Source of the DNA: a virus
Lineage: Duplodnaviria > Caudoviricetes
Strand: one strand, 5' to 3'
IMG/VR virus record: IMGVR_UViG_2936514734_000001
Span: 32,001-96,000 of that record
DNA length: 64,000 nucleotides
The position numbers and the translations under genes are program-made. Positions within the stretch are counted from its first letter, which is position 1; every line of letters starts with the position of its first letter. The notes under the pieces were generated by a model. It ran no database searches, had not been told where the DNA came from, and saw only the letters and a list, made by a program, of their open reading frames with translations. Below, one piece after another: positions 1 through 64,000 of the stretch.

Positions 1-56
1 TAACCCACACGTAATGTCTGCCTGGGCATATCTAAAAGCATAAAGGAGGAAATCAC

Positions 57-317
57 ATGGCTTTCAATTCGACTGACTATCTAAAACCCCCATTTACTAG
101 CGGTCTAATGGATTTAACAGAAGAAGAGATTCTGTATGTTCAATCAGAACTAAAGAAAATAGCAGCAGATTTAGGAGTAGAGTTTTTTACATATGACATG
201 TTATTAGCCTATTGCACCCCAAAACGTTGGCAAGAAGGAAAATGGGTTAATGAAGAAACCGCTAATTATTGCTTCTATTACTCTAATGAAGAAGAAGTTC
301 CACTAGAGGAGGTGTAA
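57..317 (+). CDS. hypothetical protein (86 aa)
   Basis: ORF with AAGGAGG SD, followed by a hairpin at ~305-330. Confidence 0.7.
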   Translation: MAFNSTDYLKPPFTSGLMDLTEEEILYVQSELKKIAADLGVEFFTYDMLLAYCTPKRWQEGKWVNEETANYCFYYSNEEEVPLEEV

Positions 318-356
318 TTTCACCTCTTCTTTATTAATTTAAAAGGAGGTAAAGCA

Positions 357-3119
357 ATGATATTAGAAAACAAAATCACCCATAAAGTTCCTAAAAAGAA
401 TCTGGTTCCACCCTTAACAAGCTCAGAATGGAAGTTTCATTCATTAGCAAAGGTTGAGGATGATTATACATTAATAATGGATGCTACGACTTCAGGACAA
501 TGGAACTCTATTGATATTCCTGTTGAAGTGGGTAAAACATACATCTTTTCTCATGAAGCTAATATGTCAATGTATATTGACGTTCGAAAAAACGATACTT
601 ATAGAACAATGGTACAAAGTGGAGTAAAACCAAATACACCTTTAAAGGTAACACACCCTGAAGCGAAGTTTATACGAGTTGCTTATGGTTCTCCAAGTGC
701 TGGTCATTTTGTTATGAAGAATATGCAATTAGAAGAAGGTTCTATAGTAACTCCATTTGAGCCTTATACTGAAGTCAATAAAGGGTTTGTAGGGAAACCT
801 AAGAAGAACTTAATTCCTGATTGGAATAGTCCAAGGTGGTTCCAAGATTCAACAGTAGCTGGTGGAGTGGTAACAGTAGATCAAGATGACCCATACAAAA
901 TGTCATTAAGTCTAAACCAGTCTGCTCAAGCTAGACTTATCCATATTCCTGTTGAGTTAGGAAAAGCTTATACATTCTCATTTGGTAAAATGACCGGTCT
1001 TTACCGTCTTTATAAGAGACGACAAACAGCACATGGAGGAACAGTGCTTGTCCAAGATTCCGACCCTAAACCTTTCACATTTGTTGTAGATGCCGAATAT
1101 GGTGGATGGGTTACTTTACGCGTAACACAAGGAATCACTGGAACATTTGCCTTTGAAAATCTTCAATTAGAAGAAGGGTGGTCTGGTACTTCTTTTGAAC
1201 CTTACAAAGAATTGAATAGTCTAGCTGCACTAGTTCCTAAGAGGAATATGCTTAATCCTAAAGCTTGGGTATCTGGTCGTATTTTTGACACAGCATTTAA
1301 ATCACAGAACGGGTATAGACTAAATGGAGACAACCTAATCATCATGTCTAACATAAATGGAATGGTGTCTCAAGTAGTAGATGTGAAACCTAATACTCTC
1401 TATACAGTTTTTCATGATAGTGATAATGATGGAAGTAGAGGTATTTACGTTTACTCTACATCTGGTGTAGACTTAACACCTTCTGTAAAGATAAGTCCAA
1501 ATGTTTTTAACAGCGCATACAATACTAAGGTAATTATAGGAATGTACAAGAGTACAAGTGCTAATGATCTTTCTGAAATTGAGTTTGTGAAACCTATGAT
1601 GGTAGAAGCTTCTGTTAAAGTTCCATTTGAACCTTTCCAACTTGTTAATAAAGCTGATACATTGGTTCCTAAAACTAATATAGCTCCTCCTTTAAGGTAC
1701 TGGTCAAGAACAGATGGTAACGCAGTTATCCTATCCGACTACGAAGGGGAGATAAATCCAGTAAGTAACTATACAGGATTTAAGTATTCGAATTCTTTAG
1801 GATTGAAACGAGACACTATATACACTCTTAGTATTGATGAAATCACTCCTGGAGCAACGTGCTTCTTAGCTTACTTAGACAGCGGTGGCACTAATAGATA
1901 TACGACCGTCAATTCAGATTCCCTCGTAAAGACCTTCTCTATTCCTTCTTCAGCTCAATACTATTGGATGGAAATGCACTTCCAAACTAATAGAGGGAAA
2001 GCTCGATTTAAGAATTTTATGCTTCAAGAAGGAACGATTAAACAACCATTCGAACCATTAATAATGGTTAAAGAAGAAAAAGAAGTTCTTCGAAAAGCTG
2101 CATATAGAAATTACCCATTTAGCTATAAACGAGAAAGCGTAGAATTTTTAGATGGTATTCAGTATAGTATCAATAATCCACGAATAAAAGATAACGGTCT
2201 TTTAATAGAAGAAGGAATTACTAATACTGTTTCCAATTCTGATCAAGTCTCCCGATTACGTGTAGTGAATAACGCTTATGGACAAGTAACTTACAATCAC
2301 TCTTTACCAAAGAAACTTGTTGCTCAAAGTAGCTCCGATACGTATTCTTTGCAATTTGAGGTGAAAATGTTAGGAGCTGCTTCTATTCCATTTAGAAGTA
2401 TCGTAGTAGGTGCTCAACCCCCAAAAGATAGTTGGAGTTGGAGGATATATTCCTCTGATTTTTCTTCAGATGAAATTGAGGATTTAGGAAGTGGCTGGTT
2501 TAGGTACAAGAAAACATTCACAATCAACGGGAGTAAAGGTGAGTATCTTCAATCCTTTATCAAATTTATTTGTGAAGTATATGACACCGATATAGATACT
2601 CTTATTCGAAATGTTCAGATTGAGGAAAGAATTTCACCTTCTTCTTATACAACTGGATACAGAAAGAATGAAATAGTAACTGTTCCAAATACCACTGGAT
2701 TTATTGATTCAACAAAAGGTTCGATCTACTCTAAATTCTCTTATTTGGATTTAAAGTATACGATGGCTGTTAGTGCTTTTCTTTTCGATACAACTTCTAA
2801 TACTAGATGGTTCTGTAACTACGATTCTGTATTAGGGAAATTCCAAGTGGTTGTTAACGGTTTAAGTCTCATTCAATTTCCTAAAGAAACTCTAAGGGAG
2901 AAAGATAACGAATTACTTGTAGAATGGAATGGTTCAAGCATGGCAGTTACTTTGAATGGTGTTGTTCAAAATTCTTCCGCTGGTACTTCCTCTGCAAGAC
3001 CTGACCTTGGTATGTTAACTTTAGGTTGTCGATTTACTAGAGATATTGCATGGCTAAATGGCATAATTAAAGAGTTTGTAATTAAAGATAGAAACGGAAA
3101 CACAACATATAAAATCTAA
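357..3119 (+). CDS. virion fibre/spike protein with four tandem CBM-like repeats and a C-terminal LamG-like domain
   Basis: Four ~140-aa repeats from K(K/R/T)N(L/M/I) to (Q/V)(L)EEG...FEP(Y/F/L); PRI..GLLIEEG.TN motif of phage spike/fibre proteins; AAGGAGG SD. Confidence 0.7.
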   Translation: MILENKITHKVPKKNLVPPLTSSEWKFHSLAKVEDDYTLIMDATTSGQWNSIDIPVEVGKTYIFSHEANMSMYIDVRKNDTYRTMVQSGVKPNTPLKVTHPEAKFIRVAYGSPSAGHFVMKNMQLEEGSIVTPFEPYTEVNKGFVGKPKKNLIPDWNSPRWFQDSTVAGGVVTVDQDDPYKMSLSLNQSAQARLIHIPVELGKAYTFSFGKMTGLYRLYKRRQTAHGGTVLVQDSDPKPFTFVVDAEYGGWVTLRVTQGITGTFAFENLQLEEGWSGTSFEPYKELNSLAALVPKRNMLNPKAWVSGRIFDTAFKSQNGYRLNGDNLIIMSNINGMVSQVVDVKPNTLYTVFHDSDNDGSRGIYVYSTSGVDLTPSVKISPNVFNSAYNTKVIIGMYKSTSANDLSEIEFVKPMMVEASVKVPFEPFQLVNKADTLVPKTNIAPPLRYWSRTDGNAVILSDYEGEINPVSNYTGFKYSNSLGLKRDTIYTLSIDEITPGATCFLAYLDSGGTNRYTTVNSDSLVKTFSIPSSAQYYWMEMHFQTNRGKARFKNFMLQEGTIKQPFEPLIMVKEEKEVLRKAAYRNYPFSYKRESVEFLDGIQYSINNPRIKDNGLLIEEGITNTVSNSDQVSRLRVVNNAYGQVTYNHSLPKKLVAQSSSDTYSLQFEVKMLGAASIPFRSIVVGAQPPKDSWSWRIYSSDFSSDEIEDLGSGWFRYKKTFTINGSKGEYLQSFIKFICEVYDTDIDTLIRNVQIEERISPSSYTTGYRKNEIVTVPNTTGFIDSTKGSIYSKFSYLDLKYTMAVSAFLFDTTSNTRWFCNYDSVLGKFQVVVNGLSLIQFPKETLREKDNELLVEWNGSSMAVTLNGVVQNSSAGTSSARPDLGMLTLGCRFTRDIAWLNGIIKEFVIKDRNGNTTYKI

Positions 3120-3148
3120 AGCTACAGCTTATTGCTGTAGTTTTTTTC
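3118..3148 (+). terminator. intrinsic terminator
   Basis: GCTACAGC-TTATT-GCTGTAGT hairpin plus T-tract. Confidence 0.8.
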
Positions 3149-3223
3149 TGTTTCTCTTCATTTACAAAAATAAAAGGTAAAGGTTAGATTATCAAAAGAA
3201 ATTAGATAAAAGGTGGTGCGACA

Positions 3224-5719
3224 ATGTTTACACAGCCAGGAATAGTTAAAAGACATGATACTATAGCAGAAGCTATCGTATTTCAAAATGCAGGGTATGT
3301 TTCTGTCTCACAGGAATTGTACGAAGATAGTAGGATAACATTTTCTTTTGCTACACCTACTAATAAGTTAGTGTTAATTCCAAAATACCTTAGTGACGGC
3401 AACTTTTTATTTGTTTCACTAGATAAAGATAAAACATTGCATATTGGTGGCTTTGTTAAAGATTCGGAAAAGGTTTATGGAGACATAGTAGTCTCTGATC
3501 TAATTGCTTCTACAAATGAACTTGTAGTTACTTCAAATGGCACTCATTTTACTGTGAAGTTTAATAATAAAGAAGTGTTTAAGTTTGAATCCGCTCTATT
3601 TGCAAAGGGGCAAGTAAGGTTGTATGGAGAGGTTGGTGAAATCTTTTATTCTTGCTCAATAGAAGAACCTCAATCAACAAGTTGGTCAAACAATGGGGGG
3701 GAGAATGGCGTAGAAATCAAAACAGTTAAGATAGAAGACCAGAACTTTATTAAGCTAATTGGATCTTCTGCTAAAAAAGCCTATATCTCTCAAAGTATTT
3801 CATTAACATCAGGGACAAAAACTGTATCATTTTCAGCAAAAGGAAATGGTTCATGTGTCGTAAAGAAATCAGATAACACGGTTCTTCAGACATTTTCTAT
3901 TTCAAAATCTGAAGTCACAGAGCTAAGTTTCTCATTTCCTGTTTCAACTGCCCAAACTATTAATCTTGTGTTTGAAACAAATAATACATTGACCGTAGGT
4001 AAATCTCAAATCGAGAACATGGTAAACGCAACAGGGTATATACCGAATGAGAGCACAACGTCCGCTGCTATACGAAATACCTCTCAATTAATCTATCCAC
4101 TTAAAGATAGTTTCCCCAATCAGTCAGGAAGTATCTATGTAAAGGTTACAGCTCCTGAAGGATTCGAAGAAGCTGCTACGACTACAAATAAGCAAATGAT
4201 TCTACGAACAGATAATGGTGCACTCCGACTAGATTATAAAAATGGAAGTTTCCTTTTCTTTATAGGAGCCAAGTCATTGAGTGTTCCTACAAGTCTATCC
4301 CAGGTAGGCACTGCTGAAGTGATTATTAGTTGGAATGAAGTAGAAATGGAACTCACTGTAAATGGAAATACAGTTTCATTAGGAGATGCTCCATTACTTA
4401 CATCAAATGTATCTAGTTTAATTTTTGCAGAAGAAGGTTCTATAAAAGATCCAGTTATCTTAGAAGAATGGGCATTGTTCCACAATAAGGTAAAACCGGA
4501 TTCGGATATTCAAGCCATTTTACCACAAGCCATTATGCAATCTTTATTTGACGGTGGTATTAGCGGTCAAAATGTAACTTGGTCAGAAATCCCTGTTGCT
4601 CCAATAGATCACTCGCCAATTCTTGTACAAAAAGAAGATGGTAAAACACTTCAAAAAGTTTCGTTCTTTGATTATGAAACTGGTGAATACAAAACATGGA
4701 ATCAAGAGCCGTTTGTGTATGATGGCAGAAGTGATTTCGTGGAAGTTACCTATAATAATCTTGATGAACAGTTTAGAGACATTGCTATTCGTACTGAAGA
4801 TGGTGAAAAGATAGGTGAGCCGTACCGTATCGATGGAAAGCGATTCTATTTTTCTCTCTATTCAAGTTTGAAGCCAACTCTAAAAAACAAAACACTTTAT
4901 GCTACATATCAGGTCAATGACACATACACCGTAGATTACAATATCAAAGCAGTGGATGGTTATCGCATTAATTTCGCTAAACATGATGGTGGAAAAAGGA
5001 TTGTTTATCAAGAAGGAAACCGTTATGGTGAACCAAAGAAATTAGCGACTATGATTGATTTGAACCCGATTCAAAATCAAAATCATGAAGGATTTTTGTA
5101 TGTAACAAATACAATCAATAAAACCGATAGCTTCCGTATAACAGTTACCCCCGATAGATTACCTGCTGATGGTGCGAGTTTTTCTACGCTAATTATCGAA
5201 CCGCTTGATTATCAAGGAAACTTTCTTTCTCACTCTAATTTAGAAATTGTGTCCGAAAGGGGTTTCATTACTCGACACATTTCAAAAGACGCGGTGGAGG
5301 CCCAAAAGCGTTCAGGACAATACTTGTATCAGTACTATGCTCCTTATATCTATTCGAGCAAACAAGGGGAGGTCATCGAAGACCATATCTGGATTACAGA
5401 TTTAGATAATCAGATTGGTATCTGTTACAAAATTCTATTGAGTCCAGTACAAAAGGCAAGTAACGTTCAAATTACGAGAAGCCAAAAAAACACCTTAACC
5501 GCTAAGACGAAAATCATTGATTATATCTTAATGTATGAAGGAGTAGAGAAGTATGAGGATGAAACCTTATTCTCTATTTTAGATTTAAACCAAGATGGAC
5601 GTGTTACAACTGATGAAGTGCTTGTATTAGAAACTAATCAAAAAGATTCAGACTTAACCGTTATCTTGAATCAGTTACAAAAATGGGAGGCTACAAACAA
5701 TGGCACTGCAACCACATAA
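3224..5719 (+). CDS. putative virion structural protein with beta-sandwich domains and a C-terminal EF-hand loop
   Basis: 831-aa ORF in structural operon; DLNQDGRVTTDE calcium-loop pattern near the C-terminus. Confidence 0.6.
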   Translation: MFTQPGIVKRHDTIAEAIVFQNAGYVSVSQELYEDSRITFSFATPTNKLVLIPKYLSDGNFLFVSLDKDKTLHIGGFVKDSEKVYGDIVVSDLIASTNELVVTSNGTHFTVKFNNKEVFKFESALFAKGQVRLYGEVGEIFYSCSIEEPQSTSWSNNGGENGVEIKTVKIEDQNFIKLIGSSAKKAYISQSISLTSGTKTVSFSAKGNGSCVVKKSDNTVLQTFSISKSEVTELSFSFPVSTAQTINLVFETNNTLTVGKSQIENMVNATGYIPNESTTSAAIRNTSQLIYPLKDSFPNQSGSIYVKVTAPEGFEEAATTTNKQMILRTDNGALRLDYKNGSFLFFIGAKSLSVPTSLSQVGTAEVIISWNEVEMELTVNGNTVSLGDAPLLTSNVSSLIFAEEGSIKDPVILEEWALFHNKVKPDSDIQAILPQAIMQSLFDGGISGQNVTWSEIPVAPIDHSPILVQKEDGKTLQKVSFFDYETGEYKTWNQEPFVYDGRSDFVEVTYNNLDEQFRDIAIRTEDGEKIGEPYRIDGKRFYFSLYSSLKPTLKNKTLYATYQVNDTYTVDYNIKAVDGYRINFAKHDGGKRIVYQEGNRYGEPKKLATMIDLNPIQNQNHEGFLYVTNTINKTDSFRITVTPDRLPADGASFSTLIIEPLDYQGNFLSHSNLEIVSERGFITRHISKDAVEAQKRSGQYLYQYYAPYIYSSKQGEVIEDHIWITDLDNQIGICYKILLSPVQKASNVQITRSQKNTLTAKTKIIDYILMYEGVEKYEDETLFSILDLNQDGRVTTDEVLVLETNQKDSDLTVILNQLQKWEATNNGTATT

Positions 5720-8700
5720 AGACCTTGTTCGTGACGGTCAGCGTAACCGCGGATACGCTATTCGTATAGGTAAAAAAGTTCCTAAAAATAGTGCGAACTT
5801 AGCTTATGTACAGTCCAAACCAGTATCACCGGAGGAGAACATCTTATTAGAAGATGTCTCTTCTCAAATCAAGGAAAATGGATTGTCTAGTTTTATAGAT
5901 AGAGATTACATCGTTTATCCGGATAATGATTATCTGCTAGAGACAGAAACAGGACAAGCGGTATTTCCCACAGATGCAATTAGTGTGACAGACGAGTTTA
6001 CTGTACGAAAAAATAGACAAGATAAACCAAGTCCTGTTTTTTATAAGATGGAACTACGAGGAAGATTTGATGCTCGATCTGCACAGGTCCTTCCATACAT
6101 CGGGGGTTATTCATCTGAATCAGAACAAGAAGCTGTTTCATTAGAAGATATCGTGATTGATAAACGTAATGAGCTTGTCTATGTAGGAAATAGCATACGT
6201 ATAGAAGCCAATGGTGCTCCACTGCAAGACGGTAATGTTTTTAAGGTTCAATTAGTCAGAGAATCGAACTTCATTTACAGAGTCATTGTATTTACGAATT
6301 TCCGCAATGAAGACGATGTGACATATAAAGTTATTTATCCAAATTACAATAGCGATACAAAGCAATCTGAGCTGTCTGAAGAAGTATTGAACGCATATCC
6401 ATTCTTCGAGCAAGTTACAAAGGATGAATTTGATACGATTGTTGCAGATATGGAGAGCAACCCTGATAACTACAAACACCTTAAAGTGTATTCAGTAGAG
6501 CAGAAGGGGAATGACTTTGCTTTCTATGCAACCTCAGATGTTATGATTGCTAATTATCAAACACGCACCCCTCAACTATTTAAGCATCGTGTTGAAGCAA
6601 AACTAAAAACAAAATTGAGTGAAACAAATCCAGGGAAGTTAAATATCGGTTTTTATTTTGCTCAAGATGTAGTCGGAGTTGAAAACTTATCTTCTACAGG
6701 AAAAGCGATCAACGAACATTCTTTACTTCCTAAATACCTCGAACTAATTAATCCCCATCCGACAGAACTTGACCTTTTAAAACGTGATATTCGTTACTGG
6801 ACAATTGATTTAGAAATGGCAGAACACCAATATGAAGACTATGATCTAATTATTATTACTGGCTATGGCAAAACTGACTTATCAATGTACAAAGATAAGC
6901 TGCAGCATTTCTTAAAAAATGGAGGAACGATATGGGTAGACAATGCTGGTAGTCAGACAAAAGTTCTTGATTTCTCTACTAGTAAAGGTACTTCTTTTGT
7001 TTCTGATATTGGCTTTTCAACTAGTAGTAATGAGTTTGGTATTAAACAAATTAAAATAGATTCTCCATACACGAGTCGATTATTCCCTATTACAAACATG
7101 GAAGGGTTAGGGTACTCTAATGTTTCGCCTACTATCGTATTTGGACAAGACGAAGAAAAAGCTCAATGGACAATTCTTGTGTCACACCTAAATGGCGGAC
7201 CTTCAATTATGAAGAAAACCCTCTTTAATAAAGGAACAGTTATTGTTTCTAACAGCGGGATTTTTAGAGGTTTTTATCATAATCAAACTGAAAACGTAAA
7301 CCTTGTTCTAAATACAATCTTGTATCATGCAGAGGAACAATGGGTGTTTACGCCTTGGAGAAATGAATTTGTTTACCATAGAGACAATCTTTTCGCTCAA
7401 GAGTATAAAGTAAACAATAAAGATGTCTACATTAACGACCGTAATGACTACAACATCAATCAAATTGTAGCCAAAAAGATTCTTGCTCCTAATATGAAAG
7501 AGTACGTAAAAGCATATTGTAAGCCTTGGTTTTACAACGCTACAGGAAGTTATGAACATGCAATTGATGGAGATAAAAATATCCCTGTTAATAATAGCGG
7601 TTTTGAAAGTGGAAATGTAGATGCTCAAGGTCAGCCTGTTACTCAATGGACAGCCTCTACAGTAAATGCTATTCCATCATGGAACACAAAGAAGTTAGCG
7701 GGACAAACTGTTACATTCACCCACGACTCAACCACTAGTTTGTTTGGAGTACGTCAGATTTCTATTAATTCCACAAATGCTAGTACAGGAGCACAGGCTT
7801 TTTGGGAAAGTGAAGATATTTATCTTCCTGTTGATGATTATAAGCTGACGGTATGGGCTACGACAGATCAAGTTAATGGCATTACGACTGACGGTATTAA
7901 AATAGGGGTTTATAAATTAAGTGGAGAGCAAATTTCATCATCTATTGCTTTATCAGGTAAGAAGAATGCTGTGAAACTTGAAACCTCATTCCATATTGAT
8001 CAACCTCAAAGTGTCGAAATACGATTAGGTTTTATTGATGGAAATGGCTTCGGAAAGGCCAGCTTCGACAATCTTACTTTAGATACAGTAGGTGCAGTTA
8101 GAGGGGTTCCTCAAAATGAAGGAGAAAAATCTCTTTATGTATTTAGCACAAAACCAAATGCTACAACTATCGATATTGAAGCAGAAGGATTCGGTACGGC
8201 AAATATAACAAGAGCAACACCTGAAATCTCATATACTTACACAATCATGCCTTTTATATATGAGTGGATTTCATTCGGGGTTGATAGTACAACAGGCATT
8301 GAGTATGGACGTTATGAGCGTAAATATGGTGCTCCTGTATCTTATCAGGACAAAGTTCGAAAATCAGATGGATTAAAGAGTCTAGGCTATCTCCACACTT
8401 TACTACCTCCAATCCCAAGCGGTAAAGAATGGTATGACAAAAATAAAATCTTTTATTTAATTGCTTTAGGTTCTCAAGATTTAGCTGAAAACAACTTAAT
8501 TAATCTTAAATTGTTTGACAGAAAAACTGGTGCTGAATGGTTCTATGGAGATGAACTAGTTATCGGACATAAAGATATTTTCTGGGCTACAGATAAACCA
8601 AGTTTTGCTCTTCATTCAGAAACAACATTTGAGACTATTCGCGCTTCTAAACGTGACTTTGGTTTAAAATTAGTCGATGATCGTCGAGTGTTTGCAGAAC

Positions 8701-10214
8701 TTCCACAAACTAAAGATGCTAAAGAAAACTGGTATTTACGTATTCATAACGGACAGTTTTTAAAAGATAGCCTTAGCTACAATGAGTGGTCTGGACTTTA
8801 TAAAGCTAATGATCCTGCATTAGTAAATCAATACAAAGAACGTGTCATGAAAAAAGAAAGGTACGAGATTAAAGAGTACGATTCTCAAATATTTAATCCT
8901 TCAGTTGGCATTATGACAGTTGAAAATGAGATTGAATATGTTAGCCCTTCAGTTGTAAAGGTACCGCACAATAATCTTTACGTACTTAAAGGCTCTGTGA
9001 AGAAGGAGCAGTTGGTTTCTGAAGGATACTCACAAACTGCTGGTACAGTTTTTCAATCTGTACAAAAAAATTGGTTGAGAAACAGTAATCTTCATATCTA
9101 CATTGACCGCTCGAATAATGGGAATGTAGTAGAAATATTTGAAGAGTACCCTTATGAAATTGATTTTGATAAAGGTTCAGTATTTTTCCCTAATCAAAAT
9201 ATTACAGGCAAGGTGTATGCAACTTACGATTATTGCAACTTCCGTTTAAATAAGCGGATTTATAAAAATGCAAAGGTCACAAATGATTTGCTTGAAAATA
9301 AATATCATGATCCTGTTACTAAAGAGGCTGTGATGTATAGTTCAAAAGAGAATTGGCTAACACATCCTGTGCCAATCTTAAAAACAACAAAGGGTAAACC
9401 AACTTCTGAAAATACAATTCCAGCTACTAATTATCGTATTGATTATGAAAAAGGAAAAGTTATGTTCAAGTATGAACCTGTGGGTGCGGTTTATGCTGAC
9501 TTTGGTTACTATGAAAACCAAGAACTATCCGTAAATGATTACGACATTCAAAACGGAATCTTTTTCTTAAATGAGAATGTGACATTTAAAGATGATTTAT
9601 ATGCTCAATATTCTTATTATGAAGATTTTTATGAGTACAAAGGCTACTATAATGAACAGCAAAAGACCTTTTTCCACCTCGATCTCAATCCTTCTGTAGG
9701 ACATTATTCTACTTTGCCGACTACAACATATGTTAATGGCATTCAAAAAGTAGAGTATAGAAATGCTCCGTCCGCTAAGCTTCTCAATAAATTGATTCAT
9801 GTATATATTGTTCCTAGCTCAGAAAGCGGGAATTCTATTCGCCACTGTTTTAGTGCTGAAGAATGGAGAAACATTCAACGTTCTAATCCTATGTACTTGC
9901 TAATAGCTAAGGTACAGGTAAGAGAGCACACTAATGTTAACGAAGTAGTTGTTATGGATGCCCGTGTACGCGGCGGTGGAGTATCAGAATCATTATCTGT
10001 AAAAGCAATTGATGAAAGAGTAAAAGGTAAACAACGTTACTGGGATATTGGTAACTGGGACGGTAAGGCATTTTATCGAAACGGTGTCCTAATTGTTACT
10101 CTGCCAAAATCTATCCTCAGTGAATATGGGGGAACTTTATCAGAAGATTATGTTCGAGAATCCATTGATAAGTACGTAGCATACGGAACGTACTACATTA
10201 TTGAATGGGAGTGA
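5700..10214 (+). CDS. large baseplate/tail structural protein
   Basis: 1504 aa; CBM-like NNSGFE domain; repeated Y.ID(Y/F)(E/D)KG.V.F motifs; C-terminal DARVRGGG...YWDIG..DG motif that I associate with large phage tail proteins. Confidence 0.6.
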   Translation: MALQPHKDLVRDGQRNRGYAIRIGKKVPKNSANLAYVQSKPVSPEENILLEDVSSQIKENGLSSFIDRDYIVYPDNDYLLETETGQAVFPTDAISVTDEFTVRKNRQDKPSPVFYKMELRGRFDARSAQVLPYIGGYSSESEQEAVSLEDIVIDKRNELVYVGNSIRIEANGAPLQDGNVFKVQLVRESNFIYRVIVFTNFRNEDDVTYKVIYPNYNSDTKQSELSEEVLNAYPFFEQVTKDEFDTIVADMESNPDNYKHLKVYSVEQKGNDFAFYATSDVMIANYQTRTPQLFKHRVEAKLKTKLSETNPGKLNIGFYFAQDVVGVENLSSTGKAINEHSLLPKYLELINPHPTELDLLKRDIRYWTIDLEMAEHQYEDYDLIIITGYGKTDLSMYKDKLQHFLKNGGTIWVDNAGSQTKVLDFSTSKGTSFVSDIGFSTSSNEFGIKQIKIDSPYTSRLFPITNMEGLGYSNVSPTIVFGQDEEKAQWTILVSHLNGGPSIMKKTLFNKGTVIVSNSGIFRGFYHNQTENVNLVLNTILYHAEEQWVFTPWRNEFVYHRDNLFAQEYKVNNKDVYINDRNDYNINQIVAKKILAPNMKEYVKAYCKPWFYNATGSYEHAIDGDKNIPVNNSGFESGNVDAQGQPVTQWTASTVNAIPSWNTKKLAGQTVTFTHDSTTSLFGVRQISINSTNASTGAQAFWESEDIYLPVDDYKLTVWATTDQVNGITTDGIKIGVYKLSGEQISSSIALSGKKNAVKLETSFHIDQPQSVEIRLGFIDGNGFGKASFDNLTLDTVGAVRGVPQNEGEKSLYVFSTKPNATTIDIEAEGFGTANITRATPEISYTYTIMPFIYEWISFGVDSTTGIEYGRYERKYGAPVSYQDKVRKSDGLKSLGYLHTLLPPIPSGKEWYDKNKIFYLIALGSQDLAENNLINLKLFDRKTGAEWFYGDELVIGHKDIFWATDKPSFALHSETTFETIRASKRDFGLKLVDDRRVFAELPQTKDAKENWYLRIHNGQFLKDSLSYNEWSGLYKANDPALVNQYKERVMKKERYEIKEYDSQIFNPSVGIMTVENEIEYVSPSVVKVPHNNLYVLKGSVKKEQLVSEGYSQTAGTVFQSVQKNWLRNSNLHIYIDRSNNGNVVEIFEEYPYEIDFDKGSVFFPNQNITGKVYATYDYCNFRLNKRIYKNAKVTNDLLENKYHDPVTKEAVMYSSKENWLTHPVPILKTTKGKPTSENTIPATNYRIDYEKGKVMFKYEPVGAVYADFGYYENQELSVNDYDIQNGIFFLNENVTFKDDLYAQYSYYEDFYEYKGYYNEQQKTFFHLDLNPSVGHYSTLPTTTYVNGIQKVEYRNAPSAKLLNKLIHVYIVPSSESGNSIRHCFSAEEWRNIQRSNPMYLLIAKVQVREHTNVNEVVVMDARVRGGGVSESLSVKAIDERVKGKQRYWDIGNWDGKAFYRNGVLIVTLPKSILSEYGGTLSEDYVRESIDKYVAYGTYYIIEWE

Positions 10215-10417
10215 TGTCTATGAATTATCCTTTAGGAGCTTTTCAGTACTATGACAAAGAAAATGATAAAACTCATATTCAGTGGAGTTATGTAGATGAC
10301 CCTAATTTAACTCATTTTGAAATTGAAGTTTACGATGAAAATTTAAGAAAATGGGTTAAGGCTGATGGACGTAATGGAGTTTATCCAAAACAATCGAAAA
10401 GAGGTAGTAATTATTAG
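10205..10417 (+). CDS. small FN3-like hypothetical protein (start probably 10214 or 10220)
   Basis: IQWSY..DPNLTHFEIEVYD pattern; coupled to upstream gene; terminator follows. Confidence 0.55.
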   Translation: MGVMSMNYPLGAFQYYDKENDKTHIQWSYVDDPNLTHFEIEVYDENLRKWVKADGRNGVYPKQSKRGSNY

Positions 10418-10506
10418 GGGGGCGGTTAATTCCGTCCTCTTTTTTATAGAAAAGAAAACTTTAAATGGTTATATATGATTCATATCTAAGAAAAGTAGGT
10501 GAGTAC

Positions 10507-13500
10507 ATGGAACAGGAATTAGAGTTTCCTCTAGCTTATTCCTCATTTATACGTAAAAAAGATGCTGCCTATGACGGAGACCCTAATGGGGATTATGTTA
10601 TGGCGGAAGATGTCAATGAACTGCAAGAGTCTCTTGAAAGACTAGAACAGGTTGTTGGTGTCGAAGAATTAGATAATCCAGTTTCAACTGAACTGAAGAA
10701 GAAAGTAGATAAGGATGCAATTAGTGATTTTGGTAGTCCCTTATTTATAAACTACAACGGTTCTTCTATTAACACATACGATACGATAGAAAAACGTATC
10801 AGTGCCTTCAGTTACATTCCTCATGTAATGATAAAGAAAGAAACATCCTCTACTTTTGATTATTTCATTCAAGAAGTAAAAAGAAGCGGGACATTGCTAT
10901 ACGGTATTATTAATTGTAGCGGAGCCACTGCTAATGCTATCGAAGCAGATATTGATTGGTTTAAATCAAAAGGCTTTTATGGAATTGTCTTTTCTAACTT
11001 CGGTTTTGAAAATGGATTAACAAGAAGTCTGCAAAATACTGTTTTACAATATGCCCACACTAAAGGTCTAGTGGCGATCATAACAGGCGAAATTGAAACA
11101 ACACTCTTCAATAAACCTCATGCAAAAAATCCTCTACAAGAAGACCTCCACACTGCAAAAGGCGATATTTATTTAGCCCAAGACATTTTTATTATAAACG
11201 GAGCTAAGAATGATCCTTCTGTTATTACAAACCAACTCATTAACCTAAATAAAGCTCAACAGGAAAAAGGTGTACAAGTATTTGTAGAAGATGTAGCGGA
11301 TATAAGTACAGATAATGGTCCAAATTATTTATATGGGAAACTCTTGTCTACCCTCTACAATTTAGACGGTTATAGCCTTGCACCTAAGAGTCGATATGCT
11401 TTAAACGAGAAAGTTGAAAAGTATATTCATGGTTTTGAATTAGGTCAATGGAAAACGGAAAGTCCAATATATGTAGAAGATACCACGTCTGTCTCTCGTA
11501 CATTCTCTAAAGGTAATATCGTATTCGATAAGGTCAAGAATGAATGCTTTGTAGAAGGAGTAGGTCTTGCACCGACTTTATATACTTGGCAAGATAAGCA
11601 GATTCCTGGAGCTGCAGTTGACTTAAAGACATCTGATTACGATGATGGTGTAGTAAATGCCATTGTAAAAGCCATTAACGAACACGATGAATTAATTCAC
11701 TACACAAAGATTGACGGACTGAACTCTGACGGTTCAACTCCTGATGTTATTAAAGACATTGTAATTAGAGCGATCAATAACTCTCCTGCAGCTGTCCTAA
11801 AAAATCCTCCTAATGGTTATGACGAAATAGCGGGCAATAATTTTATTCATGGTGGAGTTATTGACTGGATTGATGCAGGCTCAATTAAGACAGGTACACT
11901 AAATATCGATCATATCAAAGCAAACATTATCGAAGCTATTAATGCCTATATTGGTACTGCTCGTATTGATTCTGCTCGTATTGGTGAACTATCAGCAGAC
12001 CACATTGCTGCTAATGTAGTGGATGCAATTAATATCTATGCAACGAATGCAAGCATTGAACATGCAAAAATCAACAATGCTGTTATTGGTGAATTATCAG
12101 CAGAACATATACAAGCCTCTGTTGTAGAAGCTATTAATCTATATGCCGGAAACGCTACAATTGATTCTGCAAAAATAGGAATATTAGAAGCAGATAAAAT
12201 CACTACAAATGTTATTAAGGCGATTAACGCTTACGTTGGAAATGCAGTTATAGATTCTGCGAAGATTGGAACACTTGAAGCTAGTCATATCAAAGGCATG
12301 GTTATTGATGCGATTAACCTATATGCTGGTTCAGCTAAAATTGAATCCGCTCAAATTGGTGCATTAAAAGCTGAGAATATTGAAGCAGGACTTATTGAAG
12401 CTTTTAAAGTTTCTGCAACTAGTGGACAGTTTGATAATTTACAAGCGGCAGTTATAGATGCGATTAATGCGAGTGTACAGAACGCATTTATCAATGGAGC
12501 CCTTATTGAAAAAGGCTCGATAGGTAATGTTCAAATTGCTGAAGGTAGTATTACTGATGCTCAGATCGTAGACTTAACTGCTAACAAGATTAAGTCAGGT
12601 ACTATCGATACTGGACAAGTTACTCTTCAAGGTAAGAATGGGCATCTAAGAATTACAGGAAATAGATTGCAAGTTTTTGATGATCAAGAAGTTCCTGTAG
12701 AACGTGTAAGTATTGGTGACGTAGATGTAGATGGAAGTCTTTATGGACTTCGTGTACGTGGTGCTGATGGTAAAACTGTTCTCTATGATGAAAATGGAGT
12801 TTATTCAGAAGGTATCACAGATGGAGCAATTACTAATCCAAAGATTAAAGAAGGCGCAATCGATGGAGATAAACACATTGCTGCAAATACAATTTCTGCT
12901 GATAAGCTAGTAGCCGAAACAATAACTGCTAGAGAAATTAAAGCAAAAAGCATAACGGCTAATGAGATCATGGCAAATGCGATAACTGCATCTAGCGGTA
13001 TTATCGCAAAAGGTGCGATTGGAACAGCTGAGATTGCTGAAGCTTCAATTGTTGATGCCCACATTAAAGAATTAAATGCTACTAAAATTACTGCTGGTTC
13101 AATGCAGATGACTAGTCGAAACATGCTATCCAATGCTAGTTTCAAGAAAGGTTTTCTTGATTGGACGGTAGATCCTCGTTTTAATATTGCGGAAGTAAAT
13201 GAAATTAACAAATTAAACGGAAGCAATAGCATTCATATTGTAACCCTCAATTTAACTACTCAACCATACTACAGTGTTTACTCAAATTATTTTCCTGCTA
13301 GTGAAGAAGAGAGCTATTCTGCTTCTGTTTACGTAATGACAAAAGACCTCAGTTCTTATCAAGGAAAACAACCATCTGTACGTCTTGAATATTACAATGA
13401 TACAGATCGTTTGTCTTATAAGTACACGACAGCTGAACTTACTGGAACAGATACTTGGGTTCGAATCAGCGTAACAGACAAGGCTCCCGCTGGAACAACG

Positions 13501-14028
13501 AGAGTTCGATTCCGCCTATGTACGCCTCAAAATGGTGACACATATTATGCGAGACCAATGTTACAGAAAGGTACTATTGTGACAGAGTGGACTGGTGACG
13601 GTTCATTTATGTCTGAAGACGGTATCTATACTGGTGAATTAAACGCGGAGCAAATCGTTGCCGGAAAAATTAAAGCAGAATTAATTGAAGTTGGGGCTGA
13701 CACTAACTTCCAAGATGGATATAGTCCTGACGATCTTCGTGAGGAGATGGAAAATCGCATTCCATATCGAGTAGAAATTATCAGCACCAACGGATTGATG
13801 TTTAGACGTAACACTGTCAATACGACTTTAAAAGCAACAGTCTATAGAGGCCCTGACAATGTTACTGATCAAATCGATGCTAGCAACTTTGTCTGGAAAC
13901 GAGTTGGTGCAGATGGTGAAGATGATGCACTTTGGAATGAAGCACATAAAGGGATGAAATCGGTCACAATCACGAAAGATGATGTGTACCAAAGAGCTAC
14001 CTTTTTATGTGAAATATTGGATAGTTAA
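10507..14028 (+). CDS. tail fibre protein: GH-like N-terminal domain, ~30-aa repeats, CBM-like domain, C-terminal Ig-like domain
   Basis: AGGTGAG SD before ATG 10507; repeats AIN.Y.G.A.IDSA.IG.L.A.HI; RNMLSNASF...PMLQKG CBM-like module. Confidence 0.75.
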   Translation: MEQELEFPLAYSSFIRKKDAAYDGDPNGDYVMAEDVNELQESLERLEQVVGVEELDNPVSTELKKKVDKDAISDFGSPLFINYNGSSINTYDTIEKRISAFSYIPHVMIKKETSSTFDYFIQEVKRSGTLLYGIINCSGATANAIEADIDWFKSKGFYGIVFSNFGFENGLTRSLQNTVLQYAHTKGLVAIITGEIETTLFNKPHAKNPLQEDLHTAKGDIYLAQDIFIINGAKNDPSVITNQLINLNKAQQEKGVQVFVEDVADISTDNGPNYLYGKLLSTLYNLDGYSLAPKSRYALNEKVEKYIHGFELGQWKTESPIYVEDTTSVSRTFSKGNIVFDKVKNECFVEGVGLAPTLYTWQDKQIPGAAVDLKTSDYDDGVVNAIVKAINEHDELIHYTKIDGLNSDGSTPDVIKDIVIRAINNSPAAVLKNPPNGYDEIAGNNFIHGGVIDWIDAGSIKTGTLNIDHIKANIIEAINAYIGTARIDSARIGELSADHIAANVVDAINIYATNASIEHAKINNAVIGELSAEHIQASVVEAINLYAGNATIDSAKIGILEADKITTNVIKAINAYVGNAVIDSAKIGTLEASHIKGMVIDAINLYAGSAKIESAQIGALKAENIEAGLIEAFKVSATSGQFDNLQAAVIDAINASVQNAFINGALIEKGSIGNVQIAEGSITDAQIVDLTANKIKSGTIDTGQVTLQGKNGHLRITGNRLQVFDDQEVPVERVSIGDVDVDGSLYGLRVRGADGKTVLYDENGVYSEGITDGAITNPKIKEGAIDGDKHIAANTISADKLVAETITAREIKAKSITANEIMANAITASSGIIAKGAIGTAEIAEASIVDAHIKELNATKITAGSMQMTSRNMLSNASFKKGFLDWTVDPRFNIAEVNEINKLNGSNSIHIVTLNLTTQPYYSVYSNYFPASEEESYSASVYVMTKDLSSYQGKQPSVRLEYYNDTDRLSYKYTTAELTGTDTWVRISVTDKAPAGTTRVRFRLCTPQNGDTYYARPMLQKGTIVTEWTGDGSFMSEDGIYTGELNAEQIVAGKIKAELIEVGADTNFQDGYSPDDLREEMENRIPYRVEIISTNGLMFRRNTVNTTLKATVYRGPDNVTDQIDASNFVWKRVGADGEDDALWNEAHKGMKSVTITKDDVYQRATFLCEILDS

Positions 14029-14156
14029 ATATTGCACAGTTCAGTAGCAATTGCTTACTTTCTATGAGCCACCAAAAAAATAAGACAGAAGGGTGGAGGA
14101 CTATGAGAATCGGAGACTCATTACCTAGCATACTCAGTACAGACGGAGGTAATCAA

Positions 14157-15896
14157 ATGACAATTGCTACTGGACAAATTAGTATCGTAGACTTTAACGA
14201 TGCTCCCTCGTTAACCGCATTTGTTTCAACAACTTCCCCAAAAACACAAATTTGGGACCCAGCAACACAAAAATTCACACCAGACTGGACATCTTCTAGT
14301 CCTACTCTACAACCCTCACTTTTTGTATCCTCAGAAGGTACAACAGACCAAATTGCAACTGCAAAATCAGTTAAGTGGTTTGACTCAGCTGACCTCACTA
14401 CAGCTCTTGTGACTGGTGGAGCTTATACAGTCACTGGCTCTACATTAAAGGTTTCTCAAAACATTATGACTGGATCTATTTACGCTAAGACATTTATTTG
14501 TGAAATTATTTGGACAGACCCAGCTACACTTGTTGATTTAACAGTTCGTGCTGAATTCACATTTAACCGAGCGGACAATGGTAAAACTGGTCCAAGTGCT
14601 ATTTCAGCCGTATTAAGTAACGACTCTGACGTTATTCCAACGGATAGTGCTGGTAACAACGGAAACTTCACAGGTGCACTTTCTACAATGTATATCTATG
14701 AAGGTGCAACAGATGTAAGTTCTAGCTGGACAGTTACAGCGAATGCTGTTGATGTTACTGGTACACTATCAGGTAGAACATATACAGTAACTGGATTTGC
14801 ATCAGGTAAAGATACAGGCTATGTAGACCTTACAGCTTCAAGATCAGGCTACGCTTCTATTACAAGACGTTTTGCTTTAAGTAAAAGTAAACAAGGTACA
14901 GCGGGTACAACACCAACTCTTTACCGCTTAATTCCTAGCGTAAATGCAATTGCTAAAAACATCTCAGGGGTTTACAATCCAACAACTCTTACTTTGACAG
15001 CTAAATCGCAAACAGGTAACGGTGCTTATGGTGATTACTCAGGTAGATACCAAATCTGGGAAACTACTGATGGAACAAACTGGGGCACTGCTAAATATAC
15101 AAGTACTGCAAACGAGGCCTCAAAAACTTGGACGCCAACAGCAGGCATTAAAGCAATTAAAGCACAGCTTTATATTGCAGGTTCTACACCAAATGGAACA
15201 GGGTTCTTAGATGAACAAATTATCCCTGTAGTTTCTGACGGTGCCACTGGTGCGGCCGGTGCCGATGCAGTATTAGTATCCGCTTGGGCTCCATCAGGTA
15301 ACCTATTCAAGAATGACTTAAGTACATCCCTAACAGCTCAAGCTGATCTATACAAAGGTGCTACTGTTCAAACATCTGGTGTAACATACGAATGGTTTGT
15401 TCAAAAATCAGGAAATGCAGATGAAGGAGCAGGTGCAGGTTGGGATAAGCTAGATTCTACTAACCAAGCTTCATATGGTGTAACAGGTGCTGTTAATACT
15501 TCTACTATTACAGTTACAGCTGCAGGTATCGTTAACTTAGCTGCTTTTAAAGTTAAAGCAACGTATGGCGGTAAAGCATACTATGACACTATTATTTTCT
15601 ATGACCAAACTGATCCAATCATGGTTGTAGTTGAAAGTAGTAACGGAAATATCTTTAAAAATGGACAAATTTCTTCTCAATTACTTTGCCGCTTATATCA
15701 AAATGGTGAAGAAATTGATCCGAAACAATCAACTGCTACGACAGGCTATAAGTATACATATACTTGGACAAAGCTTGGGCGTGACGGAAACCAAGATATG
15801 ACGTTCGGTGGTTCTGGTACTAAAAAAGGAAAATGGATTGATATTACTGATGCAGATATCTATCAAAAAGCCGTATTTAAAGTTGAAATTACTTAA
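14157..15896 (+). CDS. tail fibre-associated Ig-like repeat protein
   Basis: GGAGGT SD before ATG 14157 (MTIATGQISIVDFND); Thr/Gly-rich Ig-like repeats with short GxxG linkers. Confidence 0.7.
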   Translation: MTIATGQISIVDFNDAPSLTAFVSTTSPKTQIWDPATQKFTPDWTSSSPTLQPSLFVSSEGTTDQIATAKSVKWFDSADLTTALVTGGAYTVTGSTLKVSQNIMTGSIYAKTFICEIIWTDPATLVDLTVRAEFTFNRADNGKTGPSAISAVLSNDSDVIPTDSAGNNGNFTGALSTMYIYEGATDVSSSWTVTANAVDVTGTLSGRTYTVTGFASGKDTGYVDLTASRSGYASITRRFALSKSKQGTAGTTPTLYRLIPSVNAIAKNISGVYNPTTLTLTAKSQTGNGAYGDYSGRYQIWETTDGTNWGTAKYTSTANEASKTWTPTAGIKAIKAQLYIAGSTPNGTGFLDEQIIPVVSDGATGAAGADAVLVSAWAPSGNLFKNDLSTSLTAQADLYKGATVQTSGVTYEWFVQKSGNADEGAGAGWDKLDSTNQASYGVTGAVNTSTITVTAAGIVNLAAFKVKATYGGKAYYDTIIFYDQTDPIMVVVESSNGNIFKNGQISSQLLCRLYQNGEEIDPKQSTATTGYKYTYTWTKLGRDGNQDMTFGGSGTKKGKWIDITDADIYQKAVFKVEIT

Positions 15897-15978
15897 TTAA
15901 AGGGTTTCTATATAAGCAAAGCATAACTCCACTATCAATTTAGTGGAGTTTGTTTATTATTGAAAAGGGTGTGAAACT

Positions 15979-18900
15979 ATGCCTCTAGCAAATGGACAAA
16001 TAACCATTGTCGATTTAAATGATGCAATATTGTCAGGTACTGCACCTGCTAACCCCGTAGAAGGAACTCTATGGATAGACACAAGTGTTGATCCAAATAA
16101 ATTATATAGCTGGAACGGCTCTAACTGGATTGAACAGACACTTTCAGTCTCAGCTCTTGATCCGGATTTCGATCAACAGGTACAAGACTTAAAAGACTTT
16201 GCAAAGAATGCAGCAGACGATGGGATGCTTTCTTCTGGTGAAAAACTAAATATCAAACTTTTATTAGTAGAGATCACAGGTGAAACTATTTTTGATTCTA
16301 CTTTACCAACCTTAACCGAAATAGATGCTTCTAAGGCAGGGCAGGTATACATGATTAGAGCTGAAGCAAAGGCAGCGGGTATTCCTACTAATCAATCAGA
16401 CTATACTGCTTTTGAGACTGCTTATGCCGATTTAAAGGTATATTTAGAATCTTTAACACCTAGACCGTGGGATAAAGGAAACACTGTTATTGACCCTGTA
16501 GATTGGGCAAATGCTTGGGACTCGTATTATGACAAGCTAACAAAGCTCCAAGTTACTACCTCTACCTACCTTGCAAACAGTGTAAAACCTGGAGAAGATT
16601 ATAACGGTGTAAAAATGACTAAAGAACAAGGGGTTGTAGTTTTAAGAGGTGACAATTTATTTAGAACTACTCTTAATGCAACTCAAGGTTTAGCTATTGA
16701 AAAAAACAATTCAGGTACATGGGTTAAAGTTTTCTATACAAACACAGACGGTAAGATGTATGCAACTAGTTTAGTAATTGACTCAACCTCAACTATTGCT
16801 GGTACAACTGCAAGTACAGTTAGAGATAATGCGGCTAATGGTTTAGCAAATGCTAATACAGCGAATGATAAAATATCTTTAAATACAGATACAAATAACT
16901 ACAACCCAAATCCTTCATTTGAGGGTAAGAAGAACACGTATTACACAGCATGTACTGCTTTTGCAGCCAGCGATTCAGGTGTTCCAGCAGGCGCACCTAA
17001 GCCGTATGTAGGTCGTCAAACTGGACGTGATAATTACATTAGTGACTTCTTCTCTGTTAAAGCAGGTGAGAAGTTTATTGTAGAAGGTTGGATTGCAAGT
17101 ACTGATAGTGCGTACAATTTTGGTTTAGGTTTAAATGCACAAGATAATGTAGGAACTAATACATGGCTTGTAAGTAACCATAAACCCAAAGGAGATGGAA
17201 CGTGGCAATATTTCAGTAACACGTATACAATCCCTTCAACCGCTACTAAAGCACGATTCTTTTCTCAAATTAATGCAACTTCTAGTTTTGGTAACTGGTT
17301 CTTTACTGATGTAAGAATTACAAAAGTAATTGTAGATGATGTAATTTCAAGTGCTTCAACATGGAATACAGCAAAAGATAACGTCAATGACATGCTGAGC
17401 GATCTAAAAGTGACACCTCTCGAAAAGAGTCAATTGAGTCGAGATTGGGAAGCAATAAAAGCTGAGTATACTTCATTGATAGGATTAGCTAATTCCGTGT
17501 CATCCACTTTATCAACCCCTATTTCTTCTTCTGCTTACACTAATGCCTATAACAATCTTAATGGGTCATCTCCAAAGATTCAGTCTGAAATCCTAGCAAA
17601 TATGAATACCACTTATACGTTTGCTTCTACAAGTGCTAGAGATACTTTCAAAACTCAAATGAATACGTATTTCTCTGAATCCGAAAAGCTAAAAACAACG
17701 ATAAACGACAAGATTAACGGTACAGCTAAAGGTGCAAGTGATAAGATTGATAACCTTAAAGTTGGTGGTAGTAATATTATGCCTAACTCTTCTGGTGAGA
17801 TTGATAGCGATGGAGATGGTATACCTGATAACTGGTCCATCTTTCAACAAGCAAGCAATTTAACTAGGGACGTTGGAAGGCTAAGCGGTTACTCTCTTAA
17901 GGCAACAGCTAATGCTAACCCGGGATCTGCAATTAGAAGTCCTTCAACCAGTATCAGAGGTGGAGAAACATATACTGTTTCTTTATGGATGAAGCGAAGC
18001 AATGATGGTGATTTATCTAATTTAATTAAATTTCGAAATGCTTCTGGCACTGAGTCTAATCCATTCCCAGCACCTACTGTTCAAGCAACAGCAGGAACAT
18101 GGACATTTATATCTCAAACAGTAACTGCTCCAAGTGATGCCGTGCTTATGTATCAAACACCACGAATGAACACATCACCAGATGGTACTAACTTTTGGGT
18201 AGATGATGTTCAAGTTGAAGTAGGTAATGTCGCTACAGATTGGAGTGCGGCTCAAGCTGACATAGATTACTTTATTAGTAGTGTACAATCAGCTGCAGAT
18301 AGCGCACAGAATACTGCGAACACTGCGATTAAACAAGGATATGTTGTAACGAACCCTATCTTTTCAGATTGGAAAGGAACATTCCCAAATTATTTTTCCG
18401 CTTGGTCCAATTCTACTGTTGCTAAAGAAACATCTCTAACACGAACGGGATCAGCAATGCGTTTCAATGTAGCGGCAGATACGAGCCAAGTTGGGGCACA
18501 AATTACAAGTGGGTTCTTCATTCCGAAGCTACCAAATAATAAATATTACGCCATGGAACTAGACTTTATGTTAGTTAGCGGATCTATTACAGGGGCCGCT
18601 GTTCTACTTGATTGGAATGGAATGAATCCATATCGAGCTACAGTGAATTTATCCGAGTATATCTCAAACCCTTCATTAAACACATGGTATACAGTAAGGG
18701 CTATAGTAAAAAGACCTACTGATACTCTCACTGGATATACAGCTATGTCTGGTTATTTAATGGCTAACTACTCCGGATCAACAACCAATAAAGCAAAGAA
18801 CATAATTTATGACCGATTAGTTTTCAGAGAACCTACTTCTGAAGAAATAGCTGCATACGAAGTAACTCAGATTGTGAACGGTCGAGTGGAAGTAGATGGT

Positions 18901-20736
18901 GGTAGACTAACAGCCAATTCTGTTAAAGCTGAATCTATTGATGCAAAAAGGTTAAGTGTGAAAGATAACAATGGAACACAAACCTTTTTAATCGATAATA
19001 ATGGACAAGTAACAGTTAACGGCAAAGTGTATATTAACAGTAATTCAATCTTTGCTGAGGGCTACGATCCTTCAATTACTCCGGGTGGGCGTAACGTTCT
19101 ATTAAATTCTCGATTCTCTACAGCAGACTTTACAGGATGGACACCATGGAACAGCCCTGCCACAAAAGAAGTAATTGATATTACAGACTTGCCAGGTTTT
19201 GATAAAGCAGTTAAGTTTGTGCTAACTGATAAAAACCAAGGTTTACTTCAAAACGTATCCGTTATAAAAGGTAATAAATATACTATCTCAGCTTATGTAA
19301 AGGCAGATAGTGGACAGCCTGTTCTACAGGTTTTTGATGGTTCTGCTTGGCCTAATGTTGCTATGTCTACGTCTGATGTCGGAACAGGGAATTGGGTGAG
19401 ACTATCCAAAGTCTTCGTTGCAAACGCAACAACTGTTCAGGCACAAATCGGTCGAGGCGGTGGCGGAGCCAACGGAACATGCTACTTCACCGGGGTTAAG
19501 ATTGAAGAAGGGGATAAAACAACTGGTTGGTCTGCATCTCCTGAAGATATTGATAAATTATTTGATGCAGTGGTTTCACCTGATGGGACAATTAAAGCTC
19601 GTGATATTGCTTCTTCATTAGCCGTTACACCTGAAGCAATTCAATTTATCAGTCAAGCAATTGACTTAAAGGGTAAAGTAACATTTAGTGATTTAGCTCA
19701 AGGATGGGCTTATGACGAAAATGGTAATAAGATTAATAACTCTGACCAGCCTGACTATGATCCCGCTAATCCTCTTTACCTCACAACAGATGGATATTAT
19801 CGCCCGCTTTCAGATGAAAACCTATTCCTTTCTAGTGTATTCACAACTGACGATGCAGGTAAAACTGTTATCGATGGTAACTTCATTAAGACAGGTACAA
19901 TCCAAGCAAAATATGCAGACTTCATGGATTTACAAGTGTTTAATGCTAATGGAGAGTTATCGTTATGGATTGATACTAATGGAAACCTTTCAACGGTTGG
20001 TACTTCTAAATCAGCAGGATATGAAGCAGGAAAGAAAGGATGGAAGATCGATGCTAACGGAGAAGCAGAATTTAACTCTGCATTATTCCGTGGAGATATT
20101 GAGTTAGGCTATTATGATGCAGCTACAGATACTTTTAAAGTGTCTGGTGGAGTACAAAGTGGTCAAGATGCATCTGGAAGAGCTCTTCGCTTCTGGGCAG
20201 GAGATAGTATAGACAATGCACCTTTCAAAGTGTTTTCTGATGGTAGCCTCTATGCAACAGAAGGTACTTTTACAGGAACCTTCTCAGGGGTTGTTCAAGT
20301 TGGTAACGTTACAATCCAAGATAACCCTAATGTAGCAGGCGATGCTTCAATCACTATCACAGACAATGCTCTTATTGAAAAGGTTGTACTATCTGAATCA
20401 CAAGTTTCAATTAATACAAACACTACGTTTGGTAATTTCATGAACATAGACATCGATAAACAAAAGTTGTTATTTGGTGATTCAAGTTTTCAACTAGATT
20501 ATCAAAATAATTTAATTCAAATGAATCAATACACAATTCAAGGTACTTCAAGTTTGAACTTTATCTCAGATGGTTCGACTGGTAATGACTTCGTATTTAA
20601 AAGTACACAAGGAGATACAACAGTTTACGCTGAAGGTTCATTTAGTGTACGTGATGATATTTCATTTCTAAATACGATGGTTATGAGAAAAGCATCTGAT
20701 TCAGGTAACAAAGGAATTGACTTTGTGTTGATTTAA
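15979..20736 (+). CDS. large tail fibre/receptor-binding protein with four CBM-like domains
   Basis: GTAPANPVEGTLWIDTS motif; two helical D..(L/V)(S/T)..EK repeats; four CBM-type starts (NPNPSFE, NIMPNSSGE, TNPIFSDW, NVLLNSRF); GWKIDANGEAEFN tail-tip motif. Confidence 0.8.
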   Translation: MPLANGQITIVDLNDAILSGTAPANPVEGTLWIDTSVDPNKLYSWNGSNWIEQTLSVSALDPDFDQQVQDLKDFAKNAADDGMLSSGEKLNIKLLLVEITGETIFDSTLPTLTEIDASKAGQVYMIRAEAKAAGIPTNQSDYTAFETAYADLKVYLESLTPRPWDKGNTVIDPVDWANAWDSYYDKLTKLQVTTSTYLANSVKPGEDYNGVKMTKEQGVVVLRGDNLFRTTLNATQGLAIEKNNSGTWVKVFYTNTDGKMYATSLVIDSTSTIAGTTASTVRDNAANGLANANTANDKISLNTDTNNYNPNPSFEGKKNTYYTACTAFAASDSGVPAGAPKPYVGRQTGRDNYISDFFSVKAGEKFIVEGWIASTDSAYNFGLGLNAQDNVGTNTWLVSNHKPKGDGTWQYFSNTYTIPSTATKARFFSQINATSSFGNWFFTDVRITKVIVDDVISSASTWNTAKDNVNDMLSDLKVTPLEKSQLSRDWEAIKAEYTSLIGLANSVSSTLSTPISSSAYTNAYNNLNGSSPKIQSEILANMNTTYTFASTSARDTFKTQMNTYFSESEKLKTTINDKINGTAKGASDKIDNLKVGGSNIMPNSSGEIDSDGDGIPDNWSIFQQASNLTRDVGRLSGYSLKATANANPGSAIRSPSTSIRGGETYTVSLWMKRSNDGDLSNLIKFRNASGTESNPFPAPTVQATAGTWTFISQTVTAPSDAVLMYQTPRMNTSPDGTNFWVDDVQVEVGNVATDWSAAQADIDYFISSVQSAADSAQNTANTAIKQGYVVTNPIFSDWKGTFPNYFSAWSNSTVAKETSLTRTGSAMRFNVAADTSQVGAQITSGFFIPKLPNNKYYAMELDFMLVSGSITGAAVLLDWNGMNPYRATVNLSEYISNPSLNTWYTVRAIVKRPTDTLTGYTAMSGYLMANYSGSTTNKAKNIIYDRLVFREPTSEEIAAYEVTQIVNGRVEVDGGRLTANSVKAESIDAKRLSVKDNNGTQTFLIDNNGQVTVNGKVYINSNSIFAEGYDPSITPGGRNVLLNSRFSTADFTGWTPWNSPATKEVIDITDLPGFDKAVKFVLTDKNQGLLQNVSVIKGNKYTISAYVKADSGQPVLQVFDGSAWPNVAMSTSDVGTGNWVRLSKVFVANATTVQAQIGRGGGGANGTCYFTGVKIEEGDKTTGWSASPEDIDKLFDAVVSPDGTIKARDIASSLAVTPEAIQFISQAIDLKGKVTFSDLAQGWAYDENGNKINNSDQPDYDPANPLYLTTDGYYRPLSDENLFLSSVFTTDDAGKTVIDGNFIKTGTIQAKYADFMDLQVFNANGELSLWIDTNGNLSTVGTSKSAGYEAGKKGWKIDANGEAEFNSALFRGDIELGYYDAATDTFKVSGGVQSGQDASGRALRFWAGDSIDNAPFKVFSDGSLYATEGTFTGTFSGVVQVGNVTIQDNPNVAGDASITITDNALIEKVVLSESQVSINTNTTFGNFMNIDIDKQKLLFGDSSFQLDYQNNLIQMNQYTIQGTSSLNFISDGSTGNDFVFKSTQGDTTVYAEGSFSVRDDISFLNTMVMRKASDSGNKGIDFVLI

Positions 20737-20761
20737 GAAGTAATAAGGAAAGGGGAATAAT

Positions 20762-23452
20762 ATGGCTACTTTGTTTAGCAACTTGTCGTCGGGGTCAAAC
20801 CCGACGATGCTTTATACTGTTACAGCAAACGAGACATCTCGTGCCGCTACATCCGTAACATTTAGTGTCACAGTACAAGCTAGATTAGAAGATCAAACTT
20901 ATGGTTATTTTAGTGCTCATGTATATCCTAAAATCAAAATGGGTGGAACAACTGTATCATTTGATTCTCTTGGTACATTTCCAAGAGGAGCGGGTACAAA
21001 ATCAAGTACGAAAACCGTAACAGTTACAGGTCTATCTTCATCAACGAAATCTGTATCATATACGTTTTCAGCAACTAGTGAACTAGGAGGAACATCAAGT
21101 TCCACTACTGGTTATGTAGGTGGTAAATCAGGGACAGTATCCATTTCAGCTTATGCAACCGCTCCTTCTCTTAGTGGAAGTGTAACAATTAAAGATGGAA
21201 GCACAGTCGTTTCTTCTTACTTTAGAGAAAACATAGGAAGCGGATCTTTCTCTTTAAGTTGGCCTAGCCAAAGTGGAGGTAATGGTACTATAAGATATGA
21301 ACTAGAGCGATCAGTTAATGGCGGTTCATATGTAGATGTAAACAACTCCCTAACTTCAACCTCTACGACACATGCTCCTGGAAGTGTAGATGTGATTCGT
21401 TATCGTGTTCGTGCTAAAAATACGGTAGGTACAGATGTTTTATATTCGGGGTGGATTTACTCTCCTTCAGTTAAAAAGAATGAATTAACGCCTCCGTCAC
21501 TAAGTTCAGGTGCTACAGTTACTTACAATACGAACACGCTCACTCTCTCATTAGGGGCTTCTACTGACAACCTTGGAAGATCAATTAGCTATACGCTAAC
21601 TCATAAAAGCGGTTCTAAAACAACACTAAATGGCTCTGGCGGTTCCGTTAGTCCAGGCTCTATCACAGTCAATACAAACAACGGAACATCTGGATTTTAT
21701 ATAACCCTTGCTAACCTAAAAACAGCAGCTCTAGGATCAACTACGCATTCAGATACTAATCCATATAAGGGTGTACTAGAATTTACGGTAACAGCAAACA
21801 ATGGATACAGTACTAAATCGACTAACGTTTCTGTCCCATTAGATTTAGGCAAGGATGCTCCTGTAAGCGGAACCCCGAGTGTTTCTATTGCTTCTAGCTC
21901 TTACTTTGTTATTAACTCAACAAATGTCGCTTTCCCAGAATACAAGCCTATTACACTAACTATACCTGCAAATGTTCAAGATGTTTTGGGAAGAAACTGT
22001 AGTTTTGATATTGTCATCAAAGAAGGGACTACTGAAAAAGCTATTAAAAACACAGGTATTATTACTTCTACTTCAGGAACAACAGCTACTGTTAATAACG
22101 TAGAGGCAGGCTTGTTAACGGCTAAGAAAACTGTATCTTTTTATGTGAAAGCAAAGACATACAATGGTGTAACTAAATCCTCTACAGCTACCCCTAACCA
22201 AGATCTTCATTATTATAAGAAACCTACAGTAACTTCAAGTAGTCTTTCTCGTGTTTCAGGTTCCGCTTCTTTTGTTACTAAGATTACAGCAAACACTTCT
22301 CTTGGCGGCTCTACAAATACGTCAACTATGCCAAGTGGATGGACAAAAGGAACTTCAACTACTTCTGGTTCAACTGAAACATACACAGTTAGTAGAAGCG
22401 GTTTAGCAGATTCATATTCTGCAAAAATATCACTTGTAATTCGTGACTCAATTGGTTTTATTTTAAAAGGGGATGGAAGTAACGACGTAACAATGCCCGT
22501 TACGATTCCATCATTTAGCCCAATGCTTTCTATTCGTGAAAAGGGTGTAGGTATTAATGCCTTTGCAACGGATGCAGAAATGCTTAAAGTAGGCGGAAAT
22601 ATAACGCTTGCTAATAATGGAACAATCAAAACAAGAGGTGTCTATGGAAATAGCATGGATGCTTCAATGCTTTATGATCATCTAAATGGAAATGTGACGC
22701 TTAGTGCGTTAGGTGCGGATCTATATATTGGATACACAAATACATCACGAGTAAGATTATGGTCAGGATTGTGGGATAAGAACGTTACCCAAGAAATCAT
22801 TTCAAACACAGGTGACTTTAGAGCAAAAAATAAAGTTACAGCTAATGAGTATTGGTTAAAAGATGACACAAACTCTGATAGAAAATTCATGTCTAGCTAC
22901 AAAAATGATGCTAATGGATACGGTCTATCAATAGGTGCCGGATGGGAAACGGTTATTGGTGGAGGCGAAGGAGACACTACGTACCAGGCTAATGCTACTG
23001 GTCAGATGGAGCAAATTGTTCTTGCGTCAGATAACAGTATAAAACTCTTCACAAACATCCAACAAGGATGGGCTAGTAATAAAGAATGGAAATTTGGGAC
23101 CGACGGAATCATTACTATGCCTCGATACAAATATCCTCATGGTTATAATATGGCTGCGGTCAGGGATCCGTCTGGTGCCCATGACGATACGATGCTCATT
23201 CAAAACGTTCAGGAAACTGCAACATTCACTGGTGGAGAAGGTTATGCGGATATTACTTTTGGAGTCCAGTTTGCAGCGGCCCCGGTTTGGATTCTAGCAA
23301 CACCAATAAATGCTAAGTCGTTAGACTACACTGCCGCTGTTTATAATGCAACCACCACAGGATGCAGAGTTTATATGAAAAACATAAACGGTGTAGGTGG
23401 AACGACTAGTGTTAGTATTGGCGTACAAGTAGTAGCTTGTGGTAGAAAGTAA
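20762..23452 (+). CDS. tail fibre protein (FN3-like domains, C-terminal lectin-like tip)
   Basis: Ser/Thr-rich; YRVRAKN FN3 motif; C-terminal ITFGVQFAAAP...ATTTG motif. Confidence 0.7.
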   Translation: MATLFSNLSSGSNPTMLYTVTANETSRAATSVTFSVTVQARLEDQTYGYFSAHVYPKIKMGGTTVSFDSLGTFPRGAGTKSSTKTVTVTGLSSSTKSVSYTFSATSELGGTSSSTTGYVGGKSGTVSISAYATAPSLSGSVTIKDGSTVVSSYFRENIGSGSFSLSWPSQSGGNGTIRYELERSVNGGSYVDVNNSLTSTSTTHAPGSVDVIRYRVRAKNTVGTDVLYSGWIYSPSVKKNELTPPSLSSGATVTYNTNTLTLSLGASTDNLGRSISYTLTHKSGSKTTLNGSGGSVSPGSITVNTNNGTSGFYITLANLKTAALGSTTHSDTNPYKGVLEFTVTANNGYSTKSTNVSVPLDLGKDAPVSGTPSVSIASSSYFVINSTNVAFPEYKPITLTIPANVQDVLGRNCSFDIVIKEGTTEKAIKNTGIITSTSGTTATVNNVEAGLLTAKKTVSFYVKAKTYNGVTKSSTATPNQDLHYYKKPTVTSSSLSRVSGSASFVTKITANTSLGGSTNTSTMPSGWTKGTSTTSGSTETYTVSRSGLADSYSAKISLVIRDSIGFILKGDGSNDVTMPVTIPSFSPMLSIREKGVGINAFATDAEMLKVGGNITLANNGTIKTRGVYGNSMDASMLYDHLNGNVTLSALGADLYIGYTNTSRVRLWSGLWDKNVTQEIISNTGDFRAKNKVTANEYWLKDDTNSDRKFMSSYKNDANGYGLSIGAGWETVIGGGEGDTTYQANATGQMEQIVLASDNSIKLFTNIQQGWASNKEWKFGTDGIITMPRYKYPHGYNMAAVRDPSGAHDDTMLIQNVQETATFTGGEGYADITFGVQFAAAPVWILATPINAKSLDYTAAVYNATTTGCRVYMKNINGVGGTTSVSIGVQVVACGRK

Positions 23453-23475
23453 TAATACAAAAGAGGTAATTCGAA

Positions 23476-23964
23476 ATGATTAATACACAAATTACTTATG
23501 GGGAAAATTATTTTATGGAAGGTTTTGAGGTTTCAATACCCCAAGACCTCCTTATAGAAGTATCATCAGGTAAATTTTTCACTATACAAAAAACTACGAA
23601 AGAACAAACTGTAGAAAAAGAACTAGAAGATGGTTCAATTACTCAAGTAACAGAGATGATTGAAGTCGAAGAAATATCTAGTGATGAATACTCCCCATTT
23701 TCCTTTAAAATTGAATCCGACGATTTCTTTAATGTTACTTATGATGTTTACTTATTAGAACTTCCTACAAACAATGAATACCAAATCCATATAGATCGAA
23801 CAGAAATGGATGGCGATACCGTTCCTTTTTATAGCGGAAAAGAAACTATTAGGTTTCTATTAATGTCATTCATCGTTCCACCAAATACACAATCCTTAGA
23901 TGATGTACAAATTAACGTAAAAAGGGTTGTGAGAAACGGTGATTATGATCCAGCCGAACAATAA
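23476..23964 (+). CDS. hypothetical acidic protein
   Basis: ORF with GAGGT SD in tail operon. Confidence 0.65.
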   Translation: MINTQITYGENYFMEGFEVSIPQDLLIEVSSGKFFTIQKTTKEQTVEKELEDGSITQVTEMIEVEEISSDEYSPFSFKIESDDFFNVTYDVYLLELPTNNEYQIHIDRTEMDGDTVPFYSGKETIRFLLMSFIVPPNTQSLDDVQINVKRVVRNGDYDPAEQ

Positions 23965-24526
23965 AACTATAAGTGAACGAAGAAAAGCGGAGCTTAGAGG
24001 GGAATTAGAACTAGACTTTATCAATCAAATTATTATCGAACAAGGATATAACGCACTGTCTGTATATCAAAAGGAAGTTGTTAGTGACAAAGTTTCAGAT
24101 GGTGCAATACGTATTCTTGAAGTAGAAGATGATGAAATATTAGAATATGTAAAATCCATCAAGATTGAATTCTTTAAAAAGACATGTGAAGAACAAATAG
24201 AGCTTGGATTTACTTCTAGTAATGGACACTTCTATAGAACAAATCGTGATGACCAAGTTAATATGATTGGACAAAAAGATTCGTTAGTTGATGATCCATC
24301 AATTACTTATGTGGATTGGAAGACGGAAGATGTAGGATACATTCGTCATACAAAAGAGCAGTGGATGCAAGTTTACAACGAAGCTTTTGCTCATAAAAAA
24401 GATCAATTATTTAAATATGAAGCGTTAAAGCAACAAGTATTAGCAGCTACAAATCAAGATGAAGTCGCTTTAATACAATGGACAGAAGCTAAAATGGAAG
24501 TAAAAGTTCAAATGCTTGCTTCTTGA
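23939..24526 (+). CDS. DUF4376-like tail fibre assembly protein
   Basis: CEEQIELGF...HFY...DDQVNM...W.T...HT.EQ motif; located after fibre gene. Confidence 0.6.
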   Translation: MIMIQPNNKTISERRKAELRGELELDFINQIIIEQGYNALSVYQKEVVSDKVSDGAIRILEVEDDEILEYVKSIKIEFFKKTCEEQIELGFTSSNGHFYRTNRDDQVNMIGQKDSLVDDPSITYVDWKTEDVGYIRHTKEQWMQVYNEAFAHKKDQLFKYEALKQQVLAATNQDEVALIQWTEAKMEVKVQMLAS

Positions 24527-24552
24527 GAAACTATGTTCCAAATATTCAATAG
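24520..24552 (+). other. Ter-like replication terminator (RTP binding site)
   Basis: GAGAAACTATGTTCCAAATATTCAAT resembles B. subtilis TerI core CTATGTACCAAATGTTCAGT (17/20); 20-nt exact match to the site upstream of rtp. Confidence 0.75.
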
Positions 24553-24561
24553 GAGGAAAAA

Positions 24562-24783
24562 ATGATGGCTACACAAGTGGATTACTTAAACGAACCAATT
24601 AATGCGAACTTATATATTAAGGAGTTAGAAGAAGAGGTAACTCGATTAACGACTCAGAATTTAAAATTGAGAAGTTTAGTACAGCAATATGGAATAAAAG
24701 CAAATCAACATCCAGCACCACCTGCTCCAGAAGCAATACCGGAACAGCCAGTTCCAGCAGAGCCAAGAGTGGTTAAACAATAG
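24562..24783 (+). CDS. small coiled-coil protein with Pro-rich tail
   Basis: AGGAGG SD; ORF track. Confidence 0.65.
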   Translation: MMATQVDYLNEPINANLYIKELEEEVTRLTTQNLKLRSLVQQYGIKANQHPAPPAPEAIPEQPVPAEPRVVKQ

Positions 24784-24861
24784 TTGACTGGTATATAGCG
24801 AATGGTTACGTTCATGAGGGAGCAGATTAGCTCCCTCTTATTTTATTTTGGAGGTGTTTTC

Positions 24862-25236
24862 GTGACACAGATTCGTATTCGTTCCATTGTAAATGGCGAA
24901 GCTTCTCCTTGGTTATATACTCAAGACGAAATTAAGCAGGAGACTCCAAAAGCTAAAGTTTTTAAAATTGAAGCAACTCCTGTTACAGTACAACGTTCAC
25001 GAGTAAATCAATACGGACGTTTTCGTTATAGTGAAATGCAATATGGAGAAATTGAGAGACTATTAAATTCTTCAATAGAAGTAAGCACAACACCTATACG
25101 TATTAAAGCTCCTAATGGTAGCTGGATCTATTCACAGCAAGCAGTAGTTGACGGAGCTTGTCCGGCTATTCGTATTAGAAGTAAATATGGTAACAGTTTA
25201 AGTCCATGGGTTTATATCCAACAAGAGGAGGTGTAA
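24862..25236 (+). CDS. hypothetical structural protein with three IRI..W.Y.Q repeats
   Basis: GGAGGTG SD before GTG 24862; internal repeats. Confidence 0.6.
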   Translation: MTQIRIRSIVNGEASPWLYTQDEIKQETPKAKVFKIEATPVTVQRSRVNQYGRFRYSEMQYGEIERLLNSSIEVSTTPIRIKAPNGSWIYSQQAVVDGACPAIRIRSKYGNSLSPWVYIQQEEV

Positions 25237-25238
25237 GT

Positions 25239-26009
25239 ATGGAGTACTTGCAAAATTACCTATCTGTTTTACCTGACTACGATAGAAAAGAAGTAGAGCA
25301 GCTTATTCAGGACAATATGGATTTATTCGATGTAAAAGCAATCACAAAAGAAGAATTCGAAGCCCTTTTAAATCAATTAGCTAATCGAAGTGAAAAGGTT
25401 ACAACCTTAGAACCTACAGGTGACAAAGTAGATGCAGAACATTTTAACACAATGCACTCTAACGTCGCGCTTGATTTAAAACGCTTATATAATTCTCACT
25501 CTATTTTAGAGAAAGTAATTGCAAACTACGACAGGATTTTAAGAGGTACACTCGATGATGTAAAAAGAGAAGTGGATTCTCTTGCCACTCGTGTAGAGGA
25601 ACTAAACCTTAAAGCAAAAGGTGAGGATGGGTTAGTTATTAAAACATATGGTTTTGATGAAAAAGAAAAGAATCTTTACATGGAAACAGACCGAAATAAA
25701 TATGCTCATTTGTTTTTAGATAGAGACGACAAACCCCTACCTAATGCAGAATTAAACCGTAGTTTTCAACAGCATTATTTATCTTTACCTATACGTGAAG
25801 TAGAAAATGCATTACAAGATAGTAGTGGAAAAGTAACCGCTAAAATTGAAGTTCAAACAGTTAGTCCTAATGTTATTACAGATGAAAATCATCCGCTTAA
25901 ATATGCAATCGATGAATCCAAAGATACGTATTGGGCACAAGCAGTTAAACTGAGTGAACCAGCCTATACTGAAACAACGAAAATATTTAAAGACATACAA
26001 AAGATGTAG
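25239..26009 (+). CDS. structural protein, N-terminal part of a split coiled-coil/discoidin-like paralog
   Basis: GGAGGTG SD; coiled coil followed by AIDESKDTYW motif. Confidence 0.65.
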   Translation: MEYLQNYLSVLPDYDRKEVEQLIQDNMDLFDVKAITKEEFEALLNQLANRSEKVTTLEPTGDKVDAEHFNTMHSNVALDLKRLYNSHSILEKVIANYDRILRGTLDDVKREVDSLATRVEELNLKAKGEDGLVIKTYGFDEKEKNLYMETDRNKYAHLFLDRDDKPLPNAELNRSFQQHYLSLPIREVENALQDSSGKVTAKIEVQTVSPNVITDENHPLKYAIDESKDTYWAQAVKLSEPAYTETTKIFKDIQKM

Positions 26010-26024
26010 AAAGGAGGATTTTAA

Positions 26025-26975
26025 GTGAATAGTGTTACGTATATTGAGCAGCAGTTTTCATTTTCTGTATCTGAATTTGAAGGTTTGTGGTCAATGACAT
26101 TTATGCATCCTTACAATAGGGAAGAACATCTGAGTATTTATTTGGTTGCTCCTAATAGTGATTATGACGAAAGTAAGATAACCGACGACAAACCTATTGT
26201 AGAAGCAGGGCCAAGGTTAACTGACTTTTTAAATCATCTATTATATAAGATTGAATACTATCCATATACTTGGGATTTAGCCGGTAAGAAAATTGTATCG
26301 TTTGGATATGACTTTGAATGTGACTATAATGGTACGTCTCTAACTGAGATTGATTTTACAGAAATCGCATTTAAAGAAGTAAACGAATACTACAACTTCT
26401 TCTCACCGCTTGAAGCAGATATAGTGACCCCTGACGAAACAGTAAGTGGAAAAGGTGTTATGGCAAAATTAAAGATTACATTGGATAAACCAAAGTATGT
26501 CAATCACTTAAACATTGATTATTTTACAGAATATCCAATCGAATTATTAACCCTTATGTATAGAGCAGATGAAAGTTCAGATGCTACTATCTATGAAATT
26601 CCGCTATCTAAAGCTGTTCAAACAAACAGTTCTATTCATCTTCATTTCTCCCCGGTTTTCGCTAAGACTTTTTATCTAATCATCAAGCAAGAATCTTATA
26701 CCCTATTAGATGGTTCTAAATCTGAGGCAGATATCAGTAAAGAAGAAATATGGAAGCAAGCTTCTACAGTAAGCAAATCTATGTATGAAGCCGCTGTTGG
26801 TGATTACATTAGTCAATTATTCGCAACAAAATCTGCTGTTGATCTACATCAAACGATTATGGATAGTTACCAAAACATAAACAAAAATCTCACTGATCCT
26901 TCAATGGAACCTATGAATGAATATAGAAATGATTTTAATAAAATCAAGACAGTTCTTGATAGTCAACAAAGATAG
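26025..26975 (+). CDS. structural protein, middle part of the split paralog
   Basis: AAGGAGG SD with GTG start; LKITLDKPKYVNHL...HFSPVFAK..LIIKQ motif. Confidence 0.65.
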   Translation: MNSVTYIEQQFSFSVSEFEGLWSMTFMHPYNREEHLSIYLVAPNSDYDESKITDDKPIVEAGPRLTDFLNHLLYKIEYYPYTWDLAGKKIVSFGYDFECDYNGTSLTEIDFTEIAFKEVNEYYNFFSPLEADIVTPDETVSGKGVMAKLKITLDKPKYVNHLNIDYFTEYPIELLTLMYRADESSDATIYEIPLSKAVQTNSSIHLHFSPVFAKTFYLIIKQESYTLLDGSKSEADISKEEIWKQASTVSKSMYEAAVGDYISQLFATKSAVDLHQTIMDSYQNINKNLTDPSMEPMNEYRNDFNKIKTVLDSQQR

Positions 26976-26989
26976 AGAGGAGGATACCT

Positions 26990-28210
26990 TTGGGTACAAA
27001 TAATTTTGAATATGCAAGCAAACCAAAAACAGTATCTGTTCAGAACCAAACAACTCAAGCGAGTAGCAAAACTCCTGGTCCGCTGCCTTCCTTACTAAAT
27101 GGAGAGACAGCTAGTAAAAAGATAAATAGTTCAACAGGCTATGTATACCAATATGGCATTAAGAATATCGGATTAAGTCATTCTCTATACAGCCAAGCAG
27201 GAATCTTTGTAACTAAGCCAATTGATGTAGAAGGTAACATTGTAGAGGTTTCATTGTCTACATCTGAAGACCATCCTTTATTTAATGAATTAGATGGAAT
27301 GGCTACAGATCGTGTCACCTCAATCGAATACTATATTTCTTTAGAAGAAAATCCTTCACCAAATGATTGGGTTCCTATTCTTCCAGAAGAAACTAAAACA
27401 GTTAAATGCGAGAAGCTTTTCTTTCAGGGTTCTAGTGCAAGGCTTAGATTTACAGCTGATATAAGCGATGAAGAAAATACAGATGTATATAAAAACAACA
27501 TCTTAATTAGTAAGGATGACTGGTACTTTACAGATCGTGGAGCATCTATTCAACTCTCTGCTCCCCGTGATCAAAGTGCAATATACACAATCGATTATGT
27601 ACCTGACTCTGATTTATTAGATCCTTGGACAGTTAAAGTAGGAGATAGGTTCTCTAAAAGAGTTAGACAAACTGAACACTTCCCGAACGGAACGGATTCT
27701 AACAACACTATTAAGCTTTCTAAGTATCCTTTCATTGATTACGACCTAGTGAATCAATCTTCAAATTATGACCCAAATAAGAGTGATTACAGGCCCATAG
27801 ATGTATTCCTAACTGACGCAACAATTACTTCTGGTAACGGTCAAATCCAGAAAGAGTTTTATCCAATGGCGTACTCTAATAAGGAAGAGTTTATTACTAA
27901 GAACTGTACCGACTATAAAAACAGCAAAGATGCTTCATTGAATAAATACAGTATTAATCCTGATTCAACTTATAAAGTAATGGAGTATAAACAGGAAAAG
28001 AATAAGCTTATCTTTACAGAGAGCTTTAACCGTTCAAATCTATACTACAACGAAGCTACAAATCACGGGAATGCTACTATTGTCGTTCAATATGATTACC
28101 TTGTAACAAGTTTCCGCTTGAAAATTATCCTTAGAAAGAATACAGGTGATGAACTGGTAGTGACACCTTTAACAAACAGCTACCAGTTAAAATTCAAAGT
28201 TATGAAGTAA
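26990..28210 (+). CDS. structural protein, C-terminal part of the split paralog
   Basis: GAGGAGG SD with TTG start; YQYGIKNI...G.FVTKP...IEYYIS...WVPI motif. Confidence 0.65.
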   Translation: MGTNNFEYASKPKTVSVQNQTTQASSKTPGPLPSLLNGETASKKINSSTGYVYQYGIKNIGLSHSLYSQAGIFVTKPIDVEGNIVEVSLSTSEDHPLFNELDGMATDRVTSIEYYISLEENPSPNDWVPILPEETKTVKCEKLFFQGSSARLRFTADISDEENTDVYKNNILISKDDWYFTDRGASIQLSAPRDQSAIYTIDYVPDSDLLDPWTVKVGDRFSKRVRQTEHFPNGTDSNNTIKLSKYPFIDYDLVNQSSNYDPNKSDYRPIDVFLTDATITSGNGQIQKEFYPMAYSNKEEFITKNCTDYKNSKDASLNKYSINPDSTYKVMEYKQEKNKLIFTESFNRSNLYYNEATNHGNATIVVQYDYLVTSFRLKIILRKNTGDELVVTPLTNSYQLKFKVMK

Positions 28211-28223
28211 AGGAGGTGCTAGC

Positions 28224-30005
28224 ATGGAAGCTCCTGTTATTGAATCAAAGATTCTAGAACAACAAAAAGAATATTTACTAGAGCAAGCTAAAGTAAGACT
28301 AGGTAGTGCCGCTACTCAAGAAGAAGTATCTCAATTAGCCGATGAAATTTTTTATCGTTATCAGTCTTGTATCGGTAGACCTTTATTTCAAGCCAGACAG
28401 GTAGTGTATGGAGAATTACCTTTCTTGGAAGATTACTATGAGAACAATAAAGAAATGGAGAAAGATTTAGCCATTCTTTTTTCAGAGTTAAACACGATTG
28501 CTACTTATCTAGTTGACTACTTTAATTATTCTCAATCTGAAAAAGAACGCATTATGACGATTGTGAGAGGGATTAATGGTGTAGTGACAGATCTTCAAAT
28601 GTTAACAGAAGAAACTACACCTAACACAGTATATCTAAAGGAGTCATTTACGAACTACGATAATGTAGATGTTGACCTTACGGATATTGAAAACCGCTGT
28701 ATGATCCACACCGAAGAAGGGGTTTTAACTTTACGCCGTACAGGTGCAACAAATCGAAGCATCGGAAGTAAAGTCCGAACCATTCAAGGAAATGGAATGA
28801 AGGGTACATATTATTTAGCTCGTAAAATATCTGCAGAAACCGATTACGATAATTATGAATATGTTTCTACTCAGATAACAAATGATTCCGAAGATGCATT
28901 GATTGATGGTAACGTTGATACTGTTTATGAATATCAACTAGTAAACATTCCTGAAAGCTATAAAAAACAAGCATCTTATTATGATGTAGAGTGGGCAAAA
29001 GGGGATGAACATAATGATTTGTTAAGATTGAAAATTGTTGTTCAACTACCAGAAGTTCAAACAATTAACTGGATTGACTTAAAACCCTATCATGCCGCGG
29101 GAAGTCCTGGTACTGTCAATGTCTATTCTGTTCGTACATCCGCTGATGGAATTAACTACAAAGGCTTATTCCAAGATGATGAATTTGTTTTGAGTCAGCA
29201 GGTTAACGGAACTCCACAAAGCTACCGAGCTGAAGACTTATTTGACGGTAGTGAAGATTTTGCTAATACGAAATTCACAGGGCAGGGCGTATGGAGTTTT
29301 CCTTCAAGAGAAGCTAAATACATTGAATTTGTATTAGAGCAACCTAACTCATACAAAGAACTATTAGGACAGGAAGCATACTATAGAAGAAAAGCGGATT
29401 CTGGTTCGTGGACACGTATTCCCAAACAAGAAGTTCCTAGTAATATCGTAGATGAAAAATACGGTATTCATACAGTTAACGGAGATTATGAAATTAAAAA
29501 AGTTTTAGAGACTGTTGAAGGTTGGCGTTATGCTATTGGTGTTCGTGACATCCAAATCATGAGCTTTGAATTTGATGAAGCAAGTGAATATATTAGTAAG
29601 CCTTTTAGAGTGGAAGATGGCATTAAAAAGTTATTACTTTATGCCAATGAAAAAGTTCCTTCTATTTATAAAGATACAGTAAGTGAGTCGAACGATTGGA
29701 TTCAATACGCTGTATCTTTTGATGATATTGATTGGTACCGTATCTCTCCACAACATCATCAACCTGTAAATGATTCTTTCCCCGCTAAGATTCTTTCTAT
29801 AAATGACAATGAATCCGACATAGCAAGCGCATTTGAGCTTCATAAACAAAATATAAAGTTAGGTGAATTACCTACTCAAGTACGCCTTAAGATTACAATG
29901 AAGCGCCCTGAGAAGAGTAAAGAAGATGAAATTCCGCTTCTTAACACAACGCCTATGGTTGAAGACTTTGCTTTAAAAATTCTCACAGAACAGAAAGAGG
30001 TGTAG
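28224..30005 (+). CDS. structural protein, coiled-coil plus discoidin-like family
   Basis: ALIDGNVDT, FPSREAKYIEF and YAIGVRDI motifs. Confidence 0.65.
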   Translation: MEAPVIESKILEQQKEYLLEQAKVRLGSAATQEEVSQLADEIFYRYQSCIGRPLFQARQVVYGELPFLEDYYENNKEMEKDLAILFSELNTIATYLVDYFNYSQSEKERIMTIVRGINGVVTDLQMLTEETTPNTVYLKESFTNYDNVDVDLTDIENRCMIHTEEGVLTLRRTGATNRSIGSKVRTIQGNGMKGTYYLARKISAETDYDNYEYVSTQITNDSEDALIDGNVDTVYEYQLVNIPESYKKQASYYDVEWAKGDEHNDLLRLKIVVQLPEVQTINWIDLKPYHAAGSPGTVNVYSVRTSADGINYKGLFQDDEFVLSQQVNGTPQSYRAEDLFDGSEDFANTKFTGQGVWSFPSREAKYIEFVLEQPNSYKELLGQEAYYRRKADSGSWTRIPKQEVPSNIVDEKYGIHTVNGDYEIKKVLETVEGWRYAIGVRDIQIMSFEFDEASEYISKPFRVEDGIKKLLLYANEKVPSIYKDTVSESNDWIQYAVSFDDIDWYRISPQHHQPVNDSFPAKILSINDNESDIASAFELHKQNIKLGELPTQVRLKITMKRPEKSKEDEIPLLNTTPMVEDFALKILTEQKEV

Positions 30006-30008
30006 GAA

Positions 30009-32060
30009 ATGTCCATTAACATTAGACAAAAACGATTTACTGTAGCAGTTAATCAAATACTTCAAGAAGAATTACAAAAAGGAAATCTTCCTACATCAAA
30101 AGAATTCGCTACACGTTTAAATAAGTTACTCAGAGAGCAGGATCTAGCTGCTCCTGAGTATGACTTTAGACGCGTGCGTAATAGTGAATTAGCTGAATCT
30201 GCATTCTACAATGAAGTAGTTACAAAGATTCAAAAAGACCTCATGATTCTTTATGAAAATACGATTGCTGTTCATAATGAATTACAAGGTAAGTTTAATT
30301 GGTTTGAAGTAGAGAAAAATCGCTTGGAGTATACAGCTAGAAAATTAGAGGCCGAGCTTAAAGAGAAGATTCTTCTGTACGGGAAAACAGGTTATTTAGC
30401 TAGTGTATTTGACACTTTCGATGATGTATCAAAGATAGATACAGAAGATAATGTTTCTATAGATATTAAAAACCATCAAGTAACACTTAAGCAGCAGGAA
30501 AATACATCGTTCCTTATTACACCTACAAGTAAGATTAGCTTTTCTATGCCGAGTACCGCTACATCCACTTTTAAAAAGATTCCTATTTCCGGCAAGATCG
30601 AACACGCTCTCAATACAAATAACAACGAAACATTTCAAGAGGTCTGGTTGGCTAAGTCAGAAGGGCCGGCAGATGGATTTATCAATATCGATTTTCAAGA
30701 GAAGCAGGTCTTAAACCGAATAGATGTAAGTGTTCATACTTTAAAAGATGTAACAATATACGTGGAATTTACATCTGATGGAACTAACTATTATCACCTT
30801 CCTTACTATCCTGAAGGTAAAATCACAAACAACAGTCTTTCATTCTTTTTCCCTACAACGGAAATGAAGAGTATGCGTATATGGATTAGAAAACAAGAAA
30901 GCGATAAAGAAGTCGTTCACCCTCAAGGGTATTCGTATCAATATTTATTCGGCGTTAAAAAGATTCAATTCTTTCAACTAAGCTTTCCCGCTAGTGGAAA
31001 GATTGTCACTAAGATGCTCACACCTAACACTGACGAGAACTTCTCAATAGGCAAAGTATCCTTGGTAACAGAAGAAGAAATCCCCGATGGTACAGATATT
31101 GAATACTTTGTACGTGTAGATGAAAACGAAAACTGGAAACCTATTTCACCTGTTAATCGTGAAAGCGCAAAGGCTCCAAGTATTATTGATTTCAAATATG
31201 TAGTAAAGGGAAGTCCTACTAGTCTAGGCATTACTAGTAATACCAGCGGTCAAGAAGCTGAAATTATTGAGTTACAAGCTAATGGCATTTCGTTTTATTC
31301 TTTAGGTTCAATTGAGAAGCGCAAAATCATTCCTCGTACAGAGCGTTTATATATAGGAAAAGATGCTTGGAGTATTCAAAAAACAGAGCAAGATTTTGGT
31401 GCTACTCATATTCCTACTATGAATGATTGGAAGCAGCCCCCTAATGAAATTACTAAGTCTGTGATGCCCATTAAAGAGGGTAATCGCGGTGTTATCTTAC
31501 AGGAAGAAACTTTCACAAAACATACTCAACTTTATTATGGAATGGGTATTTATTATGAAGGGCAAGAGCAAGTTCTTTCTACAATTCCATCCTCAACAGA
31601 ACCTATTGCTATTTTCTTAAATGGTGAAAAACTATTTGAAGGCATTCCTTCTGCACAAACAAATGTTAACTACAAGTTCAAGCAGGGGTGGAATGACGTA
31701 ACAGTTTTAGTTTACGTACAAAGCTTAAGTAGATCCTGTACGATTGACCTAGGATTTGACCCAATTACAGTTAGTACACACTGCTATGCATCTAGTCAGC
31801 CACTAGAAAATGTCTCTGTATTTGACCTTCGTTATAATACAAAGAATAACGATTGGTCTAAGTACGCGCTTTACGAGAAAGATGGAAAAGTCTATATTGT
31901 GGTTAATCATTCGTTACCAGGTGTAACTTATGATTTTTATTATGACTATGTAGATGAAGTAGAACATCGAGAAGTTCAATTAAAAATCTCTTTAAAACAA
32001 TTTTCAGTAGGGCAGTATACAACTCCTGTATTACGCCGCTACACATTGCAATTTAGTTAG
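30009..32060 (+). CDS. structural protein, coiled-coil plus discoidin-like family
   Basis: Paralogous motifs FPTTEMKSMRI, YLFGVKKI, TDIEYFV..WKPISP. Confidence 0.65.
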   Translation: MSINIRQKRFTVAVNQILQEELQKGNLPTSKEFATRLNKLLREQDLAAPEYDFRRVRNSELAESAFYNEVVTKIQKDLMILYENTIAVHNELQGKFNWFEVEKNRLEYTARKLEAELKEKILLYGKTGYLASVFDTFDDVSKIDTEDNVSIDIKNHQVTLKQQENTSFLITPTSKISFSMPSTATSTFKKIPISGKIEHALNTNNNETFQEVWLAKSEGPADGFINIDFQEKQVLNRIDVSVHTLKDVTIYVEFTSDGTNYYHLPYYPEGKITNNSLSFFFPTTEMKSMRIWIRKQESDKEVVHPQGYSYQYLFGVKKIQFFQLSFPASGKIVTKMLTPNTDENFSIGKVSLVTEEEIPDGTDIEYFVRVDENENWKPISPVNRESAKAPSIIDFKYVVKGSPTSLGITSNTSGQEAEIIELQANGISFYSLGSIEKRKIIPRTERLYIGKDAWSIQKTEQDFGATHIPTMNDWKQPPNEITKSVMPIKEGNRGVILQEETFTKHTQLYYGMGIYYEGQEQVLSTIPSSTEPIAIFLNGEKLFEGIPSAQTNVNYKFKQGWNDVTVLVYVQSLSRSCTIDLGFDPITVSTHCYASSQPLENVSVFDLRYNTKNNDWSKYALYEKDGKVYIVVNHSLPGVTYDFYYDYVDEVEHREVQLKISLKQFSVGQYTTPVLRRYTLQFS

Positions 32061-32073
32061 GGGATGAAAGTCT

Positions 32074-32847
32074 ATGATAATTGAAAAGAAATACAAGCCT
32101 TCTTTTCATAAAGCAAATGCTCGGTATCGTGGGGTTACTGAGCTTTCCCAATATACAAACTTTGTTCTTGAATCCGCTCACGACTTGCTATTATTAAGCC
32201 AAATAACAACAGGTAGTGAAGCTGTAAATAAAAAGGGCCACGAGAAAGAACTTTATGATAACTTTGTATCGGTTATGACAGGTGATCAAGAGGTAGCTAA
32301 ATCTAATCTCTTTACCGCTTCAACTCTTCAAAAAATAGACCATTCTAGAACCGTACCTGTTCCTGCATTATCTAGTTGGAGTGCATTAAACGGATGTACA
32401 CTGTCTCAGGCAAACGGGATTTACAAATTAACTTCAAACGGATTGAAAGATCCTGTGGGAATGTATACAACATTGTATGTAGAACCCGGAGATAAAATCT
32501 ATATTCGACTATCAGTTAGAAGTAGTGGCGGTGCACCTGATTTTACTTTTGGTTCAAACAACATGAGACTTGGACCAGGAGAGAACGGTGACACCAAAAA
32601 GGTAGCTGTTCCTAATAACAATCAATTTATTATGGTGGATCATGTATTGAGATTTCAATATGCTGAATCCATTTCACTTAATTTAAATGTTCATCAAAAC
32701 CCCAATGTATTAGCAGCTTCTTCAGTAGAAGTAAAGGATTTAGAAATATTCTATTTTAAAGAAACACCTGTGCAGGTATCCTCATTCGATACAATTATTA
32801 AGCCATCTATAGATGAACTAGAAGAAAAAATAAATTCAATACGATAA
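32074..32847 (+). CDS. hypothetical structural protein
   Basis: ORF in structural operon. Confidence 0.55.
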   Translation: MIIEKKYKPSFHKANARYRGVTELSQYTNFVLESAHDLLLLSQITTGSEAVNKKGHEKELYDNFVSVMTGDQEVAKSNLFTASTLQKIDHSRTVPVPALSSWSALNGCTLSQANGIYKLTSNGLKDPVGMYTTLYVEPGDKIYIRLSVRSSGGAPDFTFGSNNMRLGPGENGDTKKVAVPNNNQFIMVDHVLRFQYAESISLNLNVHQNPNVLAASSVEVKDLEIFYFKETPVQVSSFDTIIKPSIDELEEKINSIR

Positions 32848-32858
32848 GGAGTGAGTAT

Positions 32859-34106
32859 ATGCGCCCAATTACTTTAAAGAATCCAAGTCTGCAAAAGGGG
32901 CCAAGCTCTTCTGAGGATTTTAATAAGTTACGTAATGACATTCAAACAGATATTACTACCTTATTTAATGTGGTGAATGATCATGAAGATGCAATTGCAA
33001 CTAACATGGACCATGTGATTCGTGAAAATTACTTTTTACAAAACCGCTTGTTAAAACTTCAGGAAAGAGTGAAGGAATTAGAAAACGATTATCAAGCTAA
33101 CAGCATAACAGGAGAAAGTATTCTTAATCGCTCTTTTTACCACGCAAGTAGTATTGCCTCTATTAATGCAAATAACCCCGTAAACGTAGATACTCTTCAC
33201 GGAATTGTTACACCGGTTGTCGTAAATTCTCATGATAAAATTGCATACAAAAATGATCTTGGTCAATATATTTTACCAAGTACATTAGAAGTATCTGTTT
33301 ATGAATCAACTGACGTAGAGCCTGTAGACGAAACAACAAAACAGCTTCAGTATTATGCAATTGATTCAACAGGTATCAATAAAGCTTTTGATGGTGATAA
33401 GAATTCATTTTGGGTTCGTCAATCTGAAACAAATGAGAATAAGTGTGTAACAGAGGTGTATGGCTTAATCCACGTAAAAATACCACAAGAAATTTCTAAT
33501 AACGTGTATACGAACACTCTCTTGCTTCATCCATCTCCCGAGTACTCTATGAGTATCATGGATATTCAATACAAAAACCAGAACGGGGAATGGCGTAGAC
33601 TAGAAACGTACCCTACAAAAATCGTAAGTAATGTTGAGACACCTGTAGAGATTGAAGAAACAGGTAAACTTGTATTCTCATTTCCCAAAAGACAGGTAAC
33701 TGAATTACAAATTTTTATTAAGCAGCCATACTGGTTTAAGCATGACAACAAACGCATTTTTATGTATGGATTTCAAGACATTGTAGTGGAGTACCGTGAG
33801 TATTCGCAAGACACTGCGGAATTTGTAACGAAGTTTTCATTAGAGGGTACGGATCGTCGCTTTGCTAATGTGGAAGCACCGCTGATTACAACACCTATAG
33901 GCTGTCCACCTTTTAATGACTACACAGTTAAACATGAGTTGTATTTCGATGAAGGATTAACTGAGCAGTTTGATTTCTCAACAGATATCTTTCAAACAGT
34001 ACAAGCTGTATATGTAAAGACTATTTTAAAAGTAGCAGGGGATCAGGTACCAATCCTAAGAGAAATTGAGTTACCTTATCGCTATGAAGAAATAGAACCC
34101 ATATAA
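32859..34106 (+). CDS. structural protein, coiled-coil plus discoidin-like family
   Basis: AFDGDKNSFW, FPKRQVTELQI and MYGFQDI motifs. Confidence 0.65.
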   Translation: MRPITLKNPSLQKGPSSSEDFNKLRNDIQTDITTLFNVVNDHEDAIATNMDHVIRENYFLQNRLLKLQERVKELENDYQANSITGESILNRSFYHASSIASINANNPVNVDTLHGIVTPVVVNSHDKIAYKNDLGQYILPSTLEVSVYESTDVEPVDETTKQLQYYAIDSTGINKAFDGDKNSFWVRQSETNENKCVTEVYGLIHVKIPQEISNNVYTNTLLLHPSPEYSMSIMDIQYKNQNGEWRRLETYPTKIVSNVETPVEIEETGKLVFSFPKRQVTELQIFIKQPYWFKHDNKRIFMYGFQDIVVEYREYSQDTAEFVTKFSLEGTDRRFANVEAPLITTPIGCPPFNDYTVKHELYFDEGLTEQFDFSTDIFQTVQAVYVKTILKVAGDQVPILREIELPYRYEEIEPI

Positions 34107-34146
34107 AAAAGGGGAGCATACCATAACGGCTATGCTCCTTTTTTAT
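34105..34146. terminator. bidirectional terminator ending the structural block
   Basis: A-tract GGGGAGCATA...TATGCTCCTT T-tract. Confidence 0.8.
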
Positions 34147-34346
34147 TATGAAATCAGAACAATCATACCAATTAATACTGCTGCAAATAACAAACCTAGA
34201 AAAGCACCTATTATCATTTTACCAAGAGTACCTGTTACAATTTCATGTTGCATTTCCTTGGCTTTTTGTTGGGAGTTTCCCGTTAAAATAAATGCCAAAA
34301 TAGAAACAATGATTAATAATAGTATAGCAATAATTACATAACTCAT
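34146..34346 (-). CDS. small protein with two transmembrane helices
   Basis: Two hydrophobic segments; AAGGAG SD. Confidence 0.65.
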   Translation of the reverse strand: MSYVIIAILLLIIVSILAFILTGNSQQKAKEMQHEIVTGTLGKMIIGAFLGLLFAAVLIGMIVLIS

Positions 34347-34651
34347 AGTACATTTATCTCCTTATACACTGTTATTTCATGAATATTATACCAATTAAAG
34401 TTCTTTTTGGGTGGCTATTTTTATGTTATAATATTATTGTTTCGCGTTATTAGCTCTATGCTAGTAATAAAAAAGAGTAGCTTTCCGAGGGCTACTCTTT
34501 TTGTATATATTCTTCTATAAATTCATTATTAAGTCTCCATAAAAAAAACAAATTCCTACATAAATATGGTATAATTGTTATATAACTATGTTTTCGGGTG
34601 GGCGGTTGCTCTTTTCCTTGCTCTATTTTATAGAGGAAGGAGGTGACCGCT

Positions 34652-34816
34652 ATGGATGTTTTAAAAACTATTTTAGTAGAAATAGCAAAAGTAGTAACTC
34701 ATACTCTAATTAACTACCTAATAAGTCTCATTCCTACTAAAAAACACAAAAAGAAAACCTCCCGCAAAAAGTCATGGGCGACTAAAGGGAGGTCTTCTAA
34801 AAGATATAGAGCTTAA
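34652..34816 (+). CDS. type I toxin-like peptide (54 aa, not in ORF track)
   Basis: MDVLKTILVEIAKVVTHTLINYLISLIPTKKHKKKTSRKKSWATKGRSSKRYRA; amphipathic N-terminus and basic tail; AAGGAGGTGA SD sequestered in a 5' hairpin; own extended -10 and terminator. Confidence 0.8.
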   Translation: MDVLKTILVEIAKVVTHTLINYLISLIPTKKHKKKTSRKKSWATKGRSSKRYRA

Positions 34817-34890
34817 ATTGCAATCTTCCACCTGAATGTAGTAGTTGCTAAAGGCGAGATGTTACCAGCATCTCGTCTTTTTTATGTATA
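34740..34890 (-). ncRNA. antisense antitoxin RNA of the type I TA locus (approximate ends)
   Basis: Minus-strand TGGTATAAT at ~34895-34903; terminator ACCTCCC...GGGAGGT plus T-tract inside the toxin ORF. Confidence 0.65.
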
Positions 34891-35084
34891 AACAATTATA
34901 CCAAATTTCCAAAAAAAAATATATAGGTAAAAACATAAAGGAGGAATTTAAACCCTTGATACTAAAGGGTTTATTTGCTTTTGAAATTCTTAAATTTAAA
35001 GATAAATACCCATAAATGAACAATATTATACATAAATATGGTACATTTGTTTAGTAGTTACATTTGAAAATAGGAGAGATGGGA

Positions 35085-35573
35085 ATGAGTTTTCAGTACA
35101 AAATAACAGATCAGAGTTATGATAAGGAATACAAAGTTTGGGAATATGATAAGATGAGAAAGGAATGTGCTCAACCGGGCGTATATATAATTACTGATAT
35201 TGCTCAAGAAATTCTTTATGTCGGTGAAAGTGAAAATGTTGGACAACGTGTTCGTGATCATATAACTGGAACTGAACAATCAAAACGTGGATTTATAAAA
35301 AGAATTTGCAATATAAGGATTTACCTTTTCGGTACATTAAATCGTGATATAACTGACATGAAAATGTGCGAACATTGGGCTAAAAGAGAATATCCACCAC
35401 TCTTTTCAAAAGATAGCATTGAGTACGATGGAGGAGATACTATTGAGTATTTATCTGACAGCTATACAGTCTGGGAGAATTGGCACAAATATTATGCTAC
35501 AGTAGATGACGAAGTAGTAGATGGAAAAGAATATCAAGAAAAACTTAAAGCAGCTAATTTGAAGCTAAAATAA
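35085..35573 (+). CDS. GIY-YIG nuclease family protein
   Basis: PGVYII...LYVGES.NV..R..DH motif. Confidence 0.8.
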   Translation: MSFQYKITDQSYDKEYKVWEYDKMRKECAQPGVYIITDIAQEILYVGESENVGQRVRDHITGTEQSKRGFIKRICNIRIYLFGTLNRDITDMKMCEHWAKREYPPLFSKDSIEYDGGDTIEYLSDSYTVWENWHKYYATVDDEVVDGKEYQEKLKAANLKLK

Positions 35574-35687
35574 AGGATTTTGTTTGACATCTTCTTTTAT
35601 AAGTGCAAAACTGTAGTATATATTGGCTACTACTCATAGATTTTTTCTAGAGTAGGAAAAAGAGCAGACCTTTTGGCTTGCTCTTTT

Positions 35688-35867
35688 TTATATATTCTTC
35701 TTCATACCACAATTGATACATTCACGCAGGAATTTACCGTTACCTACGCTACTTTTAAACTTTACTCCGTTACAATTATCGCAACGGCCGCTGACTTTAT
35801 CAGGCATCTCACTGTATTCATAAATCTTTGTTAGATCAATATTTGCGTATTTATCTTCTTGTTCCAT
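35688..35867 (-). CDS. small zinc-ribbon protein (59 aa, not in ORF track)
   Basis: MEQEDKYANIDLTKIYEYSEMPDKVSGRCDNC...LRECINCGMKKNI; GAGGGA SD; bidirectional terminator at stop. Confidence 0.75.
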   Translation of the reverse strand: MEQEDKYANIDLTKIYEYSEMPDKVSGRCDNCNGVKFKSSVGNGKFLRECINCGMKKNI

Positions 35868-36095
35868 CTTAATCCCTCACATTCTTTGCTTATCATAGCA
35901 ATATACATAATAAAAAGAAAGGTACTCGAATATATATGACGTAAAACTTTTTAATACAAGAAAAACCCCCGACAATACTTTCATTGCCGAGGGCTTTTCG
36001 CTGTTGAGTAATTTGAATTTAATAAAGTAGTGGTAACGAGTTAGTGAGGCTCGTTAAAATTATTATAGACATTTTTCTACATTATATTCTAACAG

Positions 36096-36410
36096 TTACC
36101 ATTTAGGTCCTTTAGGTAAATCCTCAAGCATCATCATGTGTTTTACTTTAGTCTTAGCATGTTTAACTTCTTTTTCAGCCTTTTCCAGATTGTCAATCTT
36201 TTTAGTAAATGTATCAAAATAGGACCCCATCTCCTGTTGGAAAGCATCCTTCGCGTTACCTGATTTCCACGTAGTTAATTCTTCAACTTTGTTTTTAACA
36301 AGTAACTGTTCGGCTCGCAAATCGGAAATGAGGGAGTCTAACTTGCTACTCAAACGGTCAAGATCATCTAATTCTCTTTTATATTTCTCTAAGTTTTTTT
36401 CATCCATCAT
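36096..36410 (-). CDS. WXG100-like helical partner protein
   Basis: ~100-aa helical hairpin with central WKSG; overlaps lipase gene by 4 nt. Confidence 0.65.
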   Translation of the reverse strand: MMDEKNLEKYKRELDDLDRLSSKLDSLISDLRAEQLLVKNKVEELTTWKSGNAKDAFQQEMGSYFDTFTKKIDNLEKAEKEVKHAKTKVKHMMMLEDLPKGPKW

Positions 36411-37546
36411 TTTAAAACATCAGCCTCCACAAACGATGCCGCTGCAGCATTCAAGTTATTTGCCATTCGAGAGGTATCCTCGGCAAACCAACTACTAAGA
36501 TTATGCGCTTGTCCAATTACATCGTTTACGACACCTTCAGATATTTGAATACCATCCAACATTGTTGCATCTCGTTTAAAGGAAGAACAAAGCTCTTCCA
36601 CCCGTGACACATAGCCTTCCAGTTCACTCGCTAAATTAATTAGATGTTCTGGCATAACATTGATTGTTGCCATTTCTCCAGAAGCATATCTAGGGGACTG
36701 TGCTAAAGACTGACCAGTTAGAATGTTTGTTAGAATAGGGTTGTTTAAATTACCTACACCATCAAATTTGAAGTGTTTCATATTATGATAACTTTCTCCA
36801 GCTAGTGAACCCCAAGCTCTTGAAACAGGGTTGTATCTATTCTTTGAGTTCTCAAGATCAAAGGAAGAACCGATGTAGTATGCGGAACCAATATATCTTT
36901 TATAAGGATTAACAGCTCCAGAACTTATAGAATCTTTAGGGTGAATGTAATTTACGATTTGTTTATCAAACTCACCCTTAACTGCTTTCTCTTTTAGATC
37001 TTTAGGAAGCAAGTTGATAACACTTGGTCCGTTAAACGTAACAGCTTCTACATTATTTTTAGCAGCTGCATAAGATGCAATGGACCCAGCCAAAGAGTGT
37101 CCTGTTAATTTAATATTGTAATCAGGATATTCTTTCTTTACATCTTGAACAAGTTTATCTCCCTGACGAAATTGATTCTTCTGATGGAAATCAACGGACA
37201 ACTTCCCGCTATCATATTCAATGTTTAAACCAAGACGATCAACCTTCTTGCCGCGTACAATATAAGTAGCATCGGTTTTTACGTCCGGCCATGCGCGTCC
37301 TTGTGTAACATTCTCTACTGAGTTGGCTTCAGTACCACGATAAGCAATAACTATATTCTTTTTGTTCTTTAAAACCAAGGCATCAAAACCAGTCTCTGCA
37401 TCATGAACTTTAAACTTTTTACTTTTTATAGTTGTCCATTTTTCATTACCATCTTCATAATGGATAGTATAAGATTTTCTAGGTTTGATATCGTAGGCAA
37501 AGCCACTTAGCTCACGAAACGTTCTATCCCTTACATCTGTAATCAT
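36407..37546 (-). CDS. lipase-family putative T7SS effector with C-terminal WXG-like domain
   Basis: IAYRGT, GHSLAG nucleophile elbow, TFNGP; helical C-terminus ending in FVEAD (FxxxD). Confidence 0.8.
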   Translation of the reverse strand: MITDVRDRTFRELSGFAYDIKPRKSYTIHYEDGNEKWTTIKSKKFKVHDAETGFDALVLKNKKNIVIAYRGTEANSVENVTQGRAWPDVKTDATYIVRGKKVDRLGLNIEYDSGKLSVDFHQKNQFRQGDKLVQDVKKEYPDYNIKLTGHSLAGSIASYAAAKNNVEAVTFNGPSVINLLPKDLKEKAVKGEFDKQIVNYIHPKDSISSGAVNPYKRYIGSAYYIGSSFDLENSKNRYNPVSRAWGSLAGESYHNMKHFKFDGVGNLNNPILTNILTGQSLAQSPRYASGEMATINVMPEHLINLASELEGYVSRVEELCSSFKRDATMLDGIQISEGVVNDVIGQAHNLSSWFAEDTSRMANNLNAAAASFVEADVLK

Positions 37547-37618
37547 AATTGAAGCCTCTCTCCTTATTAGTGTATAATTCTATTATATAAGAATTTCCAA
37601 GAATTTGGAGAGATATGG

Positions 37619-37918
37619 ATGATTAATAAGAAATTGTTTGGCTTTATTTTTATTATTGGAATACTACTTTTAACAGGGTGCGGCAAGGAGGACGACATGG
37701 ATAAGAAAGAGATAGAGAAAACCGCTTCACATGTAGCATCGGAATATATGAAAGTGGAAGAGGATATGGATTTTGTTGTTACTGGTGTAGACTTTTTCGA
37801 TGGTCAAGGAGTAACAACTGTAGCTGTTAATGGACATGAAAAAGGAAAGAAAAAAGAACTAGCAGTTATCATCGATTATGGTGATGATTATAGAGTGCAA
37901 GGGACAGCGGAAAATTAA
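37619..37918 (+). CDS. lipoprotein, probable immunity protein
   Basis: Lipobox LTGC after hydrophobic signal; divergent from lipase. Confidence 0.7.
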   Translation: MINKKLFGFIFIIGILLLTGCGKEDDMDKKEIEKTASHVASEYMKVEEDMDFVVTGVDFFDGQGVTTVAVNGHEKGKKKELAVIIDYGDDYRVQGTAEN

Positions 37919-38092
37919 TAAGAATAAACGAAAAAAGAACCTTTAGATATTGTATCTTTAGGTTCTTTTTTACTAATAAGAGAGCTGAGTTTATACGAGT
38001 TGGATATTGGAGTTTGCCATGTGTTGTAGTACCTTATCAAATATCCATCCATAATTGTATCCAGTTTTTTAAATAATATACATGGTTATGAA

Positions 38093-38254
38093 TCATTGTT
38101 TTTTACAATTATCGCAAGTTACAGGTATGATCTTTCCCGTACTTGTCATCATCGTACCGCTATTATTGTCTAATATAGATAAAGAGGTAATCACTCCGCT
38201 GATATTATTATATCTAACTGAGTCTCCAATATTTAAACCATACCAATCATTCAT
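38093..38254 (-). CDS. small hypothetical protein (53 aa)
   Basis: MNDWYGLNIGDSVRY...VTCDNCKKQ; GAGGTG SD; TGATG coupling to upstream ORF. Confidence 0.6.
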   Translation of the reverse strand: MNDWYGLNIGDSVRYNNISGVITSLSILDNNSGTMMTSTGKIIPVTCDNCKKQ

Positions 38255-38400
38255 CAATACAGTTCACCTCTTTTAAATTTTTTACGACTATAGGAGCCTT
38301 TTCCTTTTTTATTCTTTACTACACGAGTTGAAGCATTAAAAGCCCATGTACCTCGAGTATTAGTCATCTCACCAATTGTTTTTAATTCTCTTTTACTCAT
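38254..38400 (-). CDS. ArfA-like putative ribosome rescue factor (48 aa, not in ORF track)
   Basis: MSKRELKTIGEMTNTRGTWAFNASTRVVKNKKGKGSYSRKKFKRGELY; matches ArfA core RVEKNKKGKGSY.RK. Confidence 0.65.
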   Translation of the reverse strand: MSKRELKTIGEMTNTRGTWAFNASTRVVKNKKGKGSYSRKKFKRGELY

Positions 38401-38751
38401 ACCCAAACCTTCTTTCTTTACTATTAGTTAAATATCTTATATATAATTTCTGCATATCTATTAATAGAGAGTTTAATTACCTTACTTAATTGCTCACAAA
38501 TAAACCATAATAAGAATAAAGGTAACATTGGTATAATTACTAATATTGTTAGTAAAAGAGTTAACCAAGAAATGCTTGGTACACCCATCAAACTTATCAC
38601 CACCAGTTAAGTAAATAGTAAATTACTTTAGTAAATATGTTTTATCATTTACCTAGTTTGTAGAAAAAGTGCGTATTTGTCGTCACCTAGAGTAATACCT
38701 GTAACTTTAAAATTCGAACAGACTTATAATATTTACTTCATTAAGTTGATA

Positions 38752-38897
38752 CAAAGAAAAAGACAGTCGGGGGATGACTGCCTTCTTCAAGTGAGGGAGG
38801 AATGATAATAATGAAGTAAGTAATATTAAGAAAGGTTAAAACAAGTTCGTATTCACGGGGAGTGTGAAGAGATAAAACTTGTGAGGTAACTTACATT
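38752..38897 (-). ncRNA. candidate sRNA with C-rich anti-SD loops
   Basis: Hairpin UUCAC-ACUCCCC-GUGAA, linker UUCCUCCCUC, terminator GGCAGUC-AUCCCCC-GACUGUC plus U-tract. Confidence 0.55.
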
Positions 38898-38998
38898 CTT
38901 AATAAAACCTTTTCATTTATAAAATGCAAACATTAATTTATACAAAATAAAAACGACTACCAAAGAGGGAGCCGCTTGTATTTATTCCTAATATTAAA

Positions 38999-39301
38999 TT
39001 ATAGCTTCATAAAGAAATCATTAACTGTATAATTAGTTTCGTATTTCTTATTAACCATTTCAATTGCCGCTTTAAACCTAAACATCGCATGCCTATCTTC
39101 ATAGTTATCGCCATATAGAAGGTAATTACAGAATGATATCTTGGTTAAGCTTATAACCATCAAATCTTTAAGATCTGGTTCATCAAAGTTTTCATATATT
39201 AACTTATAAAAGTTATCTAGTCGATTAAGCAGAGATTTTTCTGTAACCAAAATTGAATTCTCAACTTTCGTCCTTCCCATATGTACATCACTCGCTTTCA
39301 T
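38999..39301 (-). CDS. hypothetical protein
   Basis: ORF track; terminator at ~38945-38976. Confidence 0.55.
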   Translation of the reverse strand: MKASDVHMGRTKVENSILVTEKSLLNRLDNFYKLIYENFDEPDLKDLMVISLTKISFCNYLLYGDNYEDRHAMFRFKAAIEMVNKKYETNYTVNDFFMKL

Positions 39302-39833
39302 CTTTGTATATACAATAGAAAATAGAAAAAAGTTAGTTTTACTATCATCCGGTTGCTAACGTTAAGGATTCATCACTACACTAGAAGAAGAATGGTATCG
39401 ATATCCGGATAATAATTTAACTAACTTTTTTCTATCAATCAATAGTCGGCTTTTGCAAAATACAGGTGTGTTGCTTTTTTCACATTTTCATTTTTACCAA
39501 ATAAATGACTTATATACATTTTATAGAATTTTATTTTGAAATATATGAGTATTATGGGGCAAGGGATAGTACCACTATCATTTAGTTGCGTAACAGAAGA
39601 ACAAGCTTACAGCTACAGGGTTAATTGTGCCACTAAATTTAAGATCGACTATCCGTTGCCTTGGACCTTACATAATACCAGAAGTACGGTGAAACACCGT
39701 TGAATTCCACCGCATTTTTATTATTACTAATTAACTGGATATATATTCATCTTTTTCTTACAGAATAGTCCAATACATGGTAAAATCAGGTTAGATACAA
39801 ACAGAAAAATTGAATATAGGAGAGTGGCCGGGG

Positions 39834-40586
39834 ATGAGCTTAAGCATTAATGAGATAATAAAAAACAAAAGAATTTTTGAAATAGACGACGATTGCAATT
39901 ACTTCATCTTAGACGAGGACAAGATCAAAAAATGCATGTATTTTGACTACGTTATTGCTATAAAACATGGCGATTTACCTTACCCTAAAAAGTGGTTAAG
40001 GTTCTTTGATGTCGAACATCCCATAAAGGGACAGGTAATACCTATTGAAGAATACAATAGCGATGACTATGAATATGTTTTTATGCCGTACTTTAAATTT
40101 CCTGATGAACTCAAAAAGCCGCTTGAAGAATTAGGATATACTATAGATAAGGATTATAAAGCTGAAAATTTTTTAATTGAACTAGATAAAATTCCAGAAC
40201 AACTTCTACCTGTTGTTAAGAATATGATCATTGAGAATCAAGAACATAGTAGTGGACCAGAACAAAACGACTTTTATGTTTATGAGAAAGACGGTGAATT
40301 AGTTTATTTTTTAGTGGGCAAAGAGGAGGGTTTTGTTAATACTATTACCGATGAAGTAACAACTAAATTCCAAGATATAAAAACTTTAGAGGCATATGAA
40401 ACTCCATCTAAAGATACTTATTTATTTAAAACTAAAGACCCGCTTAGCAGCTATAGTTCTGAACGTTGGTTCGTATATCTAACTGCAGATCCAAATTTTC
40501 CGCGCCTTAAAGAAGTGGATGAAGTAGCAGACATGTTACCATATACATCTTTTAAAGCAACTGAACCAAAAGTTGAAGTTAAATAA
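39834..40586 (+). CDS. hypothetical acidic protein
   Basis: AGGAG SD; followed by GCAGACAG...CTGTCTGT terminator. Confidence 0.65.
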   Translation: MSLSINEIIKNKRIFEIDDDCNYFILDEDKIKKCMYFDYVIAIKHGDLPYPKKWLRFFDVEHPIKGQVIPIEEYNSDDYEYVFMPYFKFPDELKKPLEELGYTIDKDYKAENFLIELDKIPEQLLPVVKNMIIENQEHSSGPEQNDFYVYEKDGELVYFLVGKEEGFVNTITDEVTTKFQDIKTLEAYETPSKDTYLFKTKDPLSSYSSERWFVYLTADPNFPRLKEVDEVADMLPYTSFKATEPKVEVK

Positions 40587-40980
40587 AATAGGTGAGAATT
40601 ATTTAGCAGACAGGTTAAACTGTCTGTTTTATTTTTCTTTTACATCTCGATATAATAAGTTGTTTTTTAGATATGAAGACATAGCAAAAGACGGCCGAAG
40701 CCGCCTTATACCATAAGTTTTATCTTATCTAAAACAAAACTAATAATGTAGAACCTATTAACAAGAGAAAATCTTTTTTCTATATATATATGGTGTTAAT
40801 TTACCATGAAAGTTCTATTTTGTCAATTTTTTTATTCTGTCTCAATAGGATAAGTATTCTTAAATAAATGAGATATAAAAAAGAGCGACCGAAGTCGCCC
40901 AAACGATTTTATTCTACCTATAAACTTAATGCACTCCTATTTTATTGTAGCATAAGCACCCCTCTTTCTTAAAATAAATT

Positions 40981-41008
40981 GGTTCCTATAATATATCTTA
41001 TGTAAACT
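40981..41008 (+). other. dif site (XerC/XerD = CodV/RipX target)
   Basis: GGTTCCTATAA-TATATC-TTATGTAAACT versus B. subtilis dif ACTTCCTAGAA-TATATA-TTATGTAAACT (24/28, XerD arm identical). Confidence 0.85.
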
Positions 41009-41076
41009 AGAAAAAGAAATAAGAGAAAAGCTTACCCTTTTTTGAGTAAGCCTACATTATATAAATTCTATAAATT

Positions 41077-42240
41077 TTAATGTTTTACAACAGTTACATA
41101 AGTAAGTTTGCTGACATTATTTGAAGCATCCTTAGCAGTTACATTAATGGTAGTCCCTTTTTTTTGCACAGGGATGTTAACAGAAAATGATCCTTTTGAA
41201 TTTGCTTTTGCGTATCCAATTCTGTTTTTACCTACATTAACAGTTACAGTAGAATTAGCCTCAGCTTTACCAGTTACAACCTTATCATTATCATCTACTT
41301 TATTAACTGTTGGTTTATTAGGTGGAGTAACATCTGACTTTACAACAGTTACATACGTAAGTTTACTCACATTACCCGAACTGTCTTTAGCGGTTACATT
41401 TAGTGTAGTTCCTGCTTTTTGAACAGGAATACTAACCGAGAATGAACCATTTGAATTTGCTTTCGCATATCCAATTCGATTCTTCCCTACATTAACAGTG
41501 ACAGTTGAACCTGCTTCTGCTTTACCAGTTACAACTTTATCGTTATTGTCTACTTTGTTAACAGTAGGTTTATTTGGTGCCACTGTGTCTTTAGCAGCAG
41601 CTTCAAATAAAGTCGAGATTCCATATGCCTCACCAGTTTCACTACTATTTAAATCCATAACAGGTATGTAATATGTACCCGCTTTATTAACTTTATACTC
41701 TTGGACTTCTACTCCATCATCATATTCAGAACCTAAGTACTCTATATATCCATGATCTGAGTAATCATATTCAGTTGCCATAAATAATAAATCCATATCG
41801 GTAGGAGTATCTGTTACTCCACCTACTAATAGAGTACCTTTTCCAGATACGTATACCTTATAAAAATCTATATCGAAAGTATCATTAAATTGTCCAAATG
41901 TCATTCTATCATTTAGGAGTGTATCTGCTATTTTGAAATCATCATTAGGCTCACTCTCGTACATTGGCGACCCGCTACTACCACTAATACTAGCTGCATT
42001 AGATTTATTCGCTGAAAACGACTTTGGAGTTTTTAATGAGTTCAAAGTTTTCTCTTTAAAGTCATTCAGTACACTAGGGCTAATAACGTTATGATTGAGC
42101 GGTTTATCATTTTTCAATTGGCTTTCAATTGCTTTCTTTGAAGCCTCGTAATTGTTGCCTTCTGCTTGAGCTGTACCTACTGATAATGAGGAAGCTAGTA
42201 AACCTACGGACAATAATGAGATAATACCCTTTTTCTTCAT
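41077..42240 (-). CDS. secreted protein with PPC-like domain and two Ig-like repeats
   Basis: Signal peptide ending AQA; ESEPND and DIDFYKV motifs; two near-identical D(T/V)..PNKPTVNKVD...TAKD..NVS repeats. Confidence 0.8.
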   Translation of the reverse strand: MKKKGIISLLSVGLLASSLSVGTAQAEGNNYEASKKAIESQLKNDKPLNHNVISPSVLNDFKEKTLNSLKTPKSFSANKSNAASISGSSGSPMYESEPNDDFKIADTLLNDRMTFGQFNDTFDIDFYKVYVSGKGTLLVGGVTDTPTDMDLLFMATEYDYSDHGYIEYLGSEYDDGVEVQEYKVNKAGTYYIPVMDLNSSETGEAYGISTLFEAAAKDTVAPNKPTVNKVDNNDKVVTGKAEAGSTVTVNVGKNRIGYAKANSNGSFSVSIPVQKAGTTLNVTAKDSSGNVSKLTYVTVVKSDVTPPNKPTVNKVDDNDKVVTGKAEANSTVTVNVGKNRIGYAKANSKGSFSVNIPVQKKGTTINVTAKDASNNVSKLTYVTVVKH

Positions 42241-42382
42241 CGAATCTCTCCCCTTAGTTATATGTAACTATCCACTTGCTATGACTATGATACTACTAAA
42301 ATTCCAGCAGAACCACATATTCTCATATTCAAATTTCGACAAAAAAAAGAGCAGCTTAACGCTACTCTTCTTGTGTACACGA

Positions 42383-43213
42383 TTAAGGCATCGGTATAGC
42401 CTGAACCGCCTCTATAAATTGTGGTATAGTAGTTGCTAATGCTGTACCAGCACCAGCTAATCCTGTCACATTAGTTAATGCAGTTGTTGCTCTTCTAATT
42501 AATGAAGGCTTTACTTCCTCACCATTTTCAACTTTTTTAGCTATTTCCTCTACATGATCAATAGCATCTTCTTTCAGCTCTGCATTATCAATATTAGAAT
42601 CTTTTAAAAGCTGAATAAGTTCTTTTGCAATTGATTGTATACCTTCACCTTCATGATTATTATTAGTTTGATTTAATGTAGTATCCCCATATACATCTCC
42701 TTCGTTAGACAGAAAGTTTCCTACAGAAGAATTATTGAATACGTATTTTGCATTTTGTTTTCCTTCAATACCCATTTTTATCGCTTTCTCCTCTAAATAA
42801 GACGTAATATGATCAACTAGTAGATTAACTACTTCTCTATTGAAATTTTTAATCATGTTAACTATCTTTCTGCCCTCACGATATGGAAAAGCAAAATCAT
42901 AATACGACAGATTATTCTCTGTAATATGCTTAAGAAGTTGATAGATATAACTAACTTCTTCATTTTCATCAAATGGAAGATCAAATTTATCTTCGCCATT
43001 TTTTTCTTCAATAATTTTATTAAAGTCATATACTCGCGTGTGGTTCTTTTCAATAAAATCTTTAATGATTGGTTCTTTATCTATTGTGCTAATAAATCTT
43101 TTGGTTAGTCGCAGCGCCTCGTCCATATCAGTTGCTCTGAGCATTTGACCAAAAGCTTTTCTAAAGTTTTTAGATAAAATTTTAAAATCTTCATATGACA
43201 TAACTATTTCCAT
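42383..43213 (-). CDS. hypothetical protein, candidate defence gene
   Basis: 276 aa; Asn-rich linker and C-terminal helical bundle; abuts the upstream Zn-finger gene. Confidence 0.6.
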   Translation of the reverse strand: MEIVMSYEDFKILSKNFRKAFGQMLRATDMDEALRLTKRFISTIDKEPIIKDFIEKNHTRVYDFNKIIEEKNGEDKFDLPFDENEEVSYIYQLLKHITENNLSYYDFAFPYREGRKIVNMIKNFNREVVNLLVDHITSYLEEKAIKMGIEGKQNAKYVFNNSSVGNFLSNEGDVYGDTTLNQTNNNHEGEGIQSIAKELIQLLKDSNIDNAELKEDAIDHVEEIAKKVENGEEVKPSLIRRATTALTNVTGLAGAGTALATTIPQFIEAVQAIPMP

Positions 43214-43672
43214 TTAATTCACCCCACAATACGGACAGTATGGGCCCGCACTCGCCTTTATTAGAGTAGAAACCTTTGCTTTCTTTAAGCAGCATTGAAA
43301 CTCTACAATATCGTAGTCATTTTGCTCAAAAAGCGGTTGAGGACTGATGCTGGGCTTTAAAGGCTTTCCTGGTTTGAATGTGACATTTTTATTTCCCTTA
43401 AAGATTTTACCAATATCCTTAACGGCTTCATTAAGTAAGTCTATTGCATATTGTTCTGCTTCTGCGTTTGCATTCTCAATAATATCTTCAGTAAGGAACT
43501 CAGAAGGTTCTTGTGGAATTCCACAAGAAGGGCAGAAAATTTGCAGCACATGGTCTTCCTCCACGTCTCCTGGTACAAGCTTAAAACCCTCACTACACAG
43601 GCTACACTCGAAAGAAGAAAAACCATCGTGGTCAGTTTGCTTAGTTATTTCTATTCTTTTTTCCACTAACAT
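43214..43672 (-). CDS. zinc-ribbon protein
   Basis: CSLC..CPSC and CC..CPYC motifs; GAGGAG SD. Confidence 0.7.
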   Translation of the reverse strand: MLVEKRIEITKQTDHDGFSSFECSLCSEGFKLVPGDVEEDHVLQIFCPSCGIPQEPSEFLTEDIIENANAEAEQYAIDLLNEAVKDIGKIFKGNKNVTFKPGKPLKPSISPQPLFEQNDYDIVEFQCCLKKAKVSTLIKASAGPYCPYCGVN

Positions 43673-43842
43673 TTCTCCTCTCTTATACATCAAATATAGA
43701 TTTGCAAAAAGATGCTATATTTCTACAACCTTGGATATATTTACTTATAATTATAGCAAAAAAAAAGAGAGTAGTCGCGACGAACCACTCAAAAACTACC
43801 GATTAGATTAACTTGAGAAATTAATGTGTAGAATAGTATGAA

Positions 43843-43870
43843 CCACATTATGTCATATCTTATGTAAACT
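43843..43870 (+). other. dif-like site (intact XerD arm, degenerate XerC arm)
   Basis: CCACATTATGT-CATATC-TTATGTAAACT; downstream flank also repeats that of the 40981 site. Confidence 0.65.
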
Positions 43871-43895
43871 AGAAAAGGAAATAAAGGAAACCTAC

Positions 43896-44144
43896 TCATT
43901 TCTGATTTAGGATTTCTAAGTGTTTTTGATAGTCTAGATAATATTCTAATGTTCTTTCATATTCATTTGCTTTATTAGCATACTCTAGGTTAATCTTCTT
44001 TTTAATATCATCATTAATGACTAATTCATCATTGTAAATATTTTTCTTTTTCATGTTATTTAGTCTGCTATGATATTGTTTAGCGGAGTTTTCTCCAATT
44101 TTAGTTTTAGTGTGTACATCTGTTAAGTAAGTTGGAAAATTCAT
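43896..44144 (-). CDS. stand-alone integrase N-terminal (SAM-like core-binding) domain-like protein
   Basis: AGGAGG SD before MNFPTYL; F..YL...ENSAKQY..RL and Y..L.YYLDY pattern. Confidence 0.5.
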   Translation of the reverse strand: MNFPTYLTDVHTKTKIGENSAKQYHSRLNNMKKKNIYNDELVINDDIKKKINLEYANKANEYERTLEYYLDYQKHLEILNQK

Positions 44145-44156
44145 AAGTAACCTCCT

Positions 44157-44184
44157 AGTTAACATAATGTAATTTAAAAAGGAA
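44157..44184 (-). other. inverted dif-like site
   Basis: Minus strand TTCCTTTTTAA-ATTACA-TTATGTTAACT; XerD-type arm intergenic, other arm overlaps a gene end. Confidence 0.5.
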
Positions 44185-44659
44185 ATCTTCCTGGTCCATT
44201 AACTCGCTGAGGTTCAGGTGCGTAAAAGCTACAATAACCGAAGTGGTAACATTTCATTTTATAAAGAATCACTAAAGCTTTTATTGTATTCATTTTGTCT
44301 TGAAGCCCTTTTCCCTCAGCATAAGAAAAAATATGGCTTTCGACTTCCTTGATCTCTGCTTCTAATTTGATTTTTATATTTTCTTGCATTTCCCTATCTT
44401 TTTTTAGGTACTCATACCATTCCTTCTCTGATTCCTCTTTTGGCTCAGGAGGCATTTCTCTTTTGTTCATAATTTCAGGTACACATATATCTTTTGCATT
44501 AGAATAAATCTTTGCTAAGCTTATTTCGATATACCTTTCGCTATCGACACCAAATTCATGAAAATACGAACATATATTGTCTCTATACTCATTAATTTCT
44601 TCTTTTAGTTTCCTTTTAACTGTTTCTACTATCTCTTTATCTGTATCAAAATCAATCAT
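44174..44659 (-). CDS. hypothetical protein
   Basis: GGAGGG SD; ORF track. Confidence 0.65.
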   Translation of the reverse strand: MIDFDTDKEIVETVKRKLKEEINEYRDNICSYFHEFGVDSERYIEISLAKIYSNAKDICVPEIMNKREMPPEPKEESEKEWYEYLKKDREMQENIKIKLEAEIKEVESHIFSYAEGKGLQDKMNTIKALVILYKMKCYHFGYCSFYAPEPQRVNGPGRFPF

Positions 44660-44938
44660 AGCGAATCCCTCCTGTTACACTTATTTGTTTCTCCTAGATT
44701 AAAAAATGCATAACGTAAACATATTCTTCATCTAATTCAATAATCCTTCTTAATTAGAAAAAAATTCTTATTTTGACATAGAAAAAGCGGCTAACATAGT
44801 TAACCGCCTCTTCAAGCTTTTTAAATTGATTTCATTTTACGTTGTAATTGTTGAACATTGCTGTTTAATTTTAACATGGGTATTTTTGTGGAACAACGGT
44901 AATTGTTTCCTTCAAAGGAACATTAATCCTTTTGAGAC

Positions 44939-45124
44939 TCATAAGTCTTTTGGATATTCATAAACCATTTGCATTTGGAAAATATCATGCTCTGTAATGT
45001 TTAATTTCTTCAGTTCTCCTTGAAATGAACGCCATGGTTCGATACGAATTACTCTTTTAGTACCATTTCTAAGTGTGTATATCCTATACATAACTTCTGG
45101 TGGCTTTTCATAACGTTTAGACAT
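44939..45124 (-). CDS. hypothetical protein
   Basis: AGGAG SD; ORF track. Confidence 0.6.
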   Translation of the reverse strand: MSKRYEKPPEVMYRIYTLRNGTKRVIRIEPWRSFQGELKKLNITEHDIFQMQMVYEYPKDL

Positions 45125-45229
45125 TTTTAACTCCTAATGATATAATTAAGTTTCTAGTTGTATTTTTGCTAAAGAGAGTATTACCTTTTGGTAATGCTCT
45201 TTTTTATTATACCAAAGATTTTAACAAAG

Positions 45230-45697
45230 CTAGGCAGCCACACTTACTTTTTCCTCCAATAGTTGATAAACCTTATCTAGTGATAATTTTTTAATTTCTC
45301 CATGATCAATCAAGTAAAAATACTTATTACATCTTACATAGTCTTTATATACAACCATGTCTTCAGCGGAGAAACTTTCTCCCATTTGAATAAAGTGAGT
45401 TCCGCTATCTCGTAATAACCACAGACCTTTCTTATCTCCTTCTAAATATGAATATAGATCATGAAGGTAAAAGTCATTTTGATAATGAGATAAATGCCTA
45501 CTAACAACCTTCTCCATTTCAAGTAGTTCAGGATAATTAGCAGGATCATGTCCTTCTGGAATAGCCCAGTTTTTTGTTTTATACTTCTCATTTAATTCAC
45601 TTACTTTATCGTATAACTCTGACAACAGCGGGTCTGTAAGCGTTTCTCGTTCAATCCATCTACCGTCTGTATATGTGTAAAAAATAATATCTGTCAT
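45230..45697 (-). CDS. hypothetical protein
   Basis: AAGGAG SD; terminator at ~45170-45205. Confidence 0.65.
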   Translation of the reverse strand: MTDIIFYTYTDGRWIERETLTDPLLSELYDKVSELNEKYKTKNWAIPEGHDPANYPELLEMEKVVSRHLSHYQNDFYLHDLYSYLEGDKKGLWLLRDSGTHFIQMGESFSAEDMVVYKDYVRCNKYFYLIDHGEIKKLSLDKVYQLLEEKVSVAA

Positions 45698-45764
45698 TGT
45701 TTTCTCTCCTTTTAGACAAAATAAAAAGAAGCCCTATAACTAAGGCTTCCTTCTGTTTGTATTC

Positions 45765-45950
45765 TTAACTATTTTTCAGTCCGGGTTGTGGGTAAGCAGT
45801 GTTGATTTCTGCTAAAGTTTTTAATACTTCATCACTAGAAAACTGTAGTCTCTTCATATACTCCTCAGTATATCTACGTCTCGCTGATGAAGGCTTAGAG
45901 GAAATAACTACAACTTTACCATTATCATACCGTTTTTTCTGAACAGTCAT
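45765..45950 (-). CDS. small partner protein of the DUF4062 gene
   Basis: ATGA overlap; GGAGGG SD inside upstream gene; terminator follows. Confidence 0.6.
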   Translation of the reverse strand: MTVQKKRYDNGKVVVISSKPSSARRRYTEEYMKRLQFSSDEVLKTLAEINTAYPQPGLKNS

Positions 45951-47134
45951 GATTGAATCCCTCCTATTAAATCAGCTACAAAGTTTATAAGCAGGATGTT
46001 ATTACTCATTATAGCATATTCCACTTCGTCCTTGTAAGAGTTAGCTTGTAGGTCTGTCCATTTTTTCTCAATTAACGGATAATGAAAACATAATACAAAC
46101 TCTTTGGACTTAATTGTATAGTAAAGCAATTCTTTTGCTTCAGAATAACCTATTTCTCCATTATCACTAGTATAACAATTCACTACATATGAAGTATCAT
46201 CAGACAAATCATACTCTTGAGTTGGTGTTGTTTCACCGCAACAGCCACAAAGCTTCATTTTTCCATTATCTTGTTTGTAAACAGTCATAGCATTACAACT
46301 ACCAATTGTATTTACTTTCTTTTGAGTTCTTGTACCTGGACGTATAAAAATTTCTCCGCCACTTAACTGAACTCTAGCTGTGTTTAAAAACTCTCCCCAG
46401 TCAACTACTTTTCCATTATCTATAAACGATAATAATGAAGTTGTATACTCCTGATACTGTCGCAAGACTTTTGCGGCATCTGCATTTACAGCCATGCTTT
46501 CTTTATGTGGAATCAGCTTGATTCCTTGACCTAAATGATCACTAAAGTAACCATTAATTTTCTGATAAAATTCTGGTGAACGGGATATGATAAGATCCTC
46601 TGTCCAAACTCGTGCACGCTGAACATCAAAAATAAACGCCCACAAAAAAGGATGAAATCTTTTCTCTTTCAACATATCTCTTTGTGCATCACCCAAATTG
46701 TTTTGAATTACTTCCTCAACTATATCCATTGTATAATTAGGTTCGCGATGATTTGTTTCCATATATTCTTTATAGCGTTTGTTTAAAGGTGTCTTAATAT
46801 GCTCGTCATAAACGCGTTTTATTTTTTCGTCAAAGAAAGCGATAACATACTTTTTCTCCTCAATTGCTGTAAAGAATTCTTCATATGTAGGTGTAGTTTT
46901 CGCCTCTTCCCAATACGTTCCAACATAGTTGTTTACAAGCAGGATAAAAATATCACATTCTTTAACCTTCTGTATACAAGTCTCCATTGTGTCATCAGCC
47001 CAAGGGTAAAAATTCTCCTCAAACAACAAAGGCTGATGGCCCGAAGATTCTAAATGTGCTTTTAAATCTTGTCTTAACGGTTTTAGATCGTCATCATATG
47101 CTGAGCTAACAAAAATCTTAGCTGGATTTGGCAT
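45947..47134 (-). CDS. DUF4062 (TIR/NDT-like) domain protein with possible C-terminal GAF-like domain
   Basis: KIFVSS...DL...R, C...V..CDIFILLV...G, T..EF..A motifs. Confidence 0.75.
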   Translation of the reverse strand: MPNPAKIFVSSAYDDDLKPLRQDLKAHLESSGHQPLLFEENFYPWADDTMETCIQKVKECDIFILLVNNYVGTYWEEAKTTPTYEEFFTAIEEKKYVIAFFDEKIKRVYDEHIKTPLNKRYKEYMETNHREPNYTMDIVEEVIQNNLGDAQRDMLKEKRFHPFLWAFIFDVQRARVWTEDLIISRSPEFYQKINGYFSDHLGQGIKLIPHKESMAVNADAAKVLRQYQEYTTSLLSFIDNGKVVDWGEFLNTARVQLSGGEIFIRPGTRTQKKVNTIGSCNAMTVYKQDNGKMKLCGCCGETTPTQEYDLSDDTSYVVNCYTSDNGEIGYSEAKELLYYTIKSKEFVLCFHYPLIEKKWTDLQANSYKDEVEYAIMSNNILLINFVADLIGGIQS

Positions 47135-47199
47135 AATATTCCCCCTTTATATATGTATATAATATCATGAAAAAAGACAGCATAGTTGTACTAGCTGCC

Positions 47200-47493
47200 T
47201 CACCAAACATATTTAGGTAATTCATCAATTGAATCTATCTCATGATCAAACATAATCCATTGGCAACCCTTGCCCATAGCATAACCAATAACAAAAAGAA
47301 GAGAATCAGGAATGGTTTTTTCTTCATCAAACATTTCGTTATATAAAGGGATAAACCATCCATAGCTTCCTTTAGGATAAGTAATTAAATCCATTTCATT
47401 ATCCTGCGTTAATATAGCTTGTTTATCTAACCATTCTGATGCATCTTTTGTCACATGTGCAGTAGATAGTGAAAGCATTTGATTTATTTCCAT
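47200..47493 (-). CDS. DUF5983-like protein
   Basis: LSTAHV...YGWFI...IP.SL...A...GC.WI.FD motif. Confidence 0.6.
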   Translation of the reverse strand: MEINQMLSLSTAHVTKDASEWLDKQAILTQDNEMDLITYPKGSYGWFIPLYNEMFDEEKTIPDSLLFVIGYAMGKGCQWIMFDHEIDSIDELPKYVW

Positions 47494-47495
47494 AT

Positions 47496-47831
47496 TTAAT
47501 TATTTCCCTTCTCTTCTATTAGTTTGTTTAACGGAATTTCTTCGAAACATCTAGGACACACATATGTATGCTCTGTTGCTACTGCAAATAGATCTCTTTT
47601 TGTATTTTGAATACGTGGAGCATCTTCTCCATTTGTTAACATGGTTGCAGCATTCCATTCAAATTCAGTACTATGTGCTTTGCAAGAAGGGCAGAAGTCA
47701 CCTAGAACTTCTGATCCCATATCCTCACTGTCACGAAAATTATCAAAATCTAAAATGTAAATACCTACATTTTTAGGCAAACTAACAGCTTCTGCTACTC
47801 CACCAGATACATGAACAACAACGTTACTCAT
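47496..47831 (-). CDS. hypothetical protein with two CxxC motifs
   Basis: CPSC and CPRC; AGGAGG SD. Confidence 0.6.
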   Translation of the reverse strand: MSNVVVHVSGGVAEAVSLPKNVGIYILDFDNFRDSEDMGSEVLGDFCPSCKAHSTEFEWNAATMLTNGEDAPRIQNTKRDLFAVATEHTYVCPRCFEEIPLNKLIEEKGNN

Positions 47832-47847
47832 AATTGGTTCCTCCTGA

Positions 47848-48612
47848 TTAATTTCGTTTTTTTAAATCTTCCATAACAGCTTCTTTTAGAACTGACTCAA
47901 CAAACTCTTTTGTTTTTAATCCTTCTTCTTCATCATAAGTAAAAACAACATCTAATAATTCTTGTTCTTTTTCTTTGACCATAGCTAGTGCATCTTCATA
48001 AGACATTTCTTCATTTCTAAATGCAAGAAGTTTTACTCTTTCTTCATCTGAATAAGTCATAGCGGCTTTGAAGTCTGTAAAGTCATTTTTGTAATAACGC
48101 ATAAAGAAATCTCCAATGCGGTAAGCACCCATCATTTCTTTTCCCCAAGGAGAGGCAATACCTTTAACAGTTAGAGGTTTTCCGCTTGCATCGTAGTGAG
48201 GAAGCCCATTTTCATAATTCCTTTGAGCAAGTCGTAGCTTTGTTCTGATCATTCCTAATGATGATTTGTGAAGATAAGGCAAATTCATTCGAGCAATTTC
48301 TTCTTTTTTCTCTAACAACTTTCTCACATACTTCTCTACTTCCGGAGAAAACACTAGATCGTTTGAAAATAAAACTTCAGTAAAGTTAACATTTGATTTC
48401 CACCATAGATAAGAAAGTTGTCGTGCATCTTTATATTCCACATCATCTCCATTATCAGCGGTAAATGATTTAGCAATGTCTCTATTAGCAAACATATCCT
48501 CAAACAATGGTAAGACAAAAAGCTTATAGTCCTTGTCTGATGAAGGAACTTGTAGGTTATAGTTATGTGAACCAACTAGGGCTTTTAAAAAAGGTGTTCT
48601 TTCATTGCTCAT
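47848..48612 (-). CDS. nucleotidyltransferase (DNA polymerase beta superfamily)
   Basis: GSHNYNL...SDKD motif; start corrected to MSNERT using GGAGG SD. Confidence 0.8.
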   Translation of the reverse strand: MSNERTPFLKALVGSHNYNLQVPSSDKDYKLFVLPLFEDMFANRDIAKSFTADNGDDVEYKDARQLSYLWWKSNVNFTEVLFSNDLVFSPEVEKYVRKLLEKKEEIARMNLPYLHKSSLGMIRTKLRLAQRNYENGLPHYDASGKPLTVKGIASPWGKEMMGAYRIGDFFMRYYKNDFTDFKAAMTYSDEERVKLLAFRNEEMSYEDALAMVKEKEQELLDVVFTYDEEEGLKTKEFVESVLKEAVMEDLKKRN

Positions 48613-48613
48613 A

Positions 48614-48994
48614 TTAAGCAGCCTCCTGTTTTGCTTTTTCTTCTTCTTTGATTTGTTCTGCAATAGCCGAAGCAACAGCGGCCACATGAATCAATTCTTC
48701 ATATAAATTGTCCGCATCCGTATCTTTAACACTCTTTAAACCTAAACGTCCTTGAGCGGCTTGACACACTTCTCCCCACTCTTCACCTAGGATAGCTAAC
48801 CATTTACCAATATCATGACGCTGGTATCCCCATAATCCATTCTGACGATAGCGTTCATTAAGGACTGCTCTATTTACATCGAGAACCAACAAGTGCTTTC
48901 CAAAGTCCTCCATGTCTAATTGTACTTTCTCTGCTAATTGCTCAAACCTAGATAGATTCTCCAATGCTTCTTCTTCTAATTTTTTAAGACTCAT
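48614..48994 (-). CDS. MazG-like nucleotide pyrophosphohydrolase
   Basis: LGEEWGEVCQA...EELIHVAAVA motif. Confidence 0.8.
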   Translation of the reverse strand: MSLKKLEEEALENLSRFEQLAEKVQLDMEDFGKHLLVLDVNRAVLNERYRQNGLWGYQRHDIGKWLAILGEEWGEVCQAAQGRLGLKSVKDTDADNLYEELIHVAAVASAIAEQIKEEEKAKQEAA

Positions 48995-49011
48995 TAAAAT
49001 ACTCCTTTACT

Positions 49012-49488
49012 TTATTGGCTTTCATCTATAAGAAGTTGTTTTATTCGTTCTATATTTTCTGCTATAACTTCATCTGGTTCTTCAAAACAATATGCTTCAA
49101 CTTTGAATTGTAAGTCTTCCAGTAACTCTGATTTAGGTGTAAATAAGTACTCACCCTTCTCCATAATCTCAGCATTTTTTACAACAGACATGATCTGGTA
49201 AGATGAATAAGCCCAATCCAACAATTCAGCTATTTCTTTTGAATAGTCATTTGTCTTAATTGCAAAGACATGATCATAGCTCTTCAAGTAGATTATGTAG
49301 ATATCGGTATCTTTTTTAGTTTCTAAATACATCTTTTTTAATTCCATAACCAAATCATAAATACCTCGAGGACAGGCAATTGCATACTCAATCATACCTT
49401 CAGGGAAGGTTACTCCATCTAAATCCCCTCGTAGCTTAACTAAGTAATGCTCACACTCTTTCATTAATTCTAAATCTGCTCTATTCAT
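49012..49488 (-). CDS. hypothetical protein
   Basis: GGAGGA SD before MNRADL. Confidence 0.6.
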   Translation of the reverse strand: MNRADLELMKECEHYLVKLRGDLDGVTFPEGMIEYAIACPRGIYDLVMELKKMYLETKKDTDIYIIYLKSYDHVFAIKTNDYSKEIAELLDWAYSSYQIMSVVKNAEIMEKGEYLFTPKSELLEDLQFKVEAYCFEEPDEVIAENIERIKQLLIDESQ

Positions 49489-49565
49489 GTTTCTTCCTCC
49501 TCTCCTTTTATGTAACATAAGCCTTTCAGATAAAACGTCAATAAGTAAAATAAAAAAAGAGCCCA

Positions 49566-49703
49566 TTACAGGCTCCTTAATTTATGTATTTCATCTATTA
49601 AATTCAACAACTTATCGATAGCTTCCTTACTATTTACTTCTACTCTGGTAGGCGCAAGAGATTGTAGCTCGATTAGCATTTCAATTAAAATAGCTTCGTA
49701 CAT
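49566..49703 (-). CDS. small helical protein (45 aa, not in ORF track)
   Basis: MYEAILIEML...HKLRSL; GGGGAG SD; TTGACA-16-TATACT promoter upstream; terminator over stop. Confidence 0.6.
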   Translation of the reverse strand: MYEAILIEMLIELQSLAPTRVEVNSKEAIDKLLNLIDEIHKLRSL

Positions 49704-49781
49704 TGAAACACTCCCCTTTTCTAACTAGTATAGAAAGTATTTAGTCGTTGTCAAGAAAGATGAAATAAAAGAAATATTTTA

Positions 49782-50036
49782 CTATGCCGCTTTATAAAGA
49801 TCAACGATCTCTTCAAGCTCAGCTGGATTATATTTAAGAGTACGCTTAATTTCCTTGTCACCATCCATAAGAATAACAACAGGAACACCATATCCAATTT
49901 TTAATTCAGCGGCTTTTTTAGCGCCTTCAGAATCCATTACATTATAAGATGTAACCTCTACACCTTGATCTTCTAAGTAATTACTTACAGGTACACAAGT
50001 AGTGCAACTCGGTTGATAAAATTTAAGAATTTCCAT
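49782..50036 (-). CDS. thioredoxin/NrdH-like redoxin
   Basis: KFYQPSCTTC and VP motifs; downstream of RNR genes. Confidence 0.8.
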   Translation of the reverse strand: MEILKFYQPSCTTCVPVSNYLEDQGVEVTSYNVMDSEGAKKAAELKIGYGVPVVILMDGDKEIKRTLKYNPAELEEIVDLYKAA

Positions 50037-50063
50037 ATTAATACCGTCCTTATTTATTAAATC

Positions 50064-51113
50064 TTATAGATCGTCGAAGCCATTTGCTTCACTAGCTTTT
50101 GTATATTGGCGAGACTTTTGCTCAAAGAAATCTGTTTTACCTAAATCAACTTCTTGATAAGCAACAATCCAGCGTAAAGGATTTGTTGTTGGTGCATCAG
50201 GGAATACCAACATCTTTCCGAATCCCATTTGGTTGCAACGTAAGTTTGCAGTGAACTTAATATAGTTTGAAACATCTCTCATTGTAAGACCTGTGATCTT
50301 ATTGCCAATGATCTCTTCTGCCCATTCAATTTCAAGCTCAGCCGCTTTACGGAATGTTTGAACAGCAAATTCTTTTAATTCTGGTGTATTGTACTCAGGA
50401 TTTTCATTAAGTACTTCTTTGAAAATCTTTTCGAATAAACCAACATGCTGTTGCTCGTCACGGTTGATGTAGTTAATCATCGTAGAAGTACTTACCATCT
50501 TCTGATTACGAGCTAAGTTGTAGAAGAATGCAAAACCGCTGTAGAAGAATAAGCCTTCAAGAATTACGTCGTACACAATAGATTTCAACATATTTTCTAC
50601 ACTTGGGTTTTCAGCAAATTCTTGATAACCATTTGTGATAAATTCATTGCGAGCAATTAACTTAGGTTCTGTTTTCCAATATTCAAATACTTCATCTTGC
50701 TTACCTTTTGGTACAAGGCTAGAAAGTACATATGAATATGAATGGTTATGAACTACTTCTTGTTGAGCTAAGATAACCATAAGAGCATTAACACTAGAAT
50801 CTGTGATGTAGTCTGCCATTTTAGCTGCATAGTCCGTTTGGATGCTATCTAACAATGCTAGTAGACCGATGATTTTTAAGAATGTGTCTTGCTCTGCTTT
50901 TGATAATTGAGGGAACTGCTGAACGTCTTTACCCATGTTAATTTCAAATGGTGTCCAAAAGTTTGCTAACATTCGTTTATAGAGCGGGAATGCCCACTTA
51001 AAGCGGACATCATCCCAGTTTAATACGTTTGAAGACTCCCCGTTAACAATAGCCGTAGAACGGTTTGGTGCTGTTTTATCCATAATTTTTCTTGTTACTA
51101 ATTCTGTACTCAT
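50064..51113 (-). CDS. nrdB: ribonucleotide reductase class I beta subunit
   Basis: FWTPFEI, LDSIQ, EVVHNHSY, EG..FY, RDE..H, DFFE motifs. Confidence 0.93.
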   Translation of the reverse strand: MSTELVTRKIMDKTAPNRSTAIVNGESSNVLNWDDVRFKWAFPLYKRMLANFWTPFEINMGKDVQQFPQLSKAEQDTFLKIIGLLALLDSIQTDYAAKMADYITDSSVNALMVILAQQEVVHNHSYSYVLSSLVPKGKQDEVFEYWKTEPKLIARNEFITNGYQEFAENPSVENMLKSIVYDVILEGLFFYSGFAFFYNLARNQKMVSTSTMINYINRDEQQHVGLFEKIFKEVLNENPEYNTPELKEFAVQTFRKAAELEIEWAEEIIGNKITGLTMRDVSNYIKFTANLRCNQMGFGKMLVFPDAPTTNPLRWIVAYQEVDLGKTDFFEQKSRQYTKASEANGFDDL

Positions 51114-51139
51114 TATTTATTCCTCCAAGGTGTTTTATA

Positions 51140-53452
51140 TTACGAATGACAAGATTCACAATCGTCGATTACTTCTTGAGAAGTCGAACGAACATAGTAA
51201 GTTGTTTTTAATTTTTCTTTCCATGCGTCTAGGTGTAAGCTTAGTAATTCACTAGCTCTTACATCGTTTGGTACATAGAAGTTAAAGCTGATTGCTTGGT
51301 CAATATGACGTTGACGACGAGCATTCTGTTTAATACTTTGATGCTGATCTACTACATATGCAGATGGATAGAACCATGTTGTTTGCTCGTTAAGGTCCGG
51401 CGCCGTTACAGGAATTTTATATGTTTTCTTTTCTTCTGAATAAAATTTACGGAAGATAGGATCAATACTAGCGGAAGATCCTGCAACGATTGATGTACTT
51501 GCATTAGGTGCAACTGCCATCAAGTAACCGTTACGAATACCTTCTTCTTGAACTTCAGCAGATAAAGTGTCCCAATCCAATAATGAAGGGATAGCATTTT
51601 CTCCTGTATAACTACGACGTTCAAAGTACATACCTGTATTAAACTCCGAACCTTCAAAATAAGGATAAGCGCCTTTTTCTTTTGCAAGTTCCTTAGATGC
51701 CTTAATTGTGTAGAAAGCAATGTGCTCATATAATTCATCAGCAAGCTCTACCGCTTCTTCTGAATCCCACATGATACCTTTAAGTGCTAATAAGTGGGCC
51801 CAACCAAATGTGCCAAGACCAATTGCACGGTAGTTTCCGTTTGTGATTTTAGCTTGGTATACTGGTAGGTCATTTAAATCAATAACGTTATCAAGCATAC
51901 GTACCTGAATGTTGATTAACTTTTCTAGAGCTTGATAGAAGTTATCCGGATTAGCTTTATAAATTGCTCCTAAGTTAATAGAAGAAAGGTTACATACAAC
52001 AAAATCACCTGGATTTTTTGTAATAATGATTTTGCCATCTTCTGTTTTTACCTCTTCTACTACTGTTACACTTTGATTTTGTGTAATTTCTGTACATAAG
52101 TTACTGCAGTAAATCATGCCTTTGTGCTTGTTTGCATTTTTGCGGTTTACTTCGTCGCGATAGAACATAAATGGAGAGCCAGTTTCTAGTTGAGAAATCA
52201 TAATTCGCTTAAAGACTTCAATTGCTTCTACTTTGTCCCATAGCAATCCCTTTTCTCCAAATTGTCCGTTTTCAGCCGCTTCAACAGCTATTGCGTAATG
52301 GTTGCGGAACGAACCGCTGCCTTCTTCTTCATCATAGAAATCTTCAAGACTAAATCCTAATTCTTTTCGAATTGTGTGAGGATCAAATGTGTACCAAGAA
52401 TCGCGTGCTTCTACCGCTTCCATGAAGATATCAGGTAATGTTACACCCATGAATAAATCATGTGTACGTTTGCGTTCGTCACCATTGTTTAGCTTCGCAT
52501 CTAAGAATGTGAAAATATCTTGGTGCCAAATATCTAAGTAAACTGCAATAGCACCTTGGCGTTGACCTAATTGATCTACGCTAACCGCTGTATTATTTAA
52601 TTGTTTCATCCATGGTAGAACACCTTGGGATACACCAGGGAAACCTTTAATGTCTGAACCACGACTACGAATATGTCCTAAGTAAACACCAATACCGCCA
52701 CCATTTTTAGATAGGTCAGCTAGATCACTGTTACTGTCATAAATACAACGTAAGTCATCACCAACGGTATCAATAAAGCAAGAAGATAGTTGTCCATAGC
52801 TCTTTCCTGCATTTGAAAAAGTAGGAGTAGCTACTGTCATATATCGTTTTGATAATACTTCATACGCTTCTTTAACTAAGTTAATACGTTTTGATTTATC
52901 TTCTAAACGCATTAAAGCCATTGCAATAATCATGAAACGTTCTTGTGGTAACTCACAAGTAGTTTTCTTATTGAATTTTGCTAAGTAACGTTCCGCCAAT
53001 GTAAGAAGACCAATATAAGTGAAGTCATTATCTCGTTCAGGGACAATAAGGCTCTCAAGTTGGTTCATTTCATCTTCTGTATAATCAGTTAAAATGTTTG
53101 TATGGTAAATGCCTTGCCCCACTAAAAGAGTTACTAATTCATATAAAGAACCGTATTTTTGCTTAGGATCATAACCACGGTTTTGAGCTGCTTCTTCATA
53201 TAGTTGCTCAGAGTATAAAGCGGACGCTACAAATGTCCAATCTGGACGATTATCTTCCATACCAAGCTCTTCTAAAGCTCGAAGAATTGCCTGTTGAGAA
53301 GCTTCTTGTAGAGTGATTTCTTCTCTACTCTCAATATAATTTTTCACGCTATCTAAGAAGTCTGCGCTATCTAAATGATTAAATGATTCTAATACTTTTG
53401 TAATTCTGCCTGTAATAATTTCTTGGACTGATGTAGTTGTTTCAGTTGACAA
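51140..53452 (-). CDS. nrdA: ribonucleotide reductase class I alpha subunit
   Basis: ATP..SN, LSSCF, GGG.G, SNLCTEI, CNLSS, APNAS and C-terminal CESC motifs; TTG start after GGAGG. Confidence 0.95.
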   Translation of the reverse strand: MSTETTTSVQEIITGRITKVLESFNHLDSADFLDSVKNYIESREEITLQEASQQAILRALEELGMEDNRPDWTFVASALYSEQLYEEAAQNRGYDPKQKYGSLYELVTLLVGQGIYHTNILTDYTEDEMNQLESLIVPERDNDFTYIGLLTLAERYLAKFNKKTTCELPQERFMIIAMALMRLEDKSKRINLVKEAYEVLSKRYMTVATPTFSNAGKSYGQLSSCFIDTVGDDLRCIYDSNSDLADLSKNGGGIGVYLGHIRSRGSDIKGFPGVSQGVLPWMKQLNNTAVSVDQLGQRQGAIAVYLDIWHQDIFTFLDAKLNNGDERKRTHDLFMGVTLPDIFMEAVEARDSWYTFDPHTIRKELGFSLEDFYDEEEGSGSFRNHYAIAVEAAENGQFGEKGLLWDKVEAIEVFKRIMISQLETGSPFMFYRDEVNRKNANKHKGMIYCSNLCTEITQNQSVTVVEEVKTEDGKIIITKNPGDFVVCNLSSINLGAIYKANPDNFYQALEKLINIQVRMLDNVIDLNDLPVYQAKITNGNYRAIGLGTFGWAHLLALKGIMWDSEEAVELADELYEHIAFYTIKASKELAKEKGAYPYFEGSEFNTGMYFERRSYTGENAIPSLLDWDTLSAEVQEEGIRNGYLMAVAPNASTSIVAGSSASIDPIFRKFYSEEKKTYKIPVTAPDLNEQTTWFYPSAYVVDQHQSIKQNARRQRHIDQAISFNFYVPNDVRASELLSLHLDAWKEKLKTTYYVRSTSQEVIDDCESCHS

Positions 53453-53492
53453 GTAAATTCCTCCCTTAATGTTTTTTAAATTCCCGAGCGGC

Positions 53493-53508
53493 AAACTACA
53501 TATAGTAG
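53493..53508. promoter_or_regulatory. NrdR box-like operator
   Basis: AAACTACATATAGTAG matches acaCwAtATaTwGtg consensus ~40 bp upstream of nrdA. Confidence 0.6.
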
Positions 53509-53640
53509 CTCGCTTCGTGAAAGGTCAGTTTTTAATACAACCATTAGATATTAAAAAGTCAAACTGATTTATGAACAAACTAATGTTCTAAATTTAGACA
53601 ATAAAAAAGACTCAGGGTTATATCCTCAGCCTTTAAATAC

Positions 53641-54027
53641 TTATCCAGTTTGTGTATTTCTTTCTGGTGTTTCTACAAGAAAAGATACATTCTCATAAAT
53701 TGTAGAGCCACTTCCAACGGTGCTAGTGCCATGGTTTATATGGCTAATAAGCCCTTCAAACTCTTCACCACTGAAAAATATGAGATGCACTTTGTTTTGC
53801 TTGCTCATATCTATTTCATTAGGAATAATAGCTTGATTAAAGTTTAAATTATACCCTAAGAATGGATGATGATCTCCTATCTTCATTGGCGAACCATCTT
53901 CATGAACAGGATTCCCCATTGTATACATAACAACTGTTCCCTCTGGTCCACCTATTGGACTAACATGACTATCTTGAAACTTGATTTGATGATGATTAAT
54001 CCAACAACTTTTTAAAGCTTTGTTCAT
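53641..54027 (-). CDS. hypothetical protein
   Basis: GGGTGA SD; downstream of rtp. Confidence 0.6.
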   Translation of the reverse strand: MNKALKSCWINHHQIKFQDSHVSPIGGPEGTVVMYTMGNPVHEDGSPMKIGDHHPFLGYNLNFNQAIIPNEIDMSKQNKVHLIFFSGEEFEGLISHINHGTSTVGSGSTIYENVSFLVETPERNTQTG

Positions 54028-54038
54028 TCTTTCACCCC

Positions 54039-54425
54039 TTATCTAACAGGGCCGTAATGATCCTCTAAAGCTTTATCCAATAACCCCCTACACCGTTCAA
54101 GCTCAACTTTCATTTGCTTCTTATAAAGGTCATATTCTTTCTTTCCTTCATCCGTAAGTGAGTATAGGATAATCTCTTGAAAATCAACGCCCTTCTCCCC
54201 TTTGATTTGGCGTTCCCTTTTGACTAACCCATCCCTAGTCAATTCGTGTAATACTTTATATGTTTCTGTATGAGTAGGTTCATACCCATACTGTTTAAAT
54301 TCTTTACGTAAATCCCCTAAATATTGAGACGCATACCCTTTATGCTTATCAATTGTCTTGTATATGTATAGCTTCAAAAATGCACGTTGCTTTAATAAGA
54401 AACCTCTATTTTTAAACTCACTCAT
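54039..54425 (-). CDS. rtp: replication terminator protein
   Basis: GFLLKQRAFLKLY...EF...G..P.HTE.Y..LHEL..DG...QE..LY...YKKQ.KVEL.RC..L..KAL.D closely follows B. subtilis RTP. Confidence 0.9.
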   Translation of the reverse strand: MSEFKNRGFLLKQRAFLKLYIYKTIDKHKGYASQYLGDLRKEFKQYGYEPTHTETYKVLHELTRDGLVKRERQIKGEKGVDFQEIILYSLTDEGKKEYDLYKKQMKVELERCRGLLDKALEDHYGPVR

Positions 54426-54449
54426 TATATACACACCTTTCGAAAGTGT

Positions 54450-54471
54450 AAAACCATGTTCTATTGATTCA
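54450..54471 (+). other. weaker Ter-like site just downstream of the rtp promoter
   Basis: AAAACCATGTTC..N5..ATTCA, inverted relative to the 54560 site. Confidence 0.45.
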
Positions 54472-54480
54472 TCTTATATT

Positions 54481-54509
54481 ATTATACATTTATTAGGATT
54501 TACCTTCAA
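54481..54509 (-). promoter_or_regulatory. sigma-A promoter of rtp
   Basis: TTGAAG-17-TATAAT on the minus strand. Confidence 0.7.
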
Positions 54510-54559
54510 AAAATATACAGATTTGAATGAATCCGTCTTATAAGCTAACGTATTAATAA

Positions 54560-54592
54560 CTATTGAATATTTGGAACATGGTTTTTGAGAAA
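54560..54592 (-). other. Ter-like replication terminator upstream of rtp
   Basis: TTTCTCAAAAACCATGTTCCAAATATTCAATAG; 28/33 identical to 24520-24552. Confidence 0.8.
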
Positions 54593-54603
54593 TATAATAG
54601 AGG

Positions 54604-54753
54604 TTATCTTCTAGATTGTCGCATGTAATGACTGCAACTTTCGCATCTGTAATCGCTATATGTACAAGGACATTTAGGACGTTTTTTCTCTACAGAATGC
54701 ACAGCGATCACGATGATAACTCCAATGGATAAACCAATAATTAGAGCTGTCAT
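54604..54753 (-). CDS. small membrane-anchored Cys-rich protein (49 aa, not in ORF track)
   Basis: MTALIIGLSIGVIIVIAV...CPC...CESC. Confidence 0.55.
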   Translation of the reverse strand: MTALIIGLSIGVIIVIAVHSVEKKRPKCPCTYSDYRCESCSHYMRQSRR

Positions 54754-54768
54754 TCTATACCTACTTTC

Positions 54769-55410
54769 TTAAGAAGTTGTTTGAAGCCTTTTGTCTCTTA
54801 GACGTTTTAAACGCTTCTCTATTCCAGTAGAAGTCCTTCCCATTATTTCTGCAATCTTTTTCTGTGGCATATTCTCTTGATAATACAATCTCCACAGTTG
54901 GTCATCTTGCTCAGTTGTCCAAGGCTTTCTTTTATTTGCCCATCTATAAAAATCTTCCTTACGTCTTTCATCTAACCAATCAGGCTCAAAAGGTAGTGAA
55001 TATTGCGGAACATTATGCCAATTGATCAAGTGTTTATGTTCTTCAGCCCATTTCCAGAACTTCTTAGGGTTAATGTAATAAGAAAGTTGTTTTACATTAA
55101 CAGCTCCGTTTCTACCGTTTTTAACTCTTCTAATTCGGAAGTCTCTTTGTTTAGCCGGTAAACCGTGATTAGTAATCATTCGCTTAACCGCTTTATCATC
55201 TATGCATAAACATTTAGCAAGCTGTCGAACAGTTAACATTCCACACGCTATTTTTGTATTAGATATGCCTAATTTTTCAGCTTTGCTTAATACCGCTTCA
55301 GGTGTTCTGCCAAGCTTCTGAGCAATCGCACTCATAGACAGCGATCCAATATATGTTTCAAGATATTCAATTTCTTCTTCAGTCCAATGTTTACCACTAC
55401 GATCAGTCAT
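54769..55410 (-). CDS. multi-HTH DNA-binding protein
   Basis: WT.EE..L...IA..LGRT repeated at both termini; central HTH. Confidence 0.75.
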   Translation of the reverse strand: MTDRSGKHWTEEEIEYLETYIGSLSMSAIAQKLGRTPEAVLSKAEKLGISNTKIACGMLTVRQLAKCLCIDDKAVKRMITNHGLPAKQRDFRIRRVKNGRNGAVNVKQLSYYINPKKFWKWAEEHKHLINWHNVPQYSLPFEPDWLDERRKEDFYRWANKRKPWTTEQDDQLWRLYYQENMPQKKIAEIMGRTSTGIEKRLKRLRDKRLQTTS

Positions 55411-55546
55411 AAAGTTGACCACCTTTCATCTTGTATACACAATGCTAAAACAACATAAGCTTTTCATATCAAAAGTAAATATGTCATTAGTCTCAAATTC
55501 AAGCATTGAAAAATTTTTGTAATAAATCAGGAATATTTTTCTTTAC

Positions 55547-55560
55547 AGAACATCTGTTCT
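55547..55560. promoter_or_regulatory. LexA/DinR (SOS) box
   Basis: AGAAC-ATCT-GTTCT directly downstream of minus-strand TGATATAAT. Confidence 0.7.
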
Positions 55561-55710
55561 TATTATATCATGTTATTATAGTTAAGAAACAGTTATAAAA
55601 CCTAAACCAAAAAACCTAAACCTCACTGAAGAAGCAGCTAACTACCATGGCTGCTTTTTCTCATGTTCTCATATTCTGAAACAAAAAAGCCACCCATAAG
55701 GGTGACTCAG

Positions 55711-56607
55711 TTATTGTTTCTGGATAAGTTTATAAATATTTATAAGACCATTTCCAAAGTTGTCATCGTCGCCTGCTTCTCCGAGATCAACAGAGCGGTC
55801 ATGAATTAATTGCATAATTTGGTCAGGTGATAGTTTTTGTCCTGATTTACGAGCAAGTGATTCAATAAGAGCAATAACTCCTGCAACCATAGGTGTTGCC
55901 ATTGAAGTACCGGATAGTTTTGCATAACTACCATTTTTATACGTACTATAAATGTCTACACCAGGAGCCGCTACATCTAATTCATTACCGAAGTTAGAGA
56001 AGTTTGCTTTTCCAAATGCTTGGTCAATTGCACCAACAGCAATTGTTTCTTCATACACTGCAGGCCAACCTACATGAGTATTTTCATTACCTGAAGCAGC
56101 TACAATAATAATACCTGCATCATGTGCACGTTTGAAAGCTTGATGGAATGCAGGGCCCGGATCAACAGGACAACCTAGACTCATAGAGATGATGTCCACT
56201 TGTTCTTCTATTGCCCAATCAATTCCTTTGATAATAGCATCAATAGAACCTGAACCATCATCACCTAGAACCTTAGCAATATATAATTGTGCTCGTGGTG
56301 CTACACCAACAACTCCTACCATATTGTCACAAGCAGCAATAATACCTGCACAGTGACTGCCATGACCTTGACGATCTACAAAGTCGGTAGGGTTTGAAGT
56401 AGTAAAGTTGATACCTTTTACAATGTTAGGTGCTAAATCTGGATGTTTAGGATCAATGCCTGTATCTAATACCGCTACTTTGATTCCTTCTCCTTTTGTA
56501 AGAGACCAGATTTGAGGAGCTTGAACTAGGCTTACACCCCAGTCAATAACTTGTTTTGGTGAAGTAGATTGAACCTCAAGTACTTCAGATTGGATTTTAA
56601 ATTCCAT
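55711..56607 (-). CDS. subtilisin-family (S8) serine protease without signal peptide
   Basis: VAVLDTG, HGSH, GTSMATP catalytic triad motifs. Confidence 0.92.
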   Translation of the reverse strand: MEFKIQSEVLEVQSTSPKQVIDWGVSLVQAPQIWSLTKGEGIKVAVLDTGIDPKHPDLAPNIVKGINFTTSNPTDFVDRQGHGSHCAGIIAACDNMVGVVGVAPRAQLYIAKVLGDDGSGSIDAIIKGIDWAIEEQVDIISMSLGCPVDPGPAFHQAFKRAHDAGIIIVAASGNENTHVGWPAVYEETIAVGAIDQAFGKANFSNFGNELDVAAPGVDIYSTYKNGSYAKLSGTSMATPMVAGVIALIESLARKSGQKLSPDQIMQLIHDRSVDLGEAGDDDNFGNGLINIYKLIQKQ

Positions 56608-56733
56608 AGGAACTCCTCCTTTAATCGATTACCAAAGAAAAATAACCATTTGATTAAAGGGGCTCAATCTTAAACTCTGTTGTCTCCCAACTTCATAACA
56701 ATAAAAAAAGGTGAGAACAATGTCCCACCCGTT

Positions 56734-56826
56734 TTACTTAGGACTAAATATGATTTCTAAGATTGCGGCTGTTAAATCCGCTAGTGCTTCAAAGAGACCA
56801 TGATGCCTCCTTTTTCTTCTTGCCAT
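56734..56826 (-). CDS. small peptide (30 aa) coupled to the nucleoside transporter gene
   Basis: TAATG overlap; MARRKRRHHGLFEALADLTAAILEIIFSPK; ends at terminator. Confidence 0.4.
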   Translation of the reverse strand: MARRKRRHHGLFEALADLTAAILEIIFSPK

Positions 56827-58007
56827 TATAGGAACAGACCTACAATCGTCGCTGATAATACAGACGCCATTGTTGCTACTAATAGCATTTTCATACCAAA
56901 CTTAGCAACGCCCGCACCTTGTTCTTGAGAAAAACTTTGTACTGTTCCTTGAATGATTCCAATAGAAGAGAAGTTAGCAAAACTAATTAAGAATGTTGAA
57001 ACGATACCCACAGTTTTAGCAGATAATGCTCCCATAATTGGTCCAAAACCAAGCATAGCTACAAACTCATTCGCTACAATCTTTGTAGACATAACACTTC
57101 CTGCTTTAACCGCTTCATCCCAAGGCACACCCATGATCCATGCAACTGGAGATAAGATATAACCTAGGATAGTTTCAATCTTCATACCTACTAAACCTGT
57201 AACTGCCCAGTTAACCATTGCTAGTAATCCAACATAAGCGATAAGCATAGCAGCTACAATAGCGGCTACTTTTAATCCGTCAATTGCACCATTACCAACC
57301 GCTTCAAAGAATGTCTTTTCTTTCACCATATCTTTGATGTTAATATCAGCGTTGTCTTCTTTAACTGGTGCTACGATAGTAGAAAGGATTAATCCACTTA
57401 GAACATTCAATGGTAATGCAATTAAAACATATTCAGGCGGTACCATTTGCATGTAAGAGGCTACAATAGAAGCGCTTACACTAGTCATTGAAGCTGTAGT
57501 TGCTACGAATAGCTGATTACGGTTAAACGAAGGAATGTGGTTTTTAATCGCTAATAAAGCACCTGTATCTCCAAATACAGAAGATGCAATTGTACTAAAT
57601 GAAAGAACTCGTGGTAGTCCTGTAATCTTTGCAATTAATCCACCAAGATATTTAATAAGTAGCGGTAAAATTCTGATATAGTTTAAGATACTTAGAATAG
57701 TTGAAGTAAACACAATCAGTAATAATACGCTAATAACGAAAACAGATTTACCTTCAGGAACTAATCCACCAACTACAAAGTTGATACCTTCTGTCCCGAA
57801 AGTCATTAGCTTAGAGAACCCGTTTGCAATCGCCGTTAGGATTTTACCTCCAATGCTTGTGTGTAGCATAAATGCTGTAATAACCAACTGAAGTACGAAT
57901 AAAATACCTACCGCTCGATAATTGATATTCTTCTTATCATTTGATAGTAAGAACGCAACTCCAAACGTAATAACGATCCCTAAAATGCCTACTAAAATAC
58001 CTGTCAT
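56826..58007 (-). CDS. nupC: CNT-family nucleoside transporter
   Basis: GI.FV.G, K.VANEFVA and FANFSSIGI motifs; polytopic membrane protein. Confidence 0.9.
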   Translation of the reverse strand: MTGILVGILGIVITFGVAFLLSNDKKNINYRAVGILFVLQLVITAFMLHTSIGGKILTAIANGFSKLMTFGTEGINFVVGGLVPEGKSVFVISVLLLIVFTSTILSILNYIRILPLLIKYLGGLIAKITGLPRVLSFSTIASSVFGDTGALLAIKNHIPSFNRNQLFVATTASMTSVSASIVASYMQMVPPEYVLIALPLNVLSGLILSTIVAPVKEDNADINIKDMVKEKTFFEAVGNGAIDGLKVAAIVAAMLIAYVGLLAMVNWAVTGLVGMKIETILGYILSPVAWIMGVPWDEAVKAGSVMSTKIVANEFVAMLGFGPIMGALSAKTVGIVSTFLISFANFSSIGIIQGTVQSFSQEQGAGVAKFGMKMLLVATMASVLSATIVGLFL

Positions 58008-58090
58008 TTTGAATCTCCTTCTTCTTATTTATTTGTCGGAAATTAAAATAAGCAGTTAACTTATCAAAGTCAACTGCCATTCTCAAATAT

Positions 58091-58603
58091 TTAACTGCAG
58101 ATTCTACTAAACTCTGAATCAACAATTTGTAGCTTGTCACATGCAATAAAGTCATGTGGATATATAACTCCATCTTTGTCAGGGAATAGTTCGATACCTA
58201 CTCGTCTGAATACTTCATCCACCAATTCGGTACAAATATAACTGTTCTTCCCATTTAGGTGTTTTAATAATTTTGTGTTTGGAAATTTTGTTTTCAGAAA
58301 CAGATTAATCAGCATAAGCCAATCATATCTATTTCCGGTCTTGTTAAACGCACAAGCATTAGAAGTAATGTTTACTTGTTGATTTGCTGTTAAAGGTTTT
58401 TTACTTCTTAACACAACATGCTCAAACTCACCAAACGTATAAGGATCTTTAACAAGTGTTGCTTTCGTGTTCCAATCAATTTCTAAAACATATCCACCGC
58501 CAACATAAAGGGCGACATGCGTCCATTTAGAGCCGACTGTCTTTTGAATTGCTTTAGAAATGATACTGTTACCACTAACAACAAAGATATCTCCAATTTT
58601 CAT
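58091..58603 (-). CDS. permuted papain-like NlpC/P60 (YiiX/YebB-like) enzyme
   Basis: GDI, WTHVALY, YD and YICTELV motifs. Confidence 0.8.
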   Translation of the reverse strand: MKIGDIFVVSGNSIISKAIQKTVGSKWTHVALYVGGGYVLEIDWNTKATLVKDPYTFGEFEHVVLRSKKPLTANQQVNITSNACAFNKTGNRYDWLMLINLFLKTKFPNTKLLKHLNGKNSYICTELVDEVFRRVGIELFPDKDGVIYPHDFIACDKLQIVDSEFSRICS

Positions 58604-58818
58604 AGAGGCATTACCACCTTTCCAAGTCGAAAAAAAGGGAGGCCTCTAATTAGAGACCCCCAAGAAGAGAGAGAAAGAAGTAAGAAGGAGAAATAACATA
58701 ACAAACACATAGGAGGATACATATCGTATGATGAACGCTACATTATATATATAATCTATTGATGTCGTATTAACAATCTTCTCGTCTACTATCTCTCGAC
58801 TGGATAACCAACCAATAC

Positions 58819-59118
58819 TTAAAGTGGAATGTCTTCGTATCCGGAAACATTTAACCAATCAGGTATTTCAGGTTCTTGCACAAATAATGGCTGTACAGGA
58901 GCTACATTAACCGGCATATGATCTATATCACCATAATCAACTCTGCAATAAAAATGACCATCATCACACGGCTTGTCTAACTTTAGATGAACAGGATAGA
59001 AATACTCACCATTAGCAATAAGATGTATTGTAGCGGTATCCCCTACATTAATTCCTGCTATTCCTATATCCCTAACAATATAAACTCTGTCTCCCTGCTT
59101 AAACTCTTTTTTAAGCAT
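58819..59118 (-). CDS. hypothetical protein (SH3-like)
   Basis: FKQGDRV motif; overlaps upstream gene. Confidence 0.55.
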   Translation of the reverse strand: MLKKEFKQGDRVYIVRDIGIAGINVGDTATIHLIANGEYFYPVHLKLDKPCDDGHFYCRVDYGDIDHMPVNVAPVQPLFVQEPEIPDWLNVSGYEDIPL

Positions 59119-60154
59119 GAGATGATTGAGGCAACAAACCTAATGCATTCTCTGTTAGGAATGTCATTTTTTCAGAGTCAAATTCGAAACCGGCAGCCTT
59201 GGGATGTCCTCCACCGCCTGCAATTGATTTAGCAATATTACCTACATGTACGTCTTCATGAATAGTTCGAAGACTTGCTTTACCAGAGTTCATATCAAGA
59301 ATAGCAACAAAATTCAGGTCAGGATTCAGAGTATTTAATGTATTACCTAATGTTGAATGATATTGATCAGCGAACACTACACCTACGTCATAACGCTTAC
59401 CATCGACATACCATTCATGTTTAGCCATTTTCTTAGAGCGGCCTTCAATGTATTTTTCTTCTCGTTTGTTTTCAATGTTGACCAATAATCGTTCTGTTTC
59501 ATTTAAAGAGAATAGATCAGGCAGTCTAACATTAGTGAAGATTTTAACGAATTTCGCTAACTGCATCTCAATAAACTGAGACGGTGTAAGAATATAAAGA
59601 ACAGAATTTAATTCTTTAGCAAGGTCATTACCTGTACGGTACCAGTCCCATGTGTCATAAGAACGAACCTGCTCTACAAAAGTGTTTACAGCGTATGATT
59701 CATACACATGAGTTAGGAAACAGTCTTTCTCTTTTAGGTATAGATAATATAATTCTGTAGCAGAAGTTAAGCGGTCATTAATTTTACTTGTAATAAAAGC
59801 CCACTCAGGATACTTTTCACTAATCCATTTAGCTGTGTCGTGATGATCTAGTAACACAATAGTAAGACCTGCAGTAAATAAATTGTTCAAGCGCTCTACA
59901 ATTTCTTCAGATGTAGGAGCAATATCTGTAATTAAAATAGCGGAAGTTACATATTTAGGTACGTTTTTGTCTTCTTCAAATGATGACATAACTTCATCAA
60001 GTTCTTCCTCAAACCGATCATAGCCGCAATGAATATGCTTAGCTATTTTTAATGTCGATAATTTAGAAATGACTTGGGGAGAATATCCGTCCAAGTCATT
60101 GTGTGAAAGATGATATACTGTTTTACCTTTTAATGATTGTAAGTTACCAAACAT
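59111..60154 (-). CDS. DHH/DHHA1 phosphoesterase (nanoRNase-like)
   Basis: HNDLDG, TD, DHH, SLR and GGGHPKAAG motifs. Confidence 0.9.
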   Translation of the reverse strand: MFGNLQSLKGKTVYHLSHNDLDGYSPQVISKLSTLKIAKHIHCGYDRFEEELDEVMSSFEEDKNVPKYVTSAILITDIAPTSEEIVERLNNLFTAGLTIVLLDHHDTAKWISEKYPEWAFITSKINDRLTSATELYYLYLKEKDCFLTHVYESYAVNTFVEQVRSYDTWDWYRTGNDLAKELNSVLYILTPSQFIEMQLAKFVKIFTNVRLPDLFSLNETERLLVNIENKREEKYIEGRSKKMAKHEWYVDGKRYDVGVVFADQYHSTLGNTLNTLNPDLNFVAILDMNSGKASLRTIHEDVHVGNIAKSIAGGGGHPKAAGFEFDSEKMTFLTENALGLLPQSSHA

Positions 60155-60175
60155 CTTATTTCCCCCTTGTAGCGA

Positions 60176-60937
60176 TTATGCCGCTACTGTTTTATTTTTA
60201 CGTAATGCATGTACAACAAATGTTGCAGCAAACGTTAAGATTAAGATTCCAAAGAATAACCAGTGAGGAACATGAATTTCATGCATGTGGTATGAACCAT
60301 GAAATAATTTAGAAGCAAGGTTTACCATGCTATGAACAGTTCCTAGTAACATTTTTAAACCAATGATTACGATTAAAACGAAAGCTGTATGCTCCATTTC
60401 TGGTACTCTTTCAATAAGTCTAGTAAATAATTTTGCAACAAAACGCATCATGACAATACCAAGAATACCGCCAAGTGCTAATACCCAAAACTTATCACTA
60501 AGAGCCAATGCAGCAGTAATACTATCTACTGAGAAAGCTAAATCCATTAATTCAATTGAAATAACAACAGACCAGAAATGACTTACTCGAATGTTCATTT
60601 TACCTAGTAATTTATGAAGCCATGTTTTCGTATACTTATCTACTACTCCGCTTTCATCTGAATCTTCTTCTTTCTTAACAAAGTGCTCAATACCCATCTT
60701 TAATAAGTAAACCGCACCAATAACTTTAATAATCCAGAACTTAACGATAACTGTTCCAATCAAGATAAAGAATGCACGAAACGCAATTGCTCCTACCATA
60801 CCGTAATAAAGAACCTTGTCACGCTTAGCAGGATCTTTTACTTTGCTTGCCATCATTGATAGTACAAGGGCGTTATCTGCACTTAGTAAGCCCTCCATTA
60901 CAATCAATACAAAAACGATATATAAATTTTCTAACAC
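60176..60937 (-). CDS. TerC family membrane protein
   Basis: EGLLSADNA and DLAFSVDSI motifs; GTG start. Confidence 0.9.
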   Translation of the reverse strand: MLENLYIVFVLIVMEGLLSADNALVLSMMASKVKDPAKRDKVLYYGMVGAIAFRAFFILIGTVIVKFWIIKVIGAVYLLKMGIEHFVKKEEDSDESGVVDKYTKTWLHKLLGKMNIRVSHFWSVVISIELMDLAFSVDSITAALALSDKFWVLALGGILGIVMMRFVAKLFTRLIERVPEMEHTAFVLIVIIGLKMLLGTVHSMVNLASKLFHGSYHMHEIHVPHWLFFGILILTFAATFVVHALRKNKTVAA

Positions 60938-60971
60938 GTAGTTTCCTCTTCCCTATAGATATTTTATTCTC

Positions 60972-61232
60972 TTAGCGGGGATCATCTGTATGTGCTAAGC
61001 ATCTTTTACATTCGAAAGACTTAGACGGGGTAATGAACGGAATAGAAATCCATCCCCCGCCAATAAACTTCCAATCATGACCTTGCACTGAACAAATTAG
61101 TAACCGCCTCCAAAGACCAATAAACAAAAAGTGACCAAAGATAATTATGCGGATTGCTATTCCAACTAAGTACGTCAGAATGATTATGCCTACCCCTTCC
61201 AGCATATCTATCAAGTAGGTTTTTCTAGACAC
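60972..61232 (-). CDS. membrane protein with C-terminal C...GHDW...C.RC motif
   Basis: ORF track. Confidence 0.55.
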   Translation of the reverse strand: MSRKTYLIDMLEGVGIIILTYLVGIAIRIIIFGHFLFIGLWRRLLICSVQGHDWKFIGGGWISIPFITPSKSFECKRCLAHTDDPR

Positions 61233-61247
61233 TCTTACACCCCATTA

Positions 61248-61349
61248 TTAGCGGTTTTTATTCATGATTGCTTTCTTTACGTCTTCACCAATATAATCCC
61301 AAACTATGCAACCTGCACAGAAACCAAAGATGAATAGAATTAAGCTCAT
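61248..61349 (-). CDS. small membrane peptide (33 aa, not in ORF track)
   Basis: ATGA overlap; GGAGGT SD; MSLILFIFGFCAGCIVWD... Confidence 0.55.
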   Translation of the reverse strand: MSLILFIFGFCAGCIVWDYIGEDVKKAIMNKNR

Positions 61350-61579
61350 TTACGTTTACCTCCATTAGGACAAATTGTTATTGCAATGAAAAATCCGACA
61401 ATAGCAAAAGCAATATGCTGACTAAAAGCCATAGCACCCGCTCCGAATTTTGTATATGGACGAACAACAAGTTCTATCCAAATCACACCTTTACATATAA
61501 AGAACATGATGACCTCTACTACTAGCAGGGTCATCATCAGTTTTACGTTATACCAAAAGTTCTTGATTTTTTGCTTCAT
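61346..61579 (-). CDS. small membrane protein
   Basis: Two hydrophobic segments. Confidence 0.6.
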   Translation of the reverse strand: MKQKIKNFWYNVKLMMTLLVVEVIMFFICKGVIWIELVVRPYTKFGAGAMAFSQHIAFAIVGFFIAITICPNGGKRK

Positions 61580-61583
61580 AGGA

Positions 61584-62186
61584 TTAACCTACTTCTAAGC
61601 CGTACTCAACGATAAATGCTTCCATTCCTTTGTTGTAGCCTTTACCTTCAGCACTGAATCTCCAGTCGTTTTCTTTCAAGTAAAGACGGAATAAAAGAAC
61701 CGCTGTTTCAGTAGAGAAATCTTCTTCTAAGTCATATTGGTACATTGGCTCATTTGTTTCATCATTAACTAGAACAACTTTTGCATTGCGAACGTCTCCG
61801 AATTTCACGCCATCGTTTGTGCTGGCAATGAAGTGCATCTCGGTGATATGTGAAGGGACTTTTGTGAAATCAACTGAAATGATTTCATCAGCGCCACCTT
61901 TACCTCCTGTAGTTTCGTCTCCGCTATGTGCAATTGCTCCACTTGGATGAATAGCTAAGTTGTTACCATGATCGTCATAACCGAATGCTACAACAAAGTC
62001 ACGATCTTCACGGCATTTACCATTTGATTGTAGTGCTACAGCTACGATATCTAAATCGTGCTTACCACCTGTATCGAACTTGTTTTCATCCCAATAAATC
62101 TCTGCACGAAGTTTTGCAAGTCCTGGTTGCTCTTTTCGTAAGTTCACTTTTTTACCACGTTGAACTTTTTGTAATGTCACTGCCAT
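61584..62186 (-). CDS. TerD family protein
   Basis: DLD, HSGD.TG..DE, YDL.EDFS.ETA, WRF.A.G.G motifs. Confidence 0.9.
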   Translation of the reverse strand: MAVTLQKVQRGKKVNLRKEQPGLAKLRAEIYWDENKFDTGGKHDLDIVAVALQSNGKCREDRDFVVAFGYDDHGNNLAIHPSGAIAHSGDETTGGKGGADEIISVDFTKVPSHITEMHFIASTNDGVKFGDVRNAKVVLVNDETNEPMYQYDLEEDFSTETAVLLFRLYLKENDWRFSAEGKGYNKGMEAFIVEYGLEVG

Positions 62187-62244
62187 AATTAATTCCTCCG
62201 ATTGTTTATAAGTTTTGTATTTTAATAAATGATTAAATAATTAA

Positions 62245-62898
62245 TTAACGAAGAATTGCATTTTCAATTGAATCAATAGAACCAGATTTAACACCTTGTC
62301 CTAGAGCTTTAAATTTCCATTCACTGTTATGCTTGTACAACTTACCTAGAACAACTCCACGCATTCCCTTGAATTCATCTAATTCGTAGCGGACTAACTC
62401 CTCGTTGGTATCTGAATTCAATAAGCGTACATAAGAACCACTTAAGCGGCTATCACTAAAGTCATTAGCACCTGTATAAATATTTGCAATTACATAAAGC
62501 TCTTTAACTGCTACATGAAGTTCTTCTAGTTTTACATAGATTTCTTCATTATCTTCTTTACCGAATTGGTTATTACCGCTGCGGTCATCACCTGCATGGT
62601 AAACACCTTGTGCATGTCGTTTAGCAAAATAAACACGATCCAACTTACGACCATCTGCATCTACCATAACAACAGCAGAATCTACATCTACTGGACTAGT
62701 AAGAGTTTGTGAGCTGCTAGAAGAACGTCGTCCTCCACCAAAGATAGCTGAAATAATACTTACTTTTTCAGGCTTTTCTTCTTTCTTTTCTACTAGGCCA
62801 CCCCAACGCAAACCTAAAGTTACATGACGTAAACCTGCATTTTCTTTTGTTAATTCAACTGATTCTCCTGCTTTAATCTTGTGCAAACTAATTGCCAT
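62245..62898 (-). CDS. TerD family protein
   Basis: GL.W, DVD, HAGD..G..DNE, WKF.ALG motifs. Confidence 0.88.
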   Translation of the reverse strand: MAISLHKIKAGESVELTKENAGLRHVTLGLRWGGLVEKKEEKPEKVSIISAIFGGGRRSSSSSQTLTSPVDVDSAVVMVDADGRKLDRVYFAKRHAQGVYHAGDDRSGNNQFGKEDNEEIYVKLEELHVAVKELYVIANIYTGANDFSDSRLSGSYVRLLNSDTNEELVRYELDEFKGMRGVVLGKLYKHNSEWKFKALGQGVKSGSIDSIENAILR

Positions 62899-62911
62899 AT
62901 TAAAATCCTCC

Positions 62912-63130
62912 TCATTTTTCCTTCATTGATGTTTTAAATAAATGCAACACAACAAACCATGTAAAGAAAGCCCACAAGTCAAACCATGTTGTGAACCCAC
63001 CTAGTTCAAAAATACCTTTACTGATTTCTAAAGATGTTGCTAAGACTGCAAGTAATAGCACGCAAGTCCAAATAGCTAGTGTTTTGCCTTCTGTAAAATC
63101 AAAAAGTAAAGAATCTATTTTTTTAATCAT
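62912..63130 (-). CDS. small membrane protein
   Basis: Two hydrophobic segments. Confidence 0.55.
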   Translation of the reverse strand: MIKKIDSLLFDFTEGKTLAIWTCVLLLAVLATSLEISKGIFELGGFTTWFDLWAFFTWFVVLHLFKTSMKEK

Positions 63131-63149
63131 GTTAAACCTTCCTTATGCC

Positions 63150-63458
63150 TTACCTGTTTTTAATAAATGTTTTAATGTATTTTGAAATCCATACACCAGT
63201 TAATAAAACAGAAATAGAAGTCATAACTATCCAAATCCATGGCTGGTAAATCCAATGATCCCTGTATGCTGATAGTGGAGTAGATAATCCTCTAAGAATA
63301 GAGACACTATCTAACGCAATAAGTAGCCACACAGCAATATTTAAAATGTGAAACCCTTTAGTTCCATATATTTTTTTCAATTTTTTATCGAACTTATCAA
63401 GTTTTTTATCAAACCTGTCTAACTTTGATTCACTTACATTATTTTTTAGCTCCATCAA
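63150..63458 (-). CDS. small membrane protein
   Basis: Two hydrophobic segments. Confidence 0.55.
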   Translation of the reverse strand: MMELKNNVSESKLDRFDKKLDKFDKKLKKIYGTKGFHILNIAVWLLIALDSVSILRGLSTPLSAYRDHWIYQPWIWIVMTSISVLLTGVWISKYIKTFIKNR

Positions 63459-63577
63459 TCCAACACGCCCTTTATTTATAAATAAGTAACATCCATTAAA
63501 AAAGACTGAACTCTATTTAAGAATTCAGCCTACTTAATGCAACCTGTTGATATTGATTTGTCAAGGGGTCTAGCGAA

Positions 63578-63906
63578 TTATGCTGCAACTTTTTTACTAG
63601 AAGAAGATAAGATATCGCGAATTTCCGCTAGAGATTGGTCACGAACTAATTCACCATTTACGAATACATCTTCTAGTTGATCAATATCTGCGTAGTGTGC
63701 ATCATATTCCGCTTGGTTTAATCCATCACGGAATTGTAGTTCACCATCTACTTCTACTACAGCAACAAGACCTCTTAAGCTACGTTTAGTACCATCATCT
63801 GTTTTAGGATCTTTGAATAGGAAACGCTCTTCGCCATTCACTACAGCATATGTAGCTTTCATAGCAAATCCAAACGTATCGCGTGTATTGTACTGATAAC
63901 TAAATG
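63578..63906 (-). CDS. 3' exon of a nicotinamide phosphoribosyltransferase-family gene
   Basis: FSYQYNTRDTFGFAMKAT...KDPKTDDGTK.S..G...VF.NG motif; homology extends upstream of the tracked ATG to an in-frame stop. Confidence 0.85.
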
Positions 63907-64000
63907 CTCTTGATTTTTATAAGTCACTAAGAAGTTTGTCCGGTAAGATATCCTTACTAAACAATTCTGTTGACCAATTTGTTCTAACTCGGAATGTTTT
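63907..64000 (-). mobile_element. putative 3' end of a group I intron with terminal ORF (partial)
   Basis: NAMPT homology stops at G63907; unrelated ORF ...DKLLSDL* ends at 63917. Confidence 0.5.

What the first reader, a model, noticed from the sequence alone, without database searches (positions are those of the whole stretch)
43843..44184. Minimal pdif-like module carrying a stand-alone integrase core-binding-like protein
Seen: an 82-aa gene tightly flanked by inverted sites with XerD-type arms facing inward (TTATGTAAACT ending 43870; TTATGTTAACT on the minus strand at 44157-44167, abutting its SD). Known: inverted flanking sites are the architecture of pdif modules. Inference: the protein pattern (F..YL...ENSAKQY..RL...YYLDY) resembles the N-terminal domain of tyrosine recombinases without a catalytic domain, so it might modulate Xer activity. 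An alternative is that these are XerD-only sites of the kind reported to unload SMC in the B. subtilis terminus.
Basis: inference. Interest (0 to 1): 0.72.

Follow-up and report, generated by a model that had tools for sequence, protein, structure and literature searches.

The report
Recombinase-fragment-like gene beside phage dif junction
A small gene whose protein resembles the DNA-gripping half of a recombinase sits beside a host-type chromosome-untangling site in a large Priestia phage, where passenger genes get swapped; it is most likely a passenger, not the mobile two-site module first proposed.

The parts
43896..44144 (-). 82-aa gene; four-helix fold like the core-binding domain of tyrosine recombinases, no catalytic domain; last codons overlap the junction hairpin
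44151..44156 (-). Shine-Dalgarno of the 82-aa gene; also the downstream breakpoint of the swapped upstream gene
44157..44167 (-). Upstream exact XerD-type arm with no XerC arm (44174-44184 scores -3.2 bits); not conserved; probably a relic that came with the 161-aa gene
43860..43870 (+). Downstream XerD arm, conserved 35-37 nt from the stop codon across the dif-linked clade
43843..43859 (+). Hybrid left half: a dif-type 6-bp spacer (5/6 with 40992-40997) preceded by the first six bases of an older XerD arm; a 12-bp insertion relative to L001; no XerC arm
43871..43916 (+). Conserved Priestia junction flank: A-rich stretch plus terminator-like hairpin (43887-43916), shared with P. megaterium plasmid sites where an unrelated 56-aa gene lies next to it
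40981..41008 (+). Complete dif/pdif site (19/22 to B. subtilis dif; 40978-41022 is 95.6% identical to the Priestia chromosomal dif region), 5 kb from the GC-skew maximum
41077..42240 (-). Cargo: secreted 387-aa Big_6 (Ig-like) protein; an 81-83% nucleotide homologue lies 1.7 kb from the host chromosomal dif on the XerD side
42383..43693 (-). Cargo: two-gene candidate defence system PDC-M14A (Zn-ribbon) + PDC-M14B
   Evidence: E 2e-50, 4e-84
44174..44659 (-). 161-aa orphan gene in a swappable slot (129-aa gene in L001/L003/L004, 422 nt in X13), breakpoints at ribosome-binding sites, not at Xer spacers
53641..54027 (-). 128-aa ORF in the slot where pBtic235 and pAD3 encode xerS

Best explanation
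The locus is the dimer-resolution (dif) region of a Priestia jumbo plasmid-prophage that has no recombinase of its own and relies on host XerC/XerD (CodV/RipX) (inferred). The 82-aa gene is fixed on the XerD side of a dif-plus-terminator junction, its last codons overlapping the terminator (shown). In the simplest relatives the gene abuts a complete dif (shown for L009-L011 and L014; read-through proteins P0113 and P0011 imply the same). Repeated crossovers at this junction with host chromosome or plasmid pdif sites, by co-integration and resolution, put cargo between the XerC arm and the gene, leaving one intact dif (40981) and XerD-arm scars in direct orientation (43860) (inferred). Because the crossover lies in the spacer, the gene keeps its XerD arm while the XerC side changes, which explains the linkage with no need for the protein to act on Xer. 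The upstream arm is a relic that arrived with the 161-aa gene. The protein itself most likely binds DNA through its two conserved helices (S20, Q23, Y24, R27 and Y62, R64, T65) as a small accessory or regulator of defence/conflict genes, the role suggested by most of its family (inferred, about 45%).
For: Direct repeat of dif and 43855-43890. Downstream arm in window, L001-L004, L009-L011, L014, a starred clade (98/97), with variable XerC side: full in L009 and L014, degenerate in L001-L004. Content on the XerC side differs: divergent secreted proteins of 25-37% identity (L001-L004), a 646-nt insertion in X13, HNH gene in L010; L004 and L040 have two direct arms bounding one gene and ending in a full dif. 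Host link: Priestia chromosomal dif and nearby Big_6 and lipase genes are shared. Five P. megaterium plasmids hold 53 exact arms against 6 in the reversed-pattern control, and 36 of 52 distinct sites examined have a XerC-like arm of 7/11 or better against 2% null. No PF00589 and no xerS found in the genome. Arm-less homologues lie next to McrBC, WYL, a PDC-M15A nuclease, MauJ or LXG/SUKH genes; fusions to a UDG-family protein and, by structure, to HNH. In Acinetobacter such sites act by co-integration/resolution, not excision (PMC11705084).
Confidence: 0.6

Rival explanations
1. The dif-linked clade is a dedicated Xer modulator: the catalytically empty core-binding domain binds a half-site or RipX/CodV and blocks or licenses recombination at the adjacent dif, for instance to stop the phage-plasmid fusing with the host chromosome.
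Against: The same residues are conserved in arm-less homologues; six clusters lie far from any arm; other Priestia pdif junctions carry an unrelated 56-aa gene in the same place; some relatives (L063) have the dif with no such gene beside it; the linkage follows from crossover geometry alone.
Confidence: 0.13
2. One reading: the gene is a mobile module bounded by two inverted pdif sites with XerD arms inward.
For: Both inner arms are exact and the geometry fits a D-type dif module; P0001 begins with the residues that the upstream arm encodes, so one other relative probably has it; Priestia plasmids do have pdif sites in both orientations.
Against: No XerC arm at either site; upstream arm absent in 6 of 6 DNA loci; the upstream swap breaks on the gene side of the arm, at the ribosome-binding site, where a Xer crossover would have left the arm with the 82-aa gene; gene not found on any PLSDB plasmid or phage record.
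Confidence: 0.07
3. The lone XerD arms are kept as XerD-only binding sites (XDS-like) that unload SMC or organise the terminus of the replicon, not as scars.
For: Arms are exact while XerC sides decay; all lie within about 8.5 kb of the skew switch; XerD/XDS unloading is established for B. subtilis (PMC11894783); RipX can bind either half-site (PMC5357621).
Against: The arms come with dif spacers and a shared terminator flank and sit at cargo boundaries; whether SMC is loaded on this replicon is unknown; a related 212-kb element has just one arm. Compatible with the best explanation as a secondary use.
Confidence: 0.1
4. Cargo exchange at this junction is homology-driven (shared 36-60-nt dif-terminator flank and ribosome-binding sites), with Xer acting only at the intact dif for dimer resolution.
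For: Flanks beyond the XerD arm are homologous among junctions; nearby swaps use RBS microhomology or no arm.
Against: Identity usually stops at the spacer or XerC arm; the 12-bp insertion at 43848-43859 ends at the arm/spacer boundary; Priestia plasmid sites keep both arms with variable spacers.
Confidence: 0.1

Closest known systems
Acinetobacter pdif/xrs sites and dif modules (PMC11705084)
   Same: Host XerC/XerD-type 28-bp sites with variable spacers bound accessory genes on extrachromosomal DNA; exchange by co-integration/resolution fits.
   Different: Firmicute host and a jumbo plasmid-prophage; here one intact dif plus XerD-only scars in direct orientation; the 82-aa gene is not bounded by two complete inverted sites.
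IMEX at dif (CTX, TLC, GGI; PMC5357621)
   Same: Insertion at dif leaves one intact and one degenerate site in direct repeat.
   Different: Cargo has no replication or packaging genes; the degenerate arm is the XerC arm (TLC and GGI have a divergent XerD arm); the target is a phage dif.
Core-binding (SAM-like) domain of tyrosine recombinases (XerD 1a0p, XerA 5hxy, IntI 2a3v; Pfam Phage_int_SAM_1/4/5)
   Same: Four-helix arrangement over the whole 82 residues; conserved S-x-x-Q-Y-x-x-R-L helix.
   Different: Stand-alone, no catalytic domain; below Pfam cut-offs; family mostly in defence/toxin islands. Unlike MrpR and SroF (about 320 aa), which are full-length.
pBtic235-like plasmid prophages (PMC8026635)
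   Same: Synteny and 77-81% identity of a structural protein; about 235 kb; converging gene halves.
   Different: pBtic235 and pAD3 encode XerS and have only a degenerate dif-like site; this genome lacks xerS and has a complete host-type dif.
XDS XerD-only sites of B. subtilis (Karaboja 2021; read only through PMC11894783)
   Same: XerD arms without XerC arms near a terminus.
   Different: On a phage, at cargo junctions, with dif spacers and terminator flanks.

Membership tests
pdif (dif) module | Two flanking 28-bp sites, each with XerC arm, 6-bp spacer and XerD arm | tested here: not met
   XerD arms exact; XerC positions 4/11, -7.8 and -3.2 bits, null P 0.56 and 0.21
pdif (dif) module | Inverted orientation with like arms inward | tested here: met
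   Arms at 43860 (+) and 44167 (-)
pdif (dif) module | Same module with both sites in different contexts | tested here: not met
   Upstream arm absent in L001-L004, L009, L014; only the downstream arm travels with the gene
pdif (dif) module | XerC/XerD binding and recombination | not testable with these tools
   needs EMSA or in vivo assay
dif/pdif site (40981-41008) | Both arms and 6-bp spacer matching host dif, near the skew switch | tested here: met
   19/22 to B. subtilis dif; 45 nt 95.6% to Priestia chromosomal dif region; 5 kb from skew maximum
IMEX-like insertion at dif | Cargo between an intact and a degenerate dif in direct repeat | tested here: met
   empty-type arrangement in L009, L014
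IMEX-like insertion at dif | Autonomous element with circular or excised form | tested here: inconclusive
   No replication genes among the cargo; no joint 41008/43860 in four contig sets, which cannot show absence
Tyrosine-recombinase core-binding domain | Four-helix CB fold | tested here: met
Tyrosine-recombinase core-binding domain | Sequence match to Phage_int_SAM families above cut-off | tested here: not met
   Best E 0.028 and 0.037 in 1 of 24 members each; none for the query
Tyrosine recombinase | Catalytic domain with R-K-H-R-H/W-Y | tested here: not met
   82-aa protein; no PF00589 in the genome; longer homologues found are UDG fusions
XDS (SMC-unloading XerD sites) | XerD occupancy without XerC and SMC unloading | not testable with these tools
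   primary paper not held; needs ChIP/Hi-C

The most novel reading that the evidence does not exclude
A clade of stand-alone recombinase core-binding domains has become tied to Priestia pdif junctions and acts as a dominant-negative or licensing factor for host XerCD, controlling cargo capture by a recombinase-less jumbo plasmid-prophage within an undescribed Firmicute pdif exchange network.
Probability: 0.13. Interest if true: 0.8.

Novelty: new variant of a known kind. Interest (0 to 1): 0.42.

Why it matters
Xer-bounded gene shuffling is described mainly for Acinetobacter plasmids and proteobacterial IMEX; my literature searches found no description for Priestia plasmids or Bacillus phage-plasmids (the library is incomplete). 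This locus links a jumbo plasmid-prophage, P. megaterium plasmids and the host dif region through one junction type and shows defence and surface genes moving across it. It also shows apparent replacement of a phage xerS by a host-type dif. The 82-aa family (about 50 sequences, no Pfam) is an unannotated stand-alone CB-like domain; if it touched Xer it would be a new kind of recombination regulator, and that is cheap to test.

Tried and rejected
Pfam, PHROGs, PADLOC and PDB sequence searches gave nothing significant for the 82-aa protein; hhalign against pAD3 XerS: probability 1.8%; Foldseek PDB: no hit. The search for related loci found no relatives in viral, metagenome or GTDB collections; tblastn of plasmids and phages was empty. 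I first took the sequence after each XerD arm for a remnant of the 82-aa gene; rejected as the sole reading because the same hairpin follows the arm next to an unrelated 56-aa plasmid gene. A weak 16/22 dif-like match at 41049-41076 and one-mismatch arms elsewhere in the genome were not counted. 'XerS-positive relatives have no dif-like site' was rejected: both have one degenerate site. No excision joint seen in four contig sets, not evidence either way. Karaboja 2021 could not be read.

Full report
Setting. The window is 32001-96000 of a 239,374-bp virus record rated complete. It has 18 tRNA calls and two converging gene halves with the GC-skew maximum at window 35664. It is syntenic with pBtic235 and pAD3, and a structural protein is 77-81% identical, so it is a pBtic235-like plasmid-prophage (PMC8026635). 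Shared proteins point to Priestia as host. No PF00589 match and no xerS match were found in it, while pBtic235 and pAD3 encode xerS in a slot that here holds a 128-aa ORF.

Observation. The 82-aa ORF, its SD and the two exact XerD-type arms are as described. Three exact arms exist in the genome, all within 3.2 kb, against 1.1 expected genome-wide. But the bases in XerC position at both flanking sites are no better than random (4/11; -7.8 and -3.2 bits), whereas the third site, 40981-41008, is a complete dif (+11.6 bits). 43855-43890 is a 92% direct repeat of 40993-41028.

Upstream arm. It is absent in L001-L004, L009 and L014. The neighbouring 161-aa gene is replaced by a 129-aa gene in L001/L003/L004 and by 422 nt in isolate X13, with breakpoints at the two ribosome-binding sites. 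A Xer crossover in the spacer would leave the arm with the 82-aa gene; instead it goes with the 161-aa gene. One other relative (P0001) probably has it, judged from its N-terminal residues only. I read it as a relic or, less likely, chance.

Downstream arm. It lies 35-37 nt past the stop codon in the window, L001-L004, L009-L011 and L014. These proteins form one starred clade (98/97; few columns, long branch for P0009). In L009-L011 and L014 the site is a full dif; the stop-less variants P0113 and P0011 run on into residues that match the translated dif. The XerC side varies: secreted proteins only 25-37% alike in L001-L004, a 646-nt insertion in X13, an HNH gene in L010. In L004 and L040 one gene lies between two direct arms, the outer one a full dif. 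In the window the left half is a hybrid: a 12-bp insertion relative to L001, made of six bases of an older XerD arm plus a dif spacer. This is the pattern expected if crossovers fall in the spacer (inference).

The junction is a Priestia-wide element. The host chromosomal dif region is 95.6% identical over 45 nt to 40978-41022, and an 81-83% homologue of the Big_6 cargo gene lies 1.7 kb from it on the XerD side. P. megaterium rep_cluster_385 plasmids carry the same dif, A-rich flank and hairpin next to an unrelated 56-aa gene, with different cargo on the XerC side in each. Five of them hold 53 exact arms against 6 controls; 36 of 52 distinct sites examined have XerC-like arms (null 2%) and variable spacers. 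The 82-aa gene's last codons overlap this hairpin. Cargo between 41009 and 43859 includes the PDC-M14A/B candidate defence pair. A distantly related 212-kb B. licheniformis element also has a full dif and no tyrosine recombinase found; the two xerS-positive relatives have only a degenerate site. Four genomes are too few for a rule.

Mechanism. Shown: gene, arms, direct repeat, variable cargo, one-sided linkage, host and plasmid sharing, fold. Inferred: host RipX/CodV resolve phage dimers at 40981 and occasionally join the phage to host or plasmid pdif sites; resolution at another site leaves cargo and XerD scars, as in Acinetobacter, where such cassettes are not excised but move by co-integration (PMC11705084). 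The 82-aa gene rides on the XerD side. Its product is probably a DNA-binding accessory of defence genes. A role in Xer control stays possible (13%).

Verdict. The larger feature, a pdif exchange junction shared by a Priestia jumbo phage, plasmids and chromosome, is a new variant of a known kind; I found no paper on it, but this scan noted the junction element in another genome (e1-1988223) and this cargo block (e1-5466365, e1-5466345). I had reached this reading before those look-ups, and they are not independent support.

Noticed in passing
W01-W05 plasmids (L057-L061, L064-L093): P. megaterium rep_cluster_385 plasmids carry 6-16 exact XerD arms each, most with XerC-like arms and variable spacers, in both orientations: an apparent Firmicute pdif system. 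30 of 53 sites have a further short palindrome within 25 nt past the XerD arm (3 mismatches allowed, no control run), a possible accessory-factor site.
   Followed up: partly
window 53641-54027: xerS of pBtic235/pAD3 is replaced by an unrelated 128-aa ORF; a full host-type dif is present instead. Same combination in B. licheniformis plasmid NZ_CP035189.
   Followed up: partly
window 42383-43693: Two-gene operon matches PADLOC candidate PDC-M14A/B; the B gene also occurs on B. cereus group plasmids at about 64% identity.
   Followed up: partly
window 36096-37918: WXG100-like, lipase and lipoprotein genes, 88% identical to a Priestia chromosomal stretch 3-5 kb from dif (L041).
   Followed up: partly
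L001 8399-8908, L002 686-1162, L003 733-1215, L040 789-1298: Hypervariable family of secreted proteins of about 160 aa (25-37% identity) behind a conserved promoter region at the XerC side of the junction; no Pfam; candidates for superinfection exclusion.
   Followed up: no
L096 (pAD3 167845) and L095 (pBtic235 2163): Single dif-like site with a XerD-type arm and shared downstream flank in both xerS-positive relatives; near-symmetric in pAD3; candidate target of the phage XerS.
   Followed up: partly
window 45947-47134: DUF4062 (TIR-like) protein with internal segments that differ among relatives; also near the dif of NZ_CP035189.
   Followed up: no
window 39810-40586 and 42295-42343: 258-aa gene absent, and a 1057-nt insertion present, in isolate X13, with no XerD arm at either place.
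   Followed up: no
window 38254-38406: ArfA-like small ORF; the syntenic pAD3 gene is annotated arfA.
   Followed up: no
L005 10627, L006 10644, L007 3443, L029 891, L030 12666: Other IMG/VR contigs carry dif-like sites whose spacer differs from the B. subtilis dif at the last base.
   Followed up: no
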